From Craspedostauros australis (lineage: Eukaryota), in NCBI GenBank assembly GCA_030167865.1, contig JALAGF010004817.1, positions 1 to 64,000 on the forward strand: DNA of 64,000 nucleotides. Reading direction: 5' to 3'. Under the pieces are notes generated by a model. The model was given only the letters and a program-made list of their open reading frames with translations. It was not told where the DNA came from and made no database searches. Both the position numbers and the translations under genes were made by a program. Every line of letters starts with the position of its first letter. Within the stretch, counting starts at the first letter, position 1. Shown here one piece after another: positions 1-64,000 of the stretch.

Positions 1-1620
1 GCCGCACCAGGGTTTGCCAACGAAATTGTTAAGTACATGGCTCACAAAGTGCGTGCCAAAGTTCAATTCCAACAAATTGACTTCTATCAACACAATATCA
101 ATGACAATGAAAAACAAGCTTATGTGGTACTTGACCATAAGCAAAAAATTCTACCGACAGGCCAAGGCGAAGCCCAACAAGAATATTGGGGGAAGAAGGG
201 AATGTCACTGCTTGGGGCNATGGTCATCACNTGTCGCAATGACATTTTNACTTATCGGTTCATCGACATTGTGGTCGATGGAAGACCNACACAAGACACN
301 CTTCAAGTTGGTGGACTGCTGGAGATCGTGCAAAAAAAGGTCAAAGACATTTACCCATCCGTGACTGAAATCATCCTACAGAGCGATAACGCGTGTTGTT
401 TTGCCAGTCATGAGCACATCGCGCTCATCACATCCAAACTGAACAAGAACCTCAGGCGACGAAACGCGGCCAAAATCATTGCGTGGATCTACACGGAGGC
501 CCAAACTGGTAAGAGCATGCTGGACACCCACTTCGCGTACATCACACGTGTACTGCGAAAATACGTGCAAAGTGGCAAGGACATCAAGACCCCGTTCCAA
601 GTCTTCCTCGCGCTCCAAGCCGGCAGCATCGCGGGGACAACAACAGTACTAGTGGACGCGTCGGACCTTGAAGGCAACATCACCACGCTGCCTGGTGCAC
701 CAAAACGGCGATTCCGCGCAAGTGGACAACAGGTACGTCAGACTCACGAGGTGAAATACGACGATGACCAGGCACGACTGGTGGCCGCGTCTGGCATCAC
801 GGAAGACGTCGTGGTGAAAAGCGCCGAATGGGAAGGGTGGACCATCAACGAGCTGGGCGTCACCGAGAAAGAATCGCACACGTCCGAGAAGCTGCCGATC
901 ACGTCCGAATCATCCAGGAAGACGGACAAGACGCGAAAATTCGGGCGCACAGCGGCGGAGAGCAAGGCGCTGGCGTTCGGCAAAGCCATCGCAGACGGAC
1001 AACGACACCTGCCATCCGATCACACCACGGCGCTACAAGACCAGACCGCGGAAACAGAACACCCACCACTCGCAGTACAAGGCTGGGCGAGCAAAACAAC
1101 GCGCAAACCAGCGAAACTACCAGACTACATCGCGGACAAATTGAAGGACATCNNNNNNNNNNNNNNNNNNNNNNNNAAAAACAGACCATCCGAACACGAA
1201 GCACACGAGAAACTGATGAGCGACGAAAAAACAAAAACTGACTGGTACGTACAACTGCACGCAAATCCCATGCGCGTCAAAGCGTCGCTGTTTGCGGCGT
1301 ACAACGCCAAACAACGCAAAGAAAAGAAGGAGGCCGTTCTCAGCAAGATGGAAACCAGCACCAACACCAACCCAACAAGCAAAGCAACAGCAACAGCATC
1401 CACAGTCGTGGCGACCAACAATGAATCAGCTGGAACAGAGAAGGAACGAATCGAAGAGGAGTTGCAGAGAGAGGAAGAGGAATGGGAGAATCAGAGGTGG
1501 TGTGATGCTCACACANNNNNNNNNNNNNNNNNNNNNNNNNNNNNNNNNNNNNNNNNNNNNNNNNNNNNNNNNNNNNNNNNNNNNNNNNNNNNAACACGAG
1601 TTGTGGAGTTTTGCGGGTGA
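1..1620 (+). mobile_element. Sola3-like DDD DNA-transposon transposase, 5'-partial and interrupted by N gaps
   Basis: The frame is open from base 1. Motifs KYMAHKVR, VVLDHKQKILP..EAQQEYWGKKGMS, QD..QV, LQSDNACCF and YTEAQTGKSMLDTHFA follow the Sola3 pattern (D.AMK.LP..E.Q..WFGK.G / SDNAGCY / E.Q.GK..CD), giving three catalytic Asp. Element ends were not identified. Confidence 0.75.
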
Positions 1621-3518
1621 TGGGTCGTGATACGTAGGCTAATCTAGAGAGCATCCAAAAACCATCCAAACATCTGCTTACCATGCTATATCTCAATGAT
1701 ACAACGTTTACAATTAAATCTAATCATTTCATGCATACACCTGACTATCTTTGAATCAGAATATCGAAGTTAAATTGAAATAGAAGTTATTTTTTGTCAT
1801 GTTGGCCACCACACAGTTGTGCGGTGGAATCGACAAATTCTGGATGGCAACATGCTGCTCTCGCATCAGCCCCCATGATCATCATCCTCATCCTGATAAT
1901 TCAGTAAATTGCGCACCACAATGACTTGGTATACCCCCCATCTATCCAATCCATGAAGCTTGGCCACAGATACCCACATCTAATGGGCCAAAGTGTCCAC
2001 ACACTGAAAAAGAGCGATTTCAAAAAGCCATTTTCAATGCGGACGCGGTACGGATATGGATCCATGCCTCATCCATATGACCCTTTCATCCCCTCCACAT
2101 GACCCTCGTGCATCACCACACTCTCTGACGACAGGCTGATGCATTCAGAATGGTTTGGGCGTGGATGGTACCAATGGTACACCTCCATTTGGCAATGCCA
2201 ATTGTTTTTTTTGTGGCCCCACCAAGAGCAACAATTCCTTGGATAATCTTGGCCGCAGCCTCTCCCAGACAATATCCACGGCGCATACTTCGTGACGAGC
2301 ATCTTGAGCCGATGTCGTACGTATTCTCAATGGGTGGCTTGGCGATTGGACGACCTGTTGATAGCGCCGATCACAGCCAAATGCACGCGATGGGCGCGCC
2401 GCCACCCCCCAAAAACCTTCTGCTCTCCACCTTTTCGTCCGCGCGGACACCTTCGCGGGAGTCTCCGAGCCTCAAACTTCACGGAAACCTTGTAAATTCC
2501 TTCTTGTGTGTGTCTTGCTAATCCACAGGCGCTGGTGTGGCTTGTGTATTGCATACACAGGCCACATCCAATGAGCCGATCTGCCACCAAAATGTGTCCT
2601 TCGTTCGAGGGGCTGCCGCCGCCCCAAATCAGCCTCTATCGCAGCGCCCTCTCGCCCACCCACCAAGGGTTGCATCGCGGTGACGGCGATGTGCGTGGAT
2701 GTTGCATTGGACGGCTGGTTGGTGCGGCGCTGCGGATGCCGTTGGACGGCCATTGTGACGTTTTTTTGGTGTTCCACCATTGTCATCTTGTTGTGTCGAG
2801 TTTGGCGCTCTCAGCCAGTCGGGCATCCTGGGGTCTGAGGTAAATGTCAAAACATTGCAACGAACGTGCGAAAAATGCATGACACAAAACACTTCGAGAG
2901 TACCAACGCAACTCGACCGCTCTGTCAGGACGAAACGCAGCTGACGATGATTCGCATCGTCCTGTGATTGGTGTTTCATGACGTAGTGTCAAGCGTCGTG
3001 ACGTCGATGACGGATTAGACAAACATTGGGTAGAATAAATGTAAATGCGCTATGGCCGCTTCTCCCAAAACAGTACAACTAGCGCTATCGTGGACGGACT
3101 GTTGCATCGCCTCGTCGGAACACCTCAAAAAGAGACTAAACAATTCAAAATGGGAACAACCTCGCTGAAACAAAGAACAGCGAAGGGTTACATTGGATCG
3201 ATCTAGTCATTTATCTATGGCTGAAACGTAGAAGAGGTCAAAAAATGACCACGTTGATGGGTCCATAAAACTTAGAATAAAAACTATAGCAATATGGACT
3301 TTATTTTTTCGTCATACTGTGATGGCTGGTATTCTGAATTTGTGAGTGGTTATCCATATATCCAGAAAAAGTTGACATGCCTGATTACGGACTGCAGGTC
3401 GACTCACTCGAGGGGGTCATAGAGTCTCAGCCAAAACATCGGCACAAGCACGAGCACGAAGAAGCAACCAAAGAGCCAGACGACGAGCTACGGGTAATCA
3501 GAACGAAGACAAGTCGCA

Positions 3519-5051
3519 ATGCTGCAGTCCTTCTTCGGCCAATTCGCTGAAGATGCCCGAGAGGTCAGCTTCGAATTCGAGCTGCCGTTCGTCAACGATG
3601 GTGCCAACTACGCATTTACTGCGCCTTCATTGCAGTTTTGGTTCGCGCTGAGCGTATGTCTCCTGCTGCAAACGATTGTTGGTATCGTTTGCATGCTGGT
3701 TGCCTGGGTGCTCATCAAGAAGAATCGGCAAGAGAACCCCACGATGGCATTTGTGGCATGCTACGGACTGCTGTGCCCAGCAGCGCTGTACCTTCCCTTC
3801 GCGCTGTTGCCATTTCTCAACATCCCCAACACTGTCCTTGCGACGCCATTTGTGGGGCTTGCGATCTCGAATGCGCTTCATTTCTTGGAAAGTAAGTTGA
3901 GTTGGACCATGCTCTCATTTGCTCCGCTCTGCTTTGTGATTTCAATGCAATGTGACAGTACCGCGTTCTACGAGTGCTTGGCAACTAACAATTCATCAAT
4001 CTATGAGCACGACTGACGAACTCCGCTTTCCGACCCGCACCTCCCGCCATCCTACCAAACGCACGAGTAGTCCTTTACGACACATCACCGCCGTTTGCGG
4101 AGAAGACCATCTCCAACTTTTTGCTGTACCACGCATCACCAGTAATGTTGCGTTTCCACCCGAAAACGCAAGAGGTCACCAAGGCAACTACGGACGAAAT
4201 GCGCCACAAGCTTCAGGTGTCATTGTTCAGTTTCTGCTCCACTGTTGTGCTGCTGAACGTCCTTCTCATCACATCCTACGAGCCCTTCGGCCATCACGAA
4301 TTGACCTCCGTCGCTGATTACTTCAACTGGCGACACTTGGGCAACAACATGGCAAACGCATACCTCATCGGCACCAATCTCGAGACGGGGACCCTGATCT
4401 TCGGCGTCATCATTTCGTTCATTACGGGGTACTCCACCATCTACCTCAACGACTCACCGTTCACGAAATCGACCAGCGTGGCCGACTTCTGGGGTCGCAG
4501 ATGGAACATCCAGATTGGTGGCCTGTTGAAGGTGAGCTCCATCGTCTGTTTGCAACCAAATCGAAGTTCTATGCCCGTTGCTTTCCGCCTGCTCATGCAT
4601 GGTATGATACCAATCCTCACCCTTTCCTCATCATACCTTTTTCACTGTTCCCATCGAACAGAACTCGATCTTCAAGTCATGTGTGAAGAACGGCGTGTCC
4701 CGGCTCATCGCAGTCTTGCTCACCTTCGCCATGAGCGCCCTAATGCACGAATACGTCATCCAAGGTGGTAGCAGAGCACTTGTGAATCCCACCAGAATAG
4801 CTCACGATCCGGCGTTCGGACGTCAATCCGCGTTCTTTCTGTGGAATGGCATGATGATGGTGTTGGAGCGGTTGATCATGAGCAACACATCCATAAAGTC
4901 GGCATGGGATACGTCGATACCTGCTCCGATCAAAACGGTCTGCATCGTGATGACGTCTCTGCCAATATCGCGATGGTTCATGGACGACTTCATCGGGATG
5001 TACATCTTTGACGACTTCGTGGTGGCATTTCCCAAGATTCGAAAGCTGTAA
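3519..5051 (+). CDS. MBOAT_2 (wax-synthase-like) membrane-bound O-acyltransferase, copy 1; exons 3519-3891, 4071-4531, 4662-5051
   Basis: ADFWGRRWN motif, catalytic His in LMHEY, multiple TM segments. The GTAAGT..TAG and GTGAGC..CAG introns join the three ORFs in frame. Confidence 0.85.
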
Positions 5052-5559
5052 GCAGCATGCAGCGATTCAACTGCAGAGGCAGCGAATCTGTCAGAAACAA
5101 TGAGATCGATACGCAAGGCTATCTTTGAATGCTATGGTATATAGAATACCTACAACGGGGTGCAAGTACAACAATAACTACAATGTAGTATTCTATCATA
5201 GAACAGAGTAGAGCGTATGACAACAGGTCGTGTTGATTCCATCACAATTCGTGCGTCCTGGAGTCGAACGAGTCAAGGCACGTTTGACACACGCAAGCGC
5301 GCAAGCGCAGTGGACGAACACACACAACAGAACACGATCCCAACCAGCGGAACTTTCGAAACACACAAATGAGAACTTCAAATCAACAGGCAACAAGAGA
5401 GGAAGAAACGAAGGAACACAAGAAGAGGAACCGCATCGGAATGCTATCTGGCAGAGCGCTCCCTTGTAGCCACACTCAAATCCTGAAGAAGAAACAGCAT
5501 TCATTGCAGCCACCGCGAAAGCCACAAACAAACACACAGCCCGAGGATTTCGAAACACG

Positions 5560-7170
5560 ATGCTCCGCTCATTCTTCGGACGATTCGCTGAAGACGACCG
5601 AGAGATCAGCTTTGAATTCGAGCTGCCGTTCGTCGACCATGATGATGGCGCCAAGTATTCATACACCGCACCATCATTCGAATTCTGGATTGCGTTGGTG
5701 ATCTGCGTCGCGTTGCAGGCCGTCATCAGCATCCTCTTCATACTGGCCGCCTGGATGCTCATCAAGAAGAACCGAGAGAAGAATCCAACCCTGGCGTTTC
5801 TGGCATGCTACGGATTCCTTTGCCCAGCAGCGCTGTATCTTCCGTTCGCGCTGATACCGTTCTTGAACATACCGAACATGATCCTGGCGACGCCATTCAT
5901 TATCCTGGCCTTTGCAAACATGCTTCACTGTCTGGAGAGTAAGTCAAGTCCTCCGGCGTCGGCATTGGTTATTCATTCTATGACATTGTTATACTCGACA
6001 TGATGCCTGTGCATTGCCTGGAAACACAATGCCGCGCCATGCAAACCATCGATGCATGCTCTGACGATACCTCCCTCTGCACCTGCCTTCATCTCCGTTG
6101 CGACACCTTCCCATCATCCTGCCACAGTCCTTTACGACACATCGCCACCATTCGCGGAAAGGGATGTCTTCAACTTCCTGCTGTACCACGCATCGCCGGT
6201 GATGCTGCGCTTCCATCCCAAAACGCAGGAGGTTATCAAGGCAACGACCGAAGAGATGCGGCACAAGATCCTACTTGCGGCCTTCACTTTCTGCGGCACC
6301 ATCGTGTTGCAGAACGTTCTCCTCGTCACACATTACGAGCCATTCGGCCACCATGAGTTGGTCTCAGTTGCTGAGTACTTCAATTGGCGGCACCTGGGCA
6401 ACAACATGGCAAACGCGTACCTCGCTGGCACCAATTTGGAAACGGGAACGCTGATCTTCGGCGCCCTCATCTCGTTCGTTACAGGGTACTCCACCATCTA
6501 CCTCAACGACTCACCGTTCTCGAAGTCGACCAGCGTGGCGGACTTCTGGGGTCGCAGATGGAACATTCAGATTGGCGGCCTGTTGAAGGTGAGTCTTTTC
6601 CTCTATGGAATATCATGGGAAAATCTGAGTGCCCCCATTACCTGTCGCCCATGGCTTTCCGCGCACTTCGCAGTGGGCACAATGCACTGTTGAGCCCGCC
6701 GCATCACTGCCGCCGTTGCTTCTGTCCACTCATCCACTCGTCCGCGCTGCCTTCTTTTCTCGAACCTTTTGCATTGATAGACCTCCGTCTTCAAATCATG
6801 CATGAAGAACGGCGTGTCCCGACTGGTCGCGATCTTCCTCACCTTCGTCATGAGTTCGGTACTGCATGAATACGCCATTCAAGGTGGCAGCATCACACCG
6901 CTCAATCCGACCAGATCTCCGCATGCTCCAGTGCTTGGACGGCAATCCGCTTTCTTCTTGTGGAACGGAATGATGATGGTATTGGAGCGGCTGATCATGA
7001 GCAACAAATTCATCAAATCAACATGGGATACATCGATACCCGCTCCGATCAAAACGCTATGTATCGTAATGACGTCGTTGCCGATATCCAAATGGTTCAT
7101 GGACGACTACATCGGGATGTACCTCTTTGACGATTTCATGGTTGCATTTCCCAAGATCCGGAAACTATGA
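5560..7170 (+). CDS. MBOAT_2 O-acyltransferase, copy 2; exons 5560-5938, 6128-6588, 6781-7170
   Basis: Tandem paralogue of copy 1 with FWGRRWN and VLHEY. Intron positions and phases are the same. Confidence 0.85.
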
Positions 7171-7417
7171 CGAATGTGCGTTGTGCGGTGTACGCGCATG
7201 CATGTCAAGCTGCGGCTGACCATAACTCCCAAGTAGTTCCCGAAAATGGCACGCTGCATACTCTATGAGGAGAGAGACAGCTCCGTACTCGCACCGTACC
7301 GCGTGGACATCGCTTGTTCAACTAAAAACTGGTTTGGGACTGTGCTAAAACAAGTTTGAGAGTCCTAATGATCCGATCGCAAGCTGCGGTTGCAGCATTC
7401 AGCGAGTCGAGTGTTGC

Positions 7418-10400
7418 TCAAAGCATGGTGCCGACCTCCAAATCGAATTCTGTACCCAAACTCTTCACCATGATGTAGTAGGTCGTCGACGCAGTCGCAT
7501 TCCAGACCACACGATGATGCGATCCGCATGACGCGCGGTCGTCCGATTCCAACGGCAAGCAACCCATCAGGTTTTCGCAATCAAAGGCGGAAAGACGTCG
7601 TCGACGATCACCTACTCCAACCACGCTTGCAGTGTTTCCGCCAGCAGTGGCGTCGATATTGTCGATCGCAGGACCAACGCTATCCTCATGGATCTGCACA
7701 GGACTATTTTGCTCTCCGGTGCCGGCACCCATGCTGATGTCGCCACCGTCTGTTGAGACCGGGTCGCTGGGATTGCTCGTATCACGACGAACGCCGTATT
7801 GATGAATTGAGATGGAGGTTGGAATTGACCCGGGGGTATCACATGTCGAGGCGTACATCAGCCCGCCCGTACTTTCAACCGTGTACCATACCCCGCCAGT
7901 GTCCCAAGCAGTGTCCATCTGAGAACACGAACTGTGTATTGCGGCACCTTCTGTCGTGCCTCGGATGCTTTTCCCGTGTCTGGTTCTGTTGAAGCCAAAT
8001 CCAACGGGATGGCTCGAGTACAGATATCGTTGTACGGAGAGATGCGAAAGTCCACCACGCCGTAGTCTTCGTCCAGAGCATGTCCAGATATTCTGATAAA
8101 GTACAAGGCACCTGCTTCCGGTGTCCAACGGATTGATTTTCCCCTGCTCTGCGCAACGCTGTTGAATTGACGGTTATGGCTCAAGAACACATCACTGCAG
8201 TTCATCTCCACCCCAATCGACGGCAGTGCGCTCAGATTCACTTCAGGTTCTGCCGAATGGGAAAGATCGCATGACAGCGAACTGCACTCGTCGCCTCGGT
8301 ACAGCGTCATCTGCGTGTTGAACTGCGTGTAGATGGAACAGGTGGATGCGATCAGATCCATCCCGTTTCCAACATGCACGAACCACAAATCACGGCCATT
8401 GGCGTGTGGCGTGGATGATGCTGACGGACACGCAGGGTAATCCACCACAGCGCCACTAGATCCCGGGCTCAAAAAGCTGCGAGTAGCGCTCCTTGTCGTT
8501 GCTGTTCTGTATTTACCATCCAAGGGGATGGGGCCAATCGCAGATTCGCAACTGTCATTGATGAGAGTGTCTTCCACAGTGAGCGTGAAGGTTGGTCGTA
8601 TTCTCGCCATGAGATTTGTCTGCTGGAGATCTCCGTCAATCGTGTCATCTGGCATGCCATCGGCTGTACCCTGGACCACCAGTTTCACGACGACGAAGTA
8701 TTCTTGGCCGAATTCAGTCGTCCAGGCGGTCGACATGTGATCGTCGCAAGGCGTGTTGAGCAAGGATTCTGCGATGCTCGATGCGGTGGGCGTAGTGCCG
8801 GTTACTTGCCTGAGGCCGTCACAAGAGCTGCTCCTGTTGGTGTTGCTGTCAGCATGAATAGTGTCACCTGTGAAAATGTAGATCGCCGTTGATGCGGCTG
8901 TCATTTCCGACAGAATCGTTGATCCTGGGTTGCACGTCGAGGCAGTCAGCGATTGGCCGCTTCCCATGACGCTGTACCAGAACAGGTACTCATCGCCGCC
9001 ACTAGAGGCTGTGTCTTCTTTGATGCCGTCGCCACGGAAGATGGGAATGGCAGGCTCCGTCTCAGCAACGGTCTTCATGGCTGGATCCAATACCCCGATG
9101 ATGCTGGTTCCGTCTGCTGAAATCTTCTGGGCTGCTTGGCACATTTGGTTGATTGGAGAGCCAACTTCTTCCAGAGCTATTGTGAATATTGATGCATCCG
9201 CGATGCCTCGGTCCTCCGACATGTGGACTGGGATGACACGACGTTGGTTGCAATTCAGCAATCGAAAGTGGACGGACAGGGTTGTACGCAGGCCCCACAG
9301 CGCGAGCGAGATAGACACAGAGGATAAGTGAAACATCGTGTGATGAGGAGATTAGGGCAAGCACGAGAGGTATCCAGTGCTTGACACAATTCAAGAGAGT
9401 GCATCGAACATACAGTCGTCGCACTGATACGCGTAGAGCAAGACGAGTTATCGCGCTCACGCCATCATGGCAGGTAGATCACCCACCCTCCCAACATGCG
9501 TACGTACCAATGATTTTGTATTCAACACCTTTGTATGCATACCATTCCACGGCGTTGCATGCCCCATCATCGACATGTGCAACAGCACCATTCACAAGCA
9601 CGGAGCCGTCGTCGCTTGCGTCGATGCATCTCAGGTCATCGCACGATCCAGTCAAGACACTGACTTTAGCGTGCTGCAAGGCCATGTCCGCTCCGCATAA
9701 GTAAGCACGGAAGACTGCTCCTGTGCCGGTTGTATTGAACCACATCCCGCGGTACGTAAAGATGTCGCGGCCTCTGGTGTCGATGAGCACTTCATTCCCG
9801 CAGGAAGCAACGGGATCAACCTCCTCCGGGAGGAGCGACCATATTGCTCCCGATGCGGTCGATCCAAGGGACAAGCCGGTGGAGACGGCGCAAATCGATG
9901 GTCCTGGCCTCTGTTCGGTCTCGCTCACAACATAACCGTCCACGACGCGGAACGAAAAGTCTCCAACACTATTGTCAATGCCATGGACGAGGACATGGTA
10001 CGTGGTCCGAACGTCTGGGAACACGGCGACATATCTTTGCCGCCCATCGACGCATTCCAACTCGTCGCAAGCGCCGCCCTTGAACACTACGAGTTGTGGA
10101 ACGAAGCCGTCCGTGATGGGGTCTGCGATGAGAGAGTAAACACCGTCGTGTTCGGGCGAAGCATCCAGCGTCACTTGCAGCCATACACCTGGCGCGGTAA
10201 CCGTGGCACGTCCGCAAGTCTCGAACTCCGGAGGTTGGATGCTCGCGCCCTTGGTTGACGAAAGCATGACAGTCGAAGGCGAGACGATCACAGCGTCATC
10301 GCATTGGTAGTTTGTGGGCAGTTCGTTGAGTCCCATCGCGAAATCACCACGAGAGGACCGAAAGCCGTGAACGTAAATGTAATACGTTTCCTCGTCATCG

Positions 10401-12394
10401 CCAGCGCTCTCCTTCATGTTCATGACAAATGAGGTGCGGCTCTGGTCAGCGCAGCCAACTCCGCCTTGATCATTGCCAGCAACACACTGCAACCGATCGC
10501 ATCGATTACCCGCGAAGATGGAGATCTGGGTATCATAATTGGTTCCCTCCGGCACGGCGCCATCCAACGCGTCGGGCGCATCGCACAATGATGCCATGAA
10601 CCTTCGGAAAGTGGGAGCGCGCGTTCCGTTGGTGTGGGTGAAGGCGCTGCTCTGGAGTCGGTACCACACGCCGACACCATTCCTCGAGATCCCGTCGCAC
10701 GTGTTGACCGCATCGATAGTTGCGTCAACGGTGCTACCGAACAGGGACGTACCGAGGTGACTCTCATCGAGATCCAGAGCGCACCCGCAAACGTTGCTGT
10801 GTGTGCAGTCGTGGAATGAAGTTGGCAGCGATGATGTCGGTGCGAATGTCGGCAGTGGCGCTGGTGTCTCGGTTCCTCTTCCATCTTCTCCTCCGTTGTC
10901 TCCGTCACTGTTTGGAATGTCAGCCGAAGACGAGGAATCGGACGAGTCTGATAGGTGGATTCGTAGGCCTATCACGAAGGCAATGATGCCAGCAGCAAGG
11001 GACAAGAGTGCGAGACGGACTGACCACGAATTGAGACGACGGTTGTCGGACGACGGTGGATCTCGAGGCAGCTCATCTTTGAGCGAGGCTGAAGCATCCG
11101 CTTCTTTTTTCAGCTTCTTCTGGGCCTTCTTCTCCGCCTGCTTGCGGATCCGTGCATGGTCAGCCGAGCTGATTTGCGGATGAAGCCCGGTGCTGACGAT
11201 GATGCTCGCTGCATTGATGGGAACCGCCTGGGGCAAACGTCCCCCAGAATAAGATCTGTTCGTGTTCCGTGCGGTTGATGGCGAATTGCTTGCGGCGGGA
11301 ATGACAGCATGGTGCGTTCCGCTGTCGAGTGTGCCCATGCTGGTTTGATGGCTGCGACGTGAGTGATGATCGCTCCTACCGCCTTCGTGAAATGCGCCGA
11401 CACGAAGACGAGCCCTTTCGGAACGATCAACATCTGCGCCCCCAGGCTGCTTGGGATGCTCGGATGCCAAAGCCGAAAGGCCCATCTTGTATGGCTTATT
11501 GTTAGTTGGCTCGAGGTAGCGAGCGTAACAATCGTGGCACGGTGCCGAAAACGCGTCGGCTTGATTGGACAACTCTGTCGTTCGTGATTCTGCTGTCGTC
11601 GACGACGATGGTGACGATGATGTGGATGGCGCTGATAGCGTGGTCGACAATGGCGAAAAGGTTGACCGCAACGAAGCGTTTTCATGAACATCACGAGTGG
11701 AGTCGGCACTTGCGTTGTCACGATTATTCGCAAGAACCATCTTCCTGTACAAGTCGGTGGCTGCAGATGAAGCACTGCTGCCGCTGCCGTTGCTGCTGCG
11801 CGCGCCGATGCTCATGCCTTTGCTGGTTTCGCTTGCACTGTTTCTGCTTCTATCCCTGGCACCGCGGCTTCTTTCGTTGCCTCGGCCCTTCGGGGACCGG
11901 ATCGCAGTGTTGCCCGCAGTGGATCGCAACTTGGAGCGATCGTCGGAAGTCTTGGGCCTTCGCCTCGTGTATGATGGGCTGGCCGATGCGCTTCCGGAGC
12001 CTCCCTCGTCATGCAACGTCTGCTGTCTTGTTGCAATCGATGGCACCAGCAATCCAGCCTGATTAATGCGGCAGTGCATGGCTCCCTGTGGCGAATGATC
12101 AGCATCTGAACCTGTGGCCTGCTTGGGATGAGCGCCGCTTGGAAGTATCGTATCTGATACAGAAGCGTCCAGACACAAAGGCGACGACGACGACGAAAAC
12201 GAAGCCGTCGGAGAAGGAGCCGCAGAGACCTCACGAGCCACATCATCTTTGCTGCTCGTGGCTTGCGCACTTTGACAGACATCGCCATCTTCAATGTCAC
12301 GCGCTCGGGCTCTCGCCGATTTCTTCGCATTAGTTCCAGTACGACGGCTGTGCTTACGCCGCCTGTTGCCAGGGCCGTCGTTGTTATCGTCCAT
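7418..12394 (-). CDS. Single-pass membrane protein: disordered N-terminus, TM helix, PT linker, six Cys-containing extracellular repeats; intron 9228-9507; -1 frame change at about 7969-7975
   Basis: TM segment LALLSLAAGIIAFVIGL. Repeats follow N..C..A...GST..A....C...GVWY...S.C...TQ.....C..L.C.....YY..V.G...F. The GTACGT..CCCAG intron gives YKIIVHMSEDRG. The sixth repeat is split between ORFs 7858-9336 and 7418-8128. Confidence 0.75.
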
Positions 12395-14040
12395 CTTTCT
12401 GCTCGTATCCCTGTTCGCGAACGTCGCAAACGAGATGCTCTACGCGTACGTTTGCATTGGTTTATGCGTCTGCAGGCAGATTCTGGACGCACCCGTGAGT
12501 GCTGGAGCGCAGCCGTCTTGGGCTCATTGTGGCGTGGGTTCCGATTCCGTTTCTGTTGTCATCGTCGTTGTTGCAGATGCACAACAAACGCTCCATCTGC
12601 CTGGACACGGCAGCAGAGACGTGAGGCACCGCTGAGCCTGATGCTGTTGTGCTCCAACGACGCTGTGAATGCGAACCTCACTTCCATCACTCCCTTTCGT
12701 TGGTCGTCGTATCCGTGTGTCATTCCGATCCGTTGCGAATCCGGTATCTGTGCAGCGTGGAGTGCGCAAATGTGGAGTGCGCAGCATGTTGAACCAAGGC
12801 ATCAATCGTGCGCTGCGTTCGAAGGGTGTTTCTCTTCTCTCCTCGTGTCCCCTTGCGTCTCTTGGACATTTTAGAGCACACGTGCTTCAACCCCTATCCC
12901 CATGCCCGAATGATCATTTTGTATCGATCTTCCTCCAGACAGGAGGCGTGGACCCAAGGAAGTCGGAGATGTGACACAAGAGGGAAAGCCGTTGACCACG
13001 ATGATCCTTGTCGTTCGAAGAACAACTGTTGTGAAAGTCGCGGCAAATGAGGTTATAGGTTCATATTTCCAAACATCCATTTCAGTCTGACCGACGTTGG
13101 ATAGCAGAATTGCGCCAAACGTGTGTTTCGATTAGTCACGCTTAAACGTGAGTCAACAAACGCGACGAAAAAAGAGAACAACTAAAAAGATGGACGAAGG
13201 GTGGTGTTGATACTACACCTGCACCAGCGTAGAGGCACCCACAACGACCAGAGGAGATCCACGATGCCCCTTCCTTGCTGTTGGTACGAACCACGATGTG
13301 TTACGAACGTGACACGGCTATTCCTCTTCGGTGCCGTCAATGTTGCTACCAACAACAGAAATCGGCTGTGCGAGACGAATGCTCTCGTCGAAAGAGGATG
13401 ATGGTCGAGAAGCGTTCGGATACTGCCCAAAGAGAAGAAGATCCGACCGTGATCTCCTCGTCGTCAGCCTTGGGGACAAGTGCGGCGTTCTTGGCCGATC
13501 AGTCCAATAATTGTGTGGGATGGCGGCTGCCGGTTTGTGATTTCTGGGATGAATGGTCGAAGGGGCTTAGTGGTAGCTCGGAGACGTACGGAGGAGGCCG
13601 CTGTGACCACACTGGTTTGCGGCAACCTTCGGGTCACGATCGATCGGATCGCTTCAAAATCGGAGGACAACAAAAAGCGCATGAAGAGCCCACACAAAGA
13701 ATCGCAAAAGGAACGGAAGATCACCACACCAAGAGGCGAGACCTGTTCGAGATGCGAGAAACAGAAACACCACCCACAAGGGGAGAAGAACACAACAGCC
13801 CAATAGCGCAACAACACAACAACTCAACGCACAGAACGCGATGTAAGAAATGACATGAGGATACCTTCCTCGTACATACCCGTACGTTGTGGTGGTCGAT
13901 GGCCCACACAGACTTCATAAAATCCACAAGAGAACAATTGGCAGGCAGCAGGAACCGAGCTCCACACGCTGCATTTACCTCGAGCCCCCAAGGTCTCGCC
14001 AAGCGCGCACAACCACAACACTCGCAGCCGGCCATTCACG

Positions 14041-15780
14041 ATGTCCCACTCCTTCTTTGGTCAATACGGCCTCGATGACCGAGAGGTCAGCTTCGAATTC
14101 CAGCTGCCGTTCATCAATGACGGCGCCAAGTATGCATACAGCGCCCCGCGGTTGCATTTCTGGAACGCATTGACCATCTGCCTCGGTCTGCAGACGATGA
14201 TCGGCAGCGTTGGCATGTGCCTCGCATGGGTGCTCATCAAGAAGAATCGGGAGACGAATCCCACCGCAGCAAACTTGGCGTGCTACGGATTCCTCTGCCC
14301 GCTTTCATTATACCTTCCATTCGTAGTTCTACCATACCTGAACATATCCAACGCAACCTGCTCCACGCCGTTTGTGGCCATGGCATTCACGAATGTGCTG
14401 CATTTTATGGAGGGTGAGTTGACCTCTCGGCAACGTGGCTGCGTTGAGCTGAATCGAGTCCCATTGAGTGCGAATGGGAATGGGCGGAGGCCAGCGGCGT
14501 TTGGAGTGTTGGAGAGCACGCAGAACCACCGATGCGAAAGATGTTAGAGGCCAGTTGGTCCGCTGTATGGCTGTGTTTCAAGTGATATCTCACGCGTATT
14601 TCATTCCATACCATTCATTCCCTGTTCCTTCATCATCACATGCTTCTGCTCTTTGGTTCGTCTGTGAGTAGTTCTGTACGATACATCACCACCGTTCGCG
14701 GAGAAGAACCTCTCCAACTTCCTGATGTACCACACCTCGCCTGTGATGCTGCGCTTCCATCCCAAATCGCAAGATGCCATCAAGGTAACATCAGAGGAGA
14801 TTCGCCAGAAACTCAAGACAGCATTTATCAGCCTCCTCGCCACCGTCTTCTTCGTGAACCTTCTCCTCTCCACATCCTTTGAGCCATTCGGGAAGCGCCC
14901 ATTGGACTCCTTCACCGATTACTTTGACTGGAGGCACTTGGGCAACAACATGGCCAATGCCTACCTCGCCGGTACCAACGTCGAGACCGGGACACTGATT
15001 TTCGGGTCTCTTATCTCGTTTGCCACCGGGTATTCCACCATCACCCTCAACGATTCGCCATTCTCCAAGTCCACTTCGGTGGCCGACTTCTGGGGCCGCC
15101 GTTGGAACATTCAATTTGGAGGACTGTTGAAGGTGCGTTGTGTGGCTTTCTCCACGAACGAGCTTTCTGTCATTGAACGTGCTGCAATATCGTATACTCT
15201 ATGGCATGCATTATTGTGTGCCGCGCCATTGCTTCAGCGCCCCGCGCCAGATGCGCATGCTTGCTCGCTGATACATCCAACTCACACGCGAAACGCTCCC
15301 TTCGTTGCACCCCACTCCCTCCATTCGCACGCGCATGACTCTGCCATGCTCTATTCTCATTCTACTTTTCGAATGCACGTACGTCTCCAGAACTCCGTAT
15401 TCAAATCAAGCCGTAAGAATGGCATATCCCGATACACGGCAGTCTTGCTCACCTTCGTGATGAGCTCGATTTTCCACGAATATGTGATTTACGCCACTTC
15501 CACGGCGGTGATAAATCCAAACCGGCCGACTCACACCTACGTGATGGGACGGCAATCCGCATTCTTCATGTGGAACGGAATGATGATGATCTTGGAGGGT
15601 CTTCTGATGCAGAACAAGGTCATCAAGGCTGCGTGGGAGACTAAGTTGCCACAGCCCGTTCGCACATTCATCATCATCATGACGTCGTTGCCCATTTCCA
15701 GATGGTTCATGGATGATTACATCGGAGTCCACATGTTCGATGATTTCTCCGTCGCATTCCCCAAGATCCGGGCTGTGTGA
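14041..15780 (+). CDS. MBOAT_2 O-acyltransferase, copy 3; exons 14041-14413, 14672-15132, 15391-15780
   Basis: FWGRRWN and IFHEY. Same two intron positions as copies 1 and 2. Ends in AFPKIRAV. Confidence 0.85.
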
Positions 15781-16007
15781 ACGCTGAATTGTACATAGGA
15801 TACGACGAACCAAGAAGGCAACCGCTGCTTTTCAAAATTCAATTAAGATTCATTGCATTACTTGCGGGTGCTGTAGGCTTGTCTCCGTCGCTGCCAGACG
15901 AGTGCGCACACATGCAGAGCAGGGTATGATACTGTACTCGTACGATGCCGACACAGCGGCAACACAGTACCACAACATCCGATATTGCACCAAGTGTTTG
16001 CGCCCGC

Positions 16008-18047
16008 TCAATGCTGCTCCCAAACAATGTGCGATAAGCAACACGCCCCAGTCGCACGTTCAACGGTAGGCGCCGGCGTCACAGTGACAGGCAGTCCGAT
16101 GCCCTGCGTATCGCGATTCGTTATCTTGGCTTCGTCCGGGATTGGGATGCTCACGCATGTTGCGCGCTTCAGAAATACGCCAGCACCCTTGATCGGCTGG
16201 ATTGTATCTATGGGCACCTCGATGCCATCGATGGTGATCTGCAAATCATGATCCAGTTTGCATGCTCCGTCCTCTCGCTTTTCGTTGGCTTCACAAAAGA
16301 CGATGCTGTCGAAGAAATGGGACGCCAAGGTGTTATCGTCATGATCGTCATGGTCCTCATGCGCCTGCTGCGATTTCTCGAACGGCAGCCACAGCTCCAA
16401 AGGACCGCTCTCGGCGATGCCGTACAAGGCAATCTTCATGTCGATGTATCCCAACCCGCCGCATGCTTCCACCTTTCGTTTCGTGTCGCGCTCCAGTTTG
16501 GAGATGTCCAGGACCCACCCATTTTGGTACATTTCATCTGTGCGATCGATCATGATATCCATCTCGCCTTGCTCGGCCATGCCGGACACGACGATGGAGG
16601 GCAGCACCTTGTCATGATCCGTGGCCGGCAAGAACGACGTGCGACACGAAACATCTTTCATCTGAAAGATCTCGTTGATTTGGGAATGGCCGTACAGCAG
16701 CTCCGTGACGCTTTCGTCATTGTCCGGCAACGATTGCGACAGCGGCGCCGGGTACTGCAACATGTGCGATTCCGTCGCCTCGCTGAGTTCGGAATCGGCC
16801 GCCGGTGCATGTCCCTGCCGATGATGTTCACGCTGGATGATCATCTGCTCCAGCTCGTGCTCCAATTCCGGATGCCCCGCGCTTCCGGTCGCTGCGTCGT
16901 CTTCGGAAGACGTCATGAGCTCGACGGCGCGTTCCAGGACATCGACAAAGTGCATGACCAGCAACCAACCCATGAGCTCATGCTCCATCTTCTTGGGATG
17001 CCAGCTGCCCCGGCCCGGACAGCGTTTGGGCGCGCCGAATTCGTCCCAATTTTGGAAACCGACCGGCAGATCCACGGCCTTCTCGATCTTGGCCTTATCC
17101 ACAATTTCGGACGCCTTGGAGATGCTGACGGCGTCCTGCAGCATGCCCTGGTCGGCGTACTGCTTGAGGAGCTTGTTGCGTCCCGCATTGGAATCCAGCA
17201 TGATGATCATGGGTTGGTTGGTCATTTGCTGCGTCGCCTGGCGGATCCACGCCTCGAGCACGGACGTGTCGCGGCTATTCTCGTTCATGCTGTAGTCCCA
17301 GCTGATGACCTCCGGCGATGTCCCCAGAAAGTGCTCCAAGCAGAAACCGTAGGGGAAGCTGGGAATGCCGCCGATGGCGCCGTTGGTGACCTTGAGGTCG
17401 ATGCTGAGGATCGCCTGCACCGCGTCCTTGAGAGCCCGCTGCATGACGAAGGGGTAGGACTGGTGGAAGAAGTTGCCGCGCCCGACGGTGATCGAGTACC
17501 CCGAGAAGGCCATGTCGAAGGACCTGCGCTCGTACTTGGCCAGGAGGAAGCGGCGCGCTGTGGCATCGATGTCCCCGTACGCTCTGAGGCCCTGCTTCAG
17601 GAGGCCGTCCGACGCCGCCTTGCCGCCGTACCGTTCCGCGAATTGCGCTCGCAGCTGCTGCAGCAGATCCATCGCTTGTTGCCTGGGAATGGCCAGCTGG
17701 AAAGGCGGCGATCTGGTGGAAGCATGGACATCCAGAGGGATCGCGGCCACCTTCGATCGCAGCGACGACTGCGGCAGCACCGGCACCGACGACAACACAG
17801 AGGCAGCAGGCGACGTGAAGTACAGCACCGTGTTGAGACCGAAGATCCCCGCGGAGAGGATGAGGAGCACCACCAGCACGGCGATGAAGATGAAGGGAAG
17901 CGGGTTGTTGCCGCCCTCGAGCTTTGCATTGCGCTGCTGGTGGCTGCCGAACGCTTGCTTGCTGCCGGTCATTCGTGCCTGTGCTTTGCTTCCTTTTGCT
18001 GCCGCCCTCTGCTTCGTCGCTGCTGTTTGTGCTGTGGGTCGCATCAT
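16008..18047 (-). CDS. SGNH/GDSL-like hydrolase-fold type II membrane protein, paralogue A
   Basis: Intronless ORF, probable start MMRPTAQ. N-terminal TM helix, then blocks FSGYSITVG, IGG, WDYSMNE and SWHP. Confidence 0.75.
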   Translation of the reverse strand: MMRPTAQTAATKQRAAAKGSKAQARMTGSKQAFGSHQQRNAKLEGGNNPLPFIFIAVLVVLLILSAGIFGLNTVLYFTSPAASVLSSVPVLPQSSLRSKVAAIPLDVHASTRSPPFQLAIPRQQAMDLLQQLRAQFAERYGGKAASDGLLKQGLRAYGDIDATARRFLLAKYERRSFDMAFSGYSITVGRGNFFHQSYPFVMQRALKDAVQAILSIDLKVTNGAIGGIPSFPYGFCLEHFLGTSPEVISWDYSMNENSRDTSVLEAWIRQATQQMTNQPMIIMLDSNAGRNKLLKQYADQGMLQDAVSISKASEIVDKAKIEKAVDLPVGFQNWDEFGAPKRCPGRGSWHPKKMEHELMGWLLVMHFVDVLERAVELMTSSEDDAATGSAGHPELEHELEQMIIQREHHRQGHAPAADSELSEATESHMLQYPAPLSQSLPDNDESVTELLYGHSQINEIFQMKDVSCRTSFLPATDHDKVLPSIVVSGMAEQGEMDIMIDRTDEMYQNGWVLDISKLERDTKRKVEACGGLGYIDMKIALYGIAESGPLELWLPFEKSQQAHEDHDDHDDNTLASHFFDSIVFCEANEKREDGACKLDHDLQITIDGIEVPIDTIQPIKGAGVFLKRATCVSIPIPDEAKITNRDTQGIGLPVTVTPAPTVERATGACCLSHIVWEQH

Positions 18048-18927
18048 CTTGGCGATTGTCGGATGGTTGGCTCTCTCTCTCTCTCTCTCTCTCTGTGCCT
18101 CTCTGGACGGGAGGCTGAGTGCGCTGCTCGCAGGAGGCAAGCTCTGTTGTGTCCCAATGCCTTTCCAGAGTGAGAAATGGGGAACGAGGAGAGCCATCAC
18201 CAAAATGACTTGGTTTCTCAACGCTTGTCGCGAATGACTACGGCAACGAGTATAGAGACTCGTCGAGTATTACAAGATGCACAATCGCAATTCCAATTCC
18301 AGTTATTTGTGTGTGTACTACATATACGATTATTGTTTCTAAGGTATGGCTCGCATCTACAGGCATGCCTATTCATCACAAGTGGCATGCGAATCTGTTG
18401 TGCACGTATTCTGAGCTGCTGCTGGTGGTCTGCCTTGCTCATGTACTCGTAGAACCCAAGCAGCACGCCTTGTTGGCCATTCAGATCTGTTTAACTGTTG
18501 CGTCCACTTCTTGGCACGGATGGAGCACCACGAAATTGTGTCGTGGACTCTGTTGAACGGAGCCTCTCTTCGGTAGGTGCGTCTTCGCGTTCTTGCATTT
18601 GTTCTAGTTTGGTTGCGTTGCGATGCAGCAACGTCATCAATGTTGCAAGGGAATATATTCATGACACGTGAGGCTATTGATTTCCCTTGGACGCGTGCTC
18701 AGACGTCCAGAGGGATCTGCCAATTTGATCGCCTTTCGCGACTGGTGTGGCATGGCAGGGTGTGGCATGGATTGGATTGGGTAGAGTATGCACGAGTACA
18801 TGAACGCACGAGTACTCTGTGCCGAATCGCCATGCTCAACCAGAATGGTCGGTGTATGGAGTATGTGATTGTGCCCGTCCAGCACAGCACCAACAGGACA
18901 CAAGAAACCGGCGTTGCTCACACACAA

Positions 18928-19933
18928 TTACAGAGTCGTCGCTGTGTCGACCGATGGAGACGAATCACCCGCGGCCGGTGTCAGAGGCAGATCCGGCACT
19001 CCGGTTAGTCTGTCCGATGCGCTGGGCGTGGAGACGCATGCCGGGGCTGACATCGGTGTGGGTGCTGGTGCCGGCGATCTGGTGGGTGATTTGAACTCGT
19101 AGGCTGTCACCCGGTATCCCTTGCGCTGGAAAGACTTCATGATGCCCTCCACGAGTTCATCGCGTGAGCTCATGGCCGATGATGTGGTGGATGTGACGCT
19201 TGCCGTGTCCAGGCTGTTGTTGGCCGCGGTGGTCGTGCTGCTGCTCGTGCTGAAGGCGTTGTTCATGTTGGCGCTTTTTCGTCTGCTTCGTGGTGTGATT
19301 TCAACAACTGTCAGCGGAGCAGAGCAGAGAGTGAGCGAGTGGTCCCATTGAGTTTGGTTCAAGGAAATGAATGAAAGAATGATTGCATGAAAGAATGGGA
19401 TTTAGTTGAAAAGAGGTGGGTGAAGGAAGGGGAGAAACGGGACAGGCCATCAAAAGTGAATCCGCGCAAACAGCGACAGATCCACACAGAGGAATGCCGT
19501 AAGAGCGCGGTGTACAGCGCAGTCCGTATCAGCAGAAATAACAGAGCGAGCGAGAGAAACAATCCCGCGCGTTCCAATGGTGAGAAATCCGACAGAACAT
19601 GGGGAAGTGAGGGCGGAACCGGCAACGACGACTGTCCCGTTTCTTCCTTCGTTCATGTTGCATCGGGCAAAGCCAAGCACCGCAGCCGCCATTGTCCCGC
19701 AATCACACGCTTTCCAGCACGGTCATCTCCAGCTCTGATCGAAGGCAATTGCGGAAGAACATCTCTTGTTTGTTGCCATCCCATGCCATCCCATCTCCTG
19801 CCACGAGCAATAGAGTGGAATACTTACAATTGGATTCATCGATCATCGGATTCATGAACATTGTGGACAACGAGGAGAGGGATCTGGAATGCAGCTCTTC
19901 CTCATTTCGTGTGGAGGCAGAATTCGGGCTCAT
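18928..19933 (-). CDS. Small Ser/Thr-rich hypothetical protein (about 161 aa); exons 19933-19828 and 19307-18928
   Basis: ACCACC-ATG start. A phase-1 GTAAGT donor and a CTGACAG acceptor join in frame (..MIDESN-F-VEITPRSRRK..). Exon 2 has coding-like composition. Confidence 0.55.
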
Positions 19934-20313
19934 GGTGGTGGGTGGAGTTGGATGCTCTTGACGACAATGAGAACCTCTGGTGTTGTGTTGCTGGTTTTGC
20001 GCCGTGTTGATCTGTTTGTGCGTGTTCTTTTGCTGTCTGCTGCACCTCCCTTTGCTGCTATTTTCGCCAACACCACTGTCAATCACGAACACATACATGC
20101 TCATCTCCTATTTATGCGCCGAGTAATTATCACCGAGTACCCACAACAACACGACGCAACACGACACGACATGCCTTTTGGCCGTTTTTTTGTCGACAGA
20201 ATGTCGTTGCGTCGCCGTCTAAATCGTTCGCATCTATCCAAACAGTCTACGCATCATTAAACTAGAATACATGACATTATATACACTACAATGTTTTACA
20301 ACACAAATACATA

Positions 20314-23300
20314 TTACTCGGAACTCTTCCCCAAGGATGGCCGATTGCGTCGTGGACGAAAGCCGAAGGCCAATGGCCGACGGTTCGGCGATGCCGACAT
20401 GGGCGGCAATCCTTTGTTTTGCGGACGATGTTGCATCATGGATGAGGCGGATGATGATGATGGTGGCAGTCGCCGGGGATCCAACGCGTGCCTCGCGTGC
20501 GCCGACACCCTATCTTGCTTCAGATTGGCCGCCACAGACATCAGCGTCTTCTGTGTCGTGCGTGCGGTGTGAGCCGTCACCTCCGTCTCGGCTTGGCTCA
20601 CGCTGCTGCTGGAGGTCTCTCCGCCCATCAACTGCTCCTGCCCAGCGGGAAGGATCAGAGCTGGGGAGGGCGGGGTACTGGACGACGACGTCGGCGCCTG
20701 GAAGGCAGAGAACTCGGACTGTCGGCGCAGGAACCCGCTGCTGCCGCTGGTGCTGTTCACGCTGCCGGTACCGACGGAATGCTGCAAACTTCGACCCGGA
20801 CCTTCGCCGATCCCGTCGTGCCTCTGGCTGTCCATGTACATGATCGGACTTTCTGCCGATCTCGACACGACCACCGGGATGTGCTGATTGCCTCCGCCGT
20901 AGCCTGCCTGCACGCTGTCAGAGAACTGAACTGGTTCGAAGGTGGCGTATCGATCATGATCGTCGGAGTCGACTTCGCTGGTGCTGTACACCATCTTGTC
21001 ACTGTTGCTTGTATCCCTCTCGTCCTCATCTTCTTCGATCCCGCTGTCCCTTCGTCGGTCATCACCGTCATCACCGTCATCGTCGGATTGATCACCCAGC
21101 GATGGATATCCTTCCTGATCTCTCATCTCCGACTGGGTCTGGTACACGTCGGCGTACCCGCTGTCGCCGCTTCGATTGATCATGGCGGACTGCTGGATGA
21201 GGGGCGTTTCGGATACGTCGTCACGTGACTCATCCTCCGTGTCCATGCTGTCGTCGTTGATGCCGGAACGATTCAGTTTTGCATTCCTGCTCTTCAGCCG
21301 TCCCAGCACGTTGTACTTGTTGGAGTGCTGGTCGTGCTGATGCTGTTGTTGCAATCGCTGCTGATGCTGATTATGATTCTGATCGCCGCCATCTCCAGCA
21401 ATGGTGTTCTTCGCAGCGCGGAAGGAGGTGGACTTCTCGGAGATTGAACTGGTTGCTCCGCTGCCACTCTCGCTTTGGCTACCAAGGCCGGTGTGGGCAC
21501 CGATCTCTGATCTGGAGTCAAAGATCTCATCTCGCGGTGGGTTCGGTTGTGACAGCGACGTCAGATACCCGGGTGGTTGACGCCGTGGAAGCGGCGCCTT
21601 CTTTCCGTTGATGACATGGATGCCTGGTGTGGGATGTTCCTGCTCCGCCGTCTCCTCGTCCACCGGCATTCCGTGCGCGGCCGAATCTTCTGCCGAATCC
21701 AATTTGGACGATGACATGCCGTTGCCGCATCCGATCGCTCCCCCTCTCTGTTGCCCCTGCTCCGCCATGTGCTGCTGCTGCCGTTGTTGCTGCTGCTGCA
21801 ATGCGAGGTTGAGGACACCAGGTTCACTACCATGCAAACCAGCTGCGCCGACTTCGCTGGTGTCATCGTAGTCGATGGCATGAAGCTTGCTGTCGGGTGG
21901 GCATGATTTCTTCTTCAGCTTCAGCGTCCAGGTGGCCCCTTCCCGTTGAATTTGTGCTGGGTCGTCAAGGGATGCGGCACCATGTTCACTTGTGAGCTCG
22001 GAGGCAGGGTTGGCTTGAGGCTGGGCACTTCCGTCGTAGTGGGCCTGCTGTTGCTTTCCGCCAATGTCGTTGCCGTCATCGGCGGTGTTGCCTATCGCGT
22101 TCTTTTCACTGCCAGACTCAAACCTCGCGTGCAACCCTTGCCGAAATTGCCTCGGCGTGGTGCGGTTGCCGCCGATGGCGGAGCTCACATCGCTTTCGTC
22201 ATCACGCGGTTGATCAGACTCGCCCTTCAGCTTCCGGTTTCTCCGAATTTGTGAGAAGATGCCGAACGAGGCCTTCCTACCCCTCAGCTTCGATCTCTTG
22301 TTGTCGCCTGCAGCCGACGCGTTGTTGTTGGATGACGATATTCTGCCCGTCCCTGATGATTGATTTCCGTTTGTGCGATTAGCAGTTGTCTGCTGATATT
22401 CCTGCTGCTGCCGATGACTCGACGCAAGCGCACCACCACGTTCCTTGTCATCGTGGCCGTGGCGTCCTTCGTCGGTTGGCGCTGCAAAGATTCTGTCCCC
22501 ATGCTGTCGATTGTTGGGCGAAGCTACATCCCCCACCGCTTCACCCCGTTGCGCTGCCATGACCATGGCCATCTTCGATCGGGGACTCATCACGCCGCTG
22601 TCTGTTTTCAAGCTCGACATCGACGTCGAGTCCATCGACATTCTCTCCATGCTACCTCGCTTTCTGGGGCTGTTCGATTCGGCCATGTCCTCGAAGAATG
22701 CTCGCATGGTCTTGACACTCGGAGATGTTTCTGGGATGACCTGCGTGCCATCTTCTGTTGAATTGATTGTGCTCACATTCATCAGTGGTTGCGAAGGCTG
22801 TTGCTTCAAGCTCCTTGAATTCGTCGAAGGCGAATCCAAGGCGGTCTGAGCGCGTTCGGCAACTGGAGAGCGAATGGTGTTGCTGGTCTGGTTGCCGGTC
22901 ACACCATGATCTTCATCATGCGTACCGCCTCTCGCCATTGCCAGCATGCTCTTCCGTGATTTGGATGAGTTGCCCTTGAATTTGGCGCCCATCATGCCGG
23001 CAAGGCCCGGGAGTAGACCCTTGAAGACCTTGCTGGCGGACCCAACAGAGCTGGGTTCGTCCGTTTCCGATGTACCATTTGCATCGTGTGGCTTCCTGGA
23101 GTCTGACTTGTTGTCTTTGCTCTTCTTTGCACCGGCTGATGGCAATGAATGCCTCGGTCTTAACGAAGACCTTCGGCTCTTTCGCGATCGCGAAGCCTTG
23201 CCGTCCTTCAGGTTGTTGGCCATCATCTTCATGTTCGCCAGTTCTTCCGCATGGGCAGTTTCTGATGTGGCATGCGTGGATGCGCTGCTGCGACTGCACA

Positions 23301-26300
23301 TGCTCCGCCTGCTGGACTGCGAGACAGCGGAATGCCCACTTCGTTGGCTGTTGTAGCTTGCGCCGCTATTACTGGTGCGTTGGCTATCAATCGAGTCGAT
23401 TGAACCTGTTTGCTTGAGATCGATTGCGTCAGCCTCGTTCGCGTTGGAGTGCATCGTGTCTTCAGATTCGATCGGCTGTGCTGTTTCGTATTCTGCGACA
23501 GGTGCTGTTCTGGCTGGGCGCATGTTCGGCTCACGTGATTTCGCTGGTGATGGTAGAGACGGCGTCAGTGCTGAGTTCGAATCTCGGCTGTGCCGTTGGC
23601 GTTCGCTATGCGCAATCTCGCGAGGCTGATCTGATTCCACTTGTCTGCGTTCCTCGTATTGAGTTTCGCTAGATGGTCGCATGTCATTGCGGTGGACTTC
23701 GTGATGTTCAGGAGGAGATGTGTTGGTGGGTGGCTTTGATTGACGTTGCGATGGTGACTTGGTTTCGTCGATCATGTGCATCTGCACATTGCCGCTTCCA
23801 CCAGCGCTGCTGCGTCGATGGTTGGAATTCGTGCTCTTGTTGCTCGAGCTGCTGTAGCGACGGGAGGTGTTCATGTTGCGGAGCCTGGAGAGTCTACTGT
23901 GACCGTGAAGAGGCGAGGACTTCTCCATCGATGATCGCCATCGGTACCCCTTCAACGGACTGTCCGTAGGCCCATTCGGTGTCTCTTCTGAGTCGCTCTG
24001 GTGTGTTCCAGTGGGCAGCGTCTTCATTGGTGTCGTCATCATAGTGGTTGCAGTTCCGTCAGCAGAGCCGTCCGCACTCCTGTCCACAGTCCTGCCCACG
24101 GGGTGAGAGGAGGACAGACTCTTCCGCTCCCTCCACTGCTGAATCTCATCTTTGTGTTCATCAGCATCACCATGGAGCATGGCGCGACCAGCGACCCGGC
24201 CGTCGTGCCGTTGACAATCGTCCGATTGCCTCCGTGGGTGCGTTGATTCACGTTTTGAAGGTGCTTCACAGTCAACGATCTCATTCACGTCGGACGGTCG
24301 TTGTTCGGAATCGGTGGCGCGCGATCCCCGTTTTCCCTCACCTGTTGTCGTGAGGATAATCGGGTCATGCTTGTGACCAGATGACATGGAAACGGCGTCG
24401 TTGACCTCCTGCTCTTCTTCTGCGTACTTTCTCGACATCGTGAACTGATCGTTGATTCGCTGCTCCTCCTTCAACCTCTCTACTTCTTCCAAATGACGTC
24501 CGGTCATGGCCACCTTCTCTCGTTTCAGCGCTTCGATCGTCGCCTCAAGCTGTGCTATGTGTGACCTGGCCTCCTCTGCGGCTGCCTTGTTCCGTTTGGC
24601 ATCCATTTTTTCGTTGGCGATCGTGCGTTCGAAGTGCTGCGTGTTCTTGTCCATGGAATGGAGACTCTCGTCCTTGGCGGCATCGAGGCTCGACTGGTGC
24701 TCTCTCTTCAGCCTGCTAATGGTCTGCGCGTGCCTCTCTTCGATGTCGGCCCTTTCGTAGTTCGCACGCTGCAGCGTCGATTCCATCCTCGAAAGCTTGC
24801 CCATGGCATCCTCATGCTTCTTGTTTAGGTAGTTGATCTCCTCACGGTGGTCCGTCTCCAACATCTCCAACTTTTCCTTGAGCTCACGTTGTTTCGACTC
24901 AGATTCTTCACGTTCTGCATTGCATTTCGCCTCCCCCTTCGTGGTTTCTAGTCTCATGTCGACCTCCGTCGATTCCAGCAGGAAAGCATGCGTCTCCAGG
25001 ATTTCATTCAGCAACCGTTCGCAATCGGAGGATGGCACCTCGGCGCTACGTTGCACCATGTACTTCGATCCTGTGCGCACGGCGGATTCGCCCACGGCCG
25101 TCTTCTGCTCCACCCACATGTTCTCCACGCGCTTTTCGTGATGTCGCATGAGCTTGCGCTTCGTCAATTCCAACGTGATCTTCATGGAATCGAGCTCCGC
25201 GGCCTGGGAGTCGCACCGGAGCCTTGCGGCGTCCAGGGATCGGTTCAGAGCAAGCCGTTGCTTCGATGATGACTGCAACGCGGCGTTCTTCTCCTTCTCT
25301 AGCCTTTCACGCAGCAGTGGGACCGTGTGCGCCATCTCCTTCTCCAGATCGCTGCGCAGTCGCTGTGTCGTGGTCTCAACAGCATGCTGTATGCCAGACT
25401 TGAGCTTATTCTTGTGCTCAATCTTCATGTTGCGCATCTTCTCCTCGTACTGCTCCTGCAGCATCTTGAACTGCTCAGTGTGCTCCTTGTCCTTGCGTGC
25501 TGACACTGCTTCGGCAGTCTTGCGAACCGCATCATTCAGTGCATCCTTCATCTCGCTGACGCTTTCCTCCTTGCACTGACGCAGCTGCTGCTTAAGCTGT
25601 TGAATCTGCAATCGTCCGCGCTCTGCAAAGATGGCGGCTTGCCTGCCAGCCTCCAGGATTGCGGCGTCCTTCTCACGTATTATCACATCCAACTCTGTGG
25701 AGTACAACGATTTGAGTTCTGTGAGTTTCTGCCTCGTTCTGTTCTCAAACAGCTTCATTTCGGATTGATGTTCCTCCTCGGTTTGCTCAATTTCAGCCAT
25801 GAACTGCTCGTTGTTGTCTCTCAATGATTCCACCTCCTCTCGCGCTCGGAACAGCGTCAGCTCCAGGTGCTTGGCCTGTTGCCTCGTTAAGAAGGAATGG
25901 TCGTCCTCCAACGATCTCGCTCGTTCTGGTGCATCGGCATTGTACGGTTCCACATAGGTGTTGCTATGGCCGCTGCCATCACCATGGCCATGATGTTGGC
26001 CACGACTCTGGTTGTGGTTGTAGCCATGGTTGGCATGAGATGGCGGGTGCGGACTGTGCCCTGGAGTGTAGCTCTGTGAATGGGACGAAGGATGTGTCGG
26101 AGGATGCCCTGGCCTTGGAGGTGTTCGGATTGAGCTGCTGCTGGATGTCGCTCCCCGTAGGATGTGGCTGGCGCTGCTACTTCGATCCTCCTGCTCGTCG
26201 ATCATGTCCAGGCTCACGTTCATCATCTGCTCGTGCGCTTGGAGCATATCGAAGATCCGGCCCTCACTATCAGACGCGGATTGCTGGACTTGTACCTGGG

Positions 26301-27336
26301 AGATGAGTCGCAAAGGGCTGTCGTCCTCGTTGCGACTAAAGGGTGATTGAGAATCGAGGTGTCTGCGCTCATCGTACCCATTTGGAGTGTACGTCCCGCT
26401 GCCTCTGCTGTGATGGCTACTATTCCCATTTCCAAGGTTGTGGTTGTGGCTTTGATGGTGGCTGGGGCCGGGGCCGGGGCCATGCCCGTGGCCAATTCTG
26501 TCGTTGACAGCACCTCTCGCACCGCCTGGACCGTGGCTCTCGTTTCCAAACGCAGTATCTTCATCGGTCAAGTTGGGCAAGTCGCGAAAGTGCTGCCGGT
26601 CGACTTCCTCCATGGTCTCGGTGGTCTTCGACGTCAGTTGCGACCGCTCCCCCATCGACGAACTCCCGGTCACAGCCTGAGGAGTGAAACTTGTTTGCTG
26701 CTGCTTTTGCGGTGGTTGCGCTGCTGGCTGCGCGGAATATCGCGTCTCCCGCAGTATGGACCTTGTCGGACTGGAGTATCCCGTCGGGCCCGCAGAGTAG
26801 TTGTCCTGTCGTGGTTGCCCGTACATCTTTTGTTCAGGTGGAGTCTGCTGTTGCTGCTGCTGTTGCGCCTGTGTCATCATGAACAGCTGCGATGGGGTTT
26901 GAGTGTAAGCACTGATTCTGCTCCGCTGCATACTATCGCACTGCGAGAATTGAGAGTACTGCTGGGATTGGTTGGTTGGACTGGAGACGAGCTTTGCACT
27001 GTTGCCAATGTTGGATCCTCCTCCGTAGCTGTGCATGTTTTGGCTATTGTGGCTGATATGGCTGTTGATATGGCTTCCGTTGGCACCCATGCTGCCGTTG
27101 ATATTGACGTTGCCATGCTCGGCACCGCCATTCTCATCGTTGAAGCTCTTTGACGGGGCCGACAAACCAGAAAACACAGACGAATCTTCAGACTTCATGC
27201 TCTGGAGCGTCATTTCGTTATTCTCCTCCATCTCATGGCTTGTGGGCCCTCTCCCTTCTGTCATCGTCGATGGCCGCGCGGATGGACTCGGTGCCGGTTG
27301 CCTCGCCCCGTTCGGCATGTGCGTCGTCATTGTCAT
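20314..27336 (-). CDS. 2340-aa intronless protein with a central coiled coil and low-complexity disordered flanks
   Basis: Uninterrupted 7-kb ORF. E/K/L/R heptad-rich centre at about 24420-25880, with Q/S/H-rich ends. Confidence 0.85.
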   Translation of the reverse strand: MTMTTHMPNGARQPAPSPSARPSTMTEGRGPTSHEMEENNEMTLQSMKSEDSSVFSGLSAPSKSFNDENGGAEHGNVNINGSMGANGSHINSHISHNSQNMHSYGGGSNIGNSAKLVSSPTNQSQQYSQFSQCDSMQRSRISAYTQTPSQLFMMTQAQQQQQQQTPPEQKMYGQPRQDNYSAGPTGYSSPTRSILRETRYSAQPAAQPPQKQQQTSFTPQAVTGSSSMGERSQLTSKTTETMEEVDRQHFRDLPNLTDEDTAFGNESHGPGGARGAVNDRIGHGHGPGPGPSHHQSHNHNLGNGNSSHHSRGSGTYTPNGYDERRHLDSQSPFSRNEDDSPLRLISQVQVQQSASDSEGRIFDMLQAHEQMMNVSLDMIDEQEDRSSSASHILRGATSSSSSIRTPPRPGHPPTHPSSHSQSYTPGHSPHPPSHANHGYNHNQSRGQHHGHGDGSGHSNTYVEPYNADAPERARSLEDDHSFLTRQQAKHLELTLFRAREEVESLRDNNEQFMAEIEQTEEEHQSEMKLFENRTRQKLTELKSLYSTELDVIIREKDAAILEAGRQAAIFAERGRLQIQQLKQQLRQCKEESVSEMKDALNDAVRKTAEAVSARKDKEHTEQFKMLQEQYEEKMRNMKIEHKNKLKSGIQHAVETTTQRLRSDLEKEMAHTVPLLRERLEKEKNAALQSSSKQRLALNRSLDAARLRCDSQAAELDSMKITLELTKRKLMRHHEKRVENMWVEQKTAVGESAVRTGSKYMVQRSAEVPSSDCERLLNEILETHAFLLESTEVDMRLETTKGEAKCNAEREESESKQRELKEKLEMLETDHREEINYLNKKHEDAMGKLSRMESTLQRANYERADIEERHAQTISRLKREHQSSLDAAKDESLHSMDKNTQHFERTIANEKMDAKRNKAAAEEARSHIAQLEATIEALKREKVAMTGRHLEEVERLKEEQRINDQFTMSRKYAEEEQEVNDAVSMSSGHKHDPIILTTTGEGKRGSRATDSEQRPSDVNEIVDCEAPSKRESTHPRRQSDDCQRHDGRVAGRAMLHGDADEHKDEIQQWRERKSLSSSHPVGRTVDRSADGSADGTATTMMTTPMKTLPTGTHQSDSEETPNGPTDSPLKGYRWRSSMEKSSPLHGHSRLSRLRNMNTSRRYSSSSNKSTNSNHRRSSAGGSGNVQMHMIDETKSPSQRQSKPPTNTSPPEHHEVHRNDMRPSSETQYEERRQVESDQPREIAHSERQRHSRDSNSALTPSLPSPAKSREPNMRPARTAPVAEYETAQPIESEDTMHSNANEADAIDLKQTGSIDSIDSQRTSNSGASYNSQRSGHSAVSQSSRRSMCSRSSASTHATSETAHAEELANMKMMANNLKDGKASRSRKSRRSSLRPRHSLPSAGAKKSKDNKSDSRKPHDANGTSETDEPSSVGSASKVFKGLLPGLAGMMGAKFKGNSSKSRKSMLAMARGGTHDEDHGVTGNQTSNTIRSPVAERAQTALDSPSTNSRSLKQQPSQPLMNVSTINSTEDGTQVIPETSPSVKTMRAFFEDMAESNSPRKRGSMERMSMDSTSMSSLKTDSGVMSPRSKMAMVMAAQRGEAVGDVASPNNRQHGDRIFAAPTDEGRHGHDDKERGGALASSHRQQQEYQQTTANRTNGNQSSGTGRISSSNNNASAAGDNKRSKLRGRKASFGIFSQIRRNRKLKGESDQPRDDESDVSSAIGGNRTTPRQFRQGLHARFESGSEKNAIGNTADDGNDIGGKQQQAHYDGSAQPQANPASELTSEHGAASLDDPAQIQREGATWTLKLKKKSCPPDSKLHAIDYDDTSEVGAAGLHGSEPGVLNLALQQQQQRQQQHMAEQGQQRGGAIGCGNGMSSSKLDSAEDSAAHGMPVDEETAEQEHPTPGIHVINGKKAPLPRRQPPGYLTSLSQPNPPRDEIFDSRSEIGAHTGLGSQSESGSGATSSISEKSTSFRAAKNTIAGDGGDQNHNQHQQRLQQQHQHDQHSNKYNVLGRLKSRNAKLNRSGINDDSMDTEDESRDDVSETPLIQQSAMINRSGDSGYADVYQTQSEMRDQEGYPSLGDQSDDDGDDGDDRRRDSGIEEDEDERDTSNSDKMVYSTSEVDSDDHDRYATFEPVQFSDSVQAGYGGGNQHIPVVVSRSAESPIMYMDSQRHDGIGEGPGRSLQHSVGTGSVNSTSGSSGFLRRQSEFSAFQAPTSSSSTPPSPALILPAGQEQLMGGETSSSSVSQAETEVTAHTARTTQKTLMSVAANLKQDRVSAHARHALDPRRLPPSSSSASSMMQHRPQNKGLPPMSASPNRRPLAFGFRPRRNRPSLGKSSE

Positions 27337-28396
27337 GGTGATGACCTCTGATCTGCCTTTTCTTATTGTTTTCCCAGAGGCCCCTGATCCTGCTCATGCT
27401 CTTGCTGATCGTGCCAATGATGGTGTCAATGATGATGGGTATGAAGCTGGAAACCGAATGTCGACGGATGTTGCGTTCGAAGCGACGCTGCCGGAGCGCA
27501 ACAGAGGAAGAACCGCACAGGTTGGGGAAGTTGATGTCTGGTTGAAGACAAAAACGGTAAAATTCAAGAGACGACCGTTTGTCGCCAAAAGACTGTACAC
27601 CGAACAACGACACTATTGCACATAAAATTGTCGTTGTTGAACATAGGTATCACATTCAGATCTGAATATATTATAAATTAAAATATAACGCTATTATAAC
27701 CGATAGAAGAACAAGGAGCGTTTTGTCCCAATGAACAATTTGTGGTCACAAAATCATCAGTTGGTCTTGTCTTGACGCAAAGAACCGAAAGTGTGGTATT
27801 CTCTCCAAAGAGAAAAGATGCAATCGCAGCTGCGAGCAGACCCCATCAACCGAGGCACAACTCATGGTCATGGTGTTTCCCGAGGCTGCAGGCATAGCGC
27901 GAAGGGTATGACGAAGTGTAGCCCACCTGTAGAGTTGTGTCTGTCTTTTTTGTTTGGAGTAGCTCTTAAATACTGCAATCAATGTGCGTACGTACTCTTC
28001 TGGATTGTCCGTTAATCGTCGCATAGGATTATATCTTTGGGAGACGGAGAACAGGAGACGCAGCGACGCACTCCGCGGGGAGTGTGGTGGTGCTGCAGTG
28101 GCGATGGTTTTCGGCTGTCGTTGTGGAACAGTCATGTAGAGCAGGAGAGGGCTGCGATGAATGCACCGACATATGTCATACCATGCCATGCCATGCTTAA
28201 ATCACGTCTGAACTCCGTATAGCAAGTACAGACGAAGAAAAGAAGGATCGATGCATGCGCGGTATCGCCTTGCATGATGCTGCTTCGAATGTTCACGATT
28301 GCACTTATTGCTATCGAGTACTGCGTTTAAATTTGCGTCGATGGCACACGTAATCAGTTCTTGGTGGTTTTGGAATATCCTGCCAAGCAACATGCA

Positions 28397-30568
28397 TCAG
28401 TTTGCAGTCCCATGGAGCAGATGCCACAGAAGGATGCCTCCGGTTACGCTGACATTCAACGAATCGACTCCAGCATCGCCAGCCTCCGTGTCCATTTCTG
28501 CACCGCCGGGAATGCGCACAAACTCCGTGCAAGATTTTGCCACCAAGGAGCGGAGCCCATGTCCCTCCGAACCCAGCACGAGGAGGATGGGACGTTCATC
28601 GCGATTTGTGGGGAGGTTGTTGAGTTCGTACAGCATAGGTGCATCTTCGTCGTCGTTGTTGGTCTTCGGGATGGATGATGAGGCACCGACGATCCGGAAT
28701 CCATCTGTCCTGGCCTGATTCAGTGTTCGAGGGAGACTCGAAGTGCTATGGATGGTGGCCAGCTCCAATGCGCCTGCGCTTGCGGCGCTCACGACTGGCG
28801 ATGGTGGCGCTGAATTCTTGGAACAAACCATGATTCCGACGTTGCTGTCTCCGCCCAAAAAGAATGCCGATCTCAAAAGCGCTCCAAGGTTCTGTGGATC
28901 CACCACTTCGTCCAGAACCAGCCACAACGATGGTGATGATGGATCGTCATGAGGGTGCGGGATCTTGGATATTGTTTCGAACGACAGCTTGCCACATCTC
29001 AGAACGTATCCCTGCACATTCAATTGTGTTTTTGAATGACAGCAAAAGAGTGCATCGATTGAGCCATACGTACATTCATTATGGGCAAAAGGATGGCATT
29101 GTCGGCAAGAAAGTTGATGAGTCAGTGAATGGCATGTAACGCAGGAAACTGGCATGAGTTCATACAACATAGGTGCATCTTCATCATCATTGTCGTCGTC
29201 GTCGTCGCCATGAATATGATCACGATTCCAACAACGAGGAGAGAAACAGGAAACGCAACACATCCATTCTCTGTCCATGTCCGGGTTGATTTCATTCAAA
29301 GTACATATGTAACGTATAACGAACAACAGCAGATCATTCCCACTATCGATGCCAATGTCAATGCCAAAGCAACTGCCATCCTCGTCTTCGTCTTCGCGTT
29401 CACGTTCACCATGTCATCATCACATGGTATCACACATACGCACTTGATGTGGGCGGTTGCCGCTCAAGGTGTTAAGAACACCCTTGTCAACCGTCGTGGT
29501 TGGGATGCCGTGCGTTTCAGCAAGTTGAATGACGCGTTGTGCAGACGTCGCTTTGGTTCCTGCACGGCCAGCGCTTGAGGTTCGTTCTTGAATGAACAGC
29601 CACGGCTTCGTCTGCGCCTCTGGTTTCAGCGGCCCTCTCTCGTCGCGTTGACCGTCTCCATCACCATCCTCACCGTCATCGGCGTCGTCGTCGTCGAACC
29701 ACAAATCACTGTCAGTCTCACTTTCACTTTCACCTCCATCGGTTGATGTTGGATCCTTGAAATCCCGAACATTGGCTTCCAACGCATTCAGAATCGAGGA
29801 CAATCCATACAGGTGCACGTATCCAGCCGCCTCGATTTTCTTCATGTTGATTTGTCCACCTTGCTTCTTGGGCTTATCGCCGAAGCTGTTGTTGCCGCCG
29901 GCCCTGCCTCTTGCCGCGTTTCCATCGCGTCTATCGCCGTAGTTGTCGTTGTTTCGGCCTGGTCTGCCGCGATTATCACCGTACCGATCCCTCCTGTTTC
30001 TGTCATTGTAGGAGGAGGACGATGACGGTGGTCCCCGATCACGGGTTGGACGTGAGACACGTCGTTGTGGTCGCGATGACGATGACGATCGTCGCCGGGG
30101 GTCATTGCTGTTGGATGAAGACGACGATGATGAGTCAAAACCATCCCATCCACCAACATTCTGATTGTCATCGTATCCACCGAAGGAATCGTTGCCATTC
30201 TCATCATCGTCGTATCTACCCCATCCGCCGCCACCGCGATTGCTTCTACCACCCGATGGTGGCGATCTGGTATTGGAAGAACGGCGCGAACGCGGGCTTA
30301 TCCTTCTGCCGTACTCATCCGTCTCCACATTGCGATAGGTGCGAACGGCTCCGTATGTCACCGGCGATCCAACATCCCGATGAAACGGTGTCATCTGATG
30401 AAGGCTTGGGATTCGATTCGACAATTGCGGCTGTCGTCTCAGCAACGCCATCGACGAGGAGGATCGTTGCACCGCTCGGAATCCATGAACGAACGACATC
30501 ATTTGCGACATCGTAAGGCTTGCAAGCACGATGATGGCCAGTGAACTTGCAACAATTGAACGTCTCAT
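28397..30568 (-). CDS. TrmH/SpoU-family RNA 2'-O-methyltransferase (RlmB/MRM1-like), probably plastid-targeted; exons 30568-29444 and 29011-28397
   Basis: SPOUT motifs LDEVVDPQNLGALLRSA, LVLGSEGHGL and VDSLNVSV. Splicing restores RPHQ|GYVL. N-terminal signal peptide ends in VHG-F. Confidence 0.9.
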
Positions 30569-31047
30569 GACAATGCGATGCTGGATATCCAGGTCTCCAG
30601 ACTACTTTTTGTGCTAACGTGCGCTCTGCTCGTAAGTGACCGTGCAAATGTAGAGTACTGCAGATGCAAACTGAAAGGAACTGTATGGGATCCGTGGGTT
30701 GGGGAAGTTCTGCTCCTGTGGTTGGGCTTCCCTGCGTGGGTCCCTCCCTATCTTTTCTTTTTGTTTGTTGATGGGTTGATGTGATGGATGTTCTGCGACA
30801 ATTTTGGTTGGCTTCTGTCACTAGGGATTCGACAACATGGAATACAACAATATGAATCACGGATACGGATCACAATTTCAAAATCCGAAACATGGCGTCT
30901 CTCCCTTGGTGTTTTGAGTGCATCAAGCGACATGATCGTGGTTCTGACGTGCTCGGCCGAAGACAAGACAACGCAAGGCAGAGAGAGAGAAACAGGGATG
31001 GGTACATATAATCTGTCCTGTTCAATTCGAAGTTACAATTCGCAACA

Positions 31048-33501
31048 ATGGGAGCCATGGAGGATAACCAGGCGGCACGCAGACGCCGCAACCTTTCCGT
31101 CGTGGAAGGCAAGGCCGAAAGTCCCCAGCGTCGGCCTCATCAATCTCGAGACATGGCTGATTGGGAACGAAGACGCTCCCAGGAACATCATGAACAGGAT
31201 CGGGATCCGCAACGACATAGTCGTCGGCGGCGGCGTCGACGACGTCGGTACGCGGACGACGAAGAGGAGCCATTCTGGAGGCTCTTCATGCGCGTGGGAG
31301 CTGTGGTCTTCTCCACGTTCTTCATCTTACTGCAATTGTACAGATGGGGATTTTCGAGCAACGCGGATGATGGTGGATCCATGTACAACGATGACAACAC
31401 TGCAAGGGCGGATGGTGATTCGGAGTCCCTTCTGAGCAGGGAGATCAACGCCATTTTTTCTTCTTCGGCGGCCAGCGCGCCTGCAGCCGCAGATCCACCA
31501 GCGAAGACTGATGACGACGATGATACGGTTGCGCGGAAATTCAGGGAAGAGGCGGAGAAGTTCCGCAAGGACCAACTAGCAAAGAACAAGACCGCACCGC
31601 CGATGCCAACATTTGCATTGTCGGACACATCCAAGTACGACGTGTTCGGCATAGTCGAGATGTTGCGGCATGGCAGAAATCATAGCACGAGTAGTACAGA
31701 CGACGCCGATACAATCGTTGCTTTCTTGCGGACTGTCGAAACGATGATGTCAAACTTTTCGAACACGTACGGTGGAGAGAATGCCGTGAGGATGATGCTG
31801 GACAAGGGCCTATCCACGTTTCCGAATGAGATCGGGGCAGATGGTGTGCCGTCGGATATTGCATCCACGGCTTGCCGGTACCTCAAGGCAAGCGAGGAAG
31901 ACCGTCCGTTCCACATGGCATTTGCGGGGTATTCGGTAACGGCGGGGCGTGGCAACTACTTCAACCAATCGTTTCCATTCGCCATGCAGCGTTTGCTGGA
32001 AGCTCCGTTCCGGATTGCCGGTCTTCAGCTCGATGTTCGCAACGCTGCGATTGGTGGGTGCCCGGCATTTCCGTACGGATGGTGTCTGACAAACTTTCTG
32101 GGCGAGAAACCGGATGTTATCAGCTGGGACTATGCGATGAATGAAGCCGGCGGCGTGCCGGAGGGTCTCGAGGCCTACGTTCGACACGCGCTCACATCAT
32201 TCCATGGTATACCGCCGCCCAAATTGATTGTGAAGGATACCTACATGGCGGTGCAGAGGCAGCAGGTGCTGCGGCATTACGTGCGACAAGGGGAGTTGCT
32301 GGATCCAGTCGTCCTTCATTCCGATCCGGCCGCACGGCCGATGCTGGAGCGGGAAGAAGCCTACAGGCCGGTTGGATTTCAACAATGGCGCAAATTCGGA
32401 GCCAGGCTGACTGCGCCAGGTCAGGCGCTGCATCACCCGGCTGTGAAGGAGCATGACTTTCTAGCCTGGTTGCTCTCCATGCACTTTGTGGAAGCGCTGG
32501 CTGTGTTCGTGTATCGTAGATCTGATGCGGACTGGAGAGCACAATGCCATGAGAAGCTTCAGAAATTGACGACGGACGAACTGATACCGCCCGTGTCCAA
32601 CATCATCACGAATGCAACAGGGAGCAACTATCCATCGCAGCTTTTCGGATCACCGATTACGAAAGGCAAGAATGGTAACGACAGTCGCAAAGGAGGATTT
32701 AAATGGCGCATGAATTCCATGCAATGCCGAACGTCATTCGTTCCGCTCCTCTCCGGCAATCTCACATCCAATGCCATTGCAGGCACGGTGGGGGAAGACA
32801 TCGATCTGCTGTATCCCAAGTCGCAAATGTTCTACAATGACGGCTGGACGTACGACCTTTCGGAAAGCGAGAAAGGCGCCAAGAAGCGATTGTCAACATA
32901 CGACCACGGCCTTGGTTTCATCGATGGCAAACAGGCGTACTATGGCATACTGCAATCGGGCACCATGAGCATCTGGCTCCCGTACGAGCACAATCAACAG
33001 GCAAAAGGTGTCGATGGAACGAGGATGCCCCCTGTTGGAGATCCGGCGGTGGATTGGTTCTCATCCATCCTCGTCTGCCAGGTGAATGAAAAACGCGACT
33101 ACGGCGAATGCAAGGCTGAAGCTGATCTATCATACAAAGTTGATGGAGCAAACGTGACCACGACATCTCGCATGAGTGACGCCGGTACTCTCTTCTTGGG
33201 CAAGAAACTGTGTACCGTGCTTACCATACCACCCACAGCCAAAATCACCACTCGCAGACAAGCCGAAGTGGACGTCGAACAGCGGCGTAGTTCGGAACAT
33301 CATCCCAACAACAACATCCATAACAAGCACCACGGTGGCGTGTTGCCAGCATGGCAGCATGCCGAAGACTCCGCCATGCAAAATCCCAATGAGGTTGGAA
33401 TCGTGCTGGATGTGTACGTCAACAATCGCGTGATCGTGCACGTCCACCAGGCATGTTCCGTATCACACGTCCTTTGGGAACAGCTGAGACCGAAATCCTG
33501 A
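31048..33501 (+). CDS. SGNH/GDSL-like hydrolase-fold type II membrane protein, paralogue B
   Basis: N-terminal TM helix, then blocks FAGYSVTAG, IGG, WDYAMNE and LHHP. C-terminal CSVSHVLWEQ matches paralogue A (CCLSHIVWEQ). Confidence 0.8.
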   Translation: MGAMEDNQAARRRRNLSVVEGKAESPQRRPHQSRDMADWERRRSQEHHEQDRDPQRHSRRRRRRRRRYADDEEEPFWRLFMRVGAVVFSTFFILLQLYRWGFSSNADDGGSMYNDDNTARADGDSESLLSREINAIFSSSAASAPAAADPPAKTDDDDDTVARKFREEAEKFRKDQLAKNKTAPPMPTFALSDTSKYDVFGIVEMLRHGRNHSTSSTDDADTIVAFLRTVETMMSNFSNTYGGENAVRMMLDKGLSTFPNEIGADGVPSDIASTACRYLKASEEDRPFHMAFAGYSVTAGRGNYFNQSFPFAMQRLLEAPFRIAGLQLDVRNAAIGGCPAFPYGWCLTNFLGEKPDVISWDYAMNEAGGVPEGLEAYVRHALTSFHGIPPPKLIVKDTYMAVQRQQVLRHYVRQGELLDPVVLHSDPAARPMLEREEAYRPVGFQQWRKFGARLTAPGQALHHPAVKEHDFLAWLLSMHFVEALAVFVYRRSDADWRAQCHEKLQKLTTDELIPPVSNIITNATGSNYPSQLFGSPITKGKNGNDSRKGGFKWRMNSMQCRTSFVPLLSGNLTSNAIAGTVGEDIDLLYPKSQMFYNDGWTYDLSESEKGAKKRLSTYDHGLGFIDGKQAYYGILQSGTMSIWLPYEHNQQAKGVDGTRMPPVGDPAVDWFSSILVCQVNEKRDYGECKAEADLSYKVDGANVTTTSRMSDAGTLFLGKKLCTVLTIPPTAKITTRRQAEVDVEQRRSSEHHPNNNIHNKHHGGVLPAWQHAEDSAMQNPNEVGIVLDVYVNNRVIVHVHQACSVSHVLWEQLRPKS

Positions 33502-33735
33502 ATCGTCATGTCGCGGAGCAATCCAGGTATTGCGTACGAGCTACGCACCCGTAGAATGGTGGAGCGTTTCGCTCATTCTTCATCTCCGTTGCAGTCGTAT
33601 AGAATAGAGCAGACTGTGAGAGCGAACACTATTATCATTGTTTTTTTTCATTACTCTGCAATGATGTACAATATGATTCTTGCGAACAATAGCATTGTAC
33701 GAGTAATCGTGCTACTGTGAATGTTCATGTTAATG

Positions 33736-35357
33736 TTACAGCTTGTCGTTGCCTTGTTCATCTGCCTTTTCCTTGGCGTACAGAATGGCTCGGCTGATGA
33801 GTGGCGCGACGACTGTGCCAGCTGCCAGCAAAGGCATACCTGTGACCGTTGCAGCACCTACGTGAGAGGTATGCGAGAGCGAAGTGGAAACTTGGATAGA
33901 GCAGCGAAACGAAGCAGAGTGAGCAAGGTACATGAGTTGAAATGAAAGCACGTCGAGCAGAGTTTATGACAATGCAGCAGCACAGGGAAGACAGAGCAAC
34001 AATCAAATCATGAGTGATGATAGCATGGCACAACAACGCAAACCATCAACGACGCACCGATGGAAGCCACCGTAACGACGGCCGTGACGGCATCCGCAGT
34101 CTTCTCTTCGTCTTCGTCCAATACTGGGATGTTGTTGAAATTGAGTAGATCGACAATGGATTCGGCGGCATTTTGCTTGCTCTCTTCGTACTTCTGAGCG
34201 ATGATGTCATACTTCCGCGAGATATTTTCCTCGTCCTCCTTCATTGCGGCGTTCAGTGTGAAGGGAATGTCAAGATCTTCTGGAATGGTGGCGCGACTGG
34301 CAGCACCGTTGGCCAGCGTCTTCGTGGACGTCATCGCTCCTGCTGTTGTTGTTGGCACAGACGTGACGACTGTCGCCGTTGGCTGGGTCGTCCCTGCTTT
34401 GGAGCCCTGCGATGCACGAGTGGTAGAGACAACCGCATCGCCACTGTCGATAGTCTCCACCTGATCATCATCATCAGCAGCATCATCTGTATCATCATCC
34501 TCGCCTGGCACAAATCGGTCGTTCACAATGGGCAATCCTGCAAAGATGTCTTCGACGGAGTAGGATCGTCGTTCCAATTCTGACGCGAGGATCTGGACGT
34601 TGGACCTCCACTGATCCAAACTATCGGCACTTCCCTTGTGGGTGTCGTACCCATCCAGCATCAGCTGGTCCAGACTTTGTGCCAGCTGCGCGATCGTTAG
34701 GTCGCCGAGTGGTGTGATGTCAGTGTCGTCATTGGCGGCGACATCATCGTTGTCAATATCCTTGTCATTGACGTTTGCTTCAGCCTCCACGTCATGTTTG
34801 GCCGGAGGTGGCACGGTCGAAATTGGTGCATCGGAAGCGTCGGAACTTGAAATCTGCTTCGATTGCTGTTCCTTGATTTGCAACTTGATGGCATGGAACG
34901 GATCCTGCATGGAGACTCTGACCGATGCCAACGCCGAGTGCTCCGCTGCCGTCGCATTCTCGTAGATGGACTGATAATGCAAGTAGAGAACGAGATCTTC
35001 CACGACCTTCATGACCTGACGTTCCATCGGTGTGATGATCTTGGGATCGGTGTGGTTGGATGCAAAGAGCAACATGGCTTCGTCGAGAAGTGCTTTCAAT
35101 TCTACCGGTATCTTTCCACTCTTGGCATCGAGCACAATTTGGCCTTGCGGTTGCTGCAGCCGATCCTGATTGACTGAGGCCACGAAGTGTCGGGTTGATG
35201 GTTTCGTTGGAGGCTTGGTTTGCGTGTACGGAATGGAGGGCATGAATGATGATGAGAGAGTTGCCTCATTGAGGATGATCGCCAGGAACAGCAAGGGTCC
35301 CATCACCATCATTGCCATCATCGTCATGATCATTCCGCCTGCTTTCCTCATCCTCAT
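33736..35357 (-). CDS. Hypothetical protein with a bipartite plastid-type presequence and a C-terminal hydrophobic anchor; exons 35357-34058 and 33857-33736
   Basis: Hydrophobic signal region ends in LSSS-F and is followed by a basic S/T/P-rich stretch. A phase-1 GTGCGT..CGTAG intron joins VTVASIG to AATVTGMPLLAAGTVVAPLI. Confidence 0.65.
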
Positions 35358-35761
35358 GCTCTTGTGCGTGTACGGATTTGTGTCGTTCGTACCCGTCAAG
35401 AGTACGATTGCAACTGAGTGATTGTCTCGGTGTTGAGCTTCTCTTGGCGTCTCTTGTTGTTGGTGGGCGATGTTGTGAATGGACGAGATGTCCGAGCACG
35501 AGCAGAGCACGGACTCAATGACATTGGAGTGGATAGTCGTACCACACTACTATACTATGACCATCCACAAGGAGAGGACCCCTGGACTGCTCTGGTTGCG
35601 TACCCACACACCCACTCCTTCACACAAACTGTTCGATGAAGATCCTTTCGGTGTTCGGATGTCCGCAACTGTGCACGTTGCTATCACGCGCCCGCAAGCG
35701 TTCTGTGGCACATGTTTGATGTGGGAGATGATGTGAATGGAGGGTTGGGGCGTGGTTCTCT

Positions 35762-35771
35762 GTGACGTCAC
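35762..35771. promoter_or_regulatory. Palindromic bZIP-type site GTGACGTCAC in a divergent promoter
   Basis: TGACGTCA core lies between the divergently transcribed genes starting at 35357 and 36243. This is a motif match only. Confidence 0.25.
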
Positions 35772-36242
35772 GAACGAACCGTGAGACACTACGACTCGAC
35801 AGACTCTAGAGAAGAGAAGAGAATGGAAGAAGCACAAGAACCAAACCTTGTAATGACCACAACCACAACACGAAATGACAAAATGGCAGCGCCGAAGCCA
35901 AACGCAACGGTCACCATCGCACACGAACCAAGGCAAGTTCGCAACACAAGGTGGCGACACAATGCGGCGTAACACACGAAATGATCGTGACCAGCAATTG
36001 CGCCAACAACAACAGATCGCGTGGTGGTACTTGTGCAGCAATATGCAACACTGCATAACGCACAAATCCAAACGCATCTCTCTCTCTGCAGATTCCTGTA
36101 CCATCTTCATATTCTAGTCATATACCCACCGCTTGCCTCCAAGAGCGCTAGCATTCTGGGAAAGGACAGGCATTCCACACAGAATCACTTGATTTGCATT
36201 GCAAGGAGGCTTTCTGCTCATCCACGTCGCAACGTTGCAACC

Positions 36243-38327
36243 ATGAACAACAACATCAACGGTGGCGGACGCCGCCAAGCGCTTGGCAATGTGGACTTCT
36301 ATCGGCGGGTTCCCCGAGATTTGACGGAGGTACGTTTGTGTGACTTTGCGACGATGTTCGATGATTGGGGAACGGCCTTCTGCATTACCATCTGCATTTC
36401 AATCCCGGCATTGTGGCCAACGTCGTGGCTATGGCACCATGCTGTGATACGGTGCCGCACAAGATGGACACGACACAATGCTCTACTCTCCGATTATACA
36501 TTCAACCACTCTGTCTCTCTCTCTCTCTCTCTGGAGAGATTATTCATTTCTCTTGCTAACCTTTCATCTTGATCCATACCTCATCCGCACACTCAAACGC
36601 CTTGAAACGCATTGGAACGCATTGGAACACATCCCCAATTGCCATGCCTCACATAATATACCATCCGATGCACACCACTGATTCCGACCATCTTGTGACC
36701 TTCACATTTGGTGTCCCATTCATATGTACTGTGAATACAAATACTCGCACATCAAATGATCAACCATACGCATGGTACATGCTCCAACATGACTACATAC
36801 TCGGCGGCACAACGGGCACGTCGGACACCTGGCAACGCACTCGACCACGCACCATCCTTGGCTTCCCCGTTCTATCAATTGTTCGTTCATTGGCTCATTC
36901 AATCATCCATCCATCCATTCACACGGATGTGCATTCGTCCATTCGTTGTTTCACTCTCCCACTCACAGGCGACAACCTTGGGAGTTGCCATGTCCGTCTG
37001 CGCCATGGTCGTGATGGCCGTGCTCTTCTTCAGCGAAACGATAGCCTTCGCGCGTACCAGCATCGTCACCTCGATCGCGCTCGACGAGAACACGCAGCCG
37101 CAGCTCAGACTCAACTTCAATATCACCATGCTGGATGTGCACTGCGATTACGTCAGTGTCGATGTCTGGGACGCCCTCGGCACCAACCGTCAGAACGTCA
37201 CCAAGAACATCGAAAAGTGGCAACTCAATTCGGCGGGCGACGTGCGGTTATTTGCGGGACGCAACCGGGAGCAGCGCGAGCTCATACACGAGGAGCATGA
37301 CCAGACCCTGGACGAGATGCACGAGGCGGAGGGCGTCCACGCCATCGAGCTCGGCGACCAGAACTGGAAGAACTTCATGGAGCAGAATGAGATGGCCTTC
37401 GTTGACATGTTCGCGCCGTGGTGCGTCTGGTGCCAACGCCTCGCGCCCACGTGGGAGAAGTTCGCCCAGGAGGTCGTCAAGGAGGGCATGCCCATCGGCG
37501 TCGGAAAGGTGGATTGCATGGCCAGCTCGGACCTTTGCCGCAGGGAGAAGGTCATGGCCTTCCCCACCATCCGCTGGTACCACTCCGGCACCGGAATGCA
37601 GCCGGACTACAAGATGGATCGCACCGTGCAGGCCCTCATGGGATATGCCAAGCGCAAACTCCAGATGGATGAAAAGTTCAAGGAGTGGGACAAGAAGGCG
37701 GCGACCGACGGCGATTCCAACGAGGAGCGCGAGAAGAAGCGCGCCCTCTTTCAGCAGAATCGCCCGGAGCACCCGGCCTGTCAGGTCAGCGGACATCTCA
37801 TGGTCAACCGCGTGCCGGGCAATTTCCACATCGAAGCCAAATCCAAAAATCACAACCTCAACTCCGCCATGACCAACCTCACGCACATCGTCAACCACCT
37901 CAGCTTCGGTGAACCCATCGAGCTGCAATCGCGAAAGACGAAGCGCATATTGAAGCAGGTGCCGGAAGAGCACCGTCAGTTCAGCCCCATGGACGGCGGC
38001 TCCTACTTCACGAGGGACTTCCACCAGGCCTACCACCACTACATCAAGGTCGTCTCCACGCATCTCAACATGGGAAGCTCCTCCACCAACTCCATGACGA
38101 CCTACCAGTTCCTGGAGCAGTCCCAGATCGTCTACTACGACACCAACAACGTCCCCGAGGCGCGATTCAGCTACGATCTCAGCCCCATGAGCGTGGTCGT
38201 CGAGAAGGGGGGACGCAAGTGGTACGACTACCTCACATCTCTCTGCGCCATCATCGGAGGTACCTACACCCTGCTGGGCATGATCGATGCTGTCCTGTAC
38301 AAGGTCTTCAAGCCAAAGAAGCTATAG
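36243..38327 (+). CDS. PDI-C-type protein (ERGIC_N + thioredoxin + COPII-coated ERV domain; Erv41/Erv46 family); exons 36243-36329 and 36969-38327
   Basis: DFYRRVPRDLTE|ATTLG, thioredoxin APWCVWC, VNRVPGNFH, YDLSPM and LCAIIGG. C-terminus is KPKKL. Intron is GTACGT..CACAG. Confidence 0.92.
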
Positions 38328-39097
38328 ATATGGTATGCTGCGGCATGCTTTGGCGCGTAGTAGGGTATGATATGATACGATATGATAGCAACCGCCACTC
38401 GTTCCAATCCGGGAACATGTTGCTTGCGCTTTTGGCAATACATAGTACATGCATGGCGTGGCGAGTAAAGTACTCCACTCTAAGGAACATTTCATATGTG
38501 TGAATGTGATGTACAATCGTGCCAAGCGTGATCGGGCAATGGTGTTGCAGAACAGGAGGAATCTGGGCAAATTACGACTCCTCTTCCTACGTCAATAGTT
38601 CTGCTGATACGATACTGAAACAATAGAGTTACCCTCCCGAGGTTGTTCTATCTTGTTTTATACTCCCGACTCTCTCTGTCTGTCCAGAGTGTATTGGCAG
38701 AGCAACTGCCCTTGTGATCGTATTCGTGATATCACCATTGCTGCAAGTACGACCATGCTTCACGATGGACTCACCCCTCGCTTGAGTGCTCTCTGTTTTG
38801 CATCTTGTCCGCCAAGGAAAGCACGATCATGTTCTGCACGGCACACGCTGTTTCCCGCGTGACTTTCTCATCGTGGACGGTGGCACGATTGGGTGACAAG
38901 ACATCGTGGGTAACACGACAAAGACACGAGGAAATGTCCATCACCATGCGCGCGTACGAAGCACGAACAAAACCCAAAAGAACAGGGCGGTGCGAGCAAC
39001 AAGAAACACACACAGACAGACACACACGAGGGAGAAACAGGCAGAACTCTGCCGCCAACAGTTCCACAAACATCAACCAAGAAGAAGAGGAGCTGCA

Positions 39098-39189
39098 CCA
39101 AATCAAATCAAATCAAATCAAACAAGAGAAACAGCAACAGTCAGAGCAACAGCAACAGCAACAGTCAGAGCAACAGTCAGAGCAACAGT
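39098..39189. repeat. Compound microsatellite: (CAAAT)n followed by (CAGAGCAACAGT/CAGCAA)-type units
   Basis: Directly visible tandem units upstream of the RCC1-BTB gene. Confidence 0.85.
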
Positions 39190-39735
39190 AAGGAAAGGAG
39201 GAGGACTCGCACTTCAACGACATCTTCTGTTGGTCCACTTCCACTTTCATTTCTAACTCCATCTCCAAGCATCCAAAGCGGACGTGGCTGTCTTGGGACC
39301 ATCTCTGCTGGAGCACCGCAAAGCATCAAAGACCCAGAGAAGGACAAAAAGACACAACAAGAGAAAGTTCCCTCTCAGAACAGAAACGAGAGGAACAGTG
39401 CAGACACGACATCAACCAGCGACGCCTCCTGCTTTCTCCTGCGTTTCCCGATTATTCTGTTCCGAGGCGCCAGCGAATCTCGTTCAGTTCCTCCTGAATC
39501 ATTGCGATTCCAGCTTCCGCACAAACAGGATCAATACATCACATCAAACTACATCACATCAAAGCATAGAACATCATACAACATCATAACGTCCATTCTT
39601 TGCAGATCAGATCCACCGCAGCGACGCCGGCAGACTGTGTAGGCGCACAAACACAAAACAGCCGCTGCAATAGATACAGCAGTAGATACAGCGAGAGATA
39701 TCGCACATTCGCATTCGCAACCCCGACACACAACC

Positions 39736-42140
39736 ATGGCATCCTCACAGCAACGAGGCATCAGCAGCGGCGGAGCCTTGACGGCGGAATCTGAAGCCAC
39801 AGGATGCTCCCTCAGCGAACGACATAGGCCCAAGGCGCGCAAGGCCGTGGATCTCGATGGCCTCGTCGTCTTCACGTGGGGACGCGGTGAGGATGGGCAG
39901 CTCGGTCTCGGTGATACCAGCGATCAGGATGCGCCCACCTACGTCGATGCCTTGCGGGGCGTGGGCGTGCGGCAGATCGCCTGCGGTTCCGGACACACGG
40001 TCGTCCTCACGACGGATGGCGAAGTCTACACCTGGGGTGAGTTCTGGTGTTGGGCATGTCGCTTGTGGTGCTGCGCTGTGGTGGTATTGGGCTGCGGAAT
40101 GCTCTGCATGACAAGTGTATCGTATCTACGAGTACTCCTGATGTCCACGAAGTGTGTTCGGCTCTGCCCTGCTTTCGGGTCATCCTGCACCGCTGCGATC
40201 TCTCACACACACCGTTTTGCTCCGTTCGTATTATACCTATTATACATATTATGCTATGTTGAACTCTCGCTGGTATTCGCGCTCATGTCGCCATGTGCAC
40301 AATTCAATGTTGTATCGTCCACCACTCAATCAATGAACGAATCGACCGACCGACCGACCGACCAACTAACTATCCAATGGACAAATAACTGCATTATCTA
40401 CCCCCTCCAGGTCGCGGCGATGATGGGAGGTTGGGGCACGGAGACAATGGGTGGAAGTACGTCCCACGGATCATACAGAGTCTGGCAGGTCAGGTGGTCG
40501 TCCAGGTCACGTGTGGAAGTTATCACACAGCAGCAGTGACAGGAAATGGAGATCTGTACACATGGTACGTACATCCTGTTTGCGTCCTCTCGCAGGAGGA
40601 CGAACTGATCATGTGCTTTGGAGTGTGCGATGCTCTACTTGCACGCAATCATAGAAGTAGAACTCCCAATCCACGGTCAATGGTCAGCAACCGCCCCATT
40701 CTACTTGCACTGCGGCGACCCAACACTAACGATTCTCCCCTTCGTCTCTCCCACTTCCTCTCTCGCTCTCTCTTTCGCTACATCCATCGACGCACCTAAT
40801 CGTCTCGCAGGGGAGGAGGTATGTATGGAAAGCTCGGACATGGCAACGAGGCGGGGCATTCCACACCCAAACGGGTGGAGGGACTGACAGGACTGGTTGT
40901 GCAGCACATCGCCTGCGGTTCCAGGCATACTGCCATCGTCACATCCACGGGCGCTCTCTACACTTGGGGCGACAAGGAGAATGGCGTCGCCGGGCACGGT
41001 GATGTCGAGGGTCATCAGTACACGCCAAAGCTCCTCGACAAGCTGTCGTCCAAGAATGTCGTGCAGCTTTCGGCCTGCGGCTTCCACACGGCCTGCCTGA
41101 CCGATAACGGCGAGCTGTACACGTGGGGAGAAGGCAAATTCGGCAGGTTGGGCCATGGAGGCGAACGCAATTGCCATTCGCCGAGGCTAGTGGAGGAGCT
41201 GGTGGGCAAGATGCCAAGGCAGGTATCGTGCGGTGGCTTTCACACTGCCGTGGTGACGGAGGATGGGAAGTTGTACACATTCGGAGGCGGTGAGCACGGC
41301 CAACTCGGGCACAACGACCGCGTCAACAAGGTCAAGCCGACGCTGGTGGAAGGCCTGGCGGATATGTTCGTGTCACAAATCACGTGCGGGTGGTCCCATT
41401 CCGTCGCGCTTACCAGCAAGGGAGGAGTGTTCACGTGGGGCAATGGCGACCACGGCAAGCTCGGTCACGGATCGGAGAGGAAGGTATGCACACCCACGCC
41501 GGTGGACAAGCTCAATGACTTCCGCGTCGTGCGCGTGGCGTCGTACAATGAGCACACGGCGGCGCTGGTGGAGCCATTCGATCACAGCATCGACTTTGCA
41601 GGTGGCATCAACACGATGCCAGTCTCCACAACGTATTCTTCGAACATGCGGGCATTGGTGAACGACGATGAGTTCTCCGACGTCACCTTCATGGTCGACA
41701 AACAGCCCATCCATGCGCACAGAGCGGTACTGGCGCAACGGTGCGAGCATTTTGCCGCGATGTTCCGATCGGGGATGCGGGAGAGTGTGGAGAAGGTCAT
41801 CCCGATCCCCGACATTTCGCATCGCGTCTTCCTCATGCTCCTCGAGTACCTCTACGCAGACTCTGTGAAGATCGACGTCGAGCATGCCATCGAACTGTAC
41901 ATCGCCTCGGACATGTACCAGCTGGACCGGTTGCGGGAGATGTGCTGCACAGTGGTGAAACGCAATCTGAACGCGGAGAATTCGGCGCCGCTGCTGCAGA
42001 GCGCGGACGAAGCCCACTGCCACATCCTCAAGGAGGTGTGCATGACGTACGTCGTTGCCAACTTTGACACTGTCAGCAAGACGGAGGGCATCAAGCGGGT
42101 CAGCCATTCGTTGTTGCTAGAGATCCTGTCGCAGCGGTGA
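39736..42140 (+). CDS. RCC1-repeat plus BTB/POZ domain protein (RCBTB-like); exons 39736-40036, 40411-40564, 40811-42140
   Basis: Repeated TWG.G..G.LG.G / CG..HT blades, and BTB segment FSDVTFMVDKQPIHAHRAVL. Both introns splice in frame. Confidence 0.92.
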
Positions 42141-45100
42141 AATTAGGTGCGGCGCCGGCGATCAACGCAAGCACACTTTCAGCCAGCCAGACAACCAACC
42201 ATCTAATGCTTGCGTGGTGGATGAATGGCACATTGGAACGCGATGTGCCATCTCTGGAGAGCATCCCATACTGCATGTGTGGCACATGGCTGGGATGGAT
42301 CGTCGGCGTTCGCATTTGCAGCACATGCTGTCGATGAGACGCATGATGCCAATCTTTTTGTACTCTCTCTCTCTCTCTTATCGGGTTTTGTGCCCGGTTA
42401 TTATCCGAAGGAGTGGCTGCAGCAGTCGCTTTCGCGAACGCAATTGAAGCGCCAACACCAACAATATCAACCTGAGCATCGGGGCACGACGACGCAGTGC
42501 AGAGGAACATCTTGGGAAATGAGACGTACGTACATAATGGTGGATTGATAGGTGGATCGTGTCCGCTCCTCCGCTTGGACACAATACAGCCGTCGTCGCG
42601 ACCGCCACCGCGACTATTCGAAGCAGCACCCTTCGTCGTTGGGGTGGGGGTGGAAGTGCGGTGCGCGCATACATCATTCGCTTCATCCGGCGCGCCCATC
42701 CATCCATCCACCCACCACGCACCTCCTTGAGGACAGTCGCACGAGATCGAACACAACGTTGAACGGATCGTTTGTCACGACCTGTCCAAGCAGTTGAAGA
42801 CCGAGTGCGGATACTGTCCGCTTGTCTTGCCGCCAAGAGCGCATCGTTCCATTCGGTTTGCTACGGTTCGGCTCATACAATAGTACGAGCCATGCATATC
42901 GTCCGCCGCCCGTAAACACAGGACATGATAGAATCACGCCGTCACCATACTCACCCAGATGGTTGAGCCTGTCACCCATCTTTTTTCTCGAGAGGAGCGA
43001 TGCCGAAAGTCAGATGGCGACAACAGACGGCTCTGCCAAGAGCCATGGTGCCAAGTACCATTCCCGAGCAGCTGCCAAGCATCAGCATAACCATACTATT
43101 GTAGCAGTGCATTGTATTCCATCAATCAAGAATTCAATGCACGCAACGCTCGCCCACAGACAAAGGAACATGAAGGTGTCAAGACAACGTGATGTGCTGT
43201 GCGCTCTCTTGATGTCCATGGGAAGAGCATGCCGTGTCGCTTGATGGGCTGGTCTTGGAACCATGGTGCCAACCGAAGTGAAACGATGAACGAATTTTCG
43301 ATTGCTGTTGCCAATTTTTGAAACAAGGAGGACGTGCCCGCGAGACGAGCAACATGCCGAGTGCAACAAAGCTTGTCCCGTCAATCAACCACTGCGATGG
43401 TTGAATGGAAAATTGGAAAAGTCGGAGTGGAACAGCAGAGCAGGACAGGCCTTGTTGTTATCTGTGGTGATGCCAAATTGGAGAACAAGAGCCGTTGGAG
43501 TTGATGCGAAAAGCGCCAAGGAGCGGAATGAGTCATGAAGCATCGCAAGAGACGTCATGGACAGACAAATGGGGGAGGGAAGACGAAGGAATGCCATGGA
43601 CATATAATAATAGCAGAGTATGTACCATGTACGGAGAGTCCTTACATACGAGCGGAGAAGTGTCAACATCAATTGTGATCGATCCTCTCCTCGAGGGCGC
43701 TTGGCGCTCATTTTGTGATGTCCCAACGTTCCTCTTTTCTTCATCTCTTTGCAACTCCGCGAGGTTCGTCGCTCTGCCAGTGGGTGACCAATTTCAAATT
43801 CCAAGGAGGATCTTTCCATGCGTGAGAGGTGAAGGTCGGCAACGAGAAGGAAGAAATGGAGGCCGCGGAGTATCGATCGAGCGGATCCACATCGAGTGGC
43901 GCTCCAAAGTGGCGCGGGATGTCGATGGCATGTGAACGCATGGTCGGAGCAGTCGGAGTGCTGCATGGCTCCATGGAAAAGCACCGTTTCCTTGCTCTGC
44001 TTCTTTGTTTCTTTGTGGCTTTGGGTGCGCATGTTGACCGTTGGGGTTGTTCCTCTCCCTTGACCTTTCTCATTTTCGTTCTGCTGTCTCCGAGTCGTGG
44101 CAGTTTTGTAGTCTGTGTTGGCCTTGATCCGAGCCTCGCGAAGCGAAGGCGTCAGCTCAGAGGCAGTTTGCCGGCGGATAGGGAACACAACATGTGTTTC
44201 TCTCCATGGGGCTGATGCGTTGATTTGCTGACACAACCACACACATCCACATTTTGATCCGTTGATGCGTGGATGCGTTGATGCGTTGACATCAAAGGAG
44301 TTCGTTTGGTTGATGCTTGATCTGTGATGGTGGACATCGCACGACTCGAGAAGTCGCCACAACAGAAGCATCTGAGGATGACGGCGCCGTCATCTTTCGC
44401 TCTTCATCGTTGTGGACAACTGTGCCATGTTACGATTGTGCGATGGTAAGCTGATGGAACGTAACCCAACCGCCATCAATGATTATCGCGTCTTACATCG
44501 TGCTCTGTGGCCTACGACTAGTCACAGTTGTGCACCCAACACTGTTCACCCAACGGGCGCATTCTCGCTTCCGAGTTTTACGGCCACTCAGCTCAACGAT
44601 CGAATCCATCATTCTCGCATCCGATCAGGTTCTTGTTGTGTGGATGGTGACACGAGATGATGCAGTTGCAGAGCAAAGACAGCTGATTCGATTTTATCTG
44701 AAGAGAGACGGAAAGGAAGATAGAGATGCTCGTATCCATAGAGTCGAGTAGAATCGAGTAGAGTCCTTCAGATCATGATTCAATGCTGATGGGAAAGCAG
44801 ATGCTTGGCGATGGAGGACGACCCAGAGAGGTATCAACATGCCATGTGTGCGATGATCGAGGCCGAGTTGTGGAGCGTCTTGTCTATTCGTGCTTTACGT
44901 GTGTGATTAATGATGTACTCCCAGAGTGCGGGGACGCACGAGCAACTGTTGCGTTACCATTGGACCAAAGTGGATGTGGGTGATCCAGGTTCGTCGCTCA
45001 CCTCCGACGTGATTCATCCTGGACTCATTCATCGACCCAGAAAATGGAGCCAACACACAACAATGAGCGAACAGTTTTTATCGCTCGCACGAGTGACGCA

Positions 45101-47013
45101 TTGGCTGCGCGACGCCTGAAGCACTGGTGTGTGCGTCCTCCTGCGAGTGACTTCTGCTTGTATTGTGAGTGTTTGTATGGTGCTCAGCAGCTCGAAGACG
45201 TTAAATCGGACGGCAGAGCACGACCAAATTGTGAGCAGAGTGCGCGCACGAATCGATGTGCAAGAAAACGAAGAGCCACACAGCGCTTGCGTGATGGTGT
45301 CGCCCGTCCACACGAGCAGGATAAGTACTGTAAAGTACTCTATGCACGAATATAAGGTTCTCTGCGGCTCAAGAAGCGTGGTGTCACTGGCATCGATCAC
45401 CTTGATTCATAACCCCCACGACATGGCCAAATGACCAAGCCTAAATCGCCTGCCTGATGAAGGGCACAAACACCATTTCTTCGGTGTTGACATTTCTCTA
45501 CTCACGTGCAAGGACACAATAACGTCCGTAATAACTGCAACATCGGACAGTCGTGTCGGAACAGGAAAGTGGTTGTTGTTGGTTCAATATTAATATATTC
45601 GAGAATGGATGTTTTATATCCCCTGGATGCTCCGTACACTTAAGTGAAAGGTCGTTGGTGCTAAAAACCTGGTCACCTGCCCGCCCTCACTCTCTCAAGA
45701 GAACAGTGACAACGACACGTCAGTGCGCTGGAACGGAGTTTTGAAATTTCCTTGCGGCCTATTTAATTGTGTGTGCATCAGATTTTGCGTGAATGGGCTG
45801 TGTGCTAGTACCTGTCGCATTGATGGGTGCCTCACGCGAAGAAGAAAGGGAAAAGTGCGGAACAGAGAAGCAGAAGAAAAAGAAAAGACGGACATTCCTG
45901 CGCGCCAAAGAAACGGCAAAAGCATGCTCGCGAGTAGTAGTATGTGTGTTGTGGTGCGTGCTCTGTGTTGTGTGTGTCACTTCGTTCTTGGTGTTCTCGT
46001 CGTGTCGACATGTATCTGTGTGGGCCTTCCTTGTGTGTGTGTGTTGGTGTGTGTGTGCGTGTGTGCGTGTGTGTGGCGATCACGATGGTGGCGCCTTGTT
46101 CGTTTCTTGTTCAAAGCAGTGCTGCTGGTATCAATCATCCGTACGGCTCCACGCGACCGCACCCGTGCTCTTGGTCCTCCCATCCATCCATCCACCAAGA
46201 AAGAGACAAGAGGTGGGTCTGGGAGAAAGGTCGTCTCCGGCATCTTTGCAGCTGCCGTTTGTGGAAAAATCCGCACGGAATCCCACACACAAAGGAGACT
46301 CACTTGTTGGTTGGAAGAACGAGACGACGATAAGACACGACGTCGGAGTACTGCAACTGCTCCTGAGCTTAATCATAAGAACGAGAGACCACCGTTTGGC
46401 AATTCGCTGTCACACACACTCGCGAGGAAGTCTCTTTGCTGGAGGAAGGGCCACTCAACACTCCATTATCCACAGCGACAGCAGCAACGCAAGAGCAATA
46501 GCAATAGCAGCATTCGAGCAGAAGCAACAGCACCATCAACGACAACGACAACGACAACGGAGTCTTTGGCTTTGCAGCTGCATCGGAGGCTGACATTGAG
46601 TTGACGGCGTCAAGCGTCTGAAGCTGCCTGCTCTAAATACTTTGCCAACCCGCCCAAAGTACCTACTCCGCAAGGAGCGCCATTTCTCTTCGCGGACCAA
46701 GAAACAGATTGCGCGGCAAGATCAGCGCCAACGGAACGCAGCACATACTATCACATAACACCACACATACGACTACGGGTACATACATCACCGCATTGCT
46801 CCATCACAGAGCGCCATACATACATTCATCCATCCATCCACCCATCACACACCGATCCGTTACTGCCAATACTGCTACTTATACACCAAGCCACAGTAAG
46901 CCACAGTACCAGACGCAACTGGGGCATCAACAACACAGCAACACAATACCAGTGCAAGTGCAAGCACAAGTGCAAGTGCAAATACCAGTACGATCAACAA
47001 TACAAGTGCGAGG

Positions 47014-47151
47014 ATGGTGTCGATGTTGGCACGTAGACAGGTGTCTGTGGACCCCATGGTCGCTGTTCCCAAGGATGTGCACAGAAGTGCGGCTGCACCA
47101 TCTGGCGATCGCATCCATCAACGCAATCAACGCAATCAACCACACTTTCAG

Positions 47152-47183
<32 letters not shown>

Positions 47184-49971
47184 GGAGGAACAACCACAGG
47201 ACGATCCCATCCGCAAGGGCTCCACCGCTAGCGCATCCTCGGCATCTGCACCCACATCAACATCAACGTCAACGCCCAACAGTCTGAGCAACCAGGGCAG
47301 CAACGAACACAAGAAGGAGAAGAAGTCAACTCCGCTGCTGCCATCATCCCTGCGTCCAAAGATGACGACGAAGCGAGCCATGACCATCAGCACGTCAACG
47401 CCAGCCACCTCCATGAGCTCACCTTTCGTCCGGGGGCTGCCGCCCAAGTCGCCATCGTCGGCAACCTCATCACTGCGTCTCTTGGCTTCGCAGGCCACGC
47501 TGCGCGGTCGCAACAAGCGCAAGGACAAGCAGCGCCGTTCCAAGCGATCCGGCAGTAGAAGCAGAAGCCGCAGCAGCAGCCGCAGCAGCAGTCGATCCCA
47601 TCGCAGGGGGTCGTCGTCCACCAAGGTTGGGATTGACAATGGCGCGCAATCGGATGCTGGCATCAGCAACACCAGCAATCACAGCAGCGCCTTTTCCATC
47701 ACGAGCAGCACCAGCAACCACAGCTCCAAAAGCAAGAGCAGAAGTAGAAGCCGCAGCGGAAGCAGAGGCAGGTTCAGAAGCAGCAGCAGCAGCAACAGCA
47801 ACAACAGCACGGGATCTGTGTCTGCATCGCCGTTGGACTCTGTCTCCACGGACCAGCAATCAGTGATGGTTGGCAACACGCCTGCCTCCAGGCCGCAGCA
47901 TCTCTTCGGTCTTGGCCTTGAGCTTCAGGATTCCCTCGCGGAGCTCTTCCTCGATGATCAACCCAATTCTCTCAGGGCAGGTGGCAGCAACAGCGCATCG
48001 AAGATGATGACAAACACAGGAACCGGCGCTGCAGAACACAGTACTGACGCGCAGTCTCAGTCGCAGTCGCAATCAGGGAAGCAGTCGCAGTCTTCGTCTC
48101 CGACGTCGGTGGCTACGCATGACCTCGTCTTCGGCATGGATGAACCATCCTCGCTCTCCTTGTCGCAAACCACTGACTCGATCGATTCCACGAAACGTCG
48201 AGGCCACAGGCGATCCAGCAGCTGGAGCTCCGCCATGTTCGACGGTTGGGATGCGAAGGAGGAGAAGAAGAGTGACACGGACGATCGGGAGTGCGCATCA
48301 TCGTCGCAGCATCAACAGTCGCCGAACCATGGAAGAACGCATTCCCTTTCGCAGATCGATCATGGCGCGGAGCGCGATATGGACGGAACGTCGAGCAAAA
48401 CGTGCATGCCCAACTTCCTCAAACGCCTCACATCACCGTCATCCAGGAACCGTCAGTCCAAGATACCCTGCGCGGATGTTGCCTCGTTGGGCAACGCAAG
48501 CGACACCATCCTCGAAACAGGCGCATCTGGTCGTGAGATGCACGAAGCGGCGAAGTCAGCGCTCAATGCGGGCGACTTCATCACGGCGCGCAACATGTTC
48601 ATGGCGATCCAACGCGCGCAGCTTGACCGGTTCGGTCAGGATCATCCCAGCGTCGGTGCCGCCATGCACAACGTGGGCGTCGTGCAGCTTCGAATGGGAC
48701 ACCACCTGGATGCGGAGAGGACGTTGCAACGGGCAGTTTACGTGCGACGCACTGTCTTGGGTGCCGAGCATGTGGATGTTGCGGTAAGTTGCTTGCTCTA
48801 TTCGCATGCACCTCGAACGCCATGCCATGCCATGACTGTGCTTCCAATGCTCGCTCACTGACTCACGCACTCATGCTATCTCTCATCACAATCACATTAT
48901 CATGCTTTCTCTGCCACTCTCACAACAGGCAACGCTGTACAAGCTGGGGTCTTCAAGGATCGTGCTGCAAAAGTTCGAGGAGGGCTTGCATGACTTGAAC
49001 GAGGCACTGCGGATCAACAGATCGCAGCTCGGCAATGATCACAAGCTCGTCGCTCAGACCATGTGCCAGATTGCCTGCCTTTACTTCGAGGCCGGCGAGC
49101 TGGAGGCAGCGCAGGTCACGTTTGAGGATGCGCTGGACATCTTTCGCGACGTCTTCCAACGCGAGACCCAGCTGTACGGGCAGACCGCCAACGTGTACAA
49201 CCCGGTCGACATCACCAACCGTGACACCATCATGGCACACATCACGGATACGCTCTGCAACGTCGGTTCCATCCAGAACAAGCGCAAGCAGCACTCCGAT
49301 GCCATCCGATCCTTCGGCGAGGCCTTGGATGTAAGTTCAATCCCATGCCTGCGCATCAACAGCTCCTGATTCCTCTTTGCTTGTTTGCAATATGCGGCAT
49401 TCACACTCACAACAACCATCATCATCATCTGTACTCTCTCTCTCTTTCATTCGCGCAATGGATGATATGAATGTGTGTGTGTCCTTGTGTATGAATTCAA
49501 CAGTTGCAACGAGGCATCATGGGTCACGACCACCCTCGGGTGATTGCCACCCTGGACAATCTGGGATACTCATACTCCAAAGGCAAGAACTACCAGCAGG
49601 CTCTGTCATGCTACAGGGAGATGCTAACTGCTCAGATATCCAACAACAACAACACCTTCACGCAAGAATGTTGCGTCACCCTGCAGAAGCAGAACTACAT
49701 GCACATCAAGCTGCGTGACATCGATGGCGCGATCGACCACACAAAGCGAGCTCTCGCCATGCTCTACGCAACCGCGAACCAAGAGCAGCAACAACAGCAC
49801 GGCTCGTCAGCTTTCTCCTCAGCCTCATCCACAACCACAGCTTCTACCACATCCAGTAACAGCAACAGCAACCCTGTTCTGGAAACCACCGAGCAGATCC
49901 TGTCCGATCTCCTCCTCAAACGCATCAAGAAGCAAAGGTCCAAGAAGGGCTGCGGCAAGGGTTGCTTCTAG
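47014..49971 (+). CDS. TPR-repeat protein (kinesin-light-chain-like TPRs) with a long Ser/Gln-rich N-terminus; exons 47014-48783, 48929-49330, 49504-49971
   Basis: Repeats G.DHP.V..A.HNVG, LG.EH.DVAATLYKLG and MGHDHPRVIATLDNLG. Both introns are phase-0 GTAAGT..CAG. Confidence 0.85.
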
Positions 49972-50635
49972 AGAGAAGACCATCCATGTTCGCACCATGC
50001 AGAAAGCTTGCCACGCCTGTGATAGGAACCACTCGCACGAACAGACACACCATAGAAAATCAAGTCCTATTCCACAATTCTACATTGATTAGTTGTACGA
50101 CATTCTGCCACAATCCTTCAGACGCTGCAACATCCCTCCACCATGGTCGCTTTCTTCCGACACTCCTTGAGTCAGCGGGCCCTTCGCTCTCATCTTGGGA
50201 AAGATCGTTGGCCTTCCCTCGACGAAAGTAAAGAACAGAAACACGCCCAAACGACGCTTGTGTGCACCCGCCTGTCTCACAATTGATGCGCAAGTTGAGA
50301 GAACTGCCGAGCATCTGCCGTCTTCGTCGCTCCGCATGCGCCCAGTGAAGCCATAGCCGCCGAAAAATAGTTCCCCTATCTTCGGCGAGGCCTGCCAAAC
50401 CAGAAGCGGAAGTTGTGTCCAACTGCCGTTCGTTGTGTTGTTGTCGACAAAAATTCCATCCCCAAAGCCAATGATCGGCACGACCAGAGAGGTTGGTTGC
50501 GGCAGAAGATGAGATCAAGATCGAGGAGCGTTGTAACTAAGAGAGTTAGACTGTGTCGTCCATGAGGAGCCATGCGTCGCCATTGAACTTTAGCAGCTAT
50601 GTGCTCGTGATGGTAGATGCTTCAATTACCTATGA

Positions 50636-51030
50636 TGTTGCCTTGGAACAGAGGAGTCTGCTCAGATACGACGTGTAGAACGAGGACACACTAAGTAGAG
50701 AACCGAAACAGACAGACACTCTTTGAATACACACACATACATATTCATACAGACATACAGGTCTGAATACCACAAACAGTCATTCGTGACACACTCGTGA
50801 ATAAATATCCATTCGTGTGAACAAACATAGATAGTCCCTAATCGAATCATGTTTACAATGCTCTTGACTGTTGATGAATCTGGATACACGGTCACGGACA
50901 TGACTGTTTGAAAATGAGACGACCGTACTCCGAATACGGAAGATATACAGACAAAATATTGTGCAAATTAAAACGCAGTGATCTTCTTCTACCTGCTCTA
51001 TACTCTACCTTGATCCACAAGTACAGAACA
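50636..51030. mobile_element. Probable solo LTR (395 bp)
   Basis: AT-richer block with inverted termini TGTT...AACA. It is flanked by the 5-bp near-identical direct repeats TATGA (50631-50635) and TACGA (51031-51035). Confidence 0.6.
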
Positions 51031-51391
51031 TACGAGCCACTCGTTCCCATTCAAGTGCTTTTCGACCAATACATACGCATAGTGATTGGAGATGGATAGA
51101 TCTGTGGCGCTGTTCCTTGACCTTTGACGCAATGCAATCCGATGGCATGAGACAATCTTCGTACAAGTATGGAAAACGATTTCAAGGCGCCGTGGCAGCG
51201 TTCCACTTTGAACTACGGATGCGCAGCATGGAGTTGCTTCATGCATACCTCGCCACTCTACCATATGCTCTGTGCCATCGACATGATTACTGTTAATGCG
51301 TTGAGGTTTATTGAATTCGTTTAAAAATATGATTGCAATTGCTTCGCATTGTGCTTGCTCGGTGCATAACGATCCTCCATCGTTATGTGCA

Positions 51392-53644
51392 CTACTGATC
51401 GAGAAGGGTGTACTGAGCCTCGACGATGTCGGGCTGAGGTTCCATGCGCGGCATGTACTTGGCGCGCTGGCGTTGGTTGCCAGCCTTGGCGGCTGCGGAG
51501 GCAACGAGGATGAGCAGGAAACCACCCGCGACGATCCATCGGAAGGTGTCGGTGAGAATGTTGAATTCGACCTTGAGGCAGGATCCGTTTTCGGAGATCT
51601 CGTCGCAGATGGGGCTGTGGATGATGGTGTCGGTGATGGTCGGCATGAGGATGTCCACCATGACGATGGCGACGATGAAGACCTCCCATGCGCAGAAGGC
51701 GCCGAGGAAGTTGATGGCGGTCGTCATGGGGATGACGGCGGTATCGCGCACGTACGGCAGCTTGTCCACAATGCCGACCGTTGCGCACAACGCGGAACGC
51801 ACAAGGGGACCCAGAACGCAGAAGAGCGAGAATGTGCTCATGAGGAGGTTGTCCCAGCCGCCCGCCGCGCCCGTCGTCTCCATGAGGGAGTGCAGGGAGT
51901 ACTTTAGTCCCAGATCGAGACCGAGGACGTCATGCAGCAGTTTTGGCGCCGCGCCCTTGACCTCACGGCCCATGCTGGGCAGCTGCACGGCGAGGTACAT
52001 GAGGTAGGCCGTCGCCGCAGCCGCGATCATGAAGACGATCGAGAAGAGGTAGGAGGTGTCGGGATCGCTGGTGCCGGGCTGGCCCTGTTCCTGTTGCTGC
52101 CTCCGCTGTCTTGACTGCAGACGCTGATATTCACGACGGCGCTTGCTTCGCCTCTGACGGGGCGTGTTGTGTTCCGAATCGTCGCCGGCGTCCATGTCGA
52201 GAGGCGTCATGCGGGAGTTGGGTTGGCCGTGATGCGCGTTGCCATCCTCCATCTGCACCAGCGGTTCTTGCAGCGACAAGGCGTGATTGTCGAGGAATCC
52301 CAGCAGGGTGCGCGAGACATGCTGGCGACGCAAGGTGTCAAGGTCCGCCTTGTGATCGTACCAATCGACGATGATGCTGAGAAGGATGGATATGATGACC
52401 GCGCCGCAGAAGGCGTAGATGCCGACCATTCCCTCCACGCGCAGGGTGGCCAGTCCGCCGCCGCTGGTTTCCACGCCCCTGGCGATGGAACGGCCCGTCT
52501 TCTGCGCCCAGTGCGGGTCGTTGAAGACCTTGTGCACGAAGGTGAGGCAGGCGTCACACTTGGTCTTGCGGACGATCTTCCTTTGCTTCGCGCACTCCCA
52601 GTGCAGCAGGTAGTCGCAGACCTGCCCCGTGGTGTACTGGCTGTGCACGATGGAGAGTATTTCCGGTAGATCTGCGATGACGCCCTTCTTGATGGCCGCC
52701 GGGTCTACGATCCAGTTGAGGTGCAGCACCCCGACCATGACGCAGACGACGAGGACGTCCGCCAGACTCCACTTGCCGAGCGTGCTGAGGGTGGAGAGGA
52801 GGCGGGTGCGGCCACGACCGCCGCGGAAGCAGAGGAAGGTGAGGTTGAGGAGGATGAGCTTGAGGTGGGGCCAGATGCCGGAGAACATGACGAGGATGGC
52901 GGCGCCAAAGCGCGGGAGGGTTTTGCTGGGCATCTTCTTGGCCTCCCAGAGCTCCTGGATGGCGAACCAGTACGTGAAGGTGTTCATGTCCTTGTCCTGC
53001 TGGAAGGTGACGTGTTGGTCGTAGTCCACGCCGGCCGCGTAGAATGCGCCCTTTGCGGTGTTGGAGGTTGCGTTGGCCCAGACATCGATGTCAGCGAAGG
53101 CGCGCAGCTTCCACATGACGACCGTCTGTCCGTAATAGAACAGCGCGTGGGTGGCGAGGCACAGCAGAGGAAGGAGCAATGCAACAGCCCAAGGCGTGGT
53201 GGGTGCCTTGACCAGGGCCGGTCGGGGCAGCGAATCTTCCTCACCGAAGTTTCCACCTGCGTTTGGATCTATCTCTGCATCTATCTCTACATCTGTGCTT
53301 GCACTGGTATGAGCATGCATGTCAGCAGCAGCGGCGCTGCCGAGGGGATCGCTGGAATCTGCAGTCGTGTTGAGCAACAGTGGTTGTTGCTCCAACTCAT
53401 TCCGCGCATCGCTTAGAGCTTCGCTGAGGGTGTCGCTGACCGTGCTCTGTGACTTGGTGGGAGATTTGCCTGCAGGAGCGGCGGAAGCGGCCGAAGCGGG
53501 GTCATTTTGTTCCGTATCCTTCGCCTCGCTGCTGGTGCTACTGCTGGGGTTGCCACTGTCGGATGGCGTCACCGATTCGCCTTCTGCGGTTGCCTCTGAG
53601 GCCGAGGCCGGCTCTGCTTGATCTGCATCCGTCGCTGCTGTCAT
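51392..53644 (-). CDS. Multi-pass membrane protein with two PqiA (paraquat-inducible protein A)-like domains
   Basis: FSGIWPHLKL...LSTLGKWSLADVLVV, plus a second copy FCVLGPLVR...FCAWEVFIVAI. Intronless 750-aa ORF. Confidence 0.75.
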   Translation of the reverse strand: MTAATDADQAEPASASEATAEGESVTPSDSGNPSSSTSSEAKDTEQNDPASAASAAPAGKSPTKSQSTVSDTLSEALSDARNELEQQPLLLNTTADSSDPLGSAAAADMHAHTSASTDVEIDAEIDPNAGGNFGEEDSLPRPALVKAPTTPWAVALLLPLLCLATHALFYYGQTVVMWKLRAFADIDVWANATSNTAKGAFYAAGVDYDQHVTFQQDKDMNTFTYWFAIQELWEAKKMPSKTLPRFGAAILVMFSGIWPHLKLILLNLTFLCFRGGRGRTRLLSTLSTLGKWSLADVLVVCVMVGVLHLNWIVDPAAIKKGVIADLPEILSIVHSQYTTGQVCDYLLHWECAKQRKIVRKTKCDACLTFVHKVFNDPHWAQKTGRSIARGVETSGGGLATLRVEGMVGIYAFCGAVIISILLSIIVDWYDHKADLDTLRRQHVSRTLLGFLDNHALSLQEPLVQMEDGNAHHGQPNSRMTPLDMDAGDDSEHNTPRQRRSKRRREYQRLQSRQRRQQQEQGQPGTSDPDTSYLFSIVFMIAAAATAYLMYLAVQLPSMGREVKGAAPKLLHDVLGLDLGLKYSLHSLMETTGAAGGWDNLLMSTFSLFCVLGPLVRSALCATVGIVDKLPYVRDTAVIPMTTAINFLGAFCAWEVFIVAIVMVDILMPTITDTIIHSPICDEISENGSCLKVEFNILTDTFRWIVAGGFLLILVASAAAKAGNQRQRAKYMPRMEPQPDIVEAQYTLLDQ

Positions 53645-53650
53645 GATTGT

Positions 53651-53746
53651 TATTGTGGTTGTTATTGTGGTTGCTATTGTGGTTGCTATTGTGGTTGCTA
53701 TTGTGGTTGCTATTGTGGTTGCTGTTGTGGTTGCTATTGTGGTTGC
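53651..53746. repeat. Minisatellite, 8 x 12 bp (TATTGTGGTTGC), directly upstream of the PqiA-like start codon
   Basis: Eight consecutive units counted, two of them with one substitution. Confidence 0.95.
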
Positions 53747-55399
53747 AAGTTTAGTTGGGCTTGATGGTTGTGGAGTGGTTGGAGGGTTGACACGTCAATC
53801 TCCTCCCAATCTTTTGTTCCTGTGCTACGACTATTGCACGAACGAGCAGTACGATTGAATGCCGTCAATGAAGCGATCTGCCGTTCCCAGCCGCATGTAA
53901 CAGTGCAGATCGTACTGTTGCTCTGTTGCTCTGTTGCTCTGTTGCTCTCTTGCTCTGTGTCAATGCTCCCAACTGTGATGTCCAGCTTGGGTGTTTGGAT
54001 GTGTGATGTGTGATGTTGGAAGAGCAAGAAAGAGAGAAGGGAAGAAGAGAGACACGCAAACACCACATGACATGGCGAACGCCTGCCTTGTTGCGTCCGT
54101 TGGTTGTGTTGTTGGCGCGAATGTTGTTGTTGGTGCGGCAGAGCAGTCGTGCGTGTGCATCTCCTTGACACCATCTCTTTCGTGCCAACGCTCTCTCTGT
54201 TGCCTTCCCTTCGTTGGAGATTCTCGCGCTGTTCTGTTGACGTTTTGTTCTTCACGTTGCATCAGGCGTCTTTGCTGTTCTGGAGGACTGTGAGTCGTGT
54301 CCAGAAACACAGATTCTGATTTCGCCGTTTCGCAAGTGTGATTTGTTCGTGGATACTTTGATTACTCCGAACAATATGATCAGGTCGACCATTGTGACCA
54401 CTTCGATTGTGACATCGATGAAGCCTGTGGCACTTTGGTAGCTTCTTCACACGTTCCCAAACGGTTCTCCTCTCATTTATCGTTCAGTGACGCATGACCT
54501 GACACTCCGACCAATGGAATCGTAGTTCCAGTCACCAAGGCACGCCTGCCAATTTGAGGAGGGATTGCGTGATGTGGTCTTGTGTCGCTCACCTTCCGCT
54601 GTGACACCGACCTCGTGACTGTTTTTGGCGGACGGACTCTGTCACGCTGTGACTGCATGTGACAACGTTGAACGCATCGCCCTGTTTGACAAATTTCTTT
54701 CTGTTGTGCGCACATGGCCGTCAACTCTTTGGATCCGTCCTCTGCCTCTCGGATTCTTGTCCACCGACATCCATCTCTTTCTTGACCTGGACCTCGCAAT
54801 CACCAGCACCATCATCCATCATCCATCATCCGTCATCCGCCATCTATCATCGTCACATCCAGTCAACCAACCATCCTCTTTGTGTCATACTAAACTCATC
54901 CTCGATTGCGAGTAGAAATCGGCCTCACGATCATAGTCAAACGACGAACCCATCGCATTGTTGATTCTCCATCTGCATTGGAAGATCGCAGAACAATACT
55001 GTAGGTACTCTCGAGAGCACTCTCTGACAATAGTCATAGGTCGGACGACTACGACCAGGAAAGAGAGCGTAGAACAGTGGTCAGCATCAAGTTTCCCGAC
55101 ATTCTCACTTGCGCGCCCTCACGATCGTGGATACTCCCATCGTTTTCGCAGGTGCGATTAGACCACAACCTCAAGCAGAAAACGAACCTGAGCTACAGGG
55201 CACAATCACAATCACAAGCACAAGCACAGTCATAGCTCGCACGCACAGAGAGAGAGAGAGACAGACCGCTACAACAGGGAATCCACCCCATATTACCCCA
55301 TCCCATCCCATCCCATCCCATCCAACCTAATCCAATCCAATCCATCCATTCTATTCAACCCATCCAACCACAAATACAGCCAGTCAACCATTGGACAAC

Positions 55400-58300
55400 A
55401 TGTTCGGACGCGGGAGCGCACCCGCCAAGGAGGAGCAAGTAGACGATGATGACGTCTCTTTGGATTCCTTCGGCTCTGCCGCATCGTCAAGATCGTCGGG
55501 ATCGTCAAGGTCATCCAGATCGTCGGCGTCGTCTGGCACCTATGAGACCTTCCGATATCATGATGCGGCAAGCGAGAGCCCGGACAGACCTCATGGAGAC
55601 GCCAACAGCGTCTTCGATGCAAGCCACAAGAGCGATGCTCTCAGCACCGCGACACCGATGGTTTCCAACAGGATGGACCCGGATCTCAGCCGCAACGGCC
55701 ATGCAAATGGCCACAGAAATGGAATGAATCCGCAGATCGACACAACTACGCTCAAGGCACAAAGTCAGCGTCAGCAGAAGAAGGCGTCACAAAAGGATTT
55801 CAAACGGCAGCATAGCGGCGTCTCGCAGTCCATCTGGAATGCTTCCAACGCCGTCGTGGGGACCGTCGACAAGACGACGCGAATGACCTTCAATTGCATC
55901 AAGCGCGGCATCTTCAACATCCCGTCCAAGTGGCCGCGCATCTATTCCTTCATCGTGGGCGTCGTCTTCCCTCTGTGGTTGCTCATCGGCGTCTCCCTGC
56001 TCTTGGGATATTACTTGTCCGTGGCCGAGGCACCGGAAGAGATCACCACCAATGACAGCATCCTCGCCGAACGCGCCTCCCTCATGCTCAACGAGACGAT
56101 CCAAAACGGCGGCGTCATCAGCTCGATCGGCATCCTAACTGGGGTGGACCCTATCACGCAACCTCCGACCAGCACTTTCAGCGCGTCGCCCTCGCAGCTT
56201 CCGTCGGCGTCTCCGTCCGATATGCCGAGCTCCTTGCCAAGCACTGCACCCTCCGCCGTGCCAACTCCCTTGGCATCCTCCACGCCCACTTCTGTGCCCA
56301 CTTCTGTGCCCACGTCCCTCTTCAGCGCTTCGCCGACCTTCAACGGCACGAATATCACGGACGTCATTGGGAACTTCACGGACGCCACTGGGAATACCAC
56401 AGATGCCGACAACGTCACGGCGGGAGTCGAGGTGGACGTCGAGGTCGACGATCAGCTGCGACGTCAACTCCACGTCCAAGATCAGCGGCGACGCCGACAG
56501 CAGCAGCACAAGAGGAAGGTGCGGCATCTGCAACATCGCCGAAATGCCCATCGCGCATCGCGCAAATTGGGGGGATTTGCTGACGACAACGTCGGCAGCA
56601 CGGGATCGCTCGCAACATCCCTCGGCGATTACTTTGAGGGAAGCCCGGTGGAGATCTTCGATTCTGTCTCCCAAGCCTTTGATGCGCTCACCTTCAATTG
56701 GATCAGGTACGCTATCTGCAGGAGCACTGCTGTGATGCTGTGTGGAATATTGAATCATACCGCTATGTTCATCATGATTTTTCGTTCGCCCTGTTTGTGC
56801 TCGTGCAGACAGCGCATCCTATCACTCACACGGCCATCCATCTATCCATAACTGCACTCGCACTTGAACTCGCGCTTGAACTCCAACTCTTGCTCGTATT
56901 GTATCCAGATGCTGGGATGAAGAGAAGATCGATCTATTCCAAGTCTTCCGACCGACTGACGAACACATCAAATTTGCCAGATACGATTCGCAGCTTGATT
57001 ACTACATCACAACGTGGACGAATGATCACAATCAGCTCTACAAACGCTACGTCAGCGACACCCCCAACGCGGATGATGATGTCAAGCAGCTCGCCTTCCT
57101 GCGGGCCACAGCGGAAGCCTCCGGCAGCGAAGGCTGTTCCGAGAACTTCGCCGGAACTGCATGGTTCTGGTTCACCATCATGACCACCGTCGGGTATGGA
57201 AATCAGGCGCCCGTCACATCGACAGGACGGGCCATCGTGTGGACAGCAGGTTTCTTCAGCATCCTCCTCTTCGCCGGCGTGCTTGGATTTGCCGGATTCA
57301 TCTTCTCCTCCATCTTCGAGGACATCGTGACGCGCGGGAAGAGCAGACTCGGCTTCCTGGCCAACCCCAGCGTGGGGTGCATCATCTGGGGCGCCGCGTG
57401 GTTCTCGTGGATGCTCGTTATCGCGGAGAGCATCGACAGGTTTTGGAACGAGCGTCTGGGAGTGGAGGATTTCGCGACGCAGGGTGAGGCCCTGTGGTTT
57501 GCCTACATCTCAACAACGACGGTGGGTCTGGGAGATTTTTATCTGGATCCCGAGGGCATCTTCCTCATCGACGTCCTGAACTATTCCTTGCAGTTCCTGG
57601 TGGGCTTCGTGCTGCTGTCGTCCTTCCTCGGTAAATTCGGTGGAATGCTGAATGGCTGCGCCCCCAACATCGGTGATCGGTTGCCAGACAGCCTGGCGAA
57701 CAGCTACATCTTCATGTGCAGACTCACCGACTTCGGTTGCAAGCGCAACTACGGCATCCGCAGCGAGGGCGAGATCAAGAAGGATCGCCGCGATCGTCGC
57801 CTTCTCTACCTCGAGCGATTGGTGACAGATCACACGCGCGAAGACGAAAATGGCAACACCGTGGAGCAACCCATCAATCCATCCTACGGCAATTCCAGAG
57901 GTGATGGTAACGGTGCGGGCGGACCCAATTTGTTGGTGCAGGACACGCTCGGTCAGACCCAGCCAGCGAAACAGATCTCCGTGGCCGAGATTGAAGATCC
58001 GAAGGACCCGCTCGATCTGCGCAACGAGGAGGTGGACGAAGCCTTGAGGTTGGAAGAGATCATGCTCACGAAGCTCCTGCGAACGGTCCAACGCAAGCGG
58101 CGTCAGCGAAAGAGACAGCAAGACATCATGCACATGATGGAAGAGCAACGGGCAAAGCTGGAATCGCTCAAGGAAAAGGTGCGCGACATGGGCAGACTGG
58201 ACTCACATGACGAAGAAATGCTCAACGAGTCGCTTGGTGATCGTCTTATGGCGGGCGACGACGACGAAGACGACAACATCGATTTCTTGGAAAATCAGAT

Positions 58301-58427
58301 GAACTTCGCCAGGCATCTGACTTCTCCGCTCTCCGAAGATGGGCAATCGCCTTCAAGCAAGGGCGTCGGGCAGGATGTCGCGGATCCACGAAGGAAGTCA
58401 ACCAAGGCTCCGCATCCACCGGAATAA
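55400..58427 (+). CDS. Two-pore-domain (K2P) potassium channel; exons 55400-56706 and 56909-58427
   Basis: Selectivity filters TTVGYGN and TTVGLGD, with four TM helices. The phase-2 intron GTACGC..TCCAG gives NWIR-CWDE in frame with the pore ORF. Confidence 0.88.
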
Positions 58428-59600
58428 GGTCTGTCAAAGATATCGTGGCGAGTCGGCGAGTGCACGCATGGTGAGCGTGTGTTTATTATCATGATCACCA
58501 TGTGCCTGCCACACCACTGATCAGGGAGATTGCTACCTGCGATCCTCGAATCGGCTCCGTTCGAAAGGCAGACACGCCAAGATCATTTCACAGCTGGCAC
58601 CATGAGATGTTGGCTGGAATCAAGCCTCAATACAAGTAGAGTAGAACACTTAAAGTGATCAATAGGAAAGTGTTCAGAATCACGATAACATAAGTCGAGT
58701 GCTGCTATCACTGTACCAGTATTATGTCGCATTCCGCCCAAATACGACCCATAATAATAATAGTAAACAATGTAACAGGGTCAGTGCTGGTGGACTTTCT
58801 GAATGGATTGCCAAGGGGAGGGCTGCACGTTTGAGGCTCGACATCTGGTTTGACGGCAGAGCGCAGACATCACCATTGCCGCTCCTCTGGAACGGTCATG
58901 AACACTCCTCACCAACTTGCTCTCCGAAACAAGACTTGACACCTCCCACGTCTGGACACAAGATGTGTTCTGCCATGTTCGCAAAATGGCTCTCCGAGGT
59001 TTCGCTGGTGTTCATCGGCAACAGTGATCATCACTGAGAGCACCAGACAGGGGCCAGGTCCATCCACACCAAGGGTGAGAGGCAGAGAAGGCGGCAACAG
59101 TGAACTCGTTCTCAGTCGCGCCCGCCAACACCACCAGAAGAGCCGGCTTCTCAGGAAGTCACGCACCACCGCCCACCATTGCGAGCGTCAGCGTCTCTCC
59201 AATTGTCCGCATGATTTGGCCGCACCTACGCTTACTCGTACTTTACGAACCGCAGAGACGCAGTTCTTCTCGCTGTGCAGCCTTCGCCATAATCCTCTTT
59301 GTTCACCTCCCAACCAGCATCCTCTCGTTTCGCCCCGAACCTTTCTCACTCCCTCCCTTGCGGCAACGGAGTGAAGCGAGTCGAAGTGAAGAACAAAAAG
59401 AGCTCTACACTGCGGTCTCAGTCGTATTGGTACGCATCTCTGCGCAGCACTCAGCTCACCATTACACGGATAGTCTCTCTGCGTCGACAACCACAACAAC
59501 AACAGCAATCATCCACTGTGTGTCCATAAATCCGCAATCCATCCACTTACCTACGCATTCTCTTCCCAAACCAACCAAACCAACCAACAACGGAACCATC

Positions 59601-60755
59601 ATGACCTACCGCCCCAACGAGAAGGTCTCCCGACGCAAGAGATCATACAAGTCCGATGTGAAATTCTCGCCGCCGGACCGGTATGGCCAATTGCACCCCA
59701 TCGAGACGACGGAGGTTGTCCAGAAGAAGATCAAGGATATCGACGTGCAGTTGGCGCAGATTCCCGATGACGAGAAGTGTTGCTACCTGCAGGCCGTAGA
59801 TCGTTGTCCAGGGTTGGTTTCACAGCGAGAGAAGCTCATGTTCCTGCGCTCCGAGGTATTCAACGTCGAGGTGAGACAACAACAAGCCACCACGCATGAT
59901 ATTGCTGAGTCCAACACTGCATATCTGGAGAGCAGTATCCTCTTTTGTCGTCTCAGGCAGAGATGTGCTTCAGTGTGGCTTCCCTTGTTGCAACCATCGC
60001 CATCGCTCACAATATTCGGTTCTGACATCATCTCCACCCTTTTGTCGTTACCTGTCACAACCCGCCACCACCTGCATCATATCACATCACACCGCATCGA
60101 ATACTCTACACTCTTCTAGCTAGCTGCGCGACGCCTCGTCGATTACTGGGAAAGACGGGTTGAGCTCTTTGGACCACAGAAGGCGTTCCAACCACTTACA
60201 CTGAATCAAGCACTGAGGGATGACACCGCCGCCCTCGAGAACGGCACAGTCGGCATCTTCCCTCACAAGGTCGATGATGCCGGACGCCAGGTCATTGTGT
60301 ACGACCCGTCCAAGTTGGATGCGACGGCGCATTCTCGAGAATCCTGCACCCGAGCACTGTGGTACTTCATCCACGCGGCCCTCGAGGACGAGGATACGCA
60401 AAAGCATGGCGTCATCGTGATCGTGACGCCGAAGGATGTCAAGTTCTCCCAATTCGACGCGCAGCAGGAGATCATGATCGTGCGCACGCTCAAGCGCCTC
60501 GTTCCCATGCGCGTGTCCGCCGTCCATATCTGCCGTCCCGCCTACTTCTTCTCCGTCATCTGGCCCTACATCAAGATCTTCTTCGGTCAGAAGCTGCGCC
60601 GCCGTGTCGTGATTCACTACGGTTCCGATTTCCACATCACGCAGCAATTGAAGAAGTACGGTATGCACCGGTGCAACCTTCCCAGCGATGTCGGAGGCTT
60701 CATCATGTTCGATCAGATCGGGTGGCTGCGAAAACGCCGCCTGCATGGTCTGTGA
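59601..60755 (+). CDS. CRAL-TRIO (Sec14-like) lipid-binding protein; exons 59601-59870 and 60120-60755
   Basis: LMFLRSEVFNVE|LAARRLVDYW, TQKHGV, PMRVSAVHIC.P..F and LPSDVGG. Confidence 0.85.
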
Positions 60756-61052
60756 CGAGCCTTGCTGGATCGTGCCATCGCGTTTCCCTCTTGCGCCGTT
60801 TGCAAGGAGGACTTTCGTTGCATGGCGACTGATTCTGCCAGTTCATGAACCGCTTTCGCGGCCAAACAATTAGAGAAGAGCACAAAGTAGAACATTGCAT
60901 ATATAATAGTAGACACTACATTCTAACGATACAACGGAAGCGAACGATGGGCCTCTTGAATGCTTGATTGATTGACTGAGGACTATAGTCAGAGTGGTGA
61001 GCTGCCGCTGACGAGATTTAATGACTGCGCAAGTTCATTTTGCTTACTCTCT

Positions 61053-63801
61053 CTAGGCCAATCCGTTGTGTCGCAGCAAGGCATCGGGAGTTGGATCACG
61101 CCCGCGGAACTGCCGGAACACGTCGGATGGGTGCACTCCACCTCCGAGGGACAGGACGGTGTCGCGGAAGCTGCGACCGACCTTCTTGACCTCTTCTTCG
61201 TTGTCCAAACCGGCATCCTCGAATGCACCAAAGGCATCGGCGGACATGACCTCCGCCCACTTGTAGCTGTAATATCCGGCCGAGTAACCACCGGCAAAGA
61301 TATGCGAGAAAGCGCAGAGGAAACGATCTTCGGCCAATGGGAGCTGGTATGGGCTGTACTTCTCAGACATGCGTTTTTGCACATCGAATACGGTCTCGTC
61401 GCTGGCTGGGTCGTAGTTGGAATGGAGCTCGATGTCGAGCATTCCGAATGTGAGCTGACGGCACGACATCATTCCAGCGTTGTAGGTCTTCTGCGCGCAG
61501 AGCTTCTCGAAGAACTCCTCTGGCAATGGCTCGCCGGTCTCGTAGTGCTTGGCAAAGCCGTACACGGTGGCCTTGTCGTAGCACCAGTTCTCCATGAATT
61601 GGGATGGCAGCTCGACGGCATCCCACTCGACTCCGTTGATACCGGCGACGTCGCCGACGGACGCCTTGGTGAGCATGTGCTGGAATCCGTGTCCGGCCTC
61701 GTGGAAGAGAGTCTCAACCTCGCGGAACGTCATGAGGGATGGGGTGTCACCGACCGGTGGACTTCCGTTGCATGTGAGGTACGCCACGGGGACGTCGCGG
61801 TCGCAGGCGTCGGACTTGCCGATGCAGACATCCATCCAGGCGCCGCCTCTCTTGTCGGCTGGGCGGGAGTATGGATCCAGGTAGAAGGAGGCGATGTGTT
61901 CGTCGGTCTCCTCGTCGTGGACGGTGAAGAAACGGACGTCGTCATTCCAGACCTCGGCCTGCCCATCGGCAGCCTTGATGGTGATACCGAAGATGCGCTT
62001 GACGAGTCCGAAGAGTCCGTCGAGGACCTTCTCGAACTGGAAGTACGGACGGAGCTCCTCCTCCTTGAGTTCGAACTTTGCCTCCTTGTAACGTTCGGAC
62101 CAGAAGGTGGTGTCCCATGGCATGAGCTTCTCAAGGTTGGCTTCGGAGTAGTCCTCGCCGCCGTTCTCGCGTGCGTAGGCGGTGATGGATTCGAGCTCCT
62201 TGTAGGCAGCGGGCAGGGCCTTCTCGAGGATGAGGTCCGACAGCTCCTCGACGGAGGCGACGCTGGGTGCCATCTTGGCCGCCAGGCTCTTCTCAGCGTG
62301 GTTGGTGAATCCCAACATCGAGGCTGCCTCGGCGCGCAGGCTGAGGATCTCATCGATCAACGGCACGTTGTTGCGTGCGCCGTCGGCGTCCTTCTCGATG
62401 TCGGATGCCTTCGTGAGGTAGGCCATGTAGATGGCTTCGCGTGTGGCGCGGTCTGGGATGTGCTGCATGGCGGCGAGGTAGGAGGGTCCGTCCAGGGTGA
62501 TCTTCCATGGGCCTGCCTCCGCGTTTGGCTCCACCTTGTCGTCGTCGGTGGAAGCCCCCTGCGCGTACATCTGCGCCCACATGCCTAGGGCGGAGTCAGG
62601 CACGCCCTTGACCGTGTCGGCATCCTCGATGACCAGGCCGAATGCCTTGGTGCTGTCGAGGACGTTGTTGGAGAACTTGAGGGAGAGCTCCGAGAGGCGC
62701 ACTTTGATCTCGTTGAAGCGCTCCTTGGCATCGCCCTCCAGACCAACGCCGCCGAGCTTCATCTGCAGGAGGGACTTCTCGACGGCGCGGGCCTTCTGCT
62801 GATCGAGGAAGGACTCGGCGTCGTCCGGCAGCGAATCCTGGATGCTCTCCAGGGCATCGTAGAGCGGCTTGGACTGCGAGAACTTGGAGAAGGCCTTGAC
62901 GACCTTTGGCTGCGCCTCCTCGTAGGCCTCGCGCAGCTCATCTCCGTTCTTGACTCCGTTGAGGTGGCCGGCGACGCCCCATGCGTATCCCAGCGGCTCC
63001 TGCATCTTCTCCAGCTCCGGAATGACCTGCGGGTACTCGATGGCCGTCTCCTTCTCGTTCTGCACCAGGCTTTCCTCCAGAGCAGCGAAGTCGGTCTCGA
63101 GCTTGTGCAGCAGGGAATCCACGGCTGGCGTCAGGTGCTTTGGCTCGATGGAGGCGAACTTGGGAAGTCCAGCTTGGTCCATCAGCGGGTTCTCCACTGT
63201 GGTGGCTGTGGCGGTCATGGTGCGGTGTGTCGATGCGATGCAAGCTGTGGGTGAATATAATATAATAGAATATTATATAATCGAAGTGTATGAATGTGTA
63301 TGAATACGTGTGAATGTGTATGAACGTGTGTGAGCGTATTTTGTGTGGGAGCCAATTTGGTGAGCGTGCGTTGGTTTGTGCGGCGAACGAAACTGAAAGC
63401 GAAAAAGAAAAGGAAGAGCATCGAAGAGAACAGAACATGAATGGCCTCTCTGTCGTTGGGGATCAAAGGCAACCAACCAAGAAACGATCTTTCATCCCCA
63501 CGCGTTGTGCATCCACACGCCATCCTCCAACGCACTCCATCAAACAACACATTACATTACAATACACCACATGACATGCCAACCAACGAAAGCTGATGAC
63601 AGAGTACCTCTCGCACGCGTCAGCAGCGGCCGATGCAGCAGGCGTCGTAGCATCATGGTCAGATTTTATGACGGTTCTCGTTTGCCGCTTGTGCAATCCT
63701 CGTCACTCACCATTGCTGGCTGCCTTGACGTGCGTGAAGGCCGAAGCCGCACGGCTGGATGTCAGCAAAATCAGCGTGGTAACCTTGGAATGGAACTTCA
63801 T
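61053..63801 (-). CDS. prlC: M3A oligopeptidase A (organellar oligopeptidase-like); main exon 63244-61053, alternative first exons 63801-63711 or 63656-63608
   Basis: Zinc motif LFHEAGH, plus KRGGAWM, WDAVELPSQFMENW and GGYSAGYYSYKWAEV. Each upstream phase-1 exon splices in frame to the CACAG acceptor at 63245. Confidence 0.92.
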
Positions 63802-64000
63802 GGTCAACTCTTTGTTCTATGGCAACAATGAAGCACAATGACAGAGTGATGGTGTTGCTATTGTCGTTGCTGTTGCTGTTGTTGTTGCTATTGTCGTTGT
63901 TGGCTCTGATCTTGATGACGATGATGGCATCAGCGGTTGCAAACACTTGACGAAGCAGCCACAAAGGTGGCGCCGATCTTGTTCTTGGATTGCACTTTGT

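Follow-up and report, generated by a model that had tools for sequence, protein, structure and literature searches.

A diatom M3 oligopeptidase gene with a plastid-type first exon and a candidate alternative first exon for mitochondrial targeting

The oligopeptidase gene and its spliced first exon

The window analyzed here is a stretch of 64,000 nucleotides from Craspedostauros australis (contig JALAGF010004817.1, positions 1 to 64,000). On its minus strand, an ORF of 721 amino acids (63218-61053), opened by Met 63218, encodes an M3 oligopeptidase most closely related to diatom proteins. The Peptidase_M3 domain (PF01432, E = 6.8e-136) spans ORF residues 251-719 and matches profile positions 2-456 of 457, i.e., approximately the full length of the profile, and a TOP_N domain (PF19310, E = 5.1e-29) spans residues 34-165. 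The HExxH zinc-binding motif of the translation reads HEAGH, with H506, E507 and H510 invariant across 29 aligned diatom proteins. Brassica oligopeptidase A is 54% identical to the window protein, and Arabidopsis OOP, an M3A enzyme that degrades targeting peptides, falls in the same Pfam family and shares the TOP_N domain. The Pfam domains and the diatom best relatives thus bear out the identity given in the initial annotation, a diatom M3 oligopeptidase. As judged from its sequence, the product of the locus is an organellar-oligopeptidase-type M3 peptidase with a putative role in the degradation of targeting peptides in organelles.

The ORF forms part of exon 2 (63244-61053, minus strand), which opens with the last nine codons of the presequence and runs through the conserved Met 63218 and the M3 peptidase to the stop codon. 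The first coding exon, exon A (63801-63711, minus strand), starts with the ATG at 63801-63799 and contributes 30 codons plus one base, encoding a predicted signal peptide, an ASA-F motif and the start of a transit-peptide-like region; an in-frame TAG lies six codons 5' of this ATG. The phase-1 donor, GTGAGT, was read from the sequence at 63710-63705, and intron 1 (63710-63245, minus strand; 466 nt, phase 1), with simple repeats in its 3' half, closes with the acceptor CACAG, which ends at 63245. Without splicing, the frame of exon A ends two codons on, at TGA 63705-63703; joined to exon 2, it is open. The exon A coordinates, donor, phase, acceptor and ASA-F motif first proposed for this gene are therefore all present in the sequence. 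Four further ORF junctions of the window also have a GT[AG]AGT candidate in an ab initio, heuristic listing of GT..AG splice sites, from which only these four junctions were used. No introns could be placed by a Pfam search with 21 ORF pieces.

Comparison with related proteins argues for the same exon structure. Over 29 amino acids, exon A and the N-terminus of P0204 align without gaps, with 11 identities and a score of 61; P0204 belongs to the cluster of the closest relative, comes from a 2346-nt contig and represents a transcript-derived first exon. The position of intron 1 is kept as well: P0011 and P0128, and likewise P0204 and P0207, part just 5' of a common Ala split codon, so that two other diatoms have a phase-1 intron splitting an Ala codon at the same point. 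The maximum Kyte-Doolittle hydrophobicity of exon A over eight residues (2.25) is inside the range of the orthologue N-termini. AASA followed by F makes a cleavage-site motif with Phe at +1 (ASAFAP type), and an A/S/G-F motif is common to most of the signal-peptide-type orthologue N-termini. The transit-peptide-like region is basic, with 5 Lys/Arg, and in the exon A form acidic residues appear only from position 48 on. With homologous first exons in relatives and a conserved intron position, exon A is a genuine first coding exon that is spliced, and the earlier view of it as a first exon with a plastid-type presequence stands. As the comparison shows, the main mRNA runs from exon A across the phase-1 intron to exon 2; it would yield a bipartite presequence (signal peptide, ASA-F, transit-peptide-like stretch) and hence the plastid form.

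One public run, which we guess to be RNA, covers the gene on the minus strand at 61756-60978 with a single 779-nt contig free of mismatches; in that run 63811-61836, including the 5' junctions, is without cover or joints. Short imperfect pieces from the same run fall on a (TGTTGC)n repeat at 63905-63861.

A candidate second first exon within intron 1

Inside intron 1, 54 nt from exon A, lies candidate exon B (minus strand). Its ATG is at 63656-63654, with a second ATG directly after. The long form (63656-63584) has 24 codons plus one base and the donor GTTGGC (63583-63578), and the short form stops at 63608 after 16 codons plus one base and has the donor GTACTC (63607-63602). Both versions join the exon 2 acceptor in open frame; the coordinates, phase-1 donors and in-frame joins that had been described for exon B were all recovered. 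The locus does have the layout of a pair of candidate first exons that carry separate ATGs and read in frame into a common acceptor. Further phase-1 GTs would end the exon at 63617 (GTGCGA) or 63566 (GTATTG). All four candidate donors are weak and deviate from GT[AG]AGT.

An in-frame TAA (63668-63666, minus strand), four codons upstream of ATG-B, shuts the exon B frame upstream, so that exon B can be coding only if it comes first. Use as an internal exon after exon A was rejected on account of this TAA and of the lack of any AG between 63677 and 63612. Read-through from exon A into exon B was likewise rejected, given that the frames differ, a TGA follows exon A and a TAA precedes exon B. The similarity between the two exons is weak (protein p = 0.027; DNA not significant), and a recent tandem duplication of exon A was rejected, since 9-11% of DNA shuffles match the score. 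We also considered a path from exon A to a 24-nt micro-exon (63607-63584) and on to exon 2, by which the transit peptide would become eight residues longer. The 24 nt are open in the needed frame and flanked by AG (63609-63608) and GT (63583-63582), but the AG has no preceding pyrimidine tract, the donor is weak, and the peptide running from exon 1 to exon 2 in the closest relative has the length of a direct join of exon A to exon 2; such a micro-exon is very improbable.

In the N-terminus of the exon B form, Lys/Arg occurs six times and acidic residues come no earlier than position 34 or 42. A hydrophobic-x-x-hydrophobic-hydrophobic motif lies at residue 3, and the hydrophobic moment is 0.58. 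This N-terminus is Arg-rich and acid-free, could form an amphipathic helix, and resembles a mitochondrial presequence. The exon coincides with a G+C island (0.65 at 63656-63608, relative to 0.435 in the remaining intron). The context of ATG-B, TGACCATGA, is identical to that of ATG-A and occurs at 4 of the 2872 window ATGs; the shorter ACCATGA occurs at 21 of 2872, and three of these are the starts of this gene (ATG-A, ATG-B and Met 63218).

How often such an ORF arises by chance was estimated by shuffling the 466-nt intron 5000 times with its dinucleotides preserved. An acid-free ORF that starts with ATG and fits phase 1 appeared in 3.2% of the shuffles with at least four Arg/Lys in 16 residues and in 0.5% with at least five, under criteria set after the peptide was seen and a shuffle model outside which the local G+C island falls. 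Across the window, acid-free phase-1 basic peptides are started by 37 of 2871 ATGs (at least four basic residues) or by 11 of 2871 (at least five).

The best match of exon B is the presequence of P0125, a Nitzschia-like orthologue, with 13 of 22 residues identical in an ungapped alignment. The 24-amino-acid peptide scores 47 against this presequence. Full shuffles did as well in 5 of 3000 cases and block shuffles in 3-4 of 2000; none of 29 presequence-like decoys from the window did. In the reverse search, for which P0125 was picked post hoc, its presequence ranked the exon B ORF first among 2071 six-frame segments; three other Nitzschia-like presequences did not pick out exon B in the same search. 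The match stands by itself, with 27 as the next best score. A search from P0125 for longer proteins gave two hits only. The similarity is isolated but statistically unusual, and would amount, together with the shared start context, to circumstantial support for exon B.

These numbers also enter a rival explanation, in which exon A alone is used and exon B is a chance ORF, or decayed older presequence-coding DNA, on the G+C-rich patch of intron 1, with the mitochondria supplied through ambiguity of the exon A presequence, a non-AUG start or another M3 gene. The weak donors of exon B speak for this explanation, as do the frequency of Arg/Leu-rich, acid-free ORFs, which at the 37 window ATGs counted above are not rare, and the fact that targeting signals can be mimicked by ORFs in introns; intron read-through ORFs that mimic targeting peptides by chance were seen among the relatives (P0009 compared with P0215). 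Against it, partly independent coincidences meet on one ATG, i.e., peptide type and phase (0.5-3.2%), the ACCATGA context (0.7% of ATGs) and the P0125 match (~0.2%). Moreover, an old relic would be expected to have lost its open frame, and one recently derived from a signal-peptide exon to be hydrophobic, not Arg-rich. Exclusive use of exon A is a serious possibility, further favored by the relatives described below.

N-termini of related proteins

If exon B were a shared feature, its type of N-terminus would be sought in the diatom orthologues, as the initial annotation had suggested for the twin-exon layout. At the level of protein N-termini exon A proved to be conserved and no B-type N-terminus was found, either among 200 related proteins or among 10 fetched cluster members, in keeping with use of exon A alone. 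A signal-peptide form paired with a distinct mitochondrial-type form was present in 0 of 10 species clusters. The proteins of the closest relatives, P0204, P0205 and P0208 (from contigs of 2.3-2.5 kb), have A-type exons only, and exon B bears no resemblance to them (scores 19-20). In a metagenome scan, the diatom-like loci among the 80 kept were L001-L004 only (64-69% identical; others at most 54%). The presequence of L001 and L003 runs directly into the mature ORF, and the contigs of L002 and L004 are ~2.6 kb long, so the orthologous intron is visible in none of the four.

A second Met inside the signal peptide is present in 55 of 72 signal-peptide-type orthologue N-termini, and the window gene has Leu at this place, a difference that counts in favor of exon B. 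P0208 is likewise without the second Met; its loss therefore need not be compensated.

Conservation was also seen for Met 63218. A Met lies within the last 30 presequence residues in 71 of 80 and in 29 of 35 extended orthologue N-termini, and a long form occurs together with a form starting at the conserved Met in five species clusters. Both observations would suit a reading in which the exon B region is transcribed in intron-retaining or internally started RNAs that serve regulation through upstream ORFs, or that supply a presequence-free form from Met 63218, with no mitochondrial tag. In diatoms, intron retention is the commonest type of alternative splicing, which would also suit such RNAs. 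Twelve intron ATGs lie upstream of Met 63218, however, so that a retained intron would block the start at this Met, and the database forms that begin at the conserved Met may reflect contig truncation or ORF calling on unspliced DNA. We consider this role for the exon B region improbable.

Routes to two organelles

The preferred reading is that exon B is a functional alternative first exon, to which we assign a probability of roughly 0.45. A minor second mRNA would then have exon B as its first coding exon, beginning at ATG 63656 and joined from 63584 or 63608 to the acceptor that exon A uses, and the signal peptide would be exchanged for an Arg/Leu-rich, acid-free N-terminus that could act as a mitochondrial presequence. 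Such an mRNA might arise from a transcription start 3' of ATG-A. It might also arise from the same promoter, with a weak downstream donor used instead of the strong GTGAGT, in which case exon A would become a 32-codon upstream ORF ending 46 nt before ATG-B. In most orthologues, the conserved second Met in the signal peptide could do the same job via alternative initiation. For the initial proposal of dual targeting through alternative first exons, exon A, its splice and its plastid-type presequence have held up; the lack of B-type N-termini among the related proteins compared and the weak donors count against the part of exon B.

An evolutionary extension of the two-exon reading can be drawn, which we regard as rather unlikely. 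The nested arrangement usual in the family, with Met 1 for the plastid form and the second Met as the putative start of a mitochondrial one, would have been replaced by two exons in this lineage. Exon A would have kept the signal peptide and lost the second Met, and exon B would be a diverged partial copy from the equivalent Met, now Arg-rich; with Met 63218, one gene would give plastid, mitochondrial and cytosolic forms.

Plant OOP enters mitochondria and a primary plastid with one ambiguous presequence. For the window gene, unlike the Arabidopsis enzyme, entry into the plastid is predicted to depend on an ER signal peptide, and the mitochondrial tag may come from a second exon. The portion of PMC9291397 drawn on here describes OOP as dual-targeted to mitochondria and chloroplasts in photosynthetic eukaryotes, where it cuts peptides of 8-23 residues, and so bears out the dual targeting cited as background in the initial annotation; this dual targeting is also a point for exon B. 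The same portion reports that two OOP lineages are kept in 85 of 123 photosynthetic eukaryotes, a point in favor of mitochondrial supply without exon B.

How complex-plastid algae route one gene product to the ER-routed plastid pathway and to mitochondria is presented as an open question in the sections of Gile et al., 2015 (PMC4494062) used here. The diatom dual-targeted aminoacyl-tRNA synthetases of that study concern the same organelle pair in the same type of host. They have a signal peptide and a transit-peptide-like region, with a stronger mitochondrial prediction from the second Met, and most orthologues of the window gene also have a second Met. In the synthetases, as described in those sections, both N-termini sit within a single exon in nested form, or the targeting signal is ambiguous, whereas the window gene lacks the second Met and would use a separate exon. 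Gile et al. leave three options open (ambiguity, alternative initiation and alternative transcription starts), the last named only as an untested one, and call for mapping of start sites. The initial annotation had argued that a single ambiguous presequence is hard to use in a complex plastid. This argument is weakened by Phaeodactylum argRS2, which is dual-targeted without a second Met (PMC4494062); since ambiguous presequences can dual-target in diatoms, the argument from necessity for two exons is weak, and the same example favors use of exon A alone.

The layout itself has precedents. The part of Kunze and Berger, 2015 (PMC4585086) considered here describes a pair of first exons that lead into a common second exon, each of the two bringing an ATG and a targeting signal of its own, and apicomplexan aminoacyl-tRNA synthetases of the apicoplast and cytosol (cited in PMC4494062) have the same layout, with alternative first exons or starts and one acceptor. 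The locus differs from these known cases in the closeness of the two exons and in that the second exon is a candidate. In chlorarachniophytes, hisRS and glyRS serve the complex plastid and the mitochondrion from one gene with two N-termini (Hirakawa et al., 2012, cited in PMC4494062 and PMC5462543); the mechanism, as cited there, is alternative translation initiation on one mRNA and not alternative exons. A literature search found no described case of alternative first exons for plastid and mitochondrion in a complex-plastid alga.

If exon B is real, the targeting signal would be subject to an exon-level division of labor, and the two signals would be physically separate at the locus. This would make a clean test system, in which each exon could be fused to GFP or mutated alone. 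If exon B is unused, the outcome is a plain gene-model correction, i.e., a missed 5' exon encoding the plastid presequence. The second Met inside the signal peptide of most orthologues offers another lead, testable in its own right, on alternative initiation in this enzyme.

Coding frames and splice sites at the start of the gene

The minus strand of 60000-64000 was read directly and translations were made for the exons; every coordinate claimed in the initial annotation was confirmed by this reading. The ORF at 63218-61053 (minus) encodes 721 amino acids with full-length Peptidase_M3 and TOP_N domains, and its closest relatives, among the best 120 of 6265 proteins at E <= 1e-50, are 73-75% identical to it. 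Save for one Brassica, the named entries in these best 120 of 6265 are diatoms, i.e., Seminavis, Nitzschia, Odontella, Chaetoceros, Thalassiosira and others. A CRAL/TRIO-domain ORF (60120-60752, plus strand) is convergent with the peptidase gene, with a stop-to-stop gap of ~300 nt.

Exon A (63801-63711, minus) runs from the ATG at 63801 through 30 codons plus one base to a GTGAGT donor (63710-63705, minus); left unspliced, its frame ends two codons further on. Within the 466-nt intron that follows, exon B opens at ATG 63656 (minus) and has two versions: a short one of 16 codons plus one base (63656-63608), followed by a GTACTC donor, and a long one (63656-63584), followed by a second phase-1 donor, GTTGGC. 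As had been proposed, the frame stays open when exon A, or exon B in either version, is joined to exon 2 at the shared CACAG acceptor, which ends at 63245 (minus). Absent from the initial annotation were a TAA at 63668-63666 (minus), in exon B's frame and four codons before its ATG, and the fact that exons A and B differ in frame; because of these two features, exon B can be coding only if it comes first. A possible micro-exon, to be spliced in after exon A and before exon 2, is the 24-nt segment 63607-63584, which has AG/GT flanks and is open in exon A's frame; it is without a pyrimidine tract and its donor is weak. Intron 1 carries simple tandem repeats towards its 3' end (63253-63362), with plus-strand units of AATAT and of a GTGTATGAAT type. 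Upstream of exon A is a (TGTTGC)n array (63853-63902), matched by short imperfect contigs of X1, the one run listed for this DNA and possibly an RNA run; on the gene itself, X1 contigs cover the 3' end only.

Exon A and a shared intron position

The proposal that exon A is a spliced first coding exon was borne out by homologous N-termini in the closest relatives and by a shared intron position. Most full-length relatives carry an N-terminal extension of 30-80 residues that opens with M-K/R and continues through a hydrophobic stretch to an A/S/G-F motif. In the closest relative's cluster, the first 29 residues of P0204 and P0205 (on 2.3-kb contigs) align with exon A ungapped, with 11 identities and a score of 61, and the genomic-type ORFs P0006 and P0207 agree with P0204 only from an Ala onward that lies seven residues N-terminal to the conserved Met. 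In a second pair, P0011 (2.3-kb contig) and P0128 (3.6-kb NCBI contig) are identical at 171/171 residues from a shared Ala onward, nine residues before the conserved Met, with unrelated upstream parts; the acceptor in the window likewise yields a split codon for Ala at nine residues from Met 63218. These junctions suggest that at least three species (that of the window and two other diatoms) share a phase-1 intron that splits an Ala codon 7-9 residues ahead of this Met. Two diatom-like metagenome contigs (L001 and L003) are intron-free here, the presequence running into the mature ORF.

Hydrophobicity in the exon A peptide peaks at 2.25; the peptide contains AASA followed by F, and in the joined form the first acidic residue is at position 48. 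Based on motif and homology, the exon A form is predicted to be targeted to the plastid. We regard the joining of exon A to exon 2, and with it a presequence of plastid type, as well supported, with high confidence.

Exon B as a candidate alternative first exon

The initial annotation had proposed two targeting first exons. Its exon A half stood, as a plastid-type presequence; exon B remains a plausible candidate for a second, alternative first coding exon (probability about 0.45), with an isolated match to P0125 and weak donors. The main rival, in which exon B is an intron 1 ORF that goes unused, is only slightly less probable. Six intron ATGs have downstream phase-1 GTs, and only exon B's two adjacent ATGs give a basic, acid-free peptide. 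In 5000 dinucleotide shuffles of the intron such an exon arose in 3.2% (at least four basic residues) or 0.5% (at least five), and 37/2871 and 11/2871 ATGs in the window, respectively, open such peptides. Exon B sits on the intron's G+C maximum (0.65 vs 0.435 elsewhere in the intron), a peak linked to the exon's high Arg content and therefore no separate evidence. The start context of its ATG, TGACCATGA, is that of the exon A ATG and is found at 4/2872 ATGs in the window, while ACCATGA, the context of Met 63218, is found at 21/2872, among them the first ATG (27336, minus) of a 2340-aa ORF. Since ACCATGA is rare yet marks this ORF and the three candidate peptidase starts, it may be a preferred start context here.

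Read through, exon B gives a 24-aa peptide that aligns with the P0125 presequence at 13/22 identical residues without gaps (score 47), beginning at P0125's internal Met. P0125 is from a Nitzschia-like orthologue, and among full-length proteins it is nearest to one of N. inconspicua. This score was reached by 5/3000 full shuffles, by 3/2000, 3/2000 and 4/2000 shuffles that preserved blocks, by 0/29 presequence-like decoys from the window, and by 4/600 random window ATG peptides, which may come from the coding sequence of the peptidase gene itself. In the reverse search, for which P0125 was chosen after the fact, the exon B ORF was the best of 2071 six-frame segments, scoring 47 vs 38 for the runner-up with the 22-aa query and 51 vs 42 with the 52-aa query.

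Against exon B, the match to P0125 stands alone: the second-best score, 27, is under the shuffle mean of ~31. RNA gave exon B no support, as the contigs of X1, the one run listed, fall on the gene's 3' end only. Reverse searches with the P0031, P0129, P0131 and P0046 presequences did not single out exon B, which showed no resemblance to the closest relatives' first exons (scores 19-20). Its likeness to exon A is weak (protein score 25, equalled by 2.7% of shuffles; DNA not significant). In 0/10 species clusters that could be formed did a signal-peptide form occur together with a distinct form of mitochondrial type. Every candidate donor of exon B departs from GT[AG]AGT, which the exon A donor fits. 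GTAAGT or GTGAGT is among the donor candidates listed heuristically at 3892, 5939, 6589 and 49331 (plus), where one high-GC3 ORF gives way to the next across an intron of 116-192 nt; donors in this genome may thus follow a strong GT[AG]AGT consensus. Finally, P0009 and P0215, in the same 90% cluster, differ at their N-termini; we take that of P0009 to be intron read-through and that of P0215 to be spliced. The P0009 start mimics a signal peptide, leading into the exon's own A-F, so that an intron read-through ORF can resemble a signal peptide by accident. This counts against exon B, and is a warning for ORF-based calls on eukaryotic metagenome contigs.

Internal methionines and dual targeting

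Dual targeting of OOP, as the initial annotation held, is described for photosynthetic eukaryotes in a passage of PMC9291397, where two OOP lineages are kept in 85/123 of them. The argument that a single ambiguous presequence would be hard to use proved weak, since a section of Gile et al., 2015 (PMC4494062), which puts forward nested initiation for aaRS, also describes a presequence without a second Met that was still dual-targeted. Both mechanisms were screened for in a part of Dorrell et al., 2017 (PMC5462543). Alternative first exons are standard as a general mechanism (PMC4585086, Fig. 4 legend); our literature search found no plastid/mitochondrion pair of them described in a diatom.

In two sets of relatives, whose N-termini are related to one another so that the counts are not independent, a second Met lies inside the signal peptide in 38/51 and 17/21 signal-peptide-type N-termini, and 71/80 and 29/35 extended N-termini have a Met close to where the mature part begins, often after R-A. 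The family-wide second Met, at which several database entries start, fits the nested-initiation idea as sketched in that section of Gile et al.; throughout the family, translation of a mitochondrial form might start there as an alternative. At the position of P0204's second Met, exon A has a CTG codon for Leu, and P0208 likewise has no second Met. A third, cytosolic form may exist, its one basis being the conserved Met 63218. A long form and a form beginning at the mature-start Met occur together in five species clusters.
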